Source of the DNA: Macrostomum lignano | Lineage: Eukaryota | DNA: 64,000 nucleotides | Direction of reading: 5' to 3' | Assembly: GCA_002269645.1 (NCBI GenBank) | Contig: NIVC01000460.1 | Span: 1-64,000, forward strand | Shown: positions 1 to 64,000 of the stretch, one piece after another | Position numbering within the stretch: position 1 is the stretch's first letter | Layout of the letters: each line of letters opens with the position of its first letter | Notes under the pieces: generated by a model | Seen by the model: only the letters and a program-made list of their open reading frames with translations | What the model was told of the DNA's origin: nothing | The model's database searches: none | Made by a program: the position numbers and the translations under genes

Positions 1-828
1 AGAAGATAATCGTATAATACTACTATAAGTAAGTAAGTACACGCATGTGCGCCTAAGCTTTGAATGAATCACGCTACCAGAAAAAGATGTTACCAGAATA
101 ATACGCCATGAGCCATTTTCCCCTTTTAGCGCAACACGTGAATTGTCATGATACTATTTTGGATCAAAAACTTGTCTATAAATACAAGCGATCTGAAGCG
201 GTACCGGAGCCATTCTCCCCACGGAAGAGGAGCGCTCCGAAGAGGAAGCCTTAGGAGGACTTCCTGATCTACCAAGTCAATCGAGACTCGGTCGAGTTGT
301 TGCGGTAAGCCTTCCTTATTTGCGCCCGTTGTGTTAGAGACGTCTCGCTCAAGTCTATTGAGACTTGAGTCTAATTGAGTCTGTTGAGACTCTTGAGTCT
401 GTTTAGACTCCATTGGTTGCAGTCTCCAGAAGGACTGCCCCTGATAGATCTTAGAGGACTATCAGTGGTTTCCGGAGCTATACCTAGAGTGCATAGAGGC
501 ACTGCTAGAAGAAGGAGGCTTAATTTAGACCGCAGTTTGGCGCAGGGTACCCATTGTTGCTACGAGGCCTCTGATTGGTCCTGACGGAAGATACCGGCCG
601 GAAGAACTTATCGGAAGTACAAGAGGAACCAGGACCAGAGCAACTGAAGAATCAAGGCGCCTGATCTACGAGATCTACTGACAAGTTCCTAGCGAGAACT
701 ACTCAAGAAATTCAAATCCGGATTAAAGGTAATTGAATACCTTCGTTTGACTTACTGGGTTGCCTAGCTGTTGAGCTAGAAGTGATTGTTCCTTGATTAT
801 CGAAAGTCGGGTAATAAGGAACACATCA
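1..828 (+). repeat. 5' LTR of element 1 (truncated by window start)
   Basis: Matches 9759-10586 with no difference seen by eye; ends ...ACACATCA; TATAAATA at 177-184, ATTAAA at 722-727. Confidence 0.95.
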
Positions 829-830
829 AT

Positions 831-848
831 TGGTGATCTCGCCCTCTC
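831..848 (+). promoter_or_regulatory. Primer binding site candidate (TGGTGATCTCG...), possibly tRNA-Trp
   Basis: TGG 2 nt after LTR end; first 11 nt can pair with a metazoan tRNA-Trp 3' end (...GGGGUCACCA) using two G:U pairs. tRNA identity uncertain. Confidence 0.55.
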
Positions 849-1543
849 GGCACTACTCAAACCTTGAGCAATAGCCTGGCCAAGCTATTGTAAAGTGACG
901 ACAGAGCGACTTCATTAATTTTGCGCGCACGTGTTAGAGTTAACACTTTTTAAGTCCGTTACGTTTTGAAACTCGAGTAAAATTTGGTGTACAGGTTTGA
1001 GCACCTGTCAAATTTGAGTACAGTTTGAGCACGCGTGTTAAAATTTTGTTTTGACGAGCTCGAGCAAGTGTGAGTTTAAAACAAAACCGAAATTAACTTC
1101 GTCGGTACACTGAAAACAAACCGAAAATAAAAGAATCGTCGACGCAAAACAAACAAAAAATAACTGAAACATTTTGCCGGCACAAAAACTAAAACAAAAC
1201 CGAAATTAATTGAAACTTCGTGGAGAGCAGAGTTAATTGACAAAAGAGAGAGAGTCAAAGAAGAGAAGAAAGACTTTGCAAAGCAAGAAGACAAGTCCAC
1301 TTCAACTTGAAGATACACTTTGCGGGACGCCGCATAAGTGCGAAATCAGCAAGCGAACAGAACAAGTTCATTTGAGGACAACCAGTGGCAGCAAGCCACA
1401 CCGCATCCGAGGCCAGCGAATAACAAATCGACACCACAAGGCAATTCGTTACAGTCGAGGTTTATTCCGAGGCAAACACCACACTGGACGATCCGTTACA
1501 AATCGATCCAGATCTTGAACTACCGTTCTACCCTATCAACAAC

Positions 1544-4500
1544 ATGGCGCGGCGCAATCCAACGGTACACAGAGACATCAAAGAAACGGTCGGTACTTTC
1601 TCGATGGAGAAAGATTTTAACACATTTGTCGACCATTTTGACCTGGTATGTAGGGAATACAACCTACAAAATCCAGAGAAGGCACAGCTGCTGCCACCTC
1701 TTCTCCAAGGTACTGCGCGAGAAATTTACGGCAAGCTGGATGCGGCAACACAGCAAAATTATCCAGCACTAATCATTCAACTGCGCGCGCATTTCAACCG
1801 TTGCGGCACAAACAGATCAGTGCTGCTGCACAAGTTGCATAACAGAAGGATGCAAGCAACAGAATCCTTCCTCGCCTTTGTGGACGATATCCGCCAGATA
1901 ATTAAGGCACTGCATCAGCCACCGCTGCAAGCTGCGGACCAACCACCACTGGGAGCGGCAGAATTGGCCGCCAGAGAAAGACAACGATTGATGGATCGTG
2001 AACAAAACCTCATCCTGCACGTAATAAACAACGCACAGCCGTCACTTCGGGATAGACTTTTGCGTGAAAATATCGAAACCGAAGAAGACCTTTTGCGTTG
2101 CGGAATGCAATGGGAAGCCAGTGCCCCATTAATGACGACAGGCAACAATGAAGTGCAGAAACTGACGCAGCAACTAAACAAGTTAATGCAGCACCAGACA
2201 GCTGCTATCGCCGAACAAAAAAGACGAAATGAACAAGCCTCAGCCAGATGTTACTACTGCGGACAAGAAGGACATTATCAGATTAATTGTCCTCATTGGT
2301 CAACAAGATACGACAAGCCGCGACAGATATTCAACAATCAGAAGCCGCAGAAACCATGGCAGCACTATCAAAATCGCCAACAACAAGGAATGAGACGCTT
2401 CGGAAATGATAGACGCTTCGGAAATAATGACCGCTCCGGAAATGATGGCCGCTTCGGAAACGAAGGCCGCTTCAGAAGTAATGGCTACAGGCCACGCAAC
2501 GTCAGATACACACAAAGACAGCCGACGCAAGCAATGCCACGATACGCGAATGCCATCACGTACACACCGGAAAATGAACAGCAAGAACAGCAAGTGTTCA
2601 CAATTGACGACTTGGAAATGGACTTCACAGTCCCGGAACTTGACATCAGCTTGATCGAAAAGAAGACGACGCACGAGGACAACACTGACAACACAGAAGA
2701 GACGAATGAAACCGAAATGATCAAATTAAAAGAGACCACCGGAGACAGCAGAGAAAACAGGAAGAAAGTAAATCACAAGACAAGGGAGGAGGCGGAGAGC
2801 GACATCGGCAACGAAGAAAAGATGAAAACCGGCGAAGAAAACAACTATGAATCGACAACAGTGGATGACGACAAAACGAGCATGAAAGACAAAGAAATGA
2901 AAGAAGAAGAAGAATGTAGAAGTTACGGCAACGACCACGACTGCGAGGTGCGTGATGACACGAACGACTACCAAGCCGAAAGAGGAATGCAGGAAGAACC
3001 GAGAGCGGAGAATCTAAGTTCCGACAGCGATCAAGGCTACGAAATACAATGGAAAGATGAAGAAATGGAAAAAGAACAGGTGAAAGAAAAGCCGAGTTCC
3101 GACAGCGACGAATGCTACGAGATCCGATACAAACGAAATGGTGAAGCCTATATTCAAACGGTCGACTACAAGACAGAGAAAAGATACCAAACGCAATGGA
3201 GTGAAACAACGGAAACATCGGAAGAAGCCGCAGACGAAGATAATGAAATAACCAAAAAGCAAAGCGAATCAGAAGCCTTCCGCCTGGATCAGCCAATGGA
3301 ACAACCGAAAGAATATGATGCGGACATGGAAGATAACGAATGGCGATCGCAGCCAATGCCAGCAAGGACAACGGCAAAATCCAAGAAGTGGAAAAACTGG
3401 CTATTCTGGATCATCGTGATACTACTGATAGCAGTAGTCGCCAAAGCAACGGCAACGGAAAAGCCAATGATTTGTCCAACGGATGCGCATATCCAACCGA
3501 TGATCTACAAGATACCAACCGACATCAAATGCAGTTACTTCAAGACAAACCAGACAAAACCAAAGAAGATTACACTCGATCTCTACAAGGCTAACATCAA
3601 GAAGCATCGACAACACGGGATAGTATGCTTCAGAGACAAGCACCTGGTGGAAAAAGTTTGGCGCGGACAATGGAACCGGATCCGATTTAAACAACATGAG
3701 CTACATGTGTCGCACGCGGAATGCCTACAATGGAATCAAACACTATTTTCAAAGGATGGTGAACTGGAACCAGATGAGAAGGTCGGCAACGCACAGCTGT
3801 TCAGAACAAAGAATTCAGCCAACGGTCGATATATTCACTTCTTCGGAAAATGGAAAGAATATATGGCACGCAACAGCTACTTGATCAGAAATATTCCATT
3901 CTACTACAATCCGTACGAGAAAATGGAATCGTTACAGCTGCAACTAAGCGAATGTCGATACAGTGAAGGATGGTGTCCAACGCCGATTCTACGGAAGGAA
4001 GAACTACACAGTCTACCACTGAGTCCAACATATCATCAAGACTATCGATGGCAGATTGAGCACAGAGCACAATCACACTATGAGGAACCGTACAAATCAC
4101 GACAATACTTCTTCGCGTGGGAAGTTGAGCCGGAAATTGACTGCAAGCTTCAAAAGTATCACACAGTTGAAGGAGGACTACTGTCAAATACGTTTTTGGC
4201 AAAGTCAGGAGACTTGGCACTGACGTTTCAAAAGAAACCAGTCGAGCAAAAACTGAAATGCAAGGATACAGACAAGACACTATTCATCTCGGAACAAGAG
4301 ATACCAGTCTACGTAAAGGATGAAGACAAACAAACCTTCTTGGCAATCATCAATGGAACGTATCAGCAACAAGAAAAACAGAATAGAAGACGACGTGACA
4401 TCGAACGTCCCAAACTGGTGTCAAACCGGCTGTTGTCAGCAAAGATAACGGCTTTGGATCACAATCTACACAACCAGTTAAACCACTTGCATCGAACACT

Positions 4501-5344
4501 GGTCCAGCTAACTTGCAAAATGCACGCAATCAACTTAAATTATGCCAGACAAAACTACTATGTCAACCCTACGATGACTTTTCGTAAAATCACCGGAATG
4601 ACGAACGTTTTGGCAGTTCCAATATACGAGCATCTGTTGATATACAAGTGCACGCCGATACAGCACTTTAACATCTTGCCGTCAAACACGTCAACAACCT
4701 GCTACGATAAGCCAAGGATTGAAGCGTTCTACGAAGGAAAACGAATTCAGGGATTCTTGGACACGGTACACAACATCATCGTTGGCACCGCAATACCGAG
4801 ACCTTGCACCACGGCAGTAAACTACTATCAACTGGACAATGCACTACACGTCATCAAAACAACTGGAACGACAGCAAACGTCACAGAACCGGAAGTAATC
4901 GTCGACGAAAACTACGACATGGAGGATTTGAAAATCCGATTCAACAGAACGAAGTATACGCCATTCGCCGATATCCAACTTGACGAGATAACACCAGGAT
5001 GGACGATCAACGACTTCTTGCAAGCGTTCATCACCCAACGCAAGATGATTCACCAGCTGTTCACAAGAAAGGACAAAGGAACCGGGACAGGAAGATTTCC
5101 CGTCCTTGTTTCAATGGACAGCGCCATCAAATCATTTTGGACAAATAGCTTCTGGGAGCTGCTCAATGGAAGAGGCAGTCTCTATCAAGGATTCATCTTC
5201 TACGGTGCTTGCATTGTGTGGATTGTCACGGCAATCTTCATCATTTCATCGATCGTACGGTGCTTCAGTCAAACTTGTCCAAGAGCTAAGAAGACAGTGA
5301 ATGCCATAATGCAAAGAACGACAACGGAAGCGACAACAGTTTAG
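1544..5344 (+). CDS. gag-env: Gag-Env polyprotein (1266 aa): capsid, CCHC knuckle, acidic linker, internal signal peptide, class III (gB/chuvirus-like) glycoprotein with C-terminal TM
   Basis: CYYCGQEGHYQINC knuckle at 2249-2290; hydrophobic WKNWLFWIIVILLIAVVAKATA from 3389; RRRR furin-type site 4385-4396; Cys-rich NPT..C..CY.KP...GFLD..C block; several N-x-S/T sites; TM FIFYGACIVWIVTAIFIISSIV about 5192-5257. Confidence 0.88.
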   Translation: MARRNPTVHRDIKETVGTFSMEKDFNTFVDHFDLVCREYNLQNPEKAQLLPPLLQGTAREIYGKLDAATQQNYPALIIQLRAHFNRCGTNRSVLLHKLHNRRMQATESFLAFVDDIRQIIKALHQPPLQAADQPPLGAAELAARERQRLMDREQNLILHVINNAQPSLRDRLLRENIETEEDLLRCGMQWEASAPLMTTGNNEVQKLTQQLNKLMQHQTAAIAEQKRRNEQASARCYYCGQEGHYQINCPHWSTRYDKPRQIFNNQKPQKPWQHYQNRQQQGMRRFGNDRRFGNNDRSGNDGRFGNEGRFRSNGYRPRNVRYTQRQPTQAMPRYANAITYTPENEQQEQQVFTIDDLEMDFTVPELDISLIEKKTTHEDNTDNTEETNETEMIKLKETTGDSRENRKKVNHKTREEAESDIGNEEKMKTGEENNYESTTVDDDKTSMKDKEMKEEEECRSYGNDHDCEVRDDTNDYQAERGMQEEPRAENLSSDSDQGYEIQWKDEEMEKEQVKEKPSSDSDECYEIRYKRNGEAYIQTVDYKTEKRYQTQWSETTETSEEAADEDNEITKKQSESEAFRLDQPMEQPKEYDADMEDNEWRSQPMPARTTAKSKKWKNWLFWIIVILLIAVVAKATATEKPMICPTDAHIQPMIYKIPTDIKCSYFKTNQTKPKKITLDLYKANIKKHRQHGIVCFRDKHLVEKVWRGQWNRIRFKQHELHVSHAECLQWNQTLFSKDGELEPDEKVGNAQLFRTKNSANGRYIHFFGKWKEYMARNSYLIRNIPFYYNPYEKMESLQLQLSECRYSEGWCPTPILRKEELHSLPLSPTYHQDYRWQIEHRAQSHYEEPYKSRQYFFAWEVEPEIDCKLQKYHTVEGGLLSNTFLAKSGDLALTFQKKPVEQKLKCKDTDKTLFISEQEIPVYVKDEDKQTFLAIINGTYQQQEKQNRRRRDIERPKLVSNRLLSAKITALDHNLHNQLNHLHRTLVQLTCKMHAINLNYARQNYYVNPTMTFRKITGMTNVLAVPIYEHLLIYKCTPIQHFNILPSNTSTTCYDKPRIEAFYEGKRIQGFLDTVHNIIVGTAIPRPCTTAVNYYQLDNALHVIKTTGTTANVTEPEVIVDENYDMEDLKIRFNRTKYTPFADIQLDEITPGWTINDFLQAFITQRKMIHQLFTRKDKGTGTGRFPVLVSMDSAIKSFWTNSFWELLNGRGSLYQGFIFYGACIVWIVTAIFIISSIVRCFSQTCPRAKKTVNAIMQRTTTEATTV

Positions 5345-5529
5345 AACTAACAGAAACTGCACATTGTGAGGTTCAAGGGCAACCGACACTAGCAACGCGG
5401 CTATATCCATCGATTCCGACAACACCAACGGCACCAAGGATACAACCACCCAACTATCAAGCAGAACAGCACGAGCCAAAATGGCCGGAAAACTACGTCT
5501 GTACGCTACACGCCGAGATTGGCAAAGCA

Positions 5530-8500
5530 ATGGCTCAGGTCATTGTCAACAACTTGCCATGTCGAGCACTACTGGATTCAGGCAGCTCGATCACAGTCAT
5601 CTCGCAACAATTATGCAACAAGCTACGACTCGCGGTACGACCAGCAGCAATCGCAGTTGCAGGAGCAGGAGGACATTCACTCAACATCCTAGGAAAAGCA
5701 GATATCGACTTGAAAATTGCTAATAAACAGCTGACGGTCCCGACGTACATCATCGACAGACTACCAAACCAAGACGTCATCGTTGGAATCGACACGTTCA
5801 AGCAGCTTCAACTACCATTGACCTTCGACTTCAACAAGCAAACGTTTAGGATCGACACGGTGGAGCAACCGCTGATCAACCAGATTCGAGTACTACCGAA
5901 AGTAACTCTGCAGCAAGATGTCATTATCCAGCCTGAAAGCGCATGCTGGGTCAGAGCGAAAACGACCAGCGCGGCAGATGAAGCAATGATATTTGATCCA
6001 CACAGGAGAGTCACGGCAAAACATCAAATCATGATGCCTACGGCACTAGTGCTGGTTGCAAAGGATAAGCAACTGCCAGTACAAATCTTCAACCCGAACA
6101 CAGAAACGGTTCATCTACGACAAGGAATGTGCATCGGTCATCTCAACACCCAAGCATCGGTTATGCTGATTGAACAAGCGACTCCACGACTAACAGAGGA
6201 AGAATTTCAAAAGAAGATCAATTTGGATGACAGCCCGATTACGGAACAGCAAAAGAGGAAAGTTCGACAGCTGTTGTGGAAGTACAACGAAGCCTTCTGC
6301 CATCATGATTACGACATCGGACGAGCCAAGGACATCAAACAGGAAATCAAACTTCTGCCGCACACGGAACCAATTCAGTGCAAGCCGTACCCGATCGCCA
6401 AGCATCTGCAACAACACTTTGACGAAATCATCGATAAAATGCTAAAGCACGGCATCATCAGCAAAGCTATTTCGGCTTACTCCTCACCGTGCCTACTGGT
6501 ACAGAAGAAGGAGACAAACGAAAGACGACTCGTATGCGACTTCAGACTGTTGAACAAGTACATACCGACGGATCAGCAAAGCCTACCGAAGATCTCCGAA
6601 CTACTAGCAAAGCTCAACACGGCAAAATTGTTCACGGTGTTCGACCTACGTCATGGATTTTGGCAAATTGAAATCGAGAAAGAGTCACGACAGTACACGG
6701 CTTTCAAAACCTACAATGGACAAGTATACGAGTACAATCGATCGCCGATGGGACTTAGCAACAGCCCAGCAACGATGAGTCGACTAACAGCATACATGCT
6801 AGCAGGATGCACGAACCTGCTGCACTATGTCGACGACATTTTAGCCTACGGAGAGGATTTCGAGCGACTCTACGAAGCTACGGAGAAGGCCCTAGCGCTC
6901 ATTCAACGCCAAGGTCTGAAGCTACAACCAACTAAATGCAAATTCTTCCGAGACAACGTGCGTTACCTGGGACATCAGGTGACAGCCAAAGGAATCTCAC
7001 CGGACCCAGACAACGTGGAAAAGGTGAAGAAGTTTCCTACGCCAACCAGTATAACGAAGGTCCAATCATTCCTTGGACTTGCGCAATACTTCAGGAAGTT
7101 CTTACCTAACTTCGCAAAGACAGCAAAGCCACTGTACGACCTGCTCAAGTTCGACAAATGGAAGCAAGACAACTGGACACAGAGACAACAGGAAAGTTTC
7201 GACGAAATCAAACGACAGCTGACATCAGACGCACTGCTACAGCATCCGGACTTCGACAAGCCCTTCATCATCGAGACAGACGCCTCAGGAACGGGACTCG
7301 GAGCAGTCCTACTACAGGAAACCGAGGACAAGAAGGAACGACCTATTGCCTACGTCAGTCGAGCACTCAAACCAAATGAAACAAAGTGGTCAGCTACGGA
7401 ACGAGAGCTACTAGGAGTCTTGTTCGCCCTGCGACAGTTTCATTACTACATCTATGGTTCTCCAATACAGACGATAGTACGCACGGATCATGCACCATTG
7501 ACCTACGTCGTAACTACAAAAGGACAGACCAACAACCGACTCATCAGAATGACACTCAAGATCCAGGATTACAACTACAAACTCGTCTACAAACCAGGAA
7601 TTACCAACAAAGCCGCGGACGCCCTGTCAAGAGCCTATGAAGTCAACGCCATTCATCCAATCCCTAACATCAAGGAGTTGGTGGATGAAACCGAGCGCGA
7701 CAACTTCTACCAAGCGGTTAAAGACGACGACAAGAACATCAAACTCAGTCCCATGGAACGAAAATTCCTACGCAAGCAACGACAACACCTAACAATCAAT
7801 AAGTCACGGCTCTACTGGATGAGCGACAATAAACCCAAGATCTACATACCATATTCGTTTCGGCAAGCAATTCTCAACGAGCTACACGACAACCCACTCG
7901 CTGGACACCTGTCGGCAGCAAAGACCATCGCGAGAGTGGAACAATACTACTTTTGGCCAACTATGTACGGCGACATCAAGCAGTATTGCAACAACTGCCA
8001 TTCATGTGCTGCATCAAAGACAGGACGACGACAGAAACCGCAGCTACAGTCCATTCCGAAGTCGACTACAATGGACTGTCTAAGCATCGACATCACCGGA
8101 CCGCTACCACCGAGCTGTCTCCAGGGCATCGCCTACACCTACATTCTAACCGCCTTGGATATCTTCTCGAAGTTTGCTATCGCCATACCGATACCGGACA
8201 TCACAGCTCAGACAGTGGCAATGAGTTTCTTCAACGAAATCATTTGCAAGTACGGCACGCCGAAGAACCTCACATCGGACAACGGATCGCAGTTTACATC
8301 GCAACTGTTTCAGCAAGTCGTAAGGATTCTCAACATTACGCAGATCTACACATCGACCTACAATCCGAAGGCAAACATGGTTGAACGGTTTCACCGCAAC
8401 CTGCACGAGATGATTACACATTTCGCGCACCAACAGCCGGAAGACTGGATCATCTACCTGCAATCTGTAACAATGGCCTACAACAGCGCTATTCATCGAT

Positions 8501-9039
8501 CAACGGACAATACGCCATTCTTCCTAATGTTTGGACGAGACTTCCAACCGCCGAATCTGCTCGCACAGCAATTGCTACCATCGCAGTACGTGGAAGTACC
8601 GACTTCCATTCAGAAATTCGTCACGCAACTACACCTCGCATGGAAGATCGCCAAGCACAACATTGACAACCAGGTGGCTCTGACCACCGGCAACGACGCG
8701 AGATCGACAACCCTGACGGCCGGCGACATCGTCTACCTACACTACCCGCCACAGCAGACGCATAAACATGCACAGAAGTACAAAGGACCCTATCGAGTGG
8801 TCCAACTAACGTCACCAACAACGGCACGCCTGGCTAATGTACAAGATCCACATCAGCACCAGTTCTACGTACACATTCATCGACTAAAGAAGATCAACAC
8901 TGACACAGCGACGTTTCTACCGACATTAGACAACGCTGATCGCACGCGTTCAACGAACCGCCACATCGCGACGAAGCACGAGGAGACTCAAACGACAGAT
9001 GTGAGCCAGCCACATGGCTACAACCTACGACCACGCTAG
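5530..9039 (+). CDS. pol: Pol: aspartic protease, RT, RNase H, integrase (frame open from 5290)
   Basis: LLDSGS protease, YVDD RT (6826), FIIETDASG RNase H, HDNPLAGH..CHSC zinc finger, integrase SIDITGP / SDNGSQF / VERFHR; no internal stops. Confidence 0.97.
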   Translation: MAQVIVNNLPCRALLDSGSSITVISQQLCNKLRLAVRPAAIAVAGAGGHSLNILGKADIDLKIANKQLTVPTYIIDRLPNQDVIVGIDTFKQLQLPLTFDFNKQTFRIDTVEQPLINQIRVLPKVTLQQDVIIQPESACWVRAKTTSAADEAMIFDPHRRVTAKHQIMMPTALVLVAKDKQLPVQIFNPNTETVHLRQGMCIGHLNTQASVMLIEQATPRLTEEEFQKKINLDDSPITEQQKRKVRQLLWKYNEAFCHHDYDIGRAKDIKQEIKLLPHTEPIQCKPYPIAKHLQQHFDEIIDKMLKHGIISKAISAYSSPCLLVQKKETNERRLVCDFRLLNKYIPTDQQSLPKISELLAKLNTAKLFTVFDLRHGFWQIEIEKESRQYTAFKTYNGQVYEYNRSPMGLSNSPATMSRLTAYMLAGCTNLLHYVDDILAYGEDFERLYEATEKALALIQRQGLKLQPTKCKFFRDNVRYLGHQVTAKGISPDPDNVEKVKKFPTPTSITKVQSFLGLAQYFRKFLPNFAKTAKPLYDLLKFDKWKQDNWTQRQQESFDEIKRQLTSDALLQHPDFDKPFIIETDASGTGLGAVLLQETEDKKERPIAYVSRALKPNETKWSATERELLGVLFALRQFHYYIYGSPIQTIVRTDHAPLTYVVTTKGQTNNRLIRMTLKIQDYNYKLVYKPGITNKAADALSRAYEVNAIHPIPNIKELVDETERDNFYQAVKDDDKNIKLSPMERKFLRKQRQHLTINKSRLYWMSDNKPKIYIPYSFRQAILNELHDNPLAGHLSAAKTIARVEQYYFWPTMYGDIKQYCNNCHSCAASKTGRRQKPQLQSIPKSTTMDCLSIDITGPLPPSCLQGIAYTYILTALDIFSKFAIAIPIPDITAQTVAMSFFNEIICKYGTPKNLTSDNGSQFTSQLFQQVVRILNITQIYTSTYNPKANMVERFHRNLHEMITHFAHQQPEDWIIYLQSVTMAYNSAIHRSTDNTPFFLMFGRDFQPPNLLAQQLLPSQYVEVPTSIQKFVTQLHLAWKIAKHNIDNQVALTTGNDARSTTLTAGDIVYLHYPPQQTHKHAQKYKGPYRVVQLTSPTTARLANVQDPHQHQFYVHIHRLKKINTDTATFLPTLDNADRTRSTNRHIATKHEETQTTDVSQPHGYNLRPR

Positions 9040-9159
9040 AGTTTAGAGAACAACCCCGTGTAGTGACCGGGATAAAGAATAGCACTACAGCTTCGCAAGC
9101 TTGTCGTAAAAGGCGACTAATCCGAGCGACACAAAGACAGCGACAAATTGACGACAATT

Positions 9160-9594
9160 ATGGGCAACGCACTGTCAAAACAGGCGCCCCAGCCTCAGCA
9201 GCTATATGACTGCCCGATATGTTTAACTGATGACTTGGCTGTCAAGCCACCGACTATTTGCATCAATGGACATAAAGTTTGCGGACAATGTTTAAGTGAT
9301 TCACACTATATTCAGCCCTGGCAGAGTTGTCCCCTCTGTAGAGATAGTTTGCGACAATGTGCCTATTGTTATTCTTGGCGCACGTTTCAATATTGTAACC
9401 ACCAACATTTTATTTGCATGCACTGTTTGAAGCAAACCGCTAGTAGGGGCATTATAGGATGCCCCTTATGTAATAGTATGCCGCGAGACTGCACGTTTCG
9501 AAAGTGGTGTCGTATCAAACCTGATGCCACTCGATGTCTACGCGATATTCGAGTTTTGACCGCTATATGTACTGAAAAGTTTTTAGAGTTTTGA
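9160..9594 (+). CDS. Accessory double-RING zinc-finger protein with N-myristoylation motif (144 aa)
   Basis: ATG at 9160 gives MGNALSK; RING1 CPIC..CINGHKVCGQC..CPLC; RING2 CAYC..CNHQHFICMHC..CPLC; lies between integrase stop and PPT. Confidence 0.85.
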   Translation: MGNALSKQAPQPQQLYDCPICLTDDLAVKPPTICINGHKVCGQCLSDSHYIQPWQSCPLCRDSLRQCAYCYSWRTFQYCNHQHFICMHCLKQTASRGIIGCPLCNSMPRDCTFRKWCRIKPDATRCLRDIRVLTAICTEKFLEF

Positions 9595-9683
9595 CCAAAC
9601 CCTCGCTTCTCTAGACGCGCACAAAATCAATTGTTTATTTCCTATATTACCTGATCACCGCAGAATTTTATTATTTCATTGTT

Positions 9684-9720
9684 AAAACTCGGGACGAGTT
9701 TTTTCGTAAAAAAGGGAGAT
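9684..9720 (+). promoter_or_regulatory. Pre-PPT hairpin and polypurine tract
   Basis: AAAACTCG-GGA-CGAGTTTT hairpin followed by AAAAAAGGGAGA, just upstream of the TG start of the 3' LTR. Confidence 0.8.
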
Positions 9721-9722
9721 TT

Positions 9723-10586
9723 TGTAGAGTGTTCTACCTCCCGTTAAAAAAGGAAAAAAGAAGATAATCGTATAATACTACTATAAGTAAGTAAGTACAC
9801 GCATGTGCGCCTAAGCTTTGAATGAATCACGCTACCAGAAAAAGATGTTACCAGAATAATACGCCATGAGCCATTTTCCCCTTTTAGCGCAACACGTGAA
9901 TTGTCATGATACTATTTTGGATCAAAAACTTGTCTATAAATACAAGCGATCTGAAGCGGTACCGGAGCCATTCTCCCCACGGAAGAGGAGCGCTCCGAAG
10001 AGGAAGCCTTAGGAGGACTTCCTGATCTACCAAGTCAATCGAGACTCGGTCGAGTTGTTGCGGTAAGCCTTCCTTATTTGCGCCCGTTGTGTTAGAGACG
10101 TCTCGCTCAAGTCTATTGAGACTTGAGTCTAATTGAGTCTGTTGAGACTCTTGAGTCTGTTTAGACTCCATTGGTTGCAGTCTCCAGAAGGACTGCCCCT
10201 GATAGATCTTAGAGGACTATCAGTGGTTTCCGGAGCTATACCTAGAGTGCATAGAGGCACTGCTAGAAGAAGGAGGCTTAATTTAGACCGCAGTTTGGCG
10301 CAGGGTACCCATTGTTGCTACGAGGCCTCTGATTGGTCCTGACGGAAGATACCGGCCGGAAGAACTTATCGGAAGTACAAGAGGAACCAGGACCAGAGCA
10401 ACTGAAGAATCAAGGCGCCTGATCTACGAGATCTACTGACAAGTTCCTAGCGAGAACTACTCAAGAAATTCAAATCCGGATTAAAGGTAATTGAATACCT
10501 TCGTTTGACTTACTGGGTTGCCTAGCTGTTGAGCTAGAAGTGATTGTTCCTTGATTATCGAAAGTCGGGTAATAAGGAACACATCA
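9723..10586 (+). repeat. 3' LTR of element 1 (864 bp, TG...CA)
   Basis: Starts TGTAGAG after PPT, ends ACATCA; matches window 1-828. Confidence 0.95.
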
Positions 10587-10762
10587 CAACCGCCGTTTAG
10601 CAATGCTGCACCCATTAATCCCGTAATTAATTAATTATTTATCATTTATTGCCGCGAGAATATTTTTGCGCGCGAGATCAGACTGAAAAATTAATTTTTT
10701 ATATCTGTTGAATTCCCTTGGCTTTGACATTTTTTGTTTGTTACTGCTAATCGGGGCTGGGG

Positions 10763-12713
10763 GACAGGCACTGACAGACAGGCACTGACAGACAGACATT
10801 GACAGACAGGCGCTGACAGACAGGCACAGGCACTGACTGACAGGCGCTGACAGACAGGCATTGACAGACAGGCACTGACAGACAGACATTGACAGACAGA
10901 CACTGACAGACAGGCACTGAAAGGCAGGCACTGACAGACAGGCACTGAAAGGCAGGCACTGACAGACAGGCACTGAAGGACAGGCACTGACAGACAGGCG
11001 CTGACAGACAGGCACAGGCACTGACAGACAGGCGCTGACAGACAGGCATTAACAGCCAGGCACTGACAGACAGACATTGACAGCCAGGCACTGACAGACA
11101 GGCACTGAAAGGCAGGCACTGACAGACAGGCACTGAAAGGCAGGCACTGACAGACAGGCACTGAAGGACAGGCACTGACAGACAGGCGCTGACAGACAGG
11201 CACAGGCACTGACAGACAGGCGCTGACAGACAGGCATTAACAGCCAGGCACTGACAGACAGACATTGACAGACAGACACTGACAGACAAGCACTGACAGA
11301 CAGGCACTGAAAGGCAGGCACTGACAGACAGGCACTGAAGGACAGGCACTGACAGACAGACATTGACAGACAGGCGCTGACAGACAGGCACAGGCACTGA
11401 CAGACAGGCGCTGACAGACAGGCAATAACAGCCAGGCACTGACAGACAGACATTGACAGACAGACACTGACAGACAGGCACTGAAAGGCAGGCACTGACA
11501 GACAGGCACTGAAGGACAGGCACTGAAGGACAGGCACTGAAGGACAGGCACTGACAGACAGGCGCTGACAGACAGGCACAGGCACTGACTGACAGCGCTG
11601 ACAGACAGGCATTGACAGCCAGGCACTGACAGACAGACATTGACAGACAGACACTGAAAGGCAGGCACTGACAGACAGGCACTGAAAGGCAGGCACTGAC
11701 AGACAGGCACTGACAGACAGGCGCTGACAGACAGGCACAGGCACTGACTGACAGGCGCTGACAGACAGGCATTGACAGCCAGGCACTGACAGACAGACAT
11801 TGACAGACAGACACTGACAGACAGGCACTGAAAGGCAGGCACTGACAGACAGGCACTGAAAGGCAGGCACTGACAGACAGGCACTGAAGGACAGGCACTG
11901 ACAGACAGGCGCTGACAGACAGGCACAGGCACTGACAGACAGGCGCTGACAGACAGGCATTAACAGCCAGGCACTGACAGACAGACATTGACAGACAGAC
12001 ACTGACAGACAAGCACTGACAGACAGGCACTGAAAGGCAGGCACTGACAGACAGGCACTGAAGGACAGGCACTGACAGACAGACATTGACAGACAGGCGC
12101 TGACAGACAGGCACATGCACTGACAGACAGGCGCTGACAGACAGGCAATAACAGCCAGGCACTGACAGACAGACATTGACAGACAGACACTGACAGACAG
12201 GCACTGAAAGGCAGGCACTGACAGACAGGCACTGAAGGACAGGCACTGAAGGACAGGCACTGACAGACAGGCGCTGACAGACAGGCACAGGCACTGACTG
12301 ACAGCGCTGACAGACAGGCATTGACAGCCAGGCACTGACAGACAGACATTGACAGACAGACACTGACAGACAGGCACTGAAAGGCAGGCACTGACAGACA
12401 GGCACTGAAAGGCAGGCACTGACAGACAGGCACTGACAGACAGACATTGACAGACAGGCGCTGACAGACAGGCACAGGCACTGACTGACAGGCGCTGACA
12501 GACAGGCATTGACAGCCAGGCACTGACAGACAGACATTGACAGACAGACACTGACAGACAGGCACTGAAAGGCAGGCACTGACAGACAGGCACTGACAGA
12601 CAGGCACTGAAAGGCAGGCACTGAAGGACAGGCACTGACAGACAGACATTGACAGACAGGCACTGACTGACAGATATTGACAGACAGACACTGAAAGGCA
12701 GGCACTGACAGAT
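10763..12713. repeat. Minisatellite, 14-bp core GGCACTGACAGACA with higher-order variants
   Basis: About 1.9 kb tandem array; explains the spurious Cys/Val/Ser-rich ORFs. Confidence 0.95.
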
Positions 12714-13860
12714 AAGACTAAATCGCTAAGCTGCTTGTGATCATTGTGTATCTATTTTTGATAAAATTGAAGAAGAAAATATTTAAAATTGAAGCACGCA
12801 GTGTTCGAACCTCGGAAAAAGGACAAAGGCTAACAAGGGCTAACTGCGATGTTTAGCATTCATCGTAACAAAGCTGTGACCGAGTGTGAGCAGCAATACT
12901 CAGCAATATAAAAATGACTGATTGACTCGCGAGATCAAATCGCAGTGATATAATACTATTCATTACCAGTATATTAATAGAAATAATATTTTATCGCATT
13001 TTCGCAACATATCGGCAGACAAAAATGAAACTAAAATGAATCAGTTTTGCAGCATGCAGAAGCGCCTGAAATATCATTGTCTGTTCAATAAAAGACAATA
13101 GCTGAATGACAAGAAATTACTACCATACTACTTACCAAGCTGCGTAAGTAGTGCAGTTTGTACTACCTTAAAACCTCGAGTGACAAATAATTACATTGTC
13201 AATGCAATGTACAACAATCCAACATTGCTACTACTCGAGTATACATTGGTCGGGAGTAGCAGTAGTATAATTAGCGCATGCAGAGGCTTTAATGAAAGGG
13301 ATAAAATGAATAAAAGCAGAAATTTTCACTGATCCCACAGGCTGGAAGACAAAAAAGAATGGTAGAAAAATAATTTCCCTTATCCTCTGATAATTTAATA
13401 ACCTTACAGTACTACTACTACTGGCCAGAAATTAAGTAGTGAAAGCTGCTTATAGCCAGACGGAAAAAGCAAGGCAAATCGAGGCAGGACAAGGCAAAGC
13501 CAATAAGTAGTTGAGCAATCAGCATGCTTGTTGAATAAAACGGATCGGAGATCAAAATATTTAAAATAGTCTTTTTATCAGATTTTTAGCTGAAAAATAT
13601 ACAATATAATAATAAATAATAAAATTAATTAACAAACTGGAGGTGCAGAAGGTATGATGCATTGGCATTTCTAACTAGGCAGTCTGAAAATCATGTACAA
13701 GTATAACTGAAAATTGTTCTGTTCAGCTGCAATCCACTGTACGGCCTCTAGTGACGATTATGAACAGGTTACGCGCTACTGTAAGTAGGCACTTGCAACT
13801 GCATTATTTAAATCTTGAAGGAGAAAATATTTCACCTTTCCAAAACAATCGGCGTGAGGG

Positions 13861-14510
13861 TCAATTTGGCAAAATATTCTTATGTGGGGTCATTTGACCC
13901 CTGGAAAAATATTCTTGTGGGGTCATTTGACCCCTGGCAACATATTTTTATGGGGGGTAATGGGGGACCCCTGCCAAAGCTTTCTTCTGGAAAACCAGGA
14001 AACCAGGAAAATATTCTTATGTGGGGTCATTGGACCCCTGACAAAATATTCTTCTGGGGGGTCATTTGACCGCTGGAAAAATATTCTTATGTGGGGTCAT
14101 TTGACCGCTGGAAAAATATTCTTCTGGGGGTCATTTGACAAAATACGAGGGTTCTTCTGGGGTGTCATTTGACCCCCTGACGAAATATTCTTTTGAAGGG
14201 GGTCATTTGACATCCACGAGCTTAGGAGGGGGCAAATAGATTTCTCTGAAACAATCGCGGGTTTCTCTGTTTTACTCAACTCAATCTATTGAATTAAGGG
14301 TTTGAGCTCCTGTAAAAATAAAATAAGAGGGGTCATAGGACCCCCATCTAAATCAGGTCGAGTAGAGGGGTCATTTGACCTCCTCAAGACAATCAGAAAA
14401 AAGCTCATTTGTAGGGGGTCTCCTGACTCCTCAAATCCCACCTGGGAGGTCAGAGCTTACATTATATACACAAAATAGGGCTCGGTAGATCCGGGGTCAC
14501 TTGACCATCC
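13861..14510. repeat. 33-34 bp tandem repeat with palindromic core GGGGTCATTTGACCCC, degenerating toward 14510
   Basis: Repeated AAAATATTCTTATGTGGGGTCATTTGACCCCTGG units immediately downstream of the cytospin stop codon. Confidence 0.85.
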
Positions 14511-14527
14511 CAATAACAGGCCGCCAG

Positions 14528-17500
14528 CTACCCAGCCGCAGTCTCGAACCGGACATAGATGCTGGCCACGTAGGACATGACGGCATTCCAGTCCGGCCGC
14601 TCCACGGACACCATATCGTCCAGACTCAGCGTAGTCTTTATCCCAGCTGACTCGGCCGCTTTGAAAGCCACCAGAAAATTTCTGCGCTTATCCTCTGGCG
14701 TCAGCTGGGCGTAGGGCACCCGGTCCGGCAGGTAGCGGTGCAGCAGGCCGCACATCGCCATGCCGTCATTCCAGGAGCTGGAGAAGTTGGTCACCTCGGT
14801 GTGCGGGTAGCCGGCCAGGCAGCTCTGGCACCAGCGCAGCAGGCCGTTCCGCTTGGAGCCGCCGTGCCGCTTGGCCAACTCAGCCAGGGGGTCCGCAGTG
14901 GGAGTTGAGATGCCCGACGACGGAGCGGCAGCCACTGAGGAGCTCGCCGGGGCTGGCGACGGTCGAAGCTGACAAGAGGACTGCGGCAGCGGCTGCGGCA
15001 GCTGCGATGCGGAAGGATTTAACGGCGGCGGAGTGACGTCATGCTGGGCCGACAGGGAGGGCGACTCGTCGCGAATGGACTCCAGTGCCGTGGTGGACAT
15101 GTTGGGGTAGGAGCAGCGGATGAGAGCGGACTGGCCCCAGGAGCTGCCGCTGCGGCTGAGCGGATGGCGGAGCTGCTGCTGCTGCTGTGGCTGCTGCTGC
15201 TGATCCGGATTCTGCTGAAGCTGCTGCTGCTGCTGCTGTTGTTGCTGCTCCAGGGGAACCGTTGGAACGCTTGTGCGACGGGTTTTCACCTGGATTAATA
15301 AGTAAAACAAATGATTGATAGGCCCAAGGAAATATATTCTGACGATGTGATATCAAATCATATCAACTGGAAAGTACACCTAAAACCCATTGAAACTACA
15401 CATCAAACCCACCGGAAACTGCACATCAAACCCACCGGAAACTACACATCAAACCCACCGGAAACTGCACCCCAAACCCACCGGAAACTACACATCACAC
15501 CAATCGGAAGCTACACCCAAAACCCACCGGAAACTACACCCAAAACCCACCGGAAACTACACCAAGAAACCCACCCGAAACTACACCCAAAACCCACCGG
15601 AAACTACACCCAAAACCCACCGGAAACTACACACCAAACCCACCGGAAACTACACCCAAAACCCACCGGAAACTACACCAAGAAACCCACCGGAAACTGC
15701 AACCCAAACACACCGGAAACTACACCCAAAACCCACCGGAAACTACACACCAAACCCACCGGAAACTACACCCAAAACCCACCGGAAACTACACCCAAAA
15801 CCCACCGGAAACTACACCCAAAACCCACCGGAAACTGCACCCCAAACACACCGGAAACTACACCCAAAACCCACCGGAAACTACACCCAAAACCCACCGG
15901 AAACTACACCCAAAACCCACTGGAAACTACACCCAAAACCCACCGGAAACTACACCCAAAACCCACCGGAAACTACACCCGAAACCCACCGGAAACTACA
16001 CCCAAAACCCCCCGGAAACTGCACCCCAAACACACCGGAAACTACACCCAAAACCCACCGGAAACTACACCCAAAACCCACCGGAAACTACACCCAAAAC
16101 CCACCGGAAACTACACCAAGAAACCCACCGGAAACTGCACCTAAACGCACCGGAAACTGCATCCCCAAAACTCACCGAGTCGGCAACCGCAGTCGCTGCC
16201 GCGGCAGTCGGCGGGCTGTCGGGACTCGGCCCTCGCTTCACGGTCTCCTCAATAGAATGGATGAGAGATTTCACCTGAGTAGAAGCGGCCTGCCTCTGCT
16301 CCAATTTGCGCAGAGCCCGCATATTGGCCAGCTCTTTGCCAACTGTGCTGGCCAACTCGCGGCTGGGAAAGTCGCGCTGCTGCTGCTGCTGTTGCTGTTG
16401 CTGCTGTTGAAGCTGCTGCTGCTGCTGCAACTGCTGCAGTTGGCTCTTCAGATGTTCGAGTTCACTACGAGCCGAAGTCAGCTCGGCCATTAATTTCCTG
16501 TTGTCCTCGCTCAGCTGGCTCCGCTCCCGAGTCCAGTCCGACAGCAGCTTCTCCGCTTCCTGCTTGACATCGTCCGCCACCTGCACTGTGCGCAGCAGGT
16601 CCTGCTCGTACGAGCGCCATTCGTCGAGCTCTTGGGCGGCTCGCTGCTCAGACTCCTGTGTGAGTATAGAAGCAGGTGTGACGATGCAATGATGCAGGAA
16701 GTTTTTGAAATCCCCTTACATGACACCGGAAATTTCCTATCTTTGAAATCCCTAAAACACCGGAAATATTCCATCATTGAATTCCCTAAAACACCGGAAA
16801 TATCCTATCTTTGAAAACCCAAAACACCGGAAATATCTCATGCTTGAAATCCCCACAACACCGGAAATATCCGAACAACACCGGAAAAATCCCAACAACT
16901 CCGAAATTATCCAATTCTTAAACTCTCCAAAACAACGGAAATATCCTATCTTTAAAATCTCAAAACACCGGAAACACCCCATCTTTAAAATCCCAAAACA
17001 TCGGAAAAATCTCATCCTTGAAATCCCTACAACACCGGAAATATCCCATCCTTGAACTCCCTAAAACACCGGAAATATCCTTTCCTTGAAATCCCAAACA
17101 CCGGAAATATCCCATCCTTGAAATTCCAAACACCGGAAACATGCTCACAGCCAGTCGAACCCGCAGGCTCTCGCAGGCAGCCTCAGATTCGGTCAGCTCG
17201 GCCTCCAGCCTCTTGGCTCGATCCGCCTCAGCTTCGGCGGCTGCCCTAGCATCGGCTGTGGCCGTCTGCTGGCTGGCCAGCGACTCGGCCAGGTTGCGTC
17301 GCTGCTCACCGGCAAGCTGCAGCTCCTGCGCCTGCTGCTGCAGCTGATCGCGCAGCTCCGATGCAGCCTTCTCGGCTGATAGGCGAAGGTCTTGGAGCTG
17401 GCCGGTCAGCTGCAGGTTGGACTCGTCTAGGCGGCTCAGCTCCTCCTGCATCCGGGAGCGCGGGTTTCCGGGGAGATTAGAAAGGGGAAACATGGAAGAC

Positions 17501-18584
17501 GGGGATTCAGGGGAGATGGGAAGAGAGGGGAAATGGGAAGAGAGGGGAGGGAAGAGAAGGGAGATGGGAAGAGGGGGGGAGATGGGAAGAGGGGGGATGG
17601 GAAGAAGGGAGGTGGGAAGAGAGGGGGGATGGGAAGAGAGGGAAGAGGAAGAAGAGAGATGGGAAGAGAGAGGAGATGGGAAGAAGGGAGATGGGAAGAG
17701 AGGGGAGATGGGAAGAGATGGAAAATGGGAAGAGGGGGATGGGAAGAAGGGAGATGGGAAGAGAGGGGAGAGGAAGAAGAGAGATGAGAAGAGAGAGGGG
17801 ATGGGAAGAAGGGAGATGGGAAGAGAGGGGGATGGGAAGAGGGGGGGGGTGGGAAGAAGGGAGATGGGAAGAGAGGGGAGATGGGAAGAGATGGAAAATG
17901 GGAAGAGGGGGATAAGAAGAAGGGAGATGGGAAGAGAGGGGAGAGGAAGAAGAGAAATGGGAAGAGAGGGGAGAGGAAGAAGGGAGATGGGAATAGAGGG
18001 GGGATGGGAAGAGGGGGATGGGAAGAAGGGAGATGGGAAGAGAGTGGAGATGGGAAGAGAGGGAAAATGGGAAGAGAGGGGAGATAGGAAGAGGGGGATG
18101 GGAAAAGAGGGGAGATGGGAAGAGAGGGGGGATGGGAAGAGAGGGAAATGGGAAGAGAGGGGGGATGGGAAGAGAGTGGAGATGGGAAGAGGGGGAATGG
18201 GAAGAGAGGGGATGGAAATGGGTAAGAGAGAGGAAGAGAAGAGTGGGGAGATGGGGCACTAAGCTACCCCTTATCCCCATAGGAAGGTGGAGGATTTGAA
18301 TGCTGGTTGCATTCTGTCGGGCCCTCACCTGAGCTCTAGACAGCTCGCACGCCAATTTCTCCTTCTGCTCCAGCATTGACTGCAGCTCGCTGGCCGTGCT
18401 GACCGCATCGTCGCTGTTAAGCTCCTTTAACCGCTCGAAATCCGCCTTGGAGCTCTCGTACAGCTGCTTGAAGCGGGCCACCTCCCGTCTGAGAGAGTTG
18501 CAGCGGCCTTCCAGCTCGATGGCCAATCGGTCCCGCTTTAACCGGTCGATTTCGTCTGACTTGGCCTGAAGTACAGTTTACAGA

Positions 18585-18624
<40 letters not shown>

Positions 18625-18716
18625 ATAGTGTCTGTCTGTCTGTCTGTCTGCCTGTCTGTCATAGTGTCTGTCTGTCTGTCTGTCTGTCTGTCATAGTGTC
18701 TGTCTGTCTGTCATAG

Positions 18717-18779
<63 letters not shown>

Positions 18780-18808
18780 GTGTCTGTCTGTCTGCCTGTC
18801 TGTCATAG

Positions 18809-18845
<37 letters not shown>

Positions 18846-18884
18846 TAGTGTCTGTCTGTCTGTCTGTCTGTCTGTCTGCCTGCC

Positions 18885-18937
<53 letters not shown>

Positions 18938-21062
18938 GCCTGCCTGCCTGTCTGTCTGTGTCTGTCTGTCTGTCTGTCTGCCTGCCTGTCTATCTGTCTG
19001 TCTGTTTGTCCTAGTGTCTGTCTGTCACAGCCCATCTGCAGCCCCTTACCTGCTGCCGCAGGTCGGCCATCTGCGCATGCTGCTGCTGCAGCTGCTCTCT
19101 CAGCTCGGCATTCGCGGACTCCAGCTGCCGCTCGGACTCCAGCCGGGCAGCCAAGGCGTCGGCCTTCTCGGCGCAGGCGATGTCCAGCAGCTCCAGCAGT
19201 TGCCGCTCCCGTTCGGCCAGGCGCGCCGTCCTCCGACGAATATCCGAGGTTAGCAGGGACTTCAGCGACTCCACAGTGCGGCGGCTCCGATCCAGACTCT
19301 CAGTCTGGTGGTAGAGCGACTCAAGCAGTACCTGGGGACACGGGGGTGGTTGGGAAGAGAATTCAAGTTTTAACACTAGCAATAGGTGAATGATCTGAAT
19401 ACTGGTAAACATATGTGAACACAGGTGAACATGGATTTGAAAACTGGTGAACATAGATGTGAACACTGGTGAACATAGTAAGTTGTGAACACCGGTGATC
19501 ATAGATGTGAACACTGGTGAACATAGTTGTGAACACTTGGTGAACATAAATGTGAACACTGGTGAACATAGATGTGAACACTGGTGATCATAGATGTTGT
19601 AGTGCGCTTGTGCGCGAAATATAAAGTGGTCTCGTGGACCATATATTTGAGTTAATATATAGTCACTGCCGACGTGCGGCTACCACGTTATGCAATGGTT
19701 AAGGGGGGGTGGGGCAGAGCTAGCGCACGTTGGTCGAGAGAACTCAAGCTATAGTCACATACAAGCCTACAGGCGTAGAGGGGCGTACACTACAGATGTA
19801 AACACTTGGTGAACATAAATGTGAACACTGGTGAACATAGATGTGAACACTGGTGATCATAGATGTAAACACTTGGTGAACATAAATGTGAACACTGGTG
19901 AACATAGATGTGAACACTGGTGATCATAGATGTAAACACTTGGTGAACATAAATGTGAACACTGGTGAACAAAGACCAGCAAATGAAAGGCGTGAAAGCA
20001 GCAAATGACGCCACCAACCTGTTTCTCCCCAACCAGATTCTCATTCTCATCAGTGAGGTGGGTGTTCCTCAGCTGCAGCTCAGCCAGCTCCAACAGCGTT
20101 GCCTGCAGCTCTTCCGTCGCGCTGAAGTTTGCCTCCTCCATCTGGGCCAGACGCTGGCGCATCTCCGCGGCTGCTCCGCCAGCTTCGGCAGCAACGTCGG
20201 CAGGAACGTCGGCCAGAGGCGAAGTGGCCGCCGGCACTGCGCTGGCAGCGGCCGCGGCAGAGCGGCGCAGTCGCTGGCACTCGGACTCGAGCTGGGCCAT
20301 TCGAGCCTCCCTAGCAGCCGCTTCCGCTTTAGCCGCCTCCAGTTCCGCTTTGAGTCGTTCCGCTTCCGCTTTGCCGCGACTACCTGCGCCGCGGACACTC
20401 TTCTCTCGTTCCAGACCGGCGGCGCTACTAGAAGACGGCTCGCCAGCAGAAGCAGCGGCGATGGCGCCGTCGGAAGCAACAGACTCGGCAGCGGCTGTTG
20501 CAGTAGAAGAGCAGCAAATTATCGAAGCCGACACGGCGGAAGCGGCGCCTGCGGCGGCGTTGGTCCCGGCGCCGCCGGTTGCGACAGCTGCAGAATGAGG
20601 CGTCGGGGCGATGCCCTGAGCGGATGAGGACTTCTTCATCGGCTGCTGAATGCCGCGACCGCCGCTATTAGAAGCAGACCGGCCAGACAGAGTCGCCGTT
20701 CGCAGGCCGAGGTTCTCCTGACTGCGGGACACGATCGAATTCGCCTGTTGCTGCTGCTGCTGGGCTACCGCTGTTGAAGCTGAAGAGATCGGCAGGGTGG
20801 CGCGCTTGACCCGGCCGCCCCCGCTGCGATGCTGCTGCGACACCGCGGCTGAGCCAGCAGCCGCTGGATCGCTGGGCGTCTTGGCGTGACTGTGATGATG
20901 ATTATTGTGACTACTGCCGACACTATTCGTATTGTTGCAGGCTGCCACTAGGGGAATTCGCGGTGAATTGCTTGCACCGCCGCCGACGCTGCTGCTGTTC
21001 GACTTTTTGTCCTCTCGCATGCCGGGCTGCTGCCGTGGCCCGCTGCAGTGCATGGCGGACAT
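14528..21062 (-). CDS. SPECC1L: Cytospin-A / SPECC1L-like coiled-coil protein with C-terminal calponin-homology domain (about 1033 aa, 6 coding exons)
   Basis: Exons 21062-20019, 19331-19050, 18565-18329, 17445-17149, 16655-16176, 15289-14528, all GT-AG and phase 0, joining into one frame. C-terminal [59 protein letters not shown] and [18 protein letters not shown] match cytospin. Confidence 0.9.
15375..16165. repeat. Intronic minisatellite, 23-bp unit CGGAAACTACACCCAAAACCCAC
   Basis: Tandem array filling cytospin intron 5. Confidence 0.93.
16715..17140. repeat. Intronic minisatellite, about 33-bp unit CACCGGAAATATCCCATCCTTGAAATCCCAAAA
   Basis: Degenerate tandem array in cytospin intron 4. 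Confidence 0.88.
17480..18258. repeat. GA-rich low-complexity repeat (GGGAGATGGGAAGAGA)
   Basis: Purine tract filling cytospin intron 3. Confidence 0.9.
18585..19027. repeat. (TCTG)n microsatellite
   Basis: Cytospin intron 2. Confidence 0.95.
19405..19970. repeat. 22-bp minisatellite GTGAACACTGGTGAACATAGAT, interrupted by a solo LTR
   Basis: Cytospin intron 1. Confidence 0.88.
19598..19794. mobile_element. 197-bp solo LTR-like insertion
   Basis: Termini TGTAGTG...CACTACA (7-bp inverted repeat, TG..CA) flanked by 5-bp TSD GATGT (19593-19597 and 19795-19799). Confidence 0.8.
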
Positions 21063-21111
21063 TTTGCGCTTATCATTGAGTGTTCCTTGGATCTCTGAGT
21101 GTCTATTCGAT

Positions 21112-22345
21112 CTCTGACTGTCCCTTGGTTGTCTGACTGTCCCTTGGTTGTCTATGACTGTCCCTTGGTTGTCTATGACTGTCCCTTGGTTGTCTATGAC
21201 TGTCCCTTGGTTGTCTAACTGTCCCTTGGTTGTCTGACTGTCCCTTGGTTGTCTGACTGTCCCTTGGTTGTCTATGACTGACTGTCCTTGGTTGTCTGAC
21301 TGTCCCTTGGTTGTCTATGACTGACTGTCCCTTGGTTGTCTGACTGTCCCTTGGTTGTCTGACTGTCCCTTGGTTGTCTATGACTGTCCCTTGGATCTCT
21401 GAGTGTCTCTTCGATCTCTATGACTGTCCCTTGGTTGTCTATGACTGACTGTCCCTTGGTTGTCTATGACTGACTGTCCCTTGGTTGTCTATGACTGTCC
21501 CTTGGATCTCTGAGTGTCTCTTCGATCTCTATGACTGTCCCTTGGTTATCTATGACTGTCCCTTGGTTGTCTATGACTGTCCCTTGGATCTCTGAGTGTC
21601 TCTTCGATCTCTATGACTGTCCCTTGGTTGTCTATGACTGTCCCTTGGTTGTCTATGACTGTCCCTTGGTTGTCTATGACTGACTGTCCCTTGGTTGTCT
21701 GACTGTCCCTTGGTTGTCTATGACTGACTGTCCCTTGGTTGTCTATGACTGTCCCTTGGATCTCTGAGTGTCTCTTCGATCTCTATGACCGTCCCTTGGT
21801 TGTCTATGACTGTCCCTTGGTTGTCTATGACTGTCCCTTGGTTGTCTATGACTGACTGTCCCTTGGTTGTCTGACTGTCCCTTGGTTGTCTATGACTGAC
21901 TGTCCCTTGGTTGTCTGACTGTCCCTTGGTTGTCTGACTGTCCCTTGGTTGTCTATGACTGTCCCTTGGATCTCTGAGTGTCTCTTCGATCTCTATGACT
22001 GTCCCTTGGTTGTCTATGACTGTCCCTGGATCTCTATGACTGTCCCTTGGTTGTCTATGACTGACTGTCCCTTGGTTGTCTGACTGTCCCTTGGTTGTCT
22101 GACTGTCCCTTGGTTGTCTATGACTGTCCCTTGGATCTCTGAGTGTCTCTTCGATCTCTATGACTGTCCCTTGGTTGTCTATGACTGTCCCTGGATCTCT
22201 ATGAGTGTCTCTTCAATCTCTATGACTGTCCCTTGGATCTCTGAGTGTCTCTTCGATCTTTATGACTGTCCCTTGGTTGTCTATGACTGTCACTTGGTTG
22301 TCTATGACTGTCCCTTGCATGTCTATGACTGTCCCTTAGATGTAT
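21112..22345. repeat. 21-bp minisatellite TGACTGTCCCTTGGTTGTCTA with 19/25-bp variants
   Basis: Tandem array just upstream of the cytospin ATG. Confidence 0.93.
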
Positions 22346-23281
22346 GTGTCCCTTTAATCTCTACATGAGTGTCTCCTCGATCGCTATGAGTATCTCTTCA
22401 TTCTCTATGAGTGTCTCTTTAATTTCAGAGTGTCTCATCAATCTCTTATGGGTGTCTCTTCAATCTCTTTGAGTGTGCCTTTAATCTTGTCTCTTCGATC
22501 GCTATGAGTGTCCCTCAAATCTCTGAGCGTCCCCTTTTCTCTGTATGAGTGTCTTTTCAATCCCTATGAAGTTTTTTAATATCTGAGTGTTCCTCCAATC
22601 TAGTTCGTATGTTCACTGCAGAGGTACTTTTTCTATAAAAAAAGAATTAAATAACAAAGAAGTTTTCGAAATCTGACAAAAACAGAGAAAACAGGCAAAA
22701 CAATTTATTTGAAATCACTCAAGTGAACATACTAATGAGATAAAAAGTATCGTATTTAGTGGGTGTCCAATAGTATGCGTTAATGATACTACTCATCGGC
22801 TTTGGCTGAGTAGTACAATAAATAGTTGAGAAAAAAACGTAGAAAAAAAGCAAAAAAATGAAAGGAAGTCGAAAGCTAAAAATTTGAAGTTGTACTTTTA
22901 AATTTAAAAGACACTTCCTTATTTGTATTTAAAAAACATAAAGCTATATAACTAACCAAAAAGAAAGTAAAATATATAAGAAAAAGTCAAGAAATAAACA
23001 AAAGCTAACTGTGGTTCGTTCGGACAACACAGCACGGGACTAAATGGTGAAGTAAAAAAGATTAAAATAGTTTTTTCTATGACGGTAATGGTAGGCAATC
23101 GGAATTAAAACCACAGCTACTAGAAGAACTGATATGTCACTCACAATTAACATTGTGAAAAATTAGAACGTCTACTCTTTATTCAGTAGTTTAACTGATT
23201 AGTGCTACTTAAATTTAATGTGGTAGCTAAAATTTTCTTTCCTTTCTCGGGAAACTCAGCTATAGTGGGGGGGGGGGGGGG

Positions 23282-23490
23282 GCAGGCCCTATCTGGCTCA
23301 GCCAATGAGAGAGCAGCGAGGAGAGAGGTCAAAGTTAGACGGACGAAACTCAGTCTTGAGGGCAGGCCCAATCTAGCTCAGCCAATCAGAGAGCAGTAAG
23401 GAAAGAGATAAAAGTCACAGACGGACGAACCTCAGTCCAGGCCCAATCTAGCTCAGCCAATGAGAGAGCAGTAAGGAAAGAGGTCAAAGT
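23282..23490. promoter_or_regulatory. Three 75-80 bp tandem units each with an NF-Y-type CCAAT box
   Basis: CAGCCAATG/CAG at 23302, 23382, 23457 between the EPT1 3' end and the cytospin 5' end; promoter function is inference. Confidence 0.4.
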
Positions 23491-24006
23491 AACACACAAG
23501 CGGGCAAGATAAAAGCCAAACTGTTTTTTAAATCGGCCTGGGCTGGGGGCACCGCCCCTTTTCTCTCTTGTCCGCTATACACACACATTATATTTGGGAG
23601 TCGCTGCAAAAAAAAGACGAAAGGATGCAGATGATTGCTGCAATAACTTTAAATATCTTGAAAACTTAATAGTTTTTTACTATCATAAAGACAAAATTAT
23701 GTAAACAAATTAATTGTTCAGAAAAAAAATATTTCAGAATGTTAAATTATTATATAGCCAAGAAAAAAGACCTATTCGAATGTTTTATGTATGTGTCCCA
23801 CAATGGTAGATATAGTTCTTCTATAATAATATCGAGGTTCTAAAAAGGCATAACTAGCTCGTATAACACCCCGACATTACATATCTACATAACTCTAAAA
23901 AAACATGTCTTAGAAATGGTACGATCTCTATTATTATTCCAAACCGAGCAAACATACAAGAAAGCCGTTAATATCTGATAGACTAGCAGGGGAGCAATGA
24001 GCCGCC

Positions 24007-27000
24007 CTACTTAGCCTTGACGCCCTTGTCGACAATGACAAAGGCGCGCAGGCCGAAGTGGTCCAGCATTTGTCGCACAACGCAGCACCAATAGTGCAGA
24101 TGCGCGACCACAGCCACGACAGTCAGACAGCCGAGGCAGGCCAATTCGAACTGCAGCGACGATCGCCGTAGCAACAGCCCGGCAACGGTCAGACAATACA
24201 GACAGCCAAGAGTATTAAACAGTTCGCAACGAGTCTGACTCATCTGGCTGACAATCAGGCGGCACTGAAATTGAGGGAATTATGGGGGGGGGGTAACACA
24301 GATACAGGTGGGAAGGGAAGAAAGTTTGGGAAAGGACAGGGGAGAAGATAGATATTGAGGGGGGAGGGTGAGGGAGAGAGCGGGAGAGGGGGAGAGAGAG
24401 TGAGGGGAGATGGTGATGGGGAGAGGGTGATGGGAAGAGGGTGATGGCAGAGGGTGATAGGGAGAGGGTAAGGGAGGAGGGAGGAGAGGAAAGGGTGATG
24501 GGGAGAGGAAAAAGGTGAGGGGGAGAGAGGGTGAGGGGGAGAGGTGAGGTAAAGAGAGGGTGATGGGGAGATGGTGATGGGGAGATGGTGATGGGGAGAT
24601 GGTGATGGGGAGATGGTGATGGGGAGAGGGTGATGGGAAGAGGGTGATGGCAGAGGGTGATGGGGAGAGGGTGATGGGGAGAGGGTGATGAAGAGAGTGA
24701 TGGAAGAGGGTGATGGAGAGTGATGGAAGAGGGTGAAAGGGGGAAGGGGGAGGCAGAGGGACAGAGATATAGGCGAGATAGAGCGTGATAAATGTAGATA
24801 GATAGAGAGTGAAACATAGGATTAGGGTGAAGGGGCGAGAGGGAGAGGAAGACAGAGGCAGAGGATATAAAGAAGAGGATAGGGCAACTGGGACAAAAAA
24901 GTTCATATAAACTTGTCATGCAAAATTAACCATGAAATTTGCTGATTTACCAATACACCCCATCCCACCAGTGTCACAAACCTGGAACCATGCGCCCGAC
25001 CCTGTATATTTATTTGGATGAACATTCGTACGATACAGATTCCTTCATCACCTGACTAACTAAAAGTACATTTTAAAAAAACGGCGAATCAATTTAAAAC
25101 AGGCAGCCAGAAGAAGCAGTGTCCTGTCTACAAATGCGCGAGAGGGTAGAGGCACTTCAGGTATGTCGGAATTCCCCTGGAAAGAGACGCCCAGATAGAA
25201 AGGCCCACTGGCCTCGTCTGGGGTGTTGTTTAAAAAAAACCGGTAATCACACGGCAGCCCTACCGACCGACTGAAAATGTCATTCATAGCAGTGCGGGTT
25301 CTAGGACACACGACCAACTAAGAAGCTATACATGTATAATAATATAGAAATTTCCGTTGGCAAAAGAAACAGAAAAAGCAGCTGTTAAGAACTTTATAGC
25401 TTTGCTGGCAGATTTGCATATACAAAATTATATAATCCAGAAGTTGCTACGGTTTTAGTCGGATATCTGGGACAGAATAATTTTGTGAAATTTGCATTTA
25501 ACATGTGTTATATTCTTAAGTAGACTAAAGAAGTCAAGTAAGTGGAATAAAATACAATGGATTGCAAAGAGTTAATACGTATGAAAATGCGTTTGCCTGT
25601 GCAGTGAGGTGCAAACTGGCACATACCGAATCAGTATGCAAAAAGTGATATTGAATTGCATTGGACGGGCGGAATAGAGGACATAGACAGCGGAATGGGT
25701 AAATAGACAGGGCGGAATAGAGGACATAGACAGCGGAATGGGGAAGATAGACAGGGCGGAATGGGTAAATAGACAGGGCGGAATAGAGGACATAGACAGC
25801 GGAATGGGGAAGATAGACAGGGCGGAATGGGTAAATAGACAGGGCGGAATGGGGGAGATAGACAGGGCGGAATGGGTAAATAGACAGGGCGGAATGGGGA
25901 GATAGACAGGGCGGAATGGGGGAGATAGACAGGGTGGAATGGGGAGATAGACAGGGCGGAATGGGTAAATAGACAGGGTGGAATGGGGAGATAGACAGGG
26001 TGGAATGGGGAGATAGACAGGGCGGAATGGGGAGATGGACAGGGCGGAATGGGGGAGATAGACAGGGCGGAATGGGTAAATAGACAGGGCGGAATGGGGG
26101 AGATAGACAGGGTGGAATGGGGAGATAGACAGGGCGGAATGGGTAAATAGACAGGGTGGAATGGGGAGATAGACAGGGTGGAATGGGGAGATAGACAGGG
26201 CGGAATGGGGAGATGGACAGGGCGGAATGGGGGAGATAGACAGGGCAGAATGGGGAGATAGACAGGGCGGAATGGGGAGATAGACAGGGCGGAATGGGGG
26301 AGATAGACAGCGGAATGGGGGAGATAGACAGCGGAATGGGGAGATAGACAGCGGAATGGGGGAGATAGACAGCGGAATGGGGAGATAGACAGCGGAATGG
26401 GGAGATAGACAGGGCGGAATGGGGAGATAGACAGCGGAATGGGGAGATAGACAGGGCGGAATGGGGAGATAGACAGGGCGGAACGGGGAGATAGACAGGG
26501 CGGAATTAGCGACAATGGAACTCACAGCGATATTGGTGAACACGGTGCCAAAGGCGGTGAAGAACAGTCGCGGCGAAGCGTGCAAAACATTGTTAGGCGA
26601 ATAATAGGCCCAAGCGGCTGATGAGGCCAACAGAAGAAGGGCCGCGGCCAGAGGTTCGACAGACGCTACCAGGCCTGACTTCCGGTTGGTTCCAGCCCGG
26701 AATGCCTTGGCCACATTGTAGATCGTCAGCGGCACGCACAGGGTCCAGAATCCGCCTATGGGGATGATGAAGAATAAGGCGGGTGGGGGATTTTTGTTGG
26801 CGATTTTCTATGGAGATTTTTAATGTCAGTGACGATTCTGGTAGTTGCTACGGACAATACAAGTTTGCTAGACACAATTCTAGATTATTTCTAAGGTCAA
26901 TTCTAGATTGTTGCTAAAGCTAATTTGATGATTTCTAGGGACGATTCTAGATCGTTGCTAGGGGCGATTCTAGATCGTTGCTAGGGGCGATTCTAGATGG

Positions 27001-28068
27001 TTGCTAGGCACGATTCTAGATGGTTGCTAGGGACGATTCTAGATTGTTGCTAGGGGCGATTCTAGGTGGTTGCTAGGCACGATTCTAGATGATTGCTAGG
27101 GGCGATTCTAGATCGTTGCTAGGGGCGATTCTAGGTGGTTGCTAGGGACCATTCTAGATGGTTGCTAGGGACGATTCTAGGTGGTTGCTAGGGACGATTC
27201 TAGATGGTTGCTAGGGACGATTCTAGGTGGTTGCTAGGCACGATTCTAGATGGTTGCTAGGGGCGATTCTAGGTGGTTGCTAGGGACGATTCTAGATGGT
27301 TGCTAGGGACGATTCTAGGTGGTTGCTAGGCACGATTCTAGATGGTTGCTAGGGGCGATTCTAGGTGGTTGCTAGGCACGATTCTAGATGGTTGCTAGGG
27401 GCGATTCTAGGTGGTTGCTAGGCACGATTCTAGATAGTTGCTAGGGACGATTCTAGGTGGTTGCTAGGGACGATTCTAGGTGGTTGCTAGGCACGATTCT
27501 AGATGGTTGCTAGGGGCGATTCTAGGTGGTTGCTAGGCACGATTCTAGATGGTTGCTAGGGACGATTCTAGATGATGGGTAGGCGCCACTTTGATCGTTG
27601 CTAGGACGGATTATTTTGTTTACTAGAGGCAACTCGGAAAGCAATTTTTTGCAAAGCAAAAAAGGTACGATTATTTTGGCACCAGCTGCTGCCTTACCGT
27701 ACACAACAGCCACAGCAATATCCGGGTAGGTGAAGTCTCCGATGGCGAAATCCTGCCAGAAATCAGTGCCTAGCACGTAGGTGGCGAGGTAAAGGCCGAC
27801 CAGAGCGACCTGGGAGAGGTTCAAGTTTAGATGGGATTTTCTTTTAATGGAAGCAAAGAGGATTTAGTATTTAAGAGCAGTTCAAAGCCATAGTCGATCC
27901 ACAGCCAGTTCAGAGCAGCAGAGCAGCTCGACGCTCTTCTATGTGCTCAGGAGTCAGCAGAGTGGGCACGATCGCCTCAGCGCTGCTTGTGGGACGGCAC
28001 CAGGGTGCTCGCTGAAGCATGCATACATGGGTGCACCCGCTCACACAGGGACACACAGACAGACAGGC

Positions 28069-28127
<59 letters not shown>

Positions 28128-28128
28128 A

Positions 28129-28173
<45 letters not shown>

Positions 28174-28214
28174 CACAGACAGACAGGCAGACAGACAGAC
28201 AGACAGACAGACAC

Positions 28215-28261
<47 letters not shown>

Positions 28262-28262
28262 C

Positions 28263-28293
<31 letters not shown>

Positions 28294-28326
28294 CACAGAC
28301 AGACAGACAGACAGACACACAGACAC

Positions 28327-28357
<31 letters not shown>

Positions 28358-31300
28358 CACAGACACACAGACAGACAGACAGACAGACAGACACACAGAC
28401 AGACAGACAGACAGACACACAGACAGACAGACAGACAGACACACAGACAGACAGACAGACAGACAGCCCTCACCTGGCTGAGATCGTAGCCCCACGGCAG
28501 GAACAGCACTCCGGTGACGTATTTCTCCCAGTGGGACAGGTAGAACTGGCCCATCACGGCCAGGTAGATCAAGTAGAGCCTGCCCGGATCAACCCCGAAT
28601 CTGCCGCGGCCAAACACGGCGTGGGCAATCATGGGGTACAGCAGGGTGGTCCACGAGTCCAGGCCGTGGTCCAGCAGCTCGCCAACTGGGGAGCCGGTGC
28701 CCGTCCTGCGGGCCTGCTTGCCGTCCATGCCGTCTGAGGGGATCGAGGGCGATTCTATCTGAGTTTCTCATGCAGTCTATCTGAGTTTCTCATACAGTCT
28801 ATCTGAGTTTCTCATACAGTCTATCTGAGTTTCTCATGCAGTCTATCTGAGTTTCTCATGCAGTCTATCTCAGTTTCACATACAATCTATCTCAGTTTCT
28901 CACGGCCACCTGAGTTTCTCATACAGTCTATCTCAGTTTCTCATACAATCTATCTCAGTTTCTCACGGCCACCTGAGTTTCTCATACAGTCTATCTCAGT
29001 TTCTCATACAATCTATCTCAGTTTCTTACGGCCACCTGAGTTTCTCATACAGTTTATCTCAGTTTCTCACGGCCACCTGAGTTTCTCATACAGTCTATCT
29101 CAGTTTCTCACGGCCACCTGAGTTTCTCATACAGTCTATCTCAGTTTCTCACGGCCACCTGAGTTTCTCATACAGTCTATCTCAGTTTCTCACGGCCACC
29201 TGATTTTCTCATACAGTCTCTATCTGAAGCTCATAATTTACTTTACAATTGAACCATCAATCAATAAATCAATGCAGCGATTACCCAATGTGTGCGACAT
29301 GAACCCCAGTGCTGCACTAGCCAGCCAGAATCCAGCTGGAATAGCTGGAAACTGGGAATACTCAGCAGATGAAGCGTACATCTCAGGATCGAAGTACACA
29401 GCCAATAGGGCATTGACAACCAGGCAGAGGAAGCCAGTGACAGTTAGCAGGTTAGGCGCCAACCATCGAGGCAGGAACTGCAATTTCAAGTGTTTAATAA
29501 TTATGCTTTTATGGCATGTACAAAGCTATACTAGACTAATTAATTAATTATTATTATTGCTTACCTGGACAAGCCAGCCCCAAAATGGATGCATCACGTA
29601 GTTGGAGAACGGGCTCGTGTCCTGAGATGAATACTAATATAAAGAATGGTAGATGAAGGAGATATTTTAGTTATTACAATTAGCTTTGACACAACCTCTA
29701 TATATGCTTATATGTTAGATAGAAATACCAATTAAGTTCCCTTAAAATTCTGTGCCCCCAACAAAAATTTAGCTTTAAATTCTAACCAATCTCATTTTAA
29801 AAACATTTACATTTGACTTTTATTCATATATCTACATTTCATTCATTTTATTGATATATTATTAAACCAACATTCAAAGGCCAAAATACATTTCATAGTA
29901 ATGAGTAATGAATATTTATAATTCATAGTGCTTAAGCTAGATTAATAAACAGTTTTTAGCTAAGTTAAAAATAAACACATTTTGATTTTTTAAAATTATC
30001 CATAGACTTGATAATTGATACATTTTAGAATTAACAATGAATGATAATGATAAATCAATCTTCTATGAATATCATTTATGCTGGTCACATTACTTTGTTT
30101 TAAGAAGTAGCAATTTTCTTTTTTGTTTTATTCTCATTTTTTCTATTGCCTCTTGTTACAAAGTCATTTCGATATAGCCAACTATATATCCTGAATGAAT
30201 GATCTCCTATGCAAAGAACTATATAGAGCATATGTAAAATCCCCAAATTGAAAAGTTTGGCCATAACCAAAAATTTTCTATATTCATATCTGTAGCTTAA
30301 TCTATATTTTTTATAGTTTATCAATATTTATATCTTATAACTTATAACTTTCCTATAACTTCCTTAAATTTTAATGAAGTTAACCCTGATGGCAACAGTT
30401 AATTTATCATTTACAATATAACATAATAAGAAAGTAGAGTGATAGCAATAATTTAAACTTTCAGTCATTAAAAGTGTCTTATTTATTTATTATACAAAAA
30501 TAATGACTAGGATTATATTTATCTTAACTTTAGTCTTACTAGCCCAACCATGCTATTTACATATAGCATCAAAAATCTATATTGCTTGAGTCTAACTCTA
30601 AGGACTTATTGGAGTTCCTTTCACAAAAGCTCTTAAACTAGCAACATTTCTTTATTTCCATAGCATTTCAATCGTCTTTAATTCTTGGTCATTGAGTGGC
30701 CAAGATCTATTAGATGTATGCTTATAAGAAAATCTTCCAATAACCATATTCAGCCTACTCTTACTGCTTAAGGAATGGCAAAATAATGTAATAAAATATA
30801 TGTGTCTGGTCATCCAAAAAGTTCTTGCACTTATTTCTTTGGATTTGATAGCTTATAGATGTGGTTGTGTTTCATTTTAACTTTGAAATTTTAATATCCA
30901 ATAAAAATGCATGTCTTTTGAATCAATATGGCTTATAATGCTCATTGGAATTATTATTTAAACCAATCATCTCTAGCTATGAAAATGAACATATAATATT
31001 CAAAATTCTTATTTCTTTGCTTTCCAAAATTAAACATAATAGTTTATTATATTTTTTTCTAAAATGGGTTGTTTTATAGGTCTGGCTTAGAGTGGCTCAT
31101 AAATCATTGGTAGCTTTAGTCTTAACTATGTACCATGCATAGAAATATTTATTCTATATGCCTCAGTTAAATGGGTTCCTTATTTGTGCTGCACATGGGG
31201 GTAGGAAATGGCAGCTATAAGTATATGCATCTGATGGACTGGGATGGACTATTGCATATAGAAAAATATTTTACTTATGACATACAAACAATGTTACATG

Positions 31301-34047
31301 CTAATGCAAGCAGTGCAGAGGCACCCTAAACCTTATCAGGACATTAAAAGTACTAATTAAAAGAACTGCTGCCACCCAATACCAGAAATATTATAGGTAC
31401 TGGTTGTTTCAGTGACAAGTCATTTTGGTGACAGATGTTTTGGTGACAAATAGTTGTTTCAGTAACAAGTTGCTTTTGTTACAGACACTTTTTTGATAAA
31501 AAATTAGACTTTATAAGTATAGTCATTTTAGTCACAGCAAGTGCTAAAATATCAGCTTGTAATTTTTTGTGAAGATTTATGTTTTATTCATATTTGAAAA
31601 TTTCTGTCAATATTAGTATATTTAGGAAAAGAAATTAAACTAATTACATGGTTTTCTTTCTGTGCAGATTGTTTTGAATTGTCCCAGAATATTCAGACAC
31701 ATAAACATAAAGCTATAGAAAATCCTCATGAAATGCTGACTATGAGAAAAGCAGATATTCACTAGACACAATTGTAATTATATTGATATAAATTCAAAAG
31801 ATTGCAACTCTGGAATTGTAAATAAACAAAATTAAATAAAGCAATACTCAGCCATTGCAGAAAATTATTAAAAAGTCAAGGTTTGATATCCCTTAAGATT
31901 TGCAAGGTAATTTATGGTTTAAAAACAAAATGGCAATATCATTTTATTCTTTTTTATTCAATAAAAGTTTTTTTCAATTTTATTATTTGCACTAAATTTC
32001 TGAAGTGAACCATCACCAAAGGGTATTTTTCTTGTCACCAAAATGACTTTTGCTTGTCACCGAAATGTCTTGTCACCAAAACAACTGTAATCCCATATTA
32101 TATAGCTGTATTGCTAAAAACTTGATTGCTTAGCTACTTAGTTTCAACTTAAGCACTTGAACTATAGCTTTATCTACTTACTATAGGACCTAGACCTTGC
32201 ACTTTCTGACTAGACCTATTATCTATTCTTGTCTTATATTCTCAAGTATATATCTATGGACTATGCAGAGATTTTATTGTAGGTTATCCATTGTGCAAAT
32301 CAAATATATAAATTTGCATTGTTTATATCAAATAGTTATAAATGCATGCCAAAAAATTGAGTGCATGCCCATTCTCAAAACTACACCAGTGTTGCGACAA
32401 TAAATGAATGTTTTACAATGTGACAATAAATAACCTTTTTGAATTGCATAATAGATTGCATAATTGATCCTTTTTGGCAGATAATTTGGTTAATTTTTCT
32501 GCTTTTTCAACAATACTAATTCAAATGAAAATTGATACATTCAAAAATTTGTTTTTAAATGCTTTATTATAACCTTAAAAACTTGGAAAGCTTGAAATTT
32601 ACATTTAAGAATGAACTTTTTTTTATATTTTTTAAACTTTACAACAAATCTTCCACATGATTTTATAAAGTGCACACCAGGTATACACATATACTATTTT
32701 CTTAAGAGTGATACACACCAACTATGTATGCCTACTTTTGACATGCAAGGCCAATGCACACCTGAATTTTTGGGCATATACTACCCATAGTCAAGAAGGT
32801 GGCCTTTTTGCTTGAAAATTCCAGCATGCATTAGCCCTTCATAGTTCATTTGGCATGCATTTGGCATACTCAAATCTTAAAAAATTGCATTTGGCATACT
32901 GTATACACAACAAAATTGCTTTTGGCATACAATAAGTGGTATACAAAGCTATTTGAAAATGCAAGTATCTTCAGTTTCTATAACAAAAAATATCAACATT
33001 TCAAAGGAAAATGTTATAGTTAAAAGATAACAAGAATGCAAATAGAAAAAATAATATTAATAGAATGTGATAGTGCTATTTAATTAAGTACTAGGACTTT
33101 GTGAAACTGCACATTGTTGTAAAGGAAAAATAGACACAACATTTATTTTGTTATAATATAAATATAAATGTCAAACATAAAAATGGAAAAAAGGTCCTTT
33201 ATTATTGCAGTGCAAAAATAAAGTTGCATAACTTTTTAATTTTGGCATACATGACAATCATATTTCCAATTTTTGGCATACTTGGGGCACATAGGAACCT
33301 TTTCCCGAATTTAATTCTGGCATGCACATGCCACCTTCCTGAATATAGTATATTATATTATCCAAAGTATAGTTTATATCTTAGCTTATGAGCTACAATC
33401 AATATAAAAAACATGAAAATACTTTAATTATATAAGGTAAAATAATAAAACATGATTATAAATATTATATATTTAAAATATTTGCATATTTTAGAATTTA
33501 GGAGTAAACAAAGAACATTATATAAACTAAAAATGTCTTAGAATACTTTTTTAAATAAAAGCTTTGATTATAATTACTAAATAATATTTGTAAACATAGG
33601 CCTAACCAAGTTCAAAATAAAATAGCTGGCATAGGTACTAAAATGATTATTACCAAAGGATAGGCCCTATTTCTATGGTATTGTCACTGAAATGATTTTG
33701 CATGTTACTAGTGATTGTCACTAAGAGGAAGATAAGGACTATAAATTGAAAGGTATAATTGCTCAAGTTGTATATTATCTGATGCAAAATGTAATAGTAC
33801 AAGCTTATACAATAAAGATCTAGACCTATATATATATATAGGCCAATATTATATTAGGCCAATAGAAATCTAGCCTAAGATGTGCAGATTTGCATAATAT
33901 GGGGCCTAGCTCTAATGTAATTTTGCAATTGAAAACTCATTGAGTCTTTTTACAATAAATAACCCATACTTTTACCTTGTAACGATCAAATCCTTTTATA
34001 ACATCACTGTTCAGATATTTGTAGTAGAAAAGTCTCATCAAGCCCAT
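24007..34047 (-). CDS. EPT1: Ethanolaminephosphotransferase 1 / SELENOI-like CDP-alcohol phosphotransferase (about 395 aa, 7 coding exons)
   Basis: Exons 34047(or ATG 34038)-33976, 29633-29565, 29477-29285, 28733-28474, 27809-27698, 26755-26526, 24264-24007 with GT-AG and consistent phases. [58 protein letters not shown] catalytic motif, [21 protein letters not shown]. Possible 5' UTR exon with donor at 35356. Confidence 0.93.
24300..24865. repeat. Purine-rich repeat (GGTGATGGGGAGA)
   Basis: EPT1 last intron. Confidence 0.88.
25668..26506. repeat. 22-bp minisatellite AGACAGGGCGGAATGGGGAGAT
   Basis: EPT1 last intron. Confidence 0.93.
26930..27572. repeat. 23-bp minisatellite GATTCTAGATGGTTGCTAGGGAC
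   Basis: EPT1 intron 5. Confidence 0.93.
28052..28466. repeat. (GACA)n microsatellite
   Basis: EPT1 intron 4. Confidence 0.95.
28755..29225. repeat. 22-bp minisatellite TCTATCTGAGTTTCTCATACAG
   Basis: EPT1 intron 3. Confidence 0.92.
30060..31250 (-). pseudogene. Heavily decayed coding remnant, probably transposon-derived (family not assignable)
   Basis: Minus-strand frames read as protein-like for hundreds of codons if TAA/TAG/TGA are reverted to CAA/CAG/CGA (e.g. [29 protein letters not shown]; [19 protein letters not shown]). Confidence 0.35.
31396..32093. mobile_element. MITE-like element with subterminal TTTTGGTGACAAG repeats in inverted orientation
   Basis: Left GGTTGTTTCAGTGACAAGTCATTTTGGTGACA mirrored by right TGTCACCAAAATGAC..TTGTCACCAAAACAACTG; exact ends and TSD unclear. 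Confidence 0.55.
32788..33345. mobile_element. Possible MITE with 17-bp imperfect TIR
   Basis: ATAGTCAAGAAGGTGGC ... GCCACCTTCCTGAATAT; internal TTTGGCATAC repeats; TSD not found. Confidence 0.35.
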
Positions 34048-35819
34048 GACTAAAATTTGAACTCTTAGAAAATATTTGAAGAGTACTTAATTTTATTTAT
34101 TATAGTTCACTTTTTTACGAGGTCTTTGTGTCTATTATAGCTTATTTAAACTGTTTAGACAAGAAAACAGTCGATTTTAGAAGCAATTGACTACGATGAA
34201 GTGATAAAATTAAAAAATCTATGCAACAATCTATTTCCAACTTCCACAAACCAACAACACCTGACACCAATATTTCTCGATCTAAGTTCACCCACGCCGG
34301 AATCTCGCTTCAAAAAAGTTCCTACTTTCTTCGAAACGAATAGTAGCGTTCTAAACGGTGTTTCCAAATCTGGAGGTTGGATTCCTGTCGCTTATTTCAA
34401 ATACTGGCCACTTTCTCTAACAAACTGCTCTATGATGAGGTGAGTCATTTTCATCCGCTAATCAAGCTAGAAAGTCGTGAAATTCACTTTAGTTTTGTTC
34501 ACTCTGTCAAATTCAACTGCATCAGGCGCGGATGCAGAAAGATTTTAAGCTAGGCAACATAAATACAAAGCCATTCCGAAAGGTAAACGTAGAGAGAAAT
34601 CGTCATATCTTCTACAAGCGATCTATACCCGCATACGTCCTCTTAGTTAGTTCTTGCAGGTAATGATGACAAAGAATTTAAAGTCGCTGCATGCATGTAC
34701 ATGGGTATGGTCATGGGACATGAAAAGGATATGAAAAGGACATGGGTATGGTCATAAAAAGCAGGTGAAATTTTTGCTTCTCCGCTGGCTGAACGATATC
34801 GACAGTTTTCCCCAGCATAGTTAAAAAGCCCATAGGCAAATTGAATGCGACACGGTATAACTACTATATGAGAGTTATATACGACTCGTAGCTTAACTAT
34901 ATAACGGCTGCCCTTCGTGTCCCCCCTCCCGATCGACTTGTTTATCTACAGTCGTCATACTCTGCTGCGCTGCGGCGACACGTGGGTCGACACCAACCGG
35001 AGAGACAGCGCAGCGTGCTTATAACAACGCCGACGATCTCGCCCTGGCTGTCCTGTTGAGGGCGCCCAGCGATAGCTTCTTTGCTGTTGAGTCAAGTGTC
35101 GGCTTGGTGAACCTGTCGGCCTAAGACCATGTGCCCCGCGTGCCGGATGACGTATCGAGGCTACAATTGTGAGCAGAGGCGCAAATGTGGACAGGCGACG
35201 GAGCTTCCGCGATTTCAGCAGTTCATCCAACTCGGCAGCCTGGCTCCCGACTTCTGTGAGGATCTACGTCGTCGCCACGTGGGCTTGTCTGGGCTGCCCT
35301 TCGTTCCCCCCCCCCCCCGAGGGCAGTCCAGCAGTCAGAGAGGTCCTACACGTACCTGATCGGTTGGCGTTGCTCCAGGCGGTGGTCCAAACCGTCTGAA
35401 TGCTGGACGCTGAGACTGACGGACTCGCTCAAGCAGCAAGTTGACGCCGCAAGTTGGCCATTTTCTCAAAATGTATTTGTTGTCAATATGTTCCTTCTAT
35501 GTAAATACCGCATGTGTCATTCGATCGTCGCAAAGTCAAACACTAGCTAGTCAATAATGATTTATTCGCTTAAAATAGGAAAATCGATAACTTCGATCGC
35601 GATAAATCATTTGGGTTCTTATAGAAAACAACAATCAATTCTTGTTTATTAATTATGGTACTTAAAAAATACGAGCTATATAGCTTTACCGAAGAATCTT
35701 CACTTTCAAATAGTTAAGGCCATCGTGGCAACAGACAGGGAAATTAAAACAAATCAATTACTCGAAATGTCATCCGTCAATCAAAATTTTCAAGAATTGA
35801 ATTAACCGAGTCCTGATCT

Positions 35820-37220
35820 CTAGACCTCATCCGACAGCAGCCGCTGCGTGTGCTCCGCCTGCTGCTCGACTGGCGTTGGAGTGGGCGAGCGGACCAAGAT
35901 TAGCGGATTTGCGTTGTTTTGATTGGTCAGCGCTGAGTCGCCTGCAGCCGCCTGTGCCGCTCCTTGATTGGCCATGGGAATCTCCTGTACATCGTTACGC
36001 GACTGGTTTGCCCCGAGTCGCCTCGAGTGCTTGCACAGGGTTCCTCCGTCGTTGGGCCTTTTCAGCGCGACAGCTCTTCTGTAGAGGCAGCAGCCAGTTG
36101 CCAGCCAGGCGATGTACAGCAGCAGCAGCAGGCAACCGGATGCGGCCAATGCGTACTTCAGCCAGGGATAGGGCTCGCTGGGACTGGGCTCGCTATAGAT
36201 GTAAGCGAATGACAGCAGGATCACGGCCACGGCGCCTGGGAGCAGGGTTAGAGCGCACAGCAGGTCAGCTACGATTCGATAGCGCAGGCCTTGGTTAGTC
36301 TCTATGCGCCAGCAGCAGGTGCCCTGAAAGGTGAGAGCGTGCGTGAGGGTAGAGCAGAGTGGCAGAGAGTAAGATAGAAGGTAGAGGAGATGAGCAGAGC
36401 AGAGATTACTGTAGAATAACGAGCTCATAGAGCAGAGTAGCTGGCAAGGGAGGAGAGGAGAAGAAAGGAGAGGAGAGGAAAGGAGAGGAGAGGAGAAGAG
36501 AAGAGAGGAAAAGGGAGAAAAGGAAAAGAGGAGAGGAGAGGAGAAATGAGAGGAGAAGAAAGGAGAGGAGAGAGTAGAGAAGAGGAGAGGAGAGGAGAGG
36601 AGAGGCGAAGAGAGGAGAGGAGAGGAGAGGAGAGGCGAAGAGAGGAGAGAAGAGGAGATGAGAGGAGAGAGGAAAGGGGAGAGGAGAGGGGACCAAAGGG
36701 GAGAGGAGAAGAGAGGAAAGGAAAGGAAAGGAAAGGAGGCGAGAGGAGAGGAGAGAGGAGAGAAGAGGAGAGGAAACGAAAGGAAAAGAAGAGGAGAATA
36801 GAGGAATAGAGAAAAGGAAAGGAAAGGAGGCGAGGAGAAATAAGAAGCGAGGAGAGAGGAGATGAGAGGAGAGAAGAGAAGAGAGGAAAGGAAAGGAAAG
36901 GGAGGAGAGGAGAAATAATAGGAGAGGAGATGAGAAGAGAAGAGAGGAGAGGAATGGAAAGGAGCGGAGAGGAGAGGAAAGAAGAGAGGAGAAGGAGAGG
37001 AGAGCTAGATGAGAAGACTCACCTGGTTTTCCAAGCGCTCCTGTCTCCTAGTCTCCCTTAGCTGTTTCTGAGTCAACCTTTGCTGATCCACATTCGGCAG
37101 CTGGGGCGACTGGATGAAGCTAAGGCCGGTGACGGAATTGCGCATGCCAGCCCGGACAGTCACGGTCAGGTCATTGTTGTTGCAGCGCTGCTGAGTCACG
37201 TTCAGATTAGCGACCGACAT
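35820..37220 (-). CDS. Two-TM membrane protein resembling the TM half of MARCH2/3 E3 ligases, no RING-CH seen (about 233 aa)
   Basis: Exons 37220-37023 and 36323-35820 (CAG|GTGAGT donor, TTTCAG acceptor, phase 0). RYRIVADLLCALTLLPGA...LLLLYIAWLATGCCLYRR resembles MARCH2/3 TM1-TM2. Confidence 0.6.
36420..37006. repeat. AG-rich low-complexity repeat (GGAGA/GAGAG)
   Basis: Fills the intron of the 35820-37220 gene. Confidence 0.92.
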
Positions 37221-38079
37221 GACAGCAGTATTAGATATCAGCTAGTTCAACAATAATAGAGTCAGAACACATCAGAGGCCATCCACACAGTCAATATATA
37301 GATAAATGACGAATGAACACTGTGTTTTTATGGGTTTGATCTTAGATAAGCCTTAGACAACTACAGACAGTTTCTGTCAATGTACATGTATGCGCACTTA
37401 GCGAGACGAAAATCTCGCCCCCCACCCCCGCGACTGTACATACGTGCTTGGGGGTTTAGATTTAGAAAAGTGGTTGGGCTGCAGCCAATCAGCAGTAATT
37501 GTTGCTGATACATGGGGTGCATTGGCTCAGAACAGCAACTCATTGGATTCAGCTAGAAAGACTCGTAATTAAACACTACTAACGTGTAGTAGTGTAAATA
37601 GTGTTTTTAGTAACAAAAAATTCAAAATTACATTTTTCTTGCATCCAATTAATAATACCTGCTGTCAATTTTATCAGCAACTTTTATTTGCTTACTTCCC
37701 AGAAATGTGATAATTAGTTATTAGCAGGATTCAAAGTTGATAATTATTGCCTTTTAGAGAACAAAGTTAAGACGCAGAGACGAGAGCGCTACAATATTTT
37801 ACTTAAATTATTAAGAGTAGGACAAACAAATCACACAAACGTCTTTAGCGAAAACGACTGTTAACTGAGGGTATCAACTAACTAATAGCAGACAGTAATT
37901 TAACATTTCTTATCTTTGAAAATTTTCTAATTGCAATTCGCAAAACAAAATACCAGCGCCTTGCAGAGAAGCAGAGAAAACATTGGGACACAGACTTCTG
38001 TGCGCAAGAAGGAGCTGATGAAGCTAATTGGAGAAATAGGCGATAAGAGAGCAGAGTTGATTGCAAACTTGTATTGGGA

Positions 38080-39035
38080 TCAACTGGATATTGGGGAGAA
38101 TGGGATCGGACTGGATATTGGGGAGAATGGGATCGGACTGGATATAGGGAAGAATGGGATCAGACTGGATATTGGGGAGAATGGACTGGATATTGGGGAG
38201 AATGGGATCGGACTGGATATTGGGGTGAATGGGATCGGACTGGATATTGGGGTGAATGGGATCGGACTGGATATTGGGGAGAATGGGATCAGACTGGATA
38301 TTGGGGAGAATGGGATCAGACTGGGTATTGGGGAGAATGGGATCAGACTGGATATTGGGGAGAATGGGATCGGACTGGATATTGGGGAGAATGGGATCAG
38401 ACTGGGTATTGGGGAGAATGGGATCAGACTGGATATTGGGGAGAATGGGATCAGACTGGATATTGGGGAGAATGGGATCAGACTGGATATTGGGGAGAAT
38501 GGGATCGCACTGGATATTGGGGAGAATGGGATCGGACTGGATATTGGGGAGAATGGGATCGCACTGGATATTGGGGAGAATGGGATCAGACTGGATATTG
38601 GGGAGAATGGGATCAGACTGGATATTGGGGAGAATGGGATCAGACTGGATATTGGGGAGAATGGGATCAGACTGGATATTGGGGAGAATGGGATCGGACT
38701 GGATATTGGGGAGAATGGGATCAGACTGGATATTGGGGAGAATGGGATCAGACTGGATATTGGGGAGAATGGGATCAGACTGGATATTGGGGAGAATGGG
38801 ATCGCACTGGATATTGGGGAGAATGGGATCGGACTGGATATTGGGGAGAATGGGATCAAACTGGATATTGGGGAGAATGGGATCAGACTGGATATTGGGG
38901 AGAATGGGATCGCACTGGATATTGGGGAGAATGGGATCGGACTGGATATTGGGGAGAATGGGATCGGACTGGATATTGGGGAGAATGGGATCAAACTGGA
39001 TATTGGGGAGAATGGGATCAAACTGGATATGGGGA
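38080..39035. repeat. 27-bp minisatellite GACTGGATATTGGGGAGAATGGGATCA
   Basis: About 35 units; unit is a multiple of 3 without stops, hence long spurious ORFs. Confidence 0.95.
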
Positions 39036-39767
39036 AAGTGGGATCAAGACAGGACCAGGACAAAGTAAGATGAAGGAGCTCAAAGAGAGCAGCTGGGCCA
39101 ATCAAAGCATAGAAGATGGGCGCAATAGCAAAATGCAGGCAAAAAATCCAGATAAAGACAGACAGACCAGACAGACGGAGGAATTTCATAGGTGCGCAGG
39201 ATATTCAACTAGCAGGCAAAACAAGATTAAACACAATTAACAAGTTTTTTGACAAGTCGAATCGGGAAAAAAACCACTGAGAAAAAAACATTGTTGCTAC
39301 TGCTGCTAGTAGTAGCAACAGTTTATTTTGTTTGATTTTTTTTAAACCAGACAATCACAAACACAGCGGCAGGTGTAAAATTCGGAATGAGAACCGAAAT
39401 TATCGGAGCGACACTGCATTATACATTAATTATAGTAGTACGGACTTGGCACTGAACCGTCTACTGGCAGTAGTGCAACCGAGTTTTATTTTATTTTCTA
39501 ATTGAAAGATCGGAACTGAACTGCAGCTTACTACTCATAGTAGGCTTCAGTTGAAATTCTGGAGTAACTGGATAATACAGACAGACATTTTTTAGTCGTA
39601 TTTTTAATAGTAGATAAAATTTTAAGATCAGAGGAACAACCAGAGCTAAAAGTCAATGCAGGCGTTACATAGGAGCAACAAACGAAACGCGATTTAAATT
39701 AATATTACTCATGTTTTCAAGTAGCATTTTACGCTCGCAGCTTCTAAATAAGGTAGGGTGATCTTGC

Positions 39768-42700
39768 TCACAGCTCATCGTCTGGGTCGTGGCTGCCGCG
39801 GGACGAGCGCCGGTCCTCGCCGTCGTCGCGGTGGTCGCGCTCGTCGTCACGACCCCGACTTTGAGACGACGACTCGTCTCGGGAGCTGCCCGAGTTCGAA
39901 TCGATGTCGCCAGACTCCACCTCATCAGCTGAGGGCTGCTGCTGCGGCGGCGGTGGCGGCGGCGGCGGAATTGTCGGCGGCGGAGTGGCGCCTTCGTCCT
40001 GCGGCTTTTGCTCCTCAGCACTGCCGGGTGGCTTCTGCTGCTCAGAAGAGGACGAAGTCGAATCTGAATCGGGCTTCTTGGGGTCGGAATCTGGAAGCGA
40101 GTTGATGAGGAAAATTATGAATTGGTAAGCGGGCGTCTGACAAATTGGATTATGAGATTGAAAGATGGAATAGAAAATATATAATAACATATAATTAAAT
40201 ATTTTAGGGATCTGAGGGATGGGGGAAACTGAAGGATCGGGGGAAACTGAAGGATCGAGGGGAACTGAAGGGAGGGGAACTGAAGGATCGGGGGGAACTG
40301 AAGGATCGGGGAGAACTGAAGGATCGGGGAGAACTGAAGGATCGGGGGAACTGAAGGATCGGGGGAACTGAAGGATCGGGGGGAACTGAAGGATCGGGGG
40401 AACTGAAGGATCGGGGGAACTGAAGGATCGGGGGAAACTGAAGGATCGGGGGGAACTGAAGGATCGGGGAGAACTGATGGGAGGGAACTGAAGGATCGGG
40501 GGGAACTGAAGGATCGGGGGGAACTGAAGGATCGGGGGGAACTGAAGGATCGGGGGGAACTGAAGGATCGGGGGGAACTGAAGGATCGGGGGGAACTGAA
40601 GGATCGGGGGGAACTGATGGGAGGGGAACTGAAGGATCGGGGGGAACTGAAGGATCGGGGGGAACTGAAGGATCGGGGGGAACTGAAGGATCGGGGGGAA
40701 CTGAAGGATCGGGGGGAACTGAAGGATCGGGGGAACTGAATGATCGGGGGAACTGATGGGAGGGGAACTGAAGGATCGGGGGAACTGAAGGATCGGGGGG
40801 AACTGAAGGATCGGGGGGAACTGAAGGATCGGGGGAACTGAAGGATCGGGGGGAACTGAAGGATCGGGGGAACTGAAGGATCGGGGGAACTGAAGGATCG
40901 GGGGGAACTGAAGGATCGGGGAGAACTGATGGGAGGGGAACTGAAGGATCGGGGGAACTGAAGGATCGGGGGGAACTGAATGATCGGGGGGAACTGAAGG
41001 ATCGGGGGGAACTGAAGGATCGGGGGAACTGAAGGATCGGGGGGAACTGAAAGATCGGGGGGAACTGAAGGATCGGGGGAACTGATGGAAGGGAACTGAA
41101 GGATCGGGGGGAACTGATGGAAGGGGAACTGAAGGATCGGGGGGAACTGATGGAAGGGAACTGAAGGATCGGGGGGAACTAATAGAAGGGAACTGAAGGA
41201 TCGGAGGGAACTGATGGAAGGGAACTGAAAGATCGGGGGGAACTGATGGAAGGGAACTGAAGGATCGGGTGGAACTGATGGAAGGGAACTGAAGGATCGG
41301 GGGGAACTAATAGAAGGGAACTGAAGGATCGGGGGGAACTGATGGAAGGGAACTGAAGGATCGGGGGGAACTGATGGAAGGGGAACTGAAGGATCGGGGG
41401 GAACTGATGGAAGGGAACTGAAGGATCGGGGGAACTGAAGGATCGGGGGAACTGATGGAAGGGGAACTGAAGGATCGGGGGGAACTAATAGAAGGGAACT
41501 GAAGGATCGGGGGGAACTGATGGAAGGGGAACTGAAGGATCGGGGGGAACTGATGGAAGGGAACTGAAGGATCGGGGGGAACTGAAGGATCGGGGGGAAC
41601 TGATGGAAGGGGAACTGAAGGATCGGGGGGAACTGATGGAAGGGGAACTGAAGGATCGGGGGGAACTAATAGAAGGGAACTGAAGGATCGGGGGGAACTG
41701 ATGGAAGGGGAACTGAAGGATCGGGGGGAACTGATGGAAGGGAACTGAAGGATCGGGGGGAACTAATAGAAGGGAACTGAAGGATCGGGGAAACTGATGG
41801 GAAGGGAACTGAAGGATCGGGGAAACTGATGGGAGGGGAACTGAAGGATCGGGGGATTACTAAAAAAATGATATTACAATCGCCACAAAAATGAAGAAAA
41901 TTAATGGAAACGGTCAAAATGTTACATAATAAAGGAATAAAACCTTGGACGCGAGAAACGATCTGCATATCGCCAAATAATAACAGCTGAATCCGAAAAT
42001 AGAAGCAAAAAAGAGAAAAACGGAGAAAAAATGGATCAGGGTAAAAAAGCAACCAGAAGAAGCAGTTCTCGTGCCGGACAGCTCCCGCATGATGGCCGCC
42101 CTCAGCATCATCTCGCGCAGTCGGCGCCGATCCCTTCGACCCAATCGGTAGCTGCCGTCGGCGCCAGGTCGAATAAATCGGCCTCTGCGTCGCTTAGCCT
42201 TAGCCTCGGCTTTAGCCCTAGCCTTAGCCTGTTCGGCTTTAGCCTGGGCCTTAGCCTTAGCCTTAACTTTAGCCTTAGCCTTAGCTTCCTTTTCGGCTTT
42301 CAGCTTAGCCGCGGCGGCTTCTTGTCGTTTCTTTTCTAACTCGGCCACCCGGACCAGCTTGTCCCTTAGCAACTGGCCAAGGCGGGCTCGAAGGCCTTCG
42401 CCGCGTTGAATAATTTCGGCAGACGTCACGGTTGGCGGCAGGTGGCAGCCCGACCGGTTAATCGACCGTTCGGCCTCGCTTTGCCAAAGCTTTGAGTTGA
42501 TTATTATTGAGTAGCAATTGTTGAGGACGCGCGAGTGAGTGCGGACTGTTGCCTGAGGCTGCGCTGGCTACGCAGAGCCTCTGGGCATAGGCTGGGATAA
42601 AGACTACCTAGTCATACGCTCATACGATGACCCGTCATAAACCGAGGATTGATGGTTAGAATGAATTGAGTCATGACGGCTTACAGATGGTCAAGGTGGA

Positions 42701-45700
42701 TGAAAATAGGTCATGAAAATTAGAAATGGCTCATAAAGGATGCAATATTGAGTCAGGAAAGGTTATAGATAGAGGCTGTTATAGGTCAGATAGGGGTCAT
42801 AATAGATCAGATAAGGGTCATGATAGGTCAGATAGGGGTCATGATAGGTCAGATAGGGGTCATGATAGATCAGATAAAGGTCATGATAGGTCAGATAAGG
42901 GTCATGATAGGTCAGATAAGGGTCATGATAAGTCAGATAGGGGTCATGATAGGTCAGATAGGGGTCATGATAGGTCAGATAAGGGTCATGATAGGTCAGA
43001 TAAGGGTCATGATAAGTCAGATAAGGGTCATGATAAGTCAGATAGGGGTCATGATAGGTCAGATAAGGGTCATGATAGGTCAGATAAGGGTCATGATAGG
43101 TCAGATAGGGGTCATGATAGGTCAGATAAGGGTCATGATAGGTCAGATAGGGGTCATGATGGGTCAGATAAGGGTCATGATAGGTCAGATAAGGGTCATG
43201 ATAGGTCAGATAGGGGTCATGATAGGTCAGATAAGGGTCATGATAGGTCAGATAGGGGTCATGATAGGTCAGATAAGGGTCATGATAGGTCAGATAGGGG
43301 TCATGATAGGTCAGATAGGGGCCATGATAGGTCAGATAAGAGTCATGATAGGTCAGATAGGGGTCACGACAGAGAGGTCAGCTTGAGTCATAAAACAGGT
43401 GAGAGCAGGTTATGACGGGTCATATCGGGCTATGATAGGTCACAGTGGGTCATGACAGAGCATTTCGTATTCATTTGAGTAATACGTAAGTTATTTAAAT
43501 AGAGTCCTAGTTGATCACAAGCCAAAAATTTATCACGGTTGACACAGAAAAAAGGGTTAAATAAGAACAAAATTGGGCCGAAAAAATGCCGTGTAAAAAT
43601 GAAAAACCAAAAAACGAATTGAGGCAAAAAAGCAGAGGAAAGGTTCAACTCTCGACAAAATTTAGCGGACTGGCAACGACAAAGACCTATTGGACCGAAT
43701 GACTCACCCTGCTTAGGCTGCTCAGTTGGTTTCGGAGTTGGCGGCACATAGTACTTGATTTTGCCTAGCAGATAGCTGATCTCCCTCTCCAGGGCTGACA
43801 TCTTCAGCCTGATGTCTTCAACCCGAACCAGCGGCTCCTTGGTGAGGTCCTGGCCGTCCACCTCCAACTGTCTGGCCTTCTGCCAGTCCTTTTGTATAGT
43901 AGCAAAATTAGAATAAAATAATAAGTAAAGCTCCCACCAGTAATAAAGCACTACTATGAGTAGGAGTCAACTGACTCGGCACTCTTTAAAAAATGTGGGA
44001 GACTGACTGCCTGCCTGCCTGACTGCCTGCCTACCTGACTGCCTGACTGACTGCCTGCCTGACTGCCTGACTGCCTGACTGCCTGACTGACTGCCTGACT
44101 GACTGACTGACTGACTGACTGACTGCCTGACTGCCTGACTGACTGCCTGACTGACTGCCTGACTGACTGCCTGACTGACTGACTGACTGACTGACTGACT
44201 GACTGACTGACTGACTGACTGACTGACTGACTGACTGACTGACTGACTGACTGACTGACTGACTGACTGACTGACTGACTGACTGACTGACTGACTGACT
44301 GACTGACTGACTGACTGACTGACTGACTGACTGACTGACTGACTGACTGACTGACTGACTGACTGACTGTTAAGCAATGTACTCCGAATCCAGCTTATAG
44401 ACGTCTTTGTCACCAAAAATGAAATTGAGTAGAGAATTACTGTAATTATTATGAATAAAGAAGAGGAAAGCTTGAAAAAAGACATTAATAGAGGCGTTCA
44501 CCTCAGTGTCATTGATCAGATTTCCCAGCGTGTTGTACTCAGCCTGCGTGAACACGTTGCCATCCCCTGTCATGTTCTGCATGGTGTCCCAGAAAGTTCG
44601 AGTATGATTCAGCATATCCTTCAGCAGTTTAAAAGCTTTCGGTCGTTCGAGCATTTCTCGAACACGAAGCGTCAGATCGCCTAGCATGGCTTTTAGTTCG
44701 GCGGTTTTGGCCGCGAATTGCTCCTGCGTTGTGTCCATGCCCTGCTCGTCGTACCAGTCCTGGCAGTAGGGTGTAAATAAGGTCAAAGGTCATTTTGGGT
44801 CACTTGGGGTCAAGGGAGAGATAAATATGGGTCAAACTGGATCATAAAGTGTCTGGGTCAAAAAGACTCTTGGCCATAAAGGGGCCGACTAGGTCATAAT
44901 GGGTCTGGGTCATAAAGACTCTGGGTCATAAGGTGTCATTGTCATAAAGTGTCTGGGTCAAAAAAAGACTCTTGGCCATAAAGGGGCCGACTGGGTTATA
45001 ATGGGTCTGGGTCATAAAGACTCTGAGTCATAAGGTGTCAGTGTCATAAAGTGTCTTGGTCATAAAGGGTTCAACTAGGTCATAATGGTTCAAACTGGGT
45101 CATAAAGGGCCAAACTGGGTCATAAAGGGTCAAAATGGGTCATAAAGGGTCAAACTGGGTCATAATGGGTCAAATTGGGTCATAAAGGGGGTCATAATGG
45201 GTCAAACTGGGTCATAAAGGGCGAAACTGGGTCATAAAGGGTCAGACTGGGTCATAATGGGTTATAAAGGGCCCAACTGGGTCATAATGGGTCAAACTGG
45301 GTCATAAAGGGCCAAACTGGGTCATAATGGGTCAAACTGAGTCAAAATGGGTGAGAGTAGGTCAAACTGAGTCAAAATGGGTGAGAGTAGGTCAAACTGG
45401 GTCATAATGGGTCAAATGGAATCCAACTGGCTAAAAATGGGTCAAACTGGGTCATAATGCGATATTTTTATGATGCACAGGCCATAATAGGTCATTTGAT
45501 GATAAACAGGTTGTTACGAAGGATTGAGTCAATTTTAATTTCAGAAGATCATAGCTGGTAACACAAACAGTTGCGAGGAGCGCACCTGAGCAGCGGACAG
45601 CTTTTCCATATAGCCTTGACGTTCGGACTCAGTTGAGCACTTCTCATAGTCAGCCGAGCTCAGCCGATCCTTGGACTCGAAGATGAAAGCCTCTAATTCG

Positions 45701-48700
45701 TTGCGAGCCTTCTCCAATTGGCGTTTGGCCTCTTCGCGTTTGCGCAGCTCTTGAATTCTGTGACGCGTGTTGAATTGATGACGGGTGGCATTACTTGACT
45801 ATGGTAAACGGCTCTGGTCCTGAGTTCGATTCCATCAGGTAATAATAATTGATTACACCTGTCCTAATGGCCAGGTGTGCAACCGACAGCTCAGACGCAG
45901 CTGTTGCGCGGAGCATCTGAAGGCTGCGTACGGCTGTTCAGTCCAAGGACTGGGGGGGGGGGGTCGCCACACACCCTCAATTACACCAGCTAATGCTGGC
46001 ACCCATTTTACAGTTGGGTGAACTGAAGCCATGCGGACTTGCTCAGACACAAATTGTTCCAGTGGGTTCGGGAATCGAACCCCCGACCTTCAAGTCAGGT
46101 AAAAACATTTTAGGGATACACAAGTTGGAATTAGATATTTTAGCGATGATAATTTTACAGAGGTCCTGAGTTCGAATCTCCAGCTTGAAAATTCGAAACA
46201 TTCTGTCGTCAGTTTAGGGACTAAAATATTGGCGATTGAATACTAAGAGAAGGTCCTAGGCTCGAATCGGCATTAACTCACGTGCTTCGAGATTTCTGCT
46301 GACTAGCATCGGACGGATGCACCAGAGTTTTGTCAGCGACAACAAATTCAATGGATTCTCTGCGCAGCTCAGGCTTGGCGGGCGTGGCGGCGGATTCCGA
46401 CTTATTAGTATTATTATTACTCTGAGCGGCCTTGTCGCCGGAAGCTTTCGAAGCGTTGCCTGCCGCGGTCGAGTCGCCGGTTTTCTGCAAATTATTTAAA
46501 AATGAAAATTTTCCAAGATTTCTACAACGCAAATCTAGAACAGACCTCAGTGGCTCACCTCTCCCGGTTCAGCATTAGTCTTTGTCGAGTCTTTGTCAGC
46601 TGGTTTACTCGAAGAATCTTCCTTTGATTTCGCCTGCTGCTTGTCAGCGCCGCTGGCTTCATCGGCTTTCTGATAGAGAGAGGAGATTGGAGTGGGGATC
46701 GGGGATCAGGATATACGCACTGCTATACAAAGGATATCAGAAATAGACAACTTGCTCACCTTGTCCGCTTCGCTGGACCCGAAGAGGCTGCCAAGAGATT
46801 CGCCAATTTCTGCAGGCAATGTTATGAAGTATTTTCAGCTCTCACGTGTTTAATAAGGGGTAGGCATAGTGCGAAAGCGCTTATAGGGACATCATGGTGG
46901 CAGTCATAGAGACCAGATCATGTCAGCTAGGGGTCAATGTAAAGGGTCATTTGGTATGGGATTGGGGTCGTCTGGAAGGGGGTGAATTCTGGGATGAGTT
47001 GGATTCTGGAATGGGGCCATCTGGGATGGGGTCATATGGGATGGGATCAATTCTGGGATGGGATCAATTCTGGGATGGGGTCATCTGAAATGGGGTCATT
47101 TGGGATGGGATCAATTCTGGGATGGGGTCATATGGGATGGGATCAATTCTGGGATGGGGTCATATGGGATGGGATCAATTCTGGGATGGGGTCATCTGGG
47201 ATGGGGTCATATGGGATGGGATCAATTCTGGGATGGGGTCATCTGGAATTGGGTCATATGGGATGGGATCAATTCTGGGATGGGGTCATCTGGAATTGGG
47301 TCATATGGGATGGGATCAATTCTGGGATGGGGTCATCTGGGATGGGGTCATATGGGATGGGATCAATTCTGGGATGGGGTCATCTGGAATTGGGTCATAT
47401 GGGATGGGATCAATTTTGGGATGGGGTCATATGGGATGGGATCAATTCTGGGATGGGGTCATATGGGATGGGGTCATATGGGATGGGGTCATATGGGATG
47501 GGGTCATATGGGATGGGGTCATCCGAGATGCGGTCATCCAGGATGCGGTCATCCGGGATGGGGTCATCCGAAATGCGGTCATCCGGGATGCGGTCATCCG
47601 GGATGCGGTCATCCGGGATGCGGTCATCGGGGATGAGGTCATGGAGGGGGCATTATATCTTGCTTAAGACATGACGAAAACTATCATAGAGTAGTACAAG
47701 GACCCCAAAACTCACTGGCAAACGCGGATCCCTCCTCTTTTTTGGCTTCCCCATCCGAGCCGGCAGCCTGCGGCAGAATCTCAAACTGAGCCTCGGCCCG
47801 ATCCAGGTGCACAATGCCGTTATCGTCCATACGGAAGTGCGCCTTGACGCCTTTGCTAGAGGCGCCCGGTTGGCCATCGTATTTGCCAATAGCCTGGGCT
47901 ACGCCTTTCAGACTGAATTTGTATAGCAGCGGGTCGCCAAGGGCTCTGAAAATTAGCGGAGAGGTGATGAGGCCACAGGGGTGTATCTGACGGCACTATT
48001 CACAACTCCAACACCAAATTAAATCTACTACTTACTTTTGTTGAAACTCGTTCAAATGGTTGAGGCTAGTATAGCCTACAGAGAAGTCGAAATCCTGCGT
48101 GTGCTTATTGAAGGTCATGACCTTACGCTGGGGATAGTGGTTGCCAAGGTTAAATAGCAAGCGTTTGATCTCTTTGCCGTCCTCGGCGGTTTTGAAGTCC
48201 ACCTGAATTAGCATTGAGCAGTAAATGACGAATATAGTCTGGGGGTCTGCATTGGTGTCAGGGAGAGCCTGGATTGGTGTCAGGGAGAGCCTGGATTGGT
48301 GCCAGGGAGAGCCTGGAGTGGTGTCAGGGAGAGCCTGGATTGGTGTCAGGGAGAGCCTGGATTGGTGTCAGGGAGAGCCTGGATTGGTGTCAGGGAGAGC
48401 CTAGATTGGTGTCAGGGAGAGCCTGGATTGGTGTCAGGGACAGCCTGTATTGGTGTCAGGGAGATCCTGGATTGGTAACAGGGAGAGCCTGGATTGGTGT
48501 CAGGGACAGCCTGTATTGGTGTCAGGGAGAGCCTGGATTGGTGTCAGGGACAGCCTGTATTGGTGTCAGGGAGAGCCTGGATTGGTGTCAGGGAAAGCCT
48601 GGATTGGTGTCAGGGACAGCCTGGATTGGTGTCAGGGAGAGCCTGGATTGGTGTCAGGGAAAGCCTGGATTGGTGTCAGGGAGAGCCTGGATTGGTGTCA

Positions 48701-51700
48701 GGGAGAGCCTGGATTGGTGTCAGGGACAGCCTGTATTGGTGTCAGGGAGAGCCTGGATTGGTGTCAGGGAAAGCCTGGATTGGTGTCAGGGACAGCCTGG
48801 ATTGGTGTCAGGGACAGCCTGGATTGGTGTCAGGGACAGCCTGGATTGGTGTCAGGGACAGCCTGGATTGGTGTCATGGAAAGCCTGGATTGGGGTCAGG
48901 GACAGCCTGTATTGGTAACAGGGAGAGCCTGGATTGGTGTCAGGGACAGCCTGGATTGGTGTCATGGAAAGCCTGGATTGGGGTCAGGGACAGCCTGTAT
49001 TGGTGTCAGGGAGAGCCTGGATTGGTGTCAGGGAAAGCCTGGATTGGTGTCAGGGACAGCCTGGATTGGTGTCAGGGACAGCCTGGATTGGTGTCAGGGA
49101 CAGCCTGGATTGGTGTCATGGAAAGCCTGGATTGGGGTCAGGGAGAGCCTGAAGTGGCGTGGGGCTGCGCCAATAAAATTAACAGCAGCAACAATAACTC
49201 ACTGCTAGGGGGAACAAAACGGCGTCCTTGACAACGAATCGCTTAACCCGGAAGCCCGGACTCAGATGGGCAGCCTGGTACACGGCGCCCAGTGCAGCGG
49301 CTTCGTCCGTGTTGATGGACTTGCCCAGCTCGGTTCTGGGAACAATAAAGTATATAAAATACTTAAGGGTTAGAAATTAAGGATGGGTGTATCGAATTCA
49401 TCCATTCTAGAAGGCCAAGCGTTACCTTCCGGTGGCTTTGAGTAGAGCCGACTGCACCTTGGGATTGCGGGTGCCGCCGCCCATGAGCAGCACTTCTTTG
49501 ATCAGGTCCATCGAGATCTGGGCCATATTTAGCGCGCTTTCAATCGGTCTGGTGACCCGTTCGAACAGGTCCGAGCAGATGTTCTCCAGCTCCTCGCGGG
49601 TGACCTTCACTTTGAAGTCTTTGTCCTCGAATACGCTCTCGATCTGGATTGAGGTTCAACCGACGTTTTACCCATTGAACAATTGATGTGGCCGCAGCCT
49701 TCTGCTGCAAGCATAGGGCCGCAGTCACATCTTAGGCACTGCTGTCCGCTGCTAGTATCTGGAATAGGAATTTTCTGCTGCCTCCATGCACTCTAAGCAG
49801 CCTTCCTTGGCGCTCAGAAGTTGCACAATATGGCGCAATCTTCAACATAGGAAATTAGGAAGTTTTGCCTAGCCTAGGGTTAGTTAGTGGAAGCCGCCAA
49901 ATTTGGCGCTTGCCTGTACTGTTGTTGCCTGGCCTGCCGCATACAATCGCTCAGTGTACGCAAGTCTAGTTAGCCGCACTCCTCCCCTTGTGCGCTTGCT
50001 GGACCCTTCCCCTTTTCTGCTCTCTCGTTCCTCCTGCGTCCGAGCCTCTCCCCATGCGTCATTCTATTTTTAGACTGAGGGTTTCGCGGACCCCGTGTCC
50101 CGAGCTGAACCCTCCCTCACGTGCAGCCTTGTGCGCACAAGCCCAAATTTGGCATGCTATTGTCACTAGTGGCTTGAGGCGACTGTCGGCGCTTCGTTCA
50201 AGCTACTTTCTCCCCCATGTTTAATCAATATCTGTTGTGCATCATTATCCGCACTTTTCGGGCTGCAGTTCCATGGTCAAGCCACGGAATGCCCAAACGC
50301 TCCACCCTCCGCGTTCTATATTAACGAATGCAGGCCCGCTTGTCTGAATTTTTCCTCAGAACCGTTTTGACCGCTGGTCAGTCTTGTCGAGAGCCTTCTC
50401 CAAGTCAAGCGCTCTAGCGCCGGTTAACAGCGAAGCAAAGCTCCTGAGCAGGTCTTGGTAGAGCTTTAAGCATCGCTAAGCAGCTGCAAGCTCCTGAGCA
50501 GGTCTTGGTAGAGCATTGCAGCGCTCAAGCAGAAAGCACGCTCCTGAGCAGGTCTTGGTAGAGCATTGCTAGTGCTATAGCTCTGGTTTTCCAGCCTACC
50601 CTATTGGCAGGAAATCAGTTAGCTGAAGCCATTCTGCTAGTGTCTATTCGCGACACAGGCGCGAATAAGAGTGAGAGTGAGTGTGCAGTCGCAGCACTCG
50701 TGCGCGATTCTAAGACTAGCTGTTAGTTTATAGGCCTAGAGTCTATTGCTGCTTCAGGCGCATAGACCTATTCCTCGCCGCCCATCTGCGCGAGACGTAG
50801 CTATTAGGTTAGTAGGAGTTAGGGGTCCTCTGAGAGCTAAACTCAGACACGCTCAAGCGCGGACATTGTCAGTGCCAGGACTGCGCCGCTCAGGCCATTT
50901 GCTACCATTGAGTCCTGTCACTTGGACATTGAAATATCTGAGACTAGTTGTTCTAGCGTTATTTATTTGCGTGGAGCCCAAACAGACCCCTTCATTGCGG
51001 ATCCTACGGTTCCCACGCTGGTGGCAGCACTACCCTTAATTTTAGATTTCCCCAGTCTCAACCCCCACAAGCGTGCTTGCTAAGGTTGCCTCGGCCAATA
51101 GCAGTCCGCCTCACCCTAGCAGCCAGATACCGAGACACAACACTGGTGGCAGCGGTGGGATACCAAGATTTACAGACCCGAGCCAAGGCAATCAGAAGCA
51201 AGGGCACTTTACTGGTGGAGCAGCGGTTGGGATTACGATACCGACTCCAACTCCAGACCAAATAGTTAGGAAATTTAGTAGTGAAGCAGCTGTTGGGAAT
51301 ACCATACCAATAAGCGCTCAAGAGGGAACAGCATCCTATCAGTTAGTAGATAGATTTCCTAGTATATCAGCTATTAGTATTAGATCGCGCGAAGCTCGCT
51401 GCAAGTTAGAAACAGTTGAATTCTCGCCTTATAAAAGTGAGAATGTCATTGAACCGATCCCGTTCGTTAGAGAGTGGTTCAGAGCAAATTCCGAATGAGA
51501 ACAGGGGCGCAGCCGCCGCTGCAGCCGCATCTCCATGCGCTAGCCCTGATGATGGCATATTTGGAGCAGACGCAGACTTCATTAGAGGTCTTGGCGCAGG
51601 CGTGAATGCTAACCTGCTGCAAAACCTGCTCGTAAATATGAACAGGCAGATGAATCTGCAGACTAAAAAGCAGATTAAAATCGCCAAGTACAAGCCATCA

Positions 51701-54700
51701 ATGGACATTCGAATTTGGCTCGAAATGTTTGAGATGAAGTGTGAGAGAGAAGAAGTCTACGACATGAGAGAGAGGAAAGCTTTAATCATGGATAGCCTAG
51801 ATATGGAGACTGCCCTCGCCGCAGTTCTGCATATGAAGCTACCCCATGATCTTCCTTATCACAGCTTTCGGGAGCAGCTCATTGAGCGCTTCGAGAAGCT
51901 TGGCGGACCAAACGCCTATAGGGAAGAGTTTCGCTCTCGATTACAGCGAAAGAATGAGTCAGTTGATGACTATGCTGAAACGCTTCAGGCACTCGGAGAA
52001 CAAGCATACCCGAACCTGAGAGCTGACCAAATTGAGATAGAGCTCGTAGATGCTTTCACCCGCGGTGTACGCGTAAGCCCTGACACCCGCGAGAAGCTTC
52101 TACTGATGCAACCGGCTACGATTATGGAGGCAAAGCGTGCGCTCAAGCGCATAGAGGCTGCGCGAGAGTTCGCCAATCGAACCCGTGACGCGCCCGTCCG
52201 GATGATGCAAGATGACTCACGATCATCAGAGCATTCCATCCCCAAAGGCCTCCAAGAGTTGATGACAAGGCAGACAGCCGCGCTGGAACGCCAGCAGCAG
52301 GCTACGCAGCAGTTGCTTGAGCTTGTAAGCTCGCAAAGCGCGTGTCCGCCAGGACAGCAGCAGCCGAGAGCTGCGCATCACCAGCAGTCCCGCTGGTCGA
52401 GCAACGTCGAGATTCCGAGATATCGTCAGCGTGCAACATGCTACGGCTGTGGCCAGGAACGCCATCTTCTCGGACAATGCCAACGCTACAAAGAGCAGCA
52501 AGCGCTCGGGAAGCGCTATTCGTGCGAACGCTGCGGAGAGTCAGGACATGCTGTCCAAGACTGTCAGGCGCGTGGTATTGATCGACAGTACAAGAAGAAA
52601 GTTTCGGGAAACGGCGCCGCAGGCGGTTGCGACGGCAACAACCCCTGCGTCAACAGCCAAGAGCCCGCAGCCAAGAACACCCGGCGACAGTAAGCTTCGC
52701 TGGAGGAGAGGAGGCACGACGCTCAGATCAACAGGACTTGAGTGAGATCGGTGCCAATTTTGTACAAAATTTATGCGATGCCGACCCATATGTTACGGCA
52801 CATATATCCCGATGCAGTGTCGCCTTCCTGTTAGATACCGGTAGCAGACGGAATCTAATTGGCAGCGATACTTGGTCTGCGATTAAGGCGCAGCACCCAA
52901 ATTGCGTAGTTTCGCCTATTTATTCCGATGCGATCCAAATGTATGATGGATCTGCACTAGCGCTGCTAGGCAAAGTTTTTATTCCGATTGAGTTTGGCGA
53001 CTTTAGCGCTGAAACTGAATTTTACATCGCTAAAGGCGCTCATGAAAATATTTTGGGGATTAACTTTATGAGAGAAAACTGCCTTGAGCTAAATTTTCAG
53101 CAAGGTATGTTGACTTTCAAATCGTTAACCCGTGTGCCAGTGAGATTTACTAGACGCGAAGCTGCAGCCAGTAGGTTGTATACAGCCGACAGGTATACAA
53201 TTCCACCGCGCAGCACACGCGTAGTTGAAGTGAAAGTGGCGAAAGGGCGCCAAGATTTAAATGGCACGCCCCTGATTTTCGAGCCACTGAAATCCGGTAA
53301 TAGAGTAGGCAGCCTTACTTATACTATGGCGCCAGCACTCTTAACCGTGAATGAAGGCCACAGCTATTTAGAAGTAATCAATAATAGTTCGGCTGAAATT
53401 ACGATTAGAAACAATGTACTGCTTGGAGTAGCTAGTCCGCTTAACTGGCAAGACTTAGCTTACTTCGAAGAGCCATCAGAGGCGCGAGTCAGACACTTGC
53501 AGCCGGATGACGCCCAAGCAGGAAAGAAGAGCTGGATAGATCAGATAGAAATTAGTGACCAGCTCTCAGCAGATCAGAAGAGATTAGTTAGAGAACTGCT
53601 GCTCCAAAAGAGCGCAGCTTTCGCCAAAGACGAGCTAGACCATGGGCTCACGCATCTAGTGACTCATGAGATGATCATGACTGATAACACTCCAGTCAGA
53701 ATTCCGCCGCGCAGAGTGCCGCCGCACTTGCAGGAAAAGCTCGATGGCGTAATAGACGAGATGTTGGCAAAGAACATCATCAGGCCAGCATACTCCAGTT
53801 ACAACTCGCCAGTGCTGTTAGTACCTAAAAAGGATGGAACAGTTAGATTAGTGTTAGATTATCGCGAGTTGAATAAGAAATGTTTAAGGCACGTCTATCC
53901 TCTGCCTAACATTCAAGATACCTTTGCTTGCTTAAAGGGCTCGAATTTCTATTCTTGCCTAGACTTAGCGCAAGGTTTCTTTCAAATTCCGCTTAGACAA
54001 GAAGATCAGCATAGAACAGCCTTTTCAATTATTAATCGTGGCCAATTTTGCTTTAATGTGCTACCAATGGGCTTGACTGATTCGCCCGGCTCATTTCAAA
54101 GGACCATTAATTTGCTCCTAGAAGGATTGAAGCCCCACATTGCGCTCGGGTATATGGATGACATTCTAGTTCATTCAGTAACCTTTGAGCAGCATCTTGC
54201 GCACTTAGAAACAGTGCTGCAGCGCGTAATTGACGCGAAACTGAAGCTGAAGGCGAAGAAATGTTCGCTGTTCTCAGCTGAGTTGGCTTACTTAGGACAT
54301 AAGCTAACTCCTGAAGGTGTCAAGACGGATGAGGCGAAGCTCGCCGCTATCCGCGATTGGCCAGTGCCGCGCACAGCCTCGCAGCTGCGCAGTTTTCTAG
54401 GCCTGGCCCAGTACTATAAGAAGTACATTAAGGACTACTCTAGTATAGCATCGCCATTGCACGCTTTAACGCGCAAAACTATCACTAGCCTGTCAAAATT
54501 ATGGACTGATGAGCATCAACAAGCTTTTCAGGCCCTGAAGGACAAATTATGTTCTTCAGAAGTTTTAGCTTATCCTGAATTTACCAGTGATCCTAAGGTG
54601 TCATTCATCTTGGACACAGATGCTAGTGATATAGGAATTGGCGCATGCTTAGGCCAGATTCAGTCTGATGGCGGAGAGCATCCTATTGCTTACTTCAGCC

Positions 54701-57700
54701 GCAAGTTGTCAGCTGCAGAAATGCGCTACACGACAACTAAGAAAGAGTTGTTAGCGATTGTCGATTCTCTCCGACATTTCCGCTACTATCTATTAGGGAA
54801 GAAGTTTAAGATTAGGACAGACCATTCCGCGCTTTGCTGGCTACTTCGCCAAACTGAAGCCACCGGAATTCTAGGTCGTTGGGTGCAGAGGTTGAGTGAG
54901 TTTGATTTCGAGTTGTCCCATAGAGCTGGGAAACTGCACGTCAACGCTGACACGTTGTCCAGGAAGCCGGAGACCCCGGCCCAATGTTCAACTAGCGCCT
55001 TGAATAACCCATGCGAGATTCGAGAGGCAACTGTCTCAGGCCCCCGACTGACCGCATTGCTGGAGGAGAGTGCGCCAGCGAAAGATGCTGCTGTAAAGCG
55101 CATCAAGAGTGCCTGCGAGAAATCAGACTGGGAAAGAAGCGAGGAGGCCACTGTGAATTCAGCCCACCCGCCGGAAATCCCTCAACACTCAGGATGTGAT
55201 GAAGGCGCGTTAAGGCCCGACTGCTCTCCCATGAGCCCGCCTAATGCAACCGATAGTCTAACTAAGACTCCATGGCTCGATTGCTTTCCCATAAGCCTGC
55301 CAGGTGTCGCCAAACCAAGTGCGCAGAACTCGAATTGCTCCCCTCTGAGCCGTTCTGCTGCAATGCCGACTATCTCGAAGGTCAAATCGAAGCGATCACT
55401 GACCCTGATGTCGAGCAATCCTGCTGAGATGGGCACTAAAGCGTCGATACGATGCGGATTCCAATCCCGCCTTCGACATGCCAATCAGCAGTGGATGAAG
55501 AATTCTGCCAGAGCCAGAAAGGCGCCTCAGAATTGGCTGCCAGAAGCTGAGTGCTCTGATGATGATCATGATGCAACAGGTTCGGACTGCACGACAGAAT
55601 CTGAGACCAATCGACAGCCTGATTCGCCCGATGCATTGCCGAAGCCTCAGTTTGATTTCGACTCCCACCAGTCACCGTCGCTGCCAAGATGTCGATTTCT
55701 GCTGTCTGAAGCCCTAGAAGCACCGATTACGAGACAGGAGCTGCTTGAAGCGCAGAAGAGAGACCCTGTACTCGCGAAAATCGCTGAGCTGAAGGCGCAG
55801 AGTGCGCCCAAACCGTCTTTTGACGAGAGACTAAGCATGAGCAAGGAAATGAGAAACCTGCTCGGGTACTATGAGACCCTATGCTTAGATGATGATGGCA
55901 TTCTAATGATAGATTTCGATGATAATCGACCCATTAGATTTGTCTTGCCAAAGGAGTTAGACGCTGCAGTAATGCGCGCACTGCATGACTCCCCGCTAAG
56001 CGGCCATTTGGGCCAGAAAAAGACTCTGCAGAGAGTCCAGCAGTTATTCTGGAGACCCGGAATTCACACTGTGGTCGATCGTTATATCGCCCAGTGCAGA
56101 GCTTGCTTAGAGAGCAAAGCCAGGCGCAAAGTGCACTTGCCGCCTCAGAAATTCCCGGTCGGAGATGTGTTAGACCGCGTACACTTGGAAATCATGGGCC
56201 CAATCAATCAGCCTAGTGCTGCAGGCCATAGATATGTCCTAACCTTGTGTGACGCGACGTCGAAGTATCCGTGGGCCTATGCTCTGAGAAATCAGAAGGC
56301 CAAGACGATTATCAAAGTGATTCAGGAACAGTTCATTCCAATTTACGGTGTGCCAGCCCAGTTCCATTCTGATCAAGGAACTAATTTTACGGGCGCCGCC
56401 TTTAATAATTTTTGCAAATTATATGGGATAAGACACACAGTAACTTGTCCGTATAATCCTGCATCTAATGGACTTGTTGAGAACCTGAATCGGAATATTA
56501 AGTCTGTGCTGACTTGTCTGTTAGAGACCAAGCACAAAGATTGGGCACACTATCTGCCAGCTTGCTTAATAGCGCTGCGCACGGCTGTTCACACAGTGAC
56601 AGGATACAGCCCGCATTTTCTGATGTTTGGCCGCACGTTCAATTTGCCAATTGAAAATGAATTGCGCCACTCACCTGAGTATCAGAATTTGCCAGATTAT
56701 GTGCGCCAATTTGAAGGTAGATTGAGTGAAGCGACCGCCCTAGCAAAAGAGCGAATTCGTGCTCAGCAGGATTTGCGCGAGGATCACTTTGCCGGAAAAC
56801 CGCAAGTGAGTCCGCTGCAGCCAGGACAATTAGTGTTCTTGGCGAATCCAGTGCTAGAGGCAGGTGAAGCGCCGAAATTCCATAGACCGCGGAAGGCCGT
56901 CTATAAGGTGATCGAGCAAAAGGGCGAGCTGGTCTACAAGATCCGTCGCCAAGGCGAGAAGCGCCGTGCTCGAAAAGAGGTGCTTGTAGTGCACCGAAAG
57001 AATCTGCTCCCCGTGCTAACTGCCGACTGTCTCCCACAGGTCGCAGAAGCACAGCACCCGATGCACCGACAGCGTTGTCATCCGGCGCCACAGGCTGCTA
57101 CCGAAGCGCCAGGCTGCCACGCTGAGTTCTGCACCGAGGATTCCGACGAGGACGGAGACGAGAGCATTGTCGACGTAAATTGGGCGCACCCAGCTGCAGC
57201 CGCCGCTGCGCTGAGGTCGACGCGCTCGCCGCTGCAAGCGCGATCGCGAGGCGCCAATGCTGAAGTTGTCGACCAAGGAGCTGAAACGGAGAGAGGAGAT
57301 TTTGCGCCCATGGAGGTTGCGCAGTTGCCGTCACGCAACCCAAGCCCACGCGAATCTCCTATTCCCGCGCTCCCATCCCCCATCGCACCTGAGCAACAAC
57401 TAGGAGAAATTTCGACTATAGATAGGCAGGCAACTAGGACTAGGGACGTCGATCTAGCGACACTAAACCGCCCAGAGCGATTGCGCAGGGAACCTGATAG
57501 GTTACAGGTCAACCCTAGCCGCAAGACATATGCGTCTCGCCTGGCCAGATTAATTAACCGAATATTTCGCCGGAAATAATCGCCCTACAGCGACAATTAT
57601 GTCAGATGAAGAAAATTTTAGGCCGGAGCGACGGGCTGAAAGCTCGCGCCCGATTACCCCCGACGTAGCCCATCAGGCGCGTCTGCCAACAGAAGAGAGC

Positions 57701-60700
57701 GACCCGCAGGGGCGCCCAGCCCGACCTCGGAGGCGTGGAAAGAGAGCCGGACGGTTCCGCGGAGAAGAGGGACGCCAACTGTTCATCCGGCTACGCCGAG
57801 CGGCCGCTGCGGTGGCCTACGCTACGCCTCTTTCCGCGAGGAACGTCCGACCTCCTGGTCCTCGCCCGGAGTCTGGCCGAAATGCGCCGCCACCTTCGCC
57901 GGTGTCACGCGCCACATCGACTGAAGATCTGGCCGCCTGGTCGAGGCAGCGCCAGGCCACGGACCGCCAAATAACTTGTTCACGTGCCCCCTTTTTTCTG
58001 ACATATTATTTTGCATGTACCATCTTTTTTTTAATTAAAAAGTTTTTACTCACCGTTCGTTTTAAATAAACGCTGAAGCCGTCAGCTTCTTCCGGCTCAT
58101 CTTTTAGCTGGAGGAGAGTGATGTGGCCGCAGCCTTCTGCTGCAAGCATAGGGCCGCAGTCACATCTTAGGCACTGCTGTCCGCTGCTAGTATCTGGAAT
58201 AGGAATTTTCTGCTGCCTCCATGCACTCTAAGCAGCCTTCCTTGGCGCTCAGAAGTTGCACAATATGGCGCAATCTTCAACATAGGAAATTAGGAAGTTT
58301 TGCCTAGCCTAGGGTTAGTTAGTGGAAGCCGCCAAATTTGGCGCTTGCCTGTACTGTTGTTGCCTGGCCTGCCGCATACAATCGCTCAGTGTACGCAAGT
58401 CTAGTTAGCCGCACTCCTCCCCTTGTGCGCTTGCTGGACCCTTCCCCTTTTCTGCTCTCTCGTTCCTCCTGCGTCCGAGCCTCTCCCCATGCGTCATTCT
58501 ATTTTTAGACTGAGGGTTTCGCGGACCCCGTGTCCCGAGCTGAACCCTCCCTCACGTGCAGCCTTGTGCGCACAAGCCCAAATTTGGCATGCTATTGTCA
58601 CTAGTGGCTTGAGGCGACTGTCGGCGCTTCGTTCAAGCTACTTTCTCCCCCATGTTTAATCAATATCTGTTGTGCATCATTATCCGCACTTTTCGGGCTG
58701 CAGTTCCATGGTCAAGCCACGGAATGCCCAAACGCTCCACCCTCCGCGTTCTATATTAACGAATGCAGGCCCGCTTGTCTGAATTTTTCCTCAGAACCGT
58801 TTTGACCGCTGGTCAGTCTTGTCGAGAGCCTTCTCCAAGTCAAGCGCTCTAGCGCCGGTTAACAGCGAAGCAAAGCTCCTGAGCAGGTCTTGGTAGAGCT
58901 TTAAGCATCGCTAAGCAGCTGCAAGCTCCTGAGCAGGTCTTGGTAGAGCATTGCAGCGCTCAAGCAGAAAGCACGCTCCTGAGCAGGTCTTGGTAGAGCA
59001 TTGCTAGTGCTATAGCTCTGGTTTTCCAGCCTACCCTATTGGCAGGAAATCAGTTAGCTGAAGCCATTCTGCTAGTGTCTATTCGCGACACAGGCGCGAA
59101 TAAGAGTGAGAGTGAGTGTGCAGTCGCAGCACTCGTGCGCGATTCTAAGACTAGCTGTTAGTTTATAGGCCTAGAGTCTATTGCTGCTTCAGGCGCATAG
59201 ACCTATTCCTCGCCGCCCATCTGCGCGAGACGTAGCTATTAGGTTAGTAGGAGTTAGGGGTCCTCTGAGAGCTAAACTCAGACACGCTCAAGCGCGGACA
59301 TTGTCAGTGCCAGGACTGCGCCGCTCAGGCCATTTGCTACCATTGAGTCCTGTCACTTGGACATTGAAATATCTGAGACTAGTTGTTCTAGCGTTATTTA
59401 TTTGCGTGGAGCCCAAACAGACCCCTTCATTGCGGATCCTACGGTTCCCACGCTGGTGGCAGCACTACCCTTAATTTTAGATTTCCCCAGTCTCAACCCC
59501 CACAAGCGTGCTTGCTAAGGTTGCCTCGGCCAATAGCAGTCCGCCTCACCCTAGCAGCCAGATACCGAGACACAACACTGGTGGCAGCGGTGGGATACCA
59601 AGATTTACAGACCCGAGCCAAGGCAATCAGAAGCAAGGGCACTTTACAATCATCCCATTGAAGATTGAGCAATTAGGGACAGATTAGGGATAATTATCCC
59701 ATTGAAGATTGAGGAATTAGGGAGAGATTAGGGATAATTATCCCATTGAAGATTGAGCAATTAGGGAGAGATTAGGAATAATTATCCCATTGAAGATTAA
59801 GGAATTAGGGACAGATTAGGGATAATCATCCCATTGAAGATTGAAGAATTAAGGAGAGATTAGGGATAATAATCCCATTGAAGATTGAAGAATTAGGATG
59901 AGATCCCATTAAAGGATTATGACCTTAAAGAGAAATTTGGGGAAATTATCCCACTAAGGATTATGAGTTCACAAAGGCCATTTAAGATGCAAAAAAGACA
60001 GGCTTAAAAAAGATACATATGGGAAAATTATCCCAATATGCACTTTCAAAATCGCAGACTGTCTCACCTGAGCATAGACCTCCTTATTAGCGCTGAGCAC
60101 CCTGTAGACTCTGCCAGCCTCCTTAAACAGTTTAGCCATAGCCCTCGCATTGCCTGTGATGTCTTTCTTAGACAACTTCTTAGCGTTGAACTCCTTCGCC
60201 AGGTGGTCGCGCAGCCGAAGAATGAAAGCGCTGGCGCCAAGTGTCTCGTCGTAGCCAACACCGAGTACCTGCAGCTGAGGATGCTCTTCAGCCATGCCGT
60301 GCTCGCGGATTCGAGCCACTTGATAGGCTGCCATGGGGTTCGCAAGGGGGGAGGGGAGATTATAGCTTGTTGGCTACTTATGTTCAGTAGCTAGGAGGAG
60401 TGCGTAAGCTATTTTATGAATACTAACAAATTCACTTTCTGCTGACAACAGGAACAAACAGACTATACCAAAAAACAACACTTACAGACAACGGTGGCAA
60501 TAGTTGATGAAGATCCCATATCGTAGAACATGTAGTACTGCGCGGTCTTGTTGAAACTTTTCGATCGAAAGATGCCGAAGTTCAAAGCCACTGTTTACAA
60601 GTTTAGATATAAGAAAGAATAATATATAGTACTAATATTCTTTGATTGCTACTCACAGTAGACTAATCAGGACGAGAAATGATATTTACCCGCAGCATTG

Positions 60701-62571
60701 GAATTCATTAGTTGCAGCACGGTGATGCCGGCATAATCCGCTGCCCGAAGGACGGCGAGGCGCTCGGCTTGGCTAAAGTACGGCGGCACCGTGATCACCG
60801 CATCTTTGATGGGTTGGTCAGCGAATTTCTGAGCAGTCTCCTGGGCATTCTCCAGCAGCATGGCAAGGATCTCTTCTACAGTTAGCTTCTTGTTGCTGAA
60901 AATGTTTATGAAATTAAAATAAATATTGGAGGTAAAGACGGTGGTACATCTGATGCAATGTGCATAATTAGGGAGATGACGAAGACTAATGTACATTATT
61001 AGGGAGATGATCAAGACTGGTGTACATTGAGCAATGTACACTATTAGGGAGATAACCAAGACTGATGTACACTGAGCAATGTACATTATTAGGGAGATAA
61101 CCAAGACTGATGTACACTGAGCAATGTACACTATTAGGGAGATGACCAAGACTGATGTACACTGAGCAATGTACATTATTAGGGAGATAACCAAGACTGA
61201 TGTACACTGAGCATACATGCGCAACGTCCAAAATTCGGTCGGCCGTGCGACGTAGTTTTTGGCCAAAAATGCGACTTACATGTAAAAAAACCCTAAAGCA
61301 AAATTAACGCAACTTTGGGTAAACGGCGGGAGTAACTATGACTGTCTTATCAGGCAAAAATGCCTCGTCAGCTACTTAGTACTACTGCGTGGGTATTTTT
61401 TGGGTGGGCATTTTTGCGACTTCCTTGGTTGGCTGCCAAATCAGTCGGCCGGATCGGCCGACTCGGCCGACTGTTGCGCATGTATGACACTGAGCAATGT
61501 ACACTATTAGGGAGATGACCAAGACTGATGTACACTGAGCAATGTACATTATTAGGGAGATAACCAAGACTGATGTACACTGAGCAATGTACACTATTAG
61601 GGAGATGACCAAGACTGGTGTACACTGAGCAATGTACACTATTAGGGAGATGACCAAGACTGATGTACACTGAGCAATGTACATTATTAGGGAGATGATC
61701 AAGACTGGTGTACACTAAGCGATGTACACTATTAGACGAAGAAAGAAAAAACATAGATCATGTGCATACTATTTGGTATTGCATGCAAATCTAAACAGTT
61801 TAAAATGCTTGGCATAAAACAAAAACTCACTTCACAGTAGTAAAGGTCAGAACGCCCTCATTGTCCTCAGAGAGCTTATAATAAGGGAAGCGCTCCTGGA
61901 ACAGCTTCACAGCTGGACTATTAAGTGACTGACCAATCAGCGTTGGTATGAAAATGAAAGCATTTTGTGGGAATTTCACAGCCTGAAAAATGAAAATATT
62001 GAGAGAAACAATGTCTAGAATTTGTTATTGCATACTAAGGCATAGAAATGTACAGATGAATGAATATTTACCATAGACAGGGCTGGATCACCAATTTGGC
62101 GTTCATCATTTCGCATGCCAACAACAACAGGTGTTTTCCTTTGTGACTCCCTGCAAACATCATTGTGTTATTATGGAATTAGTTTTCATTATTTTACAAG
62201 CCAACTAAAAATATAAGGCTTTTAAATCATTTATTAACATATTTTCAACATACCTGTTTAGTGCAATCTCCATTGGAACACCAGGCTAAAAAATAGTGTA
62301 AGAATATAACTTGTGGACTTATGAACAGAATGAATTTTTAAACAATAGATTGAATTCACAAGTTTACTTACCTTCACAATAGCAATTTTCATGAACTCAG
62401 AACCCAAATCAATTGCCATAGTGGCAATTGCATCTATAATATTGATAGTTAAAAACTTAGGTAAATAATTAAATTCTTCTATATTAATACTAGAAATTTA
62501 TTTCAGTAACAGAACTTACCACTTCTATAAATAACTGAAGCAAGTAGTAATATTGTGATGATGATTTTCAT
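39768..62571 (-). CDS. HYOU1: Hypoxia up-regulated protein 1 / GRP170 (ER Hsp70-family chaperone), about 997 aa, 19 coding exons
   Basis: Exons 62571-62520, 62433-62372, 62285-62254, 62150-62072, 61982-61831, 60895-60690, 60590-60486, 60327-60068, 49643-49426, 49335-49203, 48202-48036, 47945-47716, 46809-46760, 46669-46559, 46484-46282, 45757-45586, 44759-44502, 43888-43708, 40090-39768; GT-AG, phases consistent, total 2994 nt. Signal peptide [58 protein letters not shown]-terminal DDEL. Confidence 0.95.
40210..41855. repeat. 18-19 bp minisatellite GAACTGAAGGATCGGGGG(G)
   Basis: Last HYOU1 intron. Confidence 0.95.
42054..42489 (-). CDS. HYOU1: Candidate alternative (mutually exclusive) HYOU1 exon 18b, Lys/Ala/Arg-rich
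   Basis: AAG acceptor, phase 0 in / phase 1 out like exon 18a (43888-43708); N-terminal 41 aa align ungapped with 18a. Confidence 0.6.
42780..43370. repeat. 21-bp minisatellite GGGTCATGATAGGTCAGATAG
   Basis: Between HYOU1 exons 18a and 18b. Confidence 0.93.
44001..44368. repeat. (GACT)n / (GCCT) microsatellite
   Basis: HYOU1 intron 17. Confidence 0.95.
44790..45455. repeat. Degenerate 20-21 bp repeat GGGTCATAAAGGGTCAAACT
   Basis: HYOU1 intron 16. Confidence 0.85.
45841..46105 (-). mobile_element. tRNA-derived SINE (5' truncated)
   Basis: Minus strand GGGGGTTCGATTCCC B box, central CACCCAACTGTAAAATGGGTGCCAGC block typical of invertebrate SINE cores, (ATT)n tail. Confidence 0.7.
46940..47640. 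repeat. GGGGTCATATGGGAT / GGGATCAATTCTGGGAT composite minisatellite
   Basis: HYOU1 intron 12. Confidence 0.9.
48250..49150. repeat. 22-bp minisatellite GGATTGGTGTCAGGGAGAGCCT
   Basis: HYOU1 intron 10. Confidence 0.93.
49684..51211 (+). repeat. 5' LTR of element 2 (TGATGTG...CACTTTA)
   Basis: Matches 58119-59646 with no difference seen by eye. Confidence 0.93.
51144..51161 (+). promoter_or_regulatory. Perfect tRNA-Leu-type PBS located inside the LTR
   Basis: TGGTGGCAGCGGTGGGAT is the complement of the metazoan tRNA-Leu 3' end (AUCCCACCGCUGCCACCA); also at 59579-59596. Confidence 0.8.
51213..51233 (+). promoter_or_regulatory. Degenerate PBS at the actual LTR boundary
   Basis: TGGTGGAGCAGCGGTTGGGAT, 1 nt after the LTR end; Leu-type PBS with 3 inserted nt. 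Confidence 0.65.
51638..52693 (+). CDS. gag: Gag with two CCHC zinc knuckles (frame open from about 51416)
   Basis: [10 protein letters not shown] capsid-like start, [14 protein letters not shown] and [14 protein letters not shown]; first in-frame ATG 51638. Confidence 0.9.
   Translation: MNRQMNLQTKKQIKIAKYKPSMDIRIWLEMFEMKCEREEVYDMRERKALIMDSLDMETALAAVLHMKLPHDLPYHSFREQLIERFEKLGGPNAYREEFRSRLQRKNESVDDYAETLQALGEQAYPNLRADQIEIELVDAFTRGVRVSPDTREKLLLMQPATIMEAKRALKRIEAAREFANRTRDAPVRMMQDDSRSSEHSIPKGLQELMTRQTAALERQQQATQQLLELVSSQSACPPGQQQPRAAHHQQSRWSSNVEIPRYRQRATCYGCGQERHLLGQCQRYKEQQALGKRYSCERCGESGHAVQDCQARGIDRQYKKKVSGNGAAGGCDGNNPCVNSQEPAAKNTRRQ
52606..52650 (+). promoter_or_regulatory. -1 ribosomal frameshift signal
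   Basis: G GGA AAC heptamer (52606-52612) in gag frame, followed by stem-loop CGCAGG..GTTGC-GACG-GCAAC..CCTGCG; pol is in the -1 frame and open from this point. Confidence 0.85.
52606..57579 (+). CDS. pol: Pol: protease, RT, RNase H, about 250-aa insert, integrase, long C-terminal tail
   Basis: FLLDTGS, YMDD (54151), [35 protein letters not shown]; first catalytic integrase position reads E (RVHLEIMGP). Confidence 0.95.
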   Translation, partial: GKRRRRRLRRQQPLRQQPRARSQEHPATVSFAGGEEARRSDQQDLSEIGANFVQNLCDADPYVTAHISRCSVAFLLDTGSRRNLIGSDTWSAIKAQHPNCVVSPIYSDAIQMYDGSALALLGKVFIPIEFGDFSAETEFYIAKGAHENILGINFMRENCLELNFQQGMLTFKSLTRVPVRFTRREAAASRLYTADRYTIPPRSTRVVEVKVAKGRQDLNGTPLIFEPLKSGNRVGSLTYTMAPALLTVNEGHSYLEVINNSSAEITIRNNVLLGVASPLNWQDLAYFEEPSEARVRHLQPDDAQAGKKSWIDQIEISDQLSADQKRLVRELLLQKSAAFAKDELDHGLTHLVTHEMIMTDNTPVRIPPRRVPPHLQEKLDGVIDEMLAKNIIRPAYSSYNSPVLLVPKKDGTVRLVLDYRELNKKCLRHVYPLPNIQDTFACLKGSNFYSCLDLAQGFFQIPLRQEDQHRTAFSIINRGQFCFNVLPMGLTDSPGSFQRTINLLLEGLKPHIALGYMDDILVHSVTFEQHLAHLETVLQRVIDAKLKLKAKKCSLFSAELAYLGHKLTPEGVKTDEAKLAAIRDWPVPRTASQLRSFLGLAQYYKKYIKDYSSIASPLHALTRKTITSLSKLWTDEHQQAFQALKDKLCSSEVLAYPEFTSDPKVSFILDTDASDIGIGACLGQIQSDGGEHPIAYFSRKLSAAEMRYTTTKKELLAIVDSLRHFRYYLLGKKFKIRTDHSALCWLLRQTEATGILGRWVQRLSEFDFELSHRAGKLHVNADTLSRKPETPAQCSTSALNNPCEIREATVSGPRLTALLEESAPAKDAAVKRIKSACEKSDWERSEEATVNSAHPPEIPQHSGCDEGALRPDCSPMSPPNATDSLTKTPWLDCFPISLPGVAKPSAQNSNCSPLSRSAAMPTISKVKSKRSLTLMSSNPAEMGTKASIRCGFQSRLRHANQQWMKNSARARKAPQNWLPEAECSDDDHDATGSDCTTESETNRQPDSPDALPKPQFDFDSHQSPSLPRCRFLLSEALEAPITRQELLEAQKRDPVLAKIAELKAQSAPKPSFDERLSMSKEMRNLLGYYETLCLDDDGILMIDFDDNRPIRFVLPKELDAAVMRALHDSPLSGHLGQKKTLQRVQQLFWRPGIHTVVDRYIAQCRACLESKARRKVHLPPQKFPVGDVLDRVHLEIMGPINQPSAAGHRYVLTLCDATSKYPWAYALRNQKAKTIIKVIQEQFIPIYGVPAQFHSDQGTNFTGAAFNNFCKLYGIRHTVTCPYNPASNGLVENLNRNIKSVLTCLLETKHKDWAHYLPACLIALRTAVHTVTGYSPHFLMFGRTFNLPIENELRHSPEYQNLPDYVRQFEGRLSEATALAKERIRAQQDLREDHFAGKPQVSPLQPGQLVFLANPVLEAGEAPKFHRPRKAVYKVIEQKGELVYKIRRQGEKRRARKEVLVVHRKNLLPVLTADCLPQVAEAQHPMHRQRCHPAPQAATEAPGCHAEFCTEDSDEDGDESIVDVNWAHPAAAAAALRSTRSPLQARSRGANAEVVDQGAETERGDFAPMEVAQLPSRNPSPRESPIPALPSPIAPEQQLGEISTIDRQATRTRDVDLATLNRPERLRREPDRLQVNPSRKTYASRLARLINRIFRRK
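57599..58069 (+). CDS. Putative accessory ORF3 (156 aa), Arg/Pro-rich with hydrophobic C-terminal tail
   Basis: ATG 19 nt after pol stop; [14 protein letters not shown] basic patch; ends [26 protein letters not shown]. No recognised domain. Confidence 0.45.
   Translation: MSDEENFRPERRAESSRPITPDVAHQARLPTEESDPQGRPARPRRRGKRAGRFRGEEGRQLFIRLRRAAAAVAYATPLSARNVRPPGPRPESGRNAPPPSPVSRATSTEDLAAWSRQRQATDRQITCSRAPFFLTYYFACTIFFLIKKFLLTVRFK
58119..59646 (+). repeat. 3' LTR of element 2
   Basis: Follows PPT; followed by TSD CAAT. Confidence 0.93.
59650..59955. repeat. 44-bp minisatellite ATCCCATTGAAGATTGAGGAATTAGGGAGAGATTAGGGATAATT
   Basis: Original HYOU1 intron 8 repeat into whose end element 2 inserted. 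Confidence 0.85.
60960..61738. repeat. 45-bp minisatellite GATGTACACTGAGCAATGTACATTATTAGGGAGATAACCAAGACT, split by a MITE
   Basis: HYOU1 intron 5. Confidence 0.92.
61212..61486. mobile_element. 275-bp hAT-type MITE containing a 28S rDNA-derived segment
   Basis: Perfect 14-bp TIR CATACATGCGCAAC / GTTGCGCATGTATG and 8-bp TSD ACACTGAG (61204-61211, 61487-61494); 61317-61380 resembles 28S rRNA. Confidence 0.9.
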
Positions 62572-64000
62572 TTTGCTGCAATCTGAAGCAATATATAGAT
62601 AGAATTTAGGAATTGTAAAATAAAAGGCTATGATTAAATTGTCTAATATTTATAGCAAACATATAATTAATAAATTTTATAAATTTTCTTTTGCTTATAA
62701 AAAGTTCTATATAAATCTATATATATATATGGGCAATTACTGGCTGACCTGGCTAATCTAGCCACTATAATTTGTAGTAGACCAGGGTATGTTGCACTTT
62801 TGCACTTTTAATATATACACAGGTCCTATAATTATAAATAACTTAGTAGATTCTTAATTATTAGATTTTATACTTTGCATTGCACACTAATATTATTTAC
62901 TATCATATTATTTATTATAAAATATAAAATGTTACAGAGATATAGCATAATAAGTTATATAACTAGGAATAATTCTTTATCTAATAGAAATAGATATTTT
63001 GCCTACTGGCAAATAAAAGGTGACAAACAAAACCATTGTATATCAAATTCTAATAATTAAATAATTGACAAAAATCTAGACTAAAATATTAATAATATAA
63101 ACAAATACAAATTGTGGGTATAATTTCTCATTATTTTTTAGCTTATTTGATCTTAGAAGAAAAATACAACTTCCCTTGGCTCTGTAATATTTGAACTATT
63201 TCAATGATTAAAAATCAAATAGATTACCAAATAATAATATTTATAATTCATAAAAAAAAATATATATTACATTACAACAAAGACAATAATAGAGAATTTA
63301 GGGAATTTCTATATTGTCTAAAAATCTAAATATTTATGTCTATATTATTTATAGAACAAAATTAAAACTCAAAGTATTTGTTTGAATTATACATTATTGG
63401 ACCACTTTCATTTGATATAGATTAGAATACTGAACATGTACTACTGTAGTTTTTGTGTTTAATACCTAGAAATATATTAGAAATTACACTAAAACTTTAG
63501 CTAGGTCATGCTAGATAGATAAAAGGTACACAAGCCTGCCTGTTCAGAAGTGGTTGCATAAAAATTTATAAGCTAAACTTTGACAATTCGGCATTTTAAA
63601 ATACAAAAAAGCTGTAGAATCTGTTATGTTGCACGTGCAATCTACTTATGAACTAGGCAAGTTCGACATACTAATGTAATGGGACCGATTAATAGCAATC
63701 GGGTGTAGGGTATGTCGGGTGTTGGGTGTAGGGTATTTTATACATGGGCTGCAAATCTGTAAAGAACAGATTAATAATTTGCTAAGACGTGTAACAGATT
63801 ACGTTAAATCAGTGCCATTTGTGTTATTAAACGTGTAAGTACGTATAAACAAATCATACTGCTTTATAACTGCAAAGGTGGAAATATATTCTCAAATGTA
63901 AAAAAATGGGCATCAAAAAAGATATTACTGATGCTTGAAAAAACCTTTCTATTATCTGCTTAGAAAACCCGTTTGCTTGTGTTATGAAACGTGGCCTTTT

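Follow-up and report, generated by a model that had tools for sequence, protein, structure and literature searches.

A flatworm Ty3/gypsy element with Gag, a predicted class III fusogen, and Pol in a single chain and a RING cassette behind pol

Organization of the Element

The window, a 64,000-nucleotide stretch of the Macrostomum lignano genome, opens with an LTR retroelement, all features of which lie on the forward strand. The 5′ LTR (1–828) is cut by the contig end, which removes its start together with the target-site duplication, and its 828 nt match the 3′ LTR (9,723–10,587; 865 nt, TG...CA) with 0 mismatches. A 12-nt primer-binding site (831–842) begins 2 nt past the 5′ LTR, and a polypurine tract (9,708–9,719) precedes the 3′ LTR. 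The pol gene (5,290–9,039), read in a frame other than that of Gag-Env, contains Pfam matches to protease (5,536–5,805), reverse transcriptase (RT; 6,502–6,981), RNase H (7,174–7,572), and integrase (7,846–8,367). Direct TG...CA LTRs, primer-binding site, polypurine tract, and the gypsy-type PR-RT-RH-IN order place the element among the Ty3/gypsy (Metaviridae) LTR retrotransposons, and it is a young, recently active one. One sequence, G000, is 100% identical over 2,852 aa to a protein labelled Macrostomum lignano. In an 11-row RT tree, midpoint-rooted and built without a named reference from the nematode non-canonical endogenous retroviruses (NERV), the window element groups with the flatworm sequence P0003 (100/98) and is separated from the nematode-labelled P0018, which sits in the opposite half of the tree; RT identity to the other distant gag-env-pol proteins is 31–37%.

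Upstream of pol, a long ORF extends from stop to stop over 1,424–5,344; when started at the Met at 1,544, it encodes 1,266 aa. The first-pass annotation had described one 1266-codon frame running from Gag to Env with pol next, and this is the arrangement found. Its capsid part is less direct, as Pfam has no match in that region; we infer a capsid-like domain (1,544–2,233) from its position, its conservation (dN/dS of 0.00–0.02 against four sibling subfamilies), and the capsid domains present upstream of env in the relatives P0027, P0041, P0042, and P0046. The CCHC zinc knuckle and acidic linker of that description are both recovered: the knuckle at aa 236–251 (2,249–2,296; PF00098, E = 5.4e-4, just below the Pfam cut-off), after which comes a basic region containing four repeats spaced 18 nt (2,396–2,485), and the linker leading from Gag to the membrane at 2,564–3,358, which evolves fast (dN/dS of 0.30–0.58) and has 31% D+E over aa 341–605.

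The Envelope Region and Its Junction with Pol

The signal-like segment and C-terminal TM noted earlier correspond to two strongly hydrophobic stretches. The first (aa 620–638, from nt 3,401; hydropathy 2.41) forms the core of a candidate internal signal sequence (3,389–3,457) with a basic N-side, and the second (aa 1,216–1,234, 5,189–5,245; hydropathy 2.43) is the predicted Env transmembrane anchor. Pol contains no segment as hydrophobic as these two, its best (1.51) lying inside integrase. A basic-then-hydrophobic segment occupies the same position in L016, L017, P0001, and P0003, the four most divergent of the 10 chains examined. Between the two segments lie 12 Cys and six N-glycosylation sequons, with a furin-type R-x-R-R site at 4,385–4,396, in agreement with the Cys-rich, glycosylatable, cleavable ectodomain first proposed; six sequons between two strong membrane segments also favor the suggested cytosol/lumen/cytosol topology. 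The idea that env has a start of its own, at the Met at 3,356, fares less well: the residue is kept in 6/6 close chains and missing in the four divergent ones, and because it is absent in 4/10 chains it is not supported as a family trait.

The ectodomain (3,446–5,188) matches PF24664 (E = 1.1e-5), and the structural check of its assignment as a class III fusogen bears the assignment out. Its AF2 monomer model (pLDDT 77.9, pTM 0.51) matches herpes gB by Foldseek (E = 2.7e-23, TM 0.44–0.47) and nyavirus G in a BFVD fold search (E = 1.4e-24), Midway nyavirus G being the second-best fold match. On this model, Env is a class III fusogen of the gB/nyavirus-type fold. The likeness to herpesvirus gB and to the G proteins of nyami-, chu-, and rhabdoviruses lies in the fold, a long central helix, a C-terminal TM, and two aromatic loops that seem to lie within the fusion domain, whereas sequence identity to class III viral fusogens is only 8–14% and, unlike them, Env here is produced as the central portion of a retroelement polyprotein. 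A PDB sequence search with Env gave a best E of 0.77, and a word-index search gave one match among 2,974 candidates. The two aromatic segments first suggested as fusion loops appear to lie in positions fitting for such loops, judged from the secondary structure of the model only: WRGQW (3,659–3,673) at a β-hairpin tip and HFFGKW (3,836–3,853) in the next long loop. Env dN/dS of 0.06–0.12 indicates purifying selection.

Just after the TM, the window copy has a frame break and early stop (5,325–5,344), where most copies continue into pol. Examination of gag-env continuity in other copies, proposed with the first-pass annotation, showed env running into protease in 45 of the 59 genomic copies checked; the family therefore encodes a single Gag-Env-Pol polyprotein of ~2,500 aa, and the window copy, in stopping at 5,344, is defective and departs from the family's normal state. 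Thus the fusion of Gag and Env stands, but its end at 5,344 is not the normal one. It is very improbable that Gag-Env is a complete ORF ending there, with Pol made separately by frameshifting, splicing, or an internal start. Such an arrangement is what the window copy itself displays, and its 501-nt junction recurs exactly in five other copies; however, the broken copies break at several different positions, and 11/11 of those scored have a continuous copy within 0.6%, so that they are not one lineage. Three of four short-read runs yielded a contig that crosses the junction, in each case of the continuous type. The interval 5,271–5,345 contains no X XXY YYZ slippery site, and −1 frameshifting at the env/pol overlap of the window was rejected for want of such a heptamer. 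A TM-to-protease distance of 121 aa recurs in 6/6 sibling chains with both marks, a set that includes the 62%-identical family; in P0003 the distance is 143 aa. Among 29 distant proteins scanned, five (P0010, P0017, P0027, P0033, and P0046) combine, within a single chain, a Gag marker, an env match, and either protease or RT.

RING Genes and an RNA Motif behind Pol

Between the pol end and the polypurine tract, the family carries double-RING genes, one to three of them, as a cassette; neither it nor the RNA motif described below had been noticed in the first-pass annotation. The window copy has an accessory ORF of this kind (9,160–9,594; 144 aa, Met-Gly start), shortened relative to the 222-aa sibling ORFs and with Pfam matches below cut-offs. 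The proteins consist of two RING-like repeats and a helical domain; 12 Cys and 2 His are invariant in 12/12 aligned ORFs, 11/12 members show a C3HC4-type RING with Sina-like spacing (best E = 2.4e-7), and dN/dS of 0.09–0.29 in the 7/11 pairs that are not saturated indicates purifying selection. They show the C3HC4 zinc-ligand pattern and RING fold of RING E3 proteins, with fold matches to RING chains of only Z 4.3–4.8. The C-terminal helical domain gave a best fold match of Z 6.6, which is noise level, BFVD gave no match at E 0.001, and the best Atlas score was 0.91, a low recognition; no homologues were found among 1,315 and 3,246 candidates, which is weak evidence. The RING proteins probably serve as ubiquitin ligases, with a role in budding or counter-defence.

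The C3HC4-type RING with Sina-like spacing is shared with arenavirus Z, herpes ICP0, giant-virus ligases, and SIAH/Sina, from which the flatworm proteins differ in their paired RING-like repeats and additional helical domain, with no fold match above noise. Arenavirus Z is myristoylated, and the Met-Gly start of one RING subfamily here recalls it, whereas the other subfamilies lack Met-Gly. Bdelloid rotifer LTR elements likewise have family-specific extra ORFs of ~200–230 aa behind pol, the products of which are env-like, GDSL, DEDDy, coiled-coil, or TM proteins (Rodriguez et al. 2017, PMC5408684); the words "RING," "zinc," and "ubiquitin" are absent from the text of that paper, and, unlike the bdelloid ORF3 genes, the RING genes form tandem paralogue arrays.

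A conserved 63-nt RNA motif (9,055–9,117), located 35–60 nt ahead of the start codon of the first RING ORF in those subfamilies that were read, is predicted to fold into an H-type pseudoknot (9,055–58 with 9,068–71 and 9,059–65 with 9,083–89, supported by about four sequence types) and two hairpins (9,090–9,100 and 9,103–9,117). It is 95% conserved where synonymous sites are saturated. Nested folding was no better than for shuffles (z of −1.4 to +0.05) by a method that cannot score pseudoknots. The Rfam scan returned two chance miRNA matches only, far below cut-off (E = 4.3 and 7.4); pistol, twister, hammerhead, and HDV ribozymes, considered as candidates, had no Rfam match. A pyrimidine tract followed by CAG lies at the ATG of 4/4 second RING ORFs, and this acceptor-like context is absent at 5/5 first and 2/2 third ORFs. 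Expression of the RING ORF by read-through of the pol stop was rejected, given in-frame stops at 9,061 and 9,118 and a spacer that varies between subfamilies. The RING genes are probably expressed from subgenomic RNAs, the second by way of a splice or trans-splice acceptor and the first by way of the pseudoknot motif.

Small Xrn1-stalling pseudoknots make coding subgenomic RNAs in plant viruses, and this, with the position of the motif upstream of the first RING ATG, speaks against its being a cis-acting element that serves export, packaging, dimerisation, or reverse transcription and is unrelated to RING expression. The cis-signal reading nevertheless has a real chance of being correct, if somewhat short of an even one: the motif is retained in copies where the first RING ORF is broken, and the export elements of MusD and IAP sit 3′ of pol.

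A Model for the Polyprotein and Its Place among Known Elements

We consider it likely that the family is a recently active Gag-Env-Pol element translated at the ER, with Pol as the tail of Env and RING genes expressed from subgenomic RNAs. Translation would start in the cytosol, and the internal signal sequence would then insert the chain into the ER. Signal peptidase, at a site judged from hydropathy and pattern rather than SignalP, would release Env, while the linker and signal anchor would keep Gag attached to the membrane, by analogy with flavivirus capsid or HCV core. Env, the fold of which is supported by the model, may mature into a glycosylated, furin-cleaved class III trimer. The TM would stop transfer, so that Pol, lying ~120 aa beneath the membrane, would be made as the cytoplasmic tail of Env. 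By gathering where budding takes place, Env could then pack Pol into the particle and dimerise protease, which would release RT and integrase, and enveloped particles would move between cells, probably into germ or stem cells.

Most retroelements make an excess of Gag, and the 1:1:1 Gag:Env:Pol ratio of a single chain, far from that norm, counts against this model; no mechanism for extra Gag was found. A stop interrupts the first RING ORF in many copies, which also counts against the model: for at least some rounds of copying the cassette is dispensable. Alternatively, the long ORF may be real but the ratios governed through RNA processing, with splicing, trans-splicing, or early polyadenylation giving extra Gag and separate Env, and the fusion would then be partly an economy of genome layout. 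We lean against this possibility, although the general need for excess Gag and the Met at 3,356, kept in all six close chains, favor it, as does the wide use of trans-splicing and polycistronic precursors in the genus Macrostomum, according to PMC5730564. That Met is missing from L016, L017, P0001, and P0003. No GT..AG intron was seen among 15 of 17 read-contig joints, in contigs that cannot exclude splicing, and an SL1 RNA search gave no match, nor did its control, which makes that search uninformative. It is unlikely that Env serves only to anchor assembly at the ER, with the element copying itself inside the cell and not spreading between cells; the Discussion of PMC13524379 gives the infectivity of gB-type errantiviruses as unknown, but the subfamilies all retain the aromatic loops and the furin-type site, and strong purifying selection is kept as well. 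A more elaborate version of the preferred model, speculative and on balance doubtful, has a membrane-spanning Gag-Env-Pol in which trimerisation of Env gates protease activation and Pol packaging, an array of the element's own double-RING ubiquitin ligases directed against host silencing or restriction factors, and a viral operon. In that operon, a novel Xrn1-resistant or IRES-like pseudoknot would serve the first RING gene and spliced-leader acceptors the next; the RING array would be an expanding and contracting one, and the element a "complex" invertebrate endogenous retrovirus.

Sacco et al., in 2022, reportedly described in NERV a continuous gag-env-pro-pol ORF, a nyamivirus-like Env, and extra small ORFs, the host being a chromadorean nematode. 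The element analysed here, from a flatworm, shares ENV before POL with NERV, and such a continuous arrangement is present in the 45 continuous copies and not in the window copy. That ENV precedes POL in NERV (J Gen Virol, doi 10.1099/jgv.0.001739) is cited in PMC13524379, which reports Ty3/gypsy GAG-ENV-POL elements with gB-type Env from Nematoda, Bryozoa, and Platyhelminthes. By the operational usage of that paper, a Ty3/gypsy pol with an intact gB-type env makes the window element an errantivirus, and the position of that env between gag and pol in a flatworm host makes it one of the GAG-ENV-POL type. The layout is therefore not new, and the novelty first claimed for architecture and host lineage does not hold, flatworms included. 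Platyhelminthes_Rhabditophora_Mlig_errantivirus_2, catalogued by Chary and Hayashi 2026 (PMC13524379, supplementary file 1), has a gB-type Env, the GAG-ENV-POL order, a flatworm host, an identical 12-nt primer site lying 2 nt beyond the LTR, an LTR of ~864 nt, an LTR spacing of ~9.7 kb, and multiple copies (16 listed). Matched by primer-binding site, LTR length, and element length, not by sequence, it and the window element very likely belong to the same family. The main text of that paper contains none of the terms "RING," "fused," "single ORF," "frameshift," and "splic," its seven supplements lack "RING," and to that extent the accessory cassette, RNA motif, and polyprotein topology are not discussed there.

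The RING cassette and knotted RNA motif behind pol seem to be undescribed; the part of the literature searched contained no paper describing either and no report of RING accessory genes in Ty3/gypsy elements. Arranged in tandem, the RING accessory genes would give an LTR element a kind of counter-defence tool familiar from DNA viruses, and the RNA motif is compact and conserved and has no Rfam family. The copies themselves provide evidence for a single native Gag-Env-Pol chain, which poses the question of how enough Gag is made and how Pol enters the particle. Because recent, multi-copy members reside in a flatworm amenable to RNAi and transgenesis, the spread of a gB-type errantivirus can be studied in the animal.

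Gene order and continuity of the element family

The window element is a young Ty3/gypsy insertion, sited in a satellite-rich region. The 828 nt of its 5′ LTR present in the window have zero mismatches to the 3′ LTR (9,723–10,587); the PBS lies at 831 and the PPT at 9,708–9,719. The gag-env ORF runs from 1,424 to 5,344, stop to stop, and comprises 1,266 aa counted from Met 1,544. Its features, as described by the first-pass annotation, hold on re-examination: a CCHC knuckle at aa 236–251 (Pfam E 5.4e-4), an acidic linker at aa 341–605 (31% D+E), two hydrophobic segments at aa 620–638 and aa 1,216–1,234 that enclose 12 Cys and six sequons, and an R-x-R-R site in the env part at nt 4,385. We infer a capsid domain in Gag, for which a Pfam scan gave no match. 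Pol (PR-RT-RH-IN by Pfam) follows at 5,290–9,039 in a different reading frame, and a search of the env/pol overlap for a slippery heptamer found none.

Tandem repeats with periods of 4–200 nt (49 rows) fill most of the remaining window, 10,763–61,735, where the long ORFs are repeat read-outs. A second Ty3/gypsy element occupies 51,410–57,579 on the plus strand. Its gag (51,410–52,693) overlaps a 1,665-aa pol frame, in which RNase H is separated from the integrase zinc domain by about 350 residues without a domain match; its RT is 34% identical to that of the first element, and no env match was found in it.

The genome search scored 262 candidates, 70 of which gave 74 matches, and the junction census covered all 59 copies reaching the end of env (61 loci, with two duplicates, L002 = L021 and L004 = L022). 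Gag and env are joined across copies, as first proposed, but the ORF end at 5,344 is not the family norm: the frame from TM to protease is unbroken in 45/59 copies, frame-broken in 13, the window included, and interrupted by an in-frame stop in one. A single ORF of 2,370–2,538 codons is found in 12 of 13 whole-element loci, these being mostly chosen for long open frames. The native product of the family is one Gag-Env-Pol chain. In all six sibling chains in which both landmarks could be placed, 121 aa separate the TM from the protease, and among the 29 of 58 distant matches that were scanned, five proteins combine a Gag marker, env and protease or RT within one chain. The Met at 3,356, suggested as a separate env start, is present in 6/6 close chains and missing from 4 divergent ones; a start of this kind is thus no family trait.

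Five other copies have a junction identical to that of the window, with the break near 5,325–5,330, and the remaining broken copies are interrupted at other places. For all 11 broken copies that were scored, a continuous copy lies within 0.6%, so that a break at this junction marks no lineage. In three of four public runs a contig crosses the junction, all of the continuous type at full depth, and the contig of the fourth stops there. Since rare variants are dropped from contigs, the window break may be either a genuine defective allele or an error of assembly.

Synonymous distance from the window varies sharply between domains at four loci, L014 (capsid 0.03, protease 0.84), L015 (protease 0.04, Env 0.54), L019 and L020, a pattern pointing to recombination between subfamilies. 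The element is densely clustered, with tandem copies, on contigs C87, C1130, C2121, C272 and C2447 of the searched genome, with several RING or motif matches on each; these clusters may be hot spots of self-insertion or loci resembling piRNA clusters.

Env as a predicted class III fusogen

The claim that Env is a class III fusogen is borne out by sequence profiles and a structural model. Pfam Monjiviricetes_fusion matches Env at E 1.1e-5, below the family cut-off, and the ESM Atlas gives the same family a score of 0.97, with low recognition. Searched against the PDB, an AlphaFold2 model built from a 46-row alignment (pLDDT 77.9, pTM 0.51) hits herpesvirus gB (best E 2.7e-23, TM 0.44); in BFVD it hits the G proteins of Beihai rhabdo-like virus 3 (E 1.0e-24) and Midway nyavirus (E 1.4e-24). 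Judged by the secondary structure of the model, the two aromatic motifs put forward as fusion loops are in positions that would suit such loops: WRGQW (aa 72–76) lies at the tip of a long β-hairpin and HFFGKW (aa 131–136) in the next long loop, and aromatic residues at both positions are kept in close relatives. Against four subfamilies, dN/dS is 0.06–0.12 for Env and 0.30–0.58 for the linker. Uncharacterised entomopoxvirus proteins (W6JPK9, Q9YVZ3 and A0A916KPE9) are also among the top class III fusogen-like fold matches to the model.

A RING cassette and an RNA motif behind pol

The ORF at 9,160–9,594 is predicted to encode a RING protein and has 151 matches across the genome. Between pol and PPT, the window carries one RING ORF, L073 (LTR 99.9% identical to that of the window) two and L075 at least two; L074, L076 and L072 each have three behind pol, some shortened. 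Full-length members are about 200–225 aa, with two C3HC4-like repeats and a helical domain bearing a Trp-Pro motif (model pLDDT 87). Paralogues show 19–40% identity to the reference ORF; all 12 aligned ORFs share 12 invariant Cys and 2 invariant His in the repeats, and 11/12 match Sina_RING (best E 2.4e-7). dN/dS is 0.09–0.29 in 7/11 pairs, the others being saturated. In the window this ORF is truncated, and in many close copies it is interrupted by a stop, which indicates that the cassette is undergoing loss in part of the family. Fold searches with the model gave matches at noise level, and the search for homologues outside the family found none, which is weak evidence.

A Met-Gly-x-x-x-Ser start, a myristoylation pattern, occurs only in the group of subfamilies to which the window element belongs. 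Second RING ORFs have a pyrimidine tract that ends in CAG at the ATG (4/4), which first (0/5) and third (0/2) ones lack. Polycistronic precursors resolved by trans-splicing are described for the host genus in the accessible text of PMC5730564.

A 63-nt RNA motif (9,055–9,117) follows the pol stop and precedes the first RING ORF. L016 and L017 match the window at 95% over the motif; most of their synonymous sites are saturated against the window, and the 15 nt before the motif are 27–33% identical. In a third family identity of the motif is 78–79%. The motif can be folded into a putative H-type pseudoknot and two hairpins, the middle one partly broken in the third family. In an alignment of 10 distinct rows, paired cells make up 96.8%, a count reached by 0 of 500 shuffles; the pseudoknot stem has double-sided changes in two pairs, a count reached by 162 of 500. 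The rows are related, in about four types, and support for pairing is therefore only modest. Motif-derived patterns matched 101 and 109 places (reversed controls, 0 and 5), and Rfam gave no match.

Relatives and a proposed mechanism

Sacco et al. 2022 reportedly describe gag, env, pro and pol in one continuous ORF, accompanied by further small ORFs. Gag-env upstream of pol is real and unusual, yet the novelty claimed for it falls away: in the accessible text of Chary and Hayashi (PMC13524379), who name Sacco et al. 2022 as the source for the flipped order, GAG-ENV-POL elements with gB-type ENV are reported from Nematoda, Bryozoa and Platyhelminthes and are not monophyletic. The family is very probably already in that catalogue, where Mlig_errantivirus_2 is of gB type, has 16 copies, an LTR length of about 864 nt and a distance of about 9.7 kb between the LTRs, and shares the window element's 12-nt PBS. 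An RT tree (11 rows, midpoint root, without named references) groups the window, L016 and the protein P0003 (100/98), with the nematode-labelled P0018 apart; it agrees with the published non-monophyly and is not a test of it. Literature searches and the text of the two closest papers yielded no description of the RING cassette or RNA motif; relevant material may exist in Sacco et al. 2022, in subscription journals, in repeat databases or in figures.

P0003 is an env-pol chain of 2,852 aa that carries the label Macrostomum lignano and has 100% whole-length matches at four places in the genome, which identifies this flatworm as the host. With L077 (G000:C270:3204-11759) and others it forms a second single-ORF family, whose Env is 28% identical and contains a Thr-rich stretch; further relatives are 62–63% identical in pol, and public annotation reads hypothetical protein or RNA-directed DNA polymerase. 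Among other Env-like matches, the one in P0006 shares its protein with an N-terminal NADAR domain, that in P0054 follows the integrase of a BEL/Pao element, and that in P0002 is part of an apparently chimeric gene model with a glycosyl hydrolase domain.

Gene order, continuity, fold, selection, RING cassette and RNA motif are the established part of the picture, and the main difficulty for the mechanism proposed here is the 1:1:1 ratio of Gag, Env and Pol. The internal signal would insert the chain into the ER, with Gag anchored through it and Env lumenal, glycosylated and cut by furin. Pol would form the cytoplasmic tail, and clustering of Env would bring about its packaging and activation. 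The RING proteins would be produced from subgenomic RNAs and probably act as ubiquitin ligases. Such an element would spread, enveloped, from cell to cell.

Follow-up and report, generated by a model that had tools for sequence, protein, structure and literature searches.

Whether env-carrying retrotransposons outside Drosophila exit cells as infectious particles is treated as an open question in PMC13524379 (Discussion), and their transmission mechanism outside Drosophila is described in the same paper as unknown. An LTR element at positions 1 to 10586 (+) of Macrostomum lignano contig NIVC01000460.1 (GCA_002269645.1; the window is the 64,000-nucleotide stretch analysed here, positions 1 to 64,000) raises the question of whether such an element carries, besides env, motifs that might recruit the host ESCRT machinery for budding, and how these are joined to Env in a copy where they lie beyond the apparent end of the first ORF.

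A single-ORF gag-env-pol element with a herpes gB-like fusogen

This Ty3/gypsy element has gag, env and pol in a single ORF, its fusogen resembles herpes gB, and it very likely represents the catalogued family Mlig_errantivirus_2. It has the LTRs, PBS, PPT, Gag with CCHC, and PR-RT-RH-IN pol order of Ty3/gypsy (Metaviridae) elements, the class assignment being made from domain order and the classification in PMC13524379 and not from an RT tree. As in the HSV/gB-type GAG-ENV-POL errantiviruses (an operational term, PMC13524379), env lies between gag and pol and encodes a gB-like class III ectodomain between hydrophobic helices. The features are:

1..828 (+), 5' LTR, truncated by the contig start (828 nt, 100% identical to 9759-10586)
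831..842 (+), primer-binding site, from sequence (same PBS as Mlig_errantivirus_2 in the eLife supplement)
1547..2608 (+), Gag, with a CCHC knuckle from 2249 (Pfam zf-CCHC, E 5.7e-4; end approximate)
2609..3400 (+), acidic linker from Gag to Env, 32% D+E (boundaries approximate)
3401..3457 (+), first hydrophobic helix with basic residues before it (hydropathy), a putative internal signal or signal-anchor
3470..5180 (+), Env ectodomain, folded as a class III fusogen like herpes gB (AlphaFold, Foldseek, Pfam)
5189..5245 (+), second (Env anchor) transmembrane helix, TM2, followed by Cys and basic residues (hydropathy)
5246..5484 (+), cytoplasmic tail of Env with the linker that joins it to the protease, in one frame in most copies and split in the window copy
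5325..5329 (+), site at which most copies have one base more than the window copy (copy comparison)
5482..5487 (+), Trp-Pro pair, with the catalytic Asp 30 residues further on, a candidate protease N-terminal cleavage site
5485..9039 (+), Pol, made up of protease (DSGS at 5575-5586), reverse transcriptase, RNase H, then integrase (Pfam; Ty3/gypsy order)
9160..9594 (+), accessory double-RING ORF (weak Pfam RING matches)
9708..9719 (+), polypurine tract, from sequence
9723..10586 (+), 3' LTR, TG...CA, 864 nt (from sequence and identity with the 5' LTR)

The Env ectodomain has 12 Cys, six N-glycosylation sequons and a furin-type RRRR at 4385-4396. Its AlphaFold model (pLDDT 75.8, pTM 0.49) has HSV-1 gB as its top Foldseek match (E 5e-21), and there is a weak match to Pfam PF24664. 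No homologue of the double-RING ORF was found at E 0.001 or better.

One ORF or two

In the window copy an open pol frame runs from 5290, at -1 relative to ORF1, which stops at 5342-5344; the first ATG in the pol frame comes at 5530, and a CTAACAG lies at 5347-5353. These observations, made in an earlier sequence-only reading of this DNA, were confirmed, as was the lack of an X XXY YYZ slippery heptamer, none being found in our rescan of 5201-5360. The same reading favoured joining of the two ORFs by a -1 shift of non-canonical type, or by a splice, and kept a 1-bp indel dividing one giant ORF as its fallback, and it is the fallback that the copies and public runs bear out. A base is present at 5325-5329 in 34 of 40 genomic copies that is missing from the window copy, and its absence produces the apparent ORF1 stop and -1 overlap there. 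The Env transmembrane helix, tail and protease are in a single frame in 32/40 copies, and the short, two-ORF layout is a minority form (6/40, the window copy among them). The longer form is also found in contigs (the only form in which runs were compared) from three of four public runs. Relatives are mostly in frame as well, with read-through in 16 of another 20 loci (a family with 63% Env identity among them) and in 9/11 loci from other Env families, while a named UniRef record has Env-TM-tail-Pol in a single chain and 14 of 35 tails from distant relatives continue into a protease motif.

A programmed non-canonical -1 frameshift or splice at 5347-5353, serving a class of functional two-ORF copies, is therefore very improbable, although the six short copies share the same junction and a real minority class might be missed, as contigs lose rare variants and that of one run breaks at 5327. 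Besides the lack of a heptamer and the predominance of the longer form, the four runs (contigs only) list no joint that ends near 5353, and the short form is spread over two haplotype backgrounds, both of which also have the longer allele, in an assembly rich in single-base losses (14 other deletions and no insertions in 32,435 aligned bases of 24 near-identical copies). Across all 52 copies, 28 of 72 stray deletions fall in runs of at least two bases vs a background of 43%, which is no enrichment, in a comparison confounded by alignment gaps in divergent copies. We conclude that the split is not a recoding signal; it is probably an assembly error, and otherwise marks a dead copy, so that the apparent recoding site is now corrected.

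Late-domain-type motifs in the Env tail

As the sequence-only reading stated, 5401-5460 encodes 20 residues that contain three motifs of the late (L) domain classes:

5401..5415 (+), LYPSI, ALIX-type YPx[LI] motif (YPSI invariant in 52/52 copies; first residue L or M)
5425..5436 (+), PTAP, TSG101-type motif (invariant in 52/52 copies, with silent changes)
5446..5457 (+), PPNY, NEDD4-type PPxY motif (P, P and Y fixed in 52 copies; x is N, T, I or G)

Because most copies read Env, tail and protease in one frame, the motifs belong to the cytoplasmic tail of Env, just ahead of the protease. The earlier proposal that late domains and Pol are appended to the Env tail thus holds as a constitutive, in-frame arrangement, and its shift or splice falls away. 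The motifs match in an unstructured segment, and their position after TM2 would place them on the cytosolic side. No P[TS]AP, PPxY or [LIM]YPx[LI] was found in Gag (1547..2608); we note a single bare YPxL there, at ORF1 residue 113, which is not preceded by a hydrophobic residue.

Shuffling brought all three motifs together in 1/300,000 trials with the 93-residue natural tail and 30/300,000 with the 20-mer itself, so that the cluster exceeds chance expectation. Only three of the 21 codons from 5398 to 5460 show residue changes (L/M, I/M, and PPxY at its free x) and nine vary silently, vs residue changes in 6/12 codons before the block and 5/5 after it, and conservation covers the whole block, beyond the motif letters alone. 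The tail motifs look to be under selection.

Conservation beyond the family

The sequence-only reading had made its proposal depend on conservation in related elements, and this is found for PTAP and YPx[LI], and only in part for PPxY. The tails of seven other host lineages are only 17–37% identical to that of the window element, yet P[TS]AP is present in five (shuffle mean 0.15) and [LIM]YPx[LI] in six (shuffle mean 0.04), with their order exchanged. Neither count was matched in 100,000 shuffles, though these p-values overstate independence since the eight host lineages form only about four deep groups by protease identity; the motif pair is present in three of the four. P[TS]AP and YPx[LI] also persist in swapped order in tails 35–37% identical, and lineages retrieved by Env model rather than by motif have PSAP with IYPTI, LYPKI, and PSAP with LYPTI. 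PPxY is absent from all seven other lineages and is confined within this host to the family of the window element. One copy (L041) has PNAP where PTAP would stand, one lineage has PPAP, and one of the eight host lineages (L119/L120) has none of the three motifs.

Amongst the 35 tails from distant relatives, P[TS]AP occurs in six vs 0.34 expected from shuffling (reached in 0/20,000 shuffles), and any of the three motifs in 12 (shuffle mean 2.45), the motif rate in tails being about 12 times that in the rest of the same proteins. PPxY was found in three (p about 0.06, not significant). YPx[LI] occurs in 4/34 tails once the same-host protein P0006 is set aside, a count reached in 328/8,000 shuffles. 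None of the motifs is present in 23/35 tails, and, taken with the L119/L120 lineage, this indicates that they are not required across the group. It should be noted that the 35 tails were drawn from 52 matches, leaving out P0003 (same family) and P0005, P0027, P0031, P0038 and P0050 (N-terminal matches only), six ending before TM2, one with a tail of <30 residues, and four without a TM2 above threshold, including P0007 (PSAP near the C-terminus). As a control, a motif in any frame within 115 codons upstream of the protease was found in 0/9 other protease families of the genome, a small set (45/46 loci placed) in which env absence is not established for two of the nine. Late domains are described as position-independent (PMC2958808, in part), and both conservation and independence of position are seen for P[TS]AP and [LIM]YPx[LI]; PPxY is not conserved across lineages.

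Candidate host ESCRT partners

The host encodes TSG101 UEV and ALIX V domains. The UEV domain keeps 10 of 12 listed PTAP-contact residues, the two changes (Y63H and F142V) both lying in the main proline pocket, and the C-terminal helix of ALIX-V is conserved around EGxKFY. A complex prediction for the host UEV with a 33-residue tail scored 0.30, short of the mark of 0.34, in a comparison made without folded controls, and is counted neither for nor against binding. YPxI, the form seen here, is an ALIX/PalA-binding motif in yellow fever NS3 and in PacC, according to part of PMC10532540. We also observed a PSAP in the open frame after the host ALIX V domain, and no in-frame PSAP for host HRS within the locus segment scanned, where introns limit the scan.

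Alternative explanations for the motifs

We give very little credence to chance matches in a proline-rich disordered linker. The motifs are short, the segment is Pro-rich and most distant tails have none of them, but composition-preserving shuffles rarely reach the observed counts, other orders of the same motif letters are rare (save TAPP and SAPP, which may overlap the motif), and the motifs survive swaps of order. Chance is largely refuted for P[TS]AP, and may still account for PPxY. It is also improbable that the tyrosine motif is an ordinary YxxPhi endocytosis signal for the adaptor AP-2, with ALIX uninvolved and PTAP bound by another proline-binding partner. YPSI, YPKI, YPTI and YPTL do all match YxxPhi, and motifs of this type regulate MLV and M-PMV Env traffic (PMC1592117, in part), but a Pro follows the Tyr and L, I or M precedes it in all seven host lineages with the motif, the 35 distant tails show no excess of generic YxxPhi lacking Pro (22 observed vs 19.7 expected), and P[TS]AP would be left unexplained. 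The tyrosine motif may serve both AP-2 and ALIX.

The motifs might instead bind ESCRT as a sorting and disposal signal, sending surplus membrane-anchored Env-tail-Pol to multivesicular bodies or lysosomes and correcting a 1:1:1 ratio of Gag, Env and Pol, with no release of particles. All of the motif conservation fits ESCRT binding for either purpose, the motifs would be on membrane cargo, which is the normal ESCRT substrate, and a single ORF yields equal Pol and Gag. Pol output equal to Gag is unusual among retroelements. We nonetheless regard disposal as unlikely, as the intact gB-like fusogen ectodomain predicted by modelling points to extracellular particles, and the three motif classes are combined as in viral late-domain clusters (PMC7923801, in part).

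Proposed mechanism

We favour, with some reserve, the explanation that ESCRT-recruiting late domains have been shifted from Gag to the fusogen tail, where they would drive budding, a reading that comes from sequence comparison. One polyprotein of about 2,500 residues (a layout seen at the DNA level in most copies) would comprise Gag, the acidic linker, TM1, the gB-like ectodomain, TM2, the tail and PR-RT-RH-IN, and would cross the membrane twice, with Gag and tail plus Pol cytosolic and Env lumenal. PTAP, YPx[LI] and PPxY in the tail would recruit TSG101/ESCRT-I, ALIX and NEDD4-type ligases to the membrane where tethered precursors assemble. ESCRT would then cut loose an enveloped particle, either at the plasma membrane or into an endosome, a step that we infer from what is known of late domains and from the conservation of the motifs. 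The protease would free itself at Trp-Pro, found 30–35 residues upstream of the protease Asp in 7/8 host lineages and a candidate site because retroviral proteases favour aromatic-Pro sites, and the motifs would stay on the Env tail.

There is perhaps an even chance that retrotransposons with a single gag-env-pol ORF, in flatworms and other invertebrates, are in general ESCRT-budding enveloped viruses, with Gag, fusogen and Pol co-tethered 1:1:1 and late domains on the fusogen cytoplasmic tail beside the protease. If so, only Env-bearing membrane could bud, and scission would have to be faster than protease activation, a race that has been described for HIV (PMC4900648, in part). This would be another way to couple Env incorporation, budding and protease timing, the late domains being carried on the tail of the fusogen within a polyprotein that spans the membrane twice. 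The motifs, apparently selected and putatively ESCRT-binding, provide evidence at the sequence level for membrane scission, and this evidence does not depend on env itself. They suggest that such elements may leave cells as enveloped particles, and point to host genes open to knock-down in a laboratory flatworm.

Comparison with known systems

Nematode NERVs reportedly have a continuous gag-env-pro-pol ORF. They likewise have Env before pol, in a different host phylum (Sacco et al. 2022, J Gen Virol, as cited in PMC13524379). One of the closest known systems is Platyhelminthes_Rhabditophora_Mlig_errantivirus_2, an entry amongst the HSV/gB-type GAG-ENV-POL errantiviruses (Chary and Hayashi, eLife 2026, PMC13524379), which is alike in gene order, gB-type Env, two flanking transmembrane helices, PBS, an LTR of about 864 nt and many near-identical copies. 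The main text of that paper makes no mention of late domain, ESCRT, budding or PTAP, nor of single ORF, fused, frameshift or cytoplasmic, and our literature search found no report of these Env-tail motifs. The nematode Atlas virus (Bel/Pao) is also one polyprotein of capsid, enzymes and fusogen, but in the order Gag-Pol-Env with a class II Env at the C-terminus and in a different lineage (bioRxiv 10.64898/2026.03.22.711591); the available part of that text has no mention of late domain, ESCRT or budding.

Retroviral late domains are of the same three classes and are clustered just 5' of the protease, as with PTAP and YPXL in HIV-1 p6 and PPxY in MLV, M-PMV and HTLV-1 (PMC7923801, in part), and a cited title gives LYPSL as the late domain of RSV. 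The retroviral motifs are in Gag, whereas the Gag of the flatworm element is without them and the motifs follow the Env transmembrane helix, in an element which, unlike the retroviruses, has Env and Pol in one chain with Gag.

Element layout and identity

The window element is arranged as follows (the PBS, PPT and 3' LTR were assigned from the sequence):

1-10586, + strand, LTR retrotransposon, LTRs showing no difference in the 828 nt present
831-842, + strand, PBS
3401-3457, + strand, first hydrophobic helix, in ORF1
5189-5245, + strand, second helix (TM2), in ORF1
9160-9594, + strand, accessory double-RING ORF after pol, in the window copy
9708-9719, + strand, PPT
9723-10586, + strand, 3' LTR

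Gag, which carries a CCHC knuckle, comes first in ORF1 and is followed by an acidic linker, the first hydrophobic helix, an ectodomain and the second helix; the second frame encodes PR-RT-RH-IN. The Env ectodomain is rich in Cys and sequons with a furin-type site, and its structure model (pLDDT 75.8, pTM 0.49) matches herpesvirus gB (E 5e-21). The nearest named protein, labelled Macrostomum lignano, aligns to 41% of the Env query with 98% identity. The long acidic linker (2609-3400, +), which joins Gag to the first helix, varies far more from subfamily to subfamily than the sequence on either side, and is perhaps a flexible tether allowing Gag to assemble away from the membrane.

The N-terminus of the RING ORF (MGxxxSK) presents what we take to be a myristoylation-like pattern, and its Atlas neighbours are viral RING proteins (0.87-0.92) including arenavirus Z (0.88), a lead only; it could be a membrane-bound ubiquitin ligase that aids budding or acts against host defence. 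The RING ORF is longer in another copy, which also has a second one; two double-RING ORFs, neither with the MGxxxSK N-terminus, are present in a family with 63% Env identity; and at L134, L137 and L143 (loci of two other Env lineages) a different accessory ORF of ~255 residues lies 3' of pol in place of the RING ORFs. Elsewhere in the window, many unrelated minisatellite arrays (units of 8-33 nt) occupy 10600-49100, and the ORF at 14528-15352 (-), presumably a host exon, has at its end an apparent MICAL/cytospin/smoothelin-type calponin-homology domain.

A single frame in most copies

In the window copy the pol frame is open from 5290, ORF1 stops at 5342-5344 and the first pol ATG is at 5530, exactly as the sequence-only reading had placed them, and a sequence scan bore out the absence of a slippery heptamer. 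That reading had favoured a non-canonical -1 shift or splice joining the frames, and had suggested aligning copies for an indel. Alignment of the 40 copies scored in a genome search (window included) revealed a one-base difference at 5325-5329: 34/40 carry one base more than the window, and TM2, tail and protease share one stop-free frame in 32/40, the two remaining long copies being split by another single-base loss near 5282. The longer form was also found at full depth in contigs of three of four public runs (contigs drop rare variants), while the contig of the fourth breaks at 5327. Given these copies and runs, and no heptamer, we reject the shift or splice. Of 66 protein-level matches, 12 sit in open frames of 2,370-2,538 codons, and in a UniRef record Env, TM, tail and Pol form a single chain.

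The short form (6/40 copies, counting the window copy) was found on two haplotype backgrounds, each also with a longer allele, and 24 near-identical copies differ by 14 other deletions, no insertions and 89 substitutions over 32,435 aligned bases. It is probably an assembly error, and otherwise a dead copy. A pol start at ATG 5530, only 15 residues ahead of the catalytic Asp, would not be needed. Three different longer alleles occur at 5325-5329 among loci L001-L040 and the runs, making this a variable spot in the tail.

Motifs in the Env tail

The 20-residue peptide with LYPSI, PTAP and PPNY lies precisely at 5401-5460, as first read. In the majority form the motifs are roughly 50-70 residues past TM2, probably facing the cytosol, and end ~8 residues ahead of a Trp-Pro pair, which in 7/8 host lineages precedes the catalytic Asp by 30-35 residues. 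Aromatic-Pro is a protease cleavage preference, and the pair may mark the protease N-terminus, in which case the motifs would stay on the Env tail. A scan of Gag found no P[TS]AP, PPxY or [LIM]YPx[LI].

Among 52 copies, residue changes occur in 3 of the 21 codons at 5398-5460 and silent variation in nine, compared with residue changes in 6/12 codons before and 5/5 after. The three positions that vary are the residue ahead of YPSI (L/M), an I/M site, and x in PPxY, which is free (N, T, I and G all occur). As the whole 21-codon block is conserved, conservation within the family alone cannot single out the motifs.

Motifs in other host lineages and distant homologues

The tails of the 63% family, 35-37% identical to the window tail, have PTAP then IYPKI, reversing the window order (PNAP in one copy, PPxY in none); their RPEPTAP resembles HIV-1 p6. 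A second same-host polyprotein (2,852 residues) has PSAP and LYPTL, and four further lineages, located by a Pfam model of Env that takes no account of the tail, have PSAP and IYPTI, LYPKI (with PPAP), PSAP and LYPTI, and no motif, respectively. Besides the window's own, P[TS]AP is present in 5/7 host lineages (shuffle mean 0.15, 0/100,000 reaching 5), [LIM]YPx[LI] in 6/7 (mean 0.04, 0/100,000 reaching 6) and PPxY in 0/7. The eight lineages collapse to about four deep groups, three of which have the P[TS]AP and YPx[LI] pair. None of nine other protease families of the genome used as controls has any motif within 115 codons upstream in three frames; in seven of the nine a CCHC knuckle is found no more than 375 nt away, which leaves no env in between.

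A wide search produced 52 Env homologues, of which 35 yielded a tail.

Motifs in the 35 distant tails (shuffle results in brackets)
P[TS]AP: 6 (mean 0.34; 0/20,000 reach 6)
YPx[LI]: 5 (mean 1.28; p 0.008)
PPxY: 3 (mean 0.91; p 0.06)
Any of the three: 12 (mean 2.45)
None: 23

Without the same-host protein (P0006), 5/34 tails still have P[TS]AP (0/8,000 shuffles) and 4/34 have YPx[LI] (matched by 328/8,000). Among the proteins with a motif, one carries the label Haemonchus contortus. The tails of P0016, P0030 and P0044 have LWPHL, SWPKL and LWPAL where others have LYPxL; these are possibly Trp variants and were left out of the counts.

Host ESCRT partners

The host genome encodes TSG101 UEV and ALIX V domains. 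Of the PTAP-contact residues listed in PMC11670305, the host UEV keeps T92, S94, M95, Y68, N69, I70, P139, V141, S143 and R144, but differs at two proline-pocket positions, Y63H and F142V (locus L091; all three genomic copies scored, with equal score). This is a real caveat to the UEV as motif partner, and could reflect drift or escape from late-domain users. The C-terminal helix of host ALIX V aligns with human ALIX with KFY intact, the Phe of which has a functional role, and PSAP follows the V domain in the same open frame.

Interpretation and relation to known elements

The single ORF of most copies, domain order, gB-like fold and motif conservation are shown here. We suggest that the polyprotein would cross the membrane twice, so that Gag and tail-Pol stay in the cytosol, and would be processed by signal peptidase and furin; the tail would recruit ESCRT-I, ALIX and NEDD4-type ligases, scission would yield an enveloped particle, and the protease would be freed at Trp-Pro. 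Earlier work describes which partners each of the three motif classes has (PMC7923801), YPxI binding to ALIX/PalA (PMC10532540), late domains as position-independent (PMC2958808) and, for HIV, ESCRT speed versus protease activation (PMC4900648).

We consider it likely that the tail motifs are late domains driving budding. The recurrence of the motifs in other host lineages and distant tails strengthens this part of the original proposal and extends it beyond the window element, while its frameshift route is lost. ESCRT-mediated disposal of surplus Env-Pol, which would draw on the same motifs, is unlikely though the foremost alternative. A plain endocytosis signal in the tail tyrosine motif is more doubtful still; generic YxxΦ without Pro is not enriched in distant tails (22 observed vs 19.7 expected). 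Chance matches are very improbable: shuffling gives all three motifs together once in 300,000 trials with the natural 93-residue tail and 30 times in 300,000 with the 20-mer, making co-occurrence by chance unlikely. A programmed shift or splice, suggested by the split frames of the window copy, is equally improbable given the longer form.

Nematode elements with a continuous gag-env-pro-pol ORF were reportedly described by Sacco et al. in 2022. The literature searched, mostly without subscription papers, did not describe late domains for elements of this kind; they are not mentioned in the available parts of PMC13524379 or the Atlas virus preprint, and the PMC8402826 text has no hits for retrotransposon. 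PMC13524379 already describes this class of element with its gene order, and its supplement lists Mlig_errantivirus_2 (gB type, 16 copies), whose PBS and LTR length are identical to those of the window element, and the family is therefore very likely this catalogued one.
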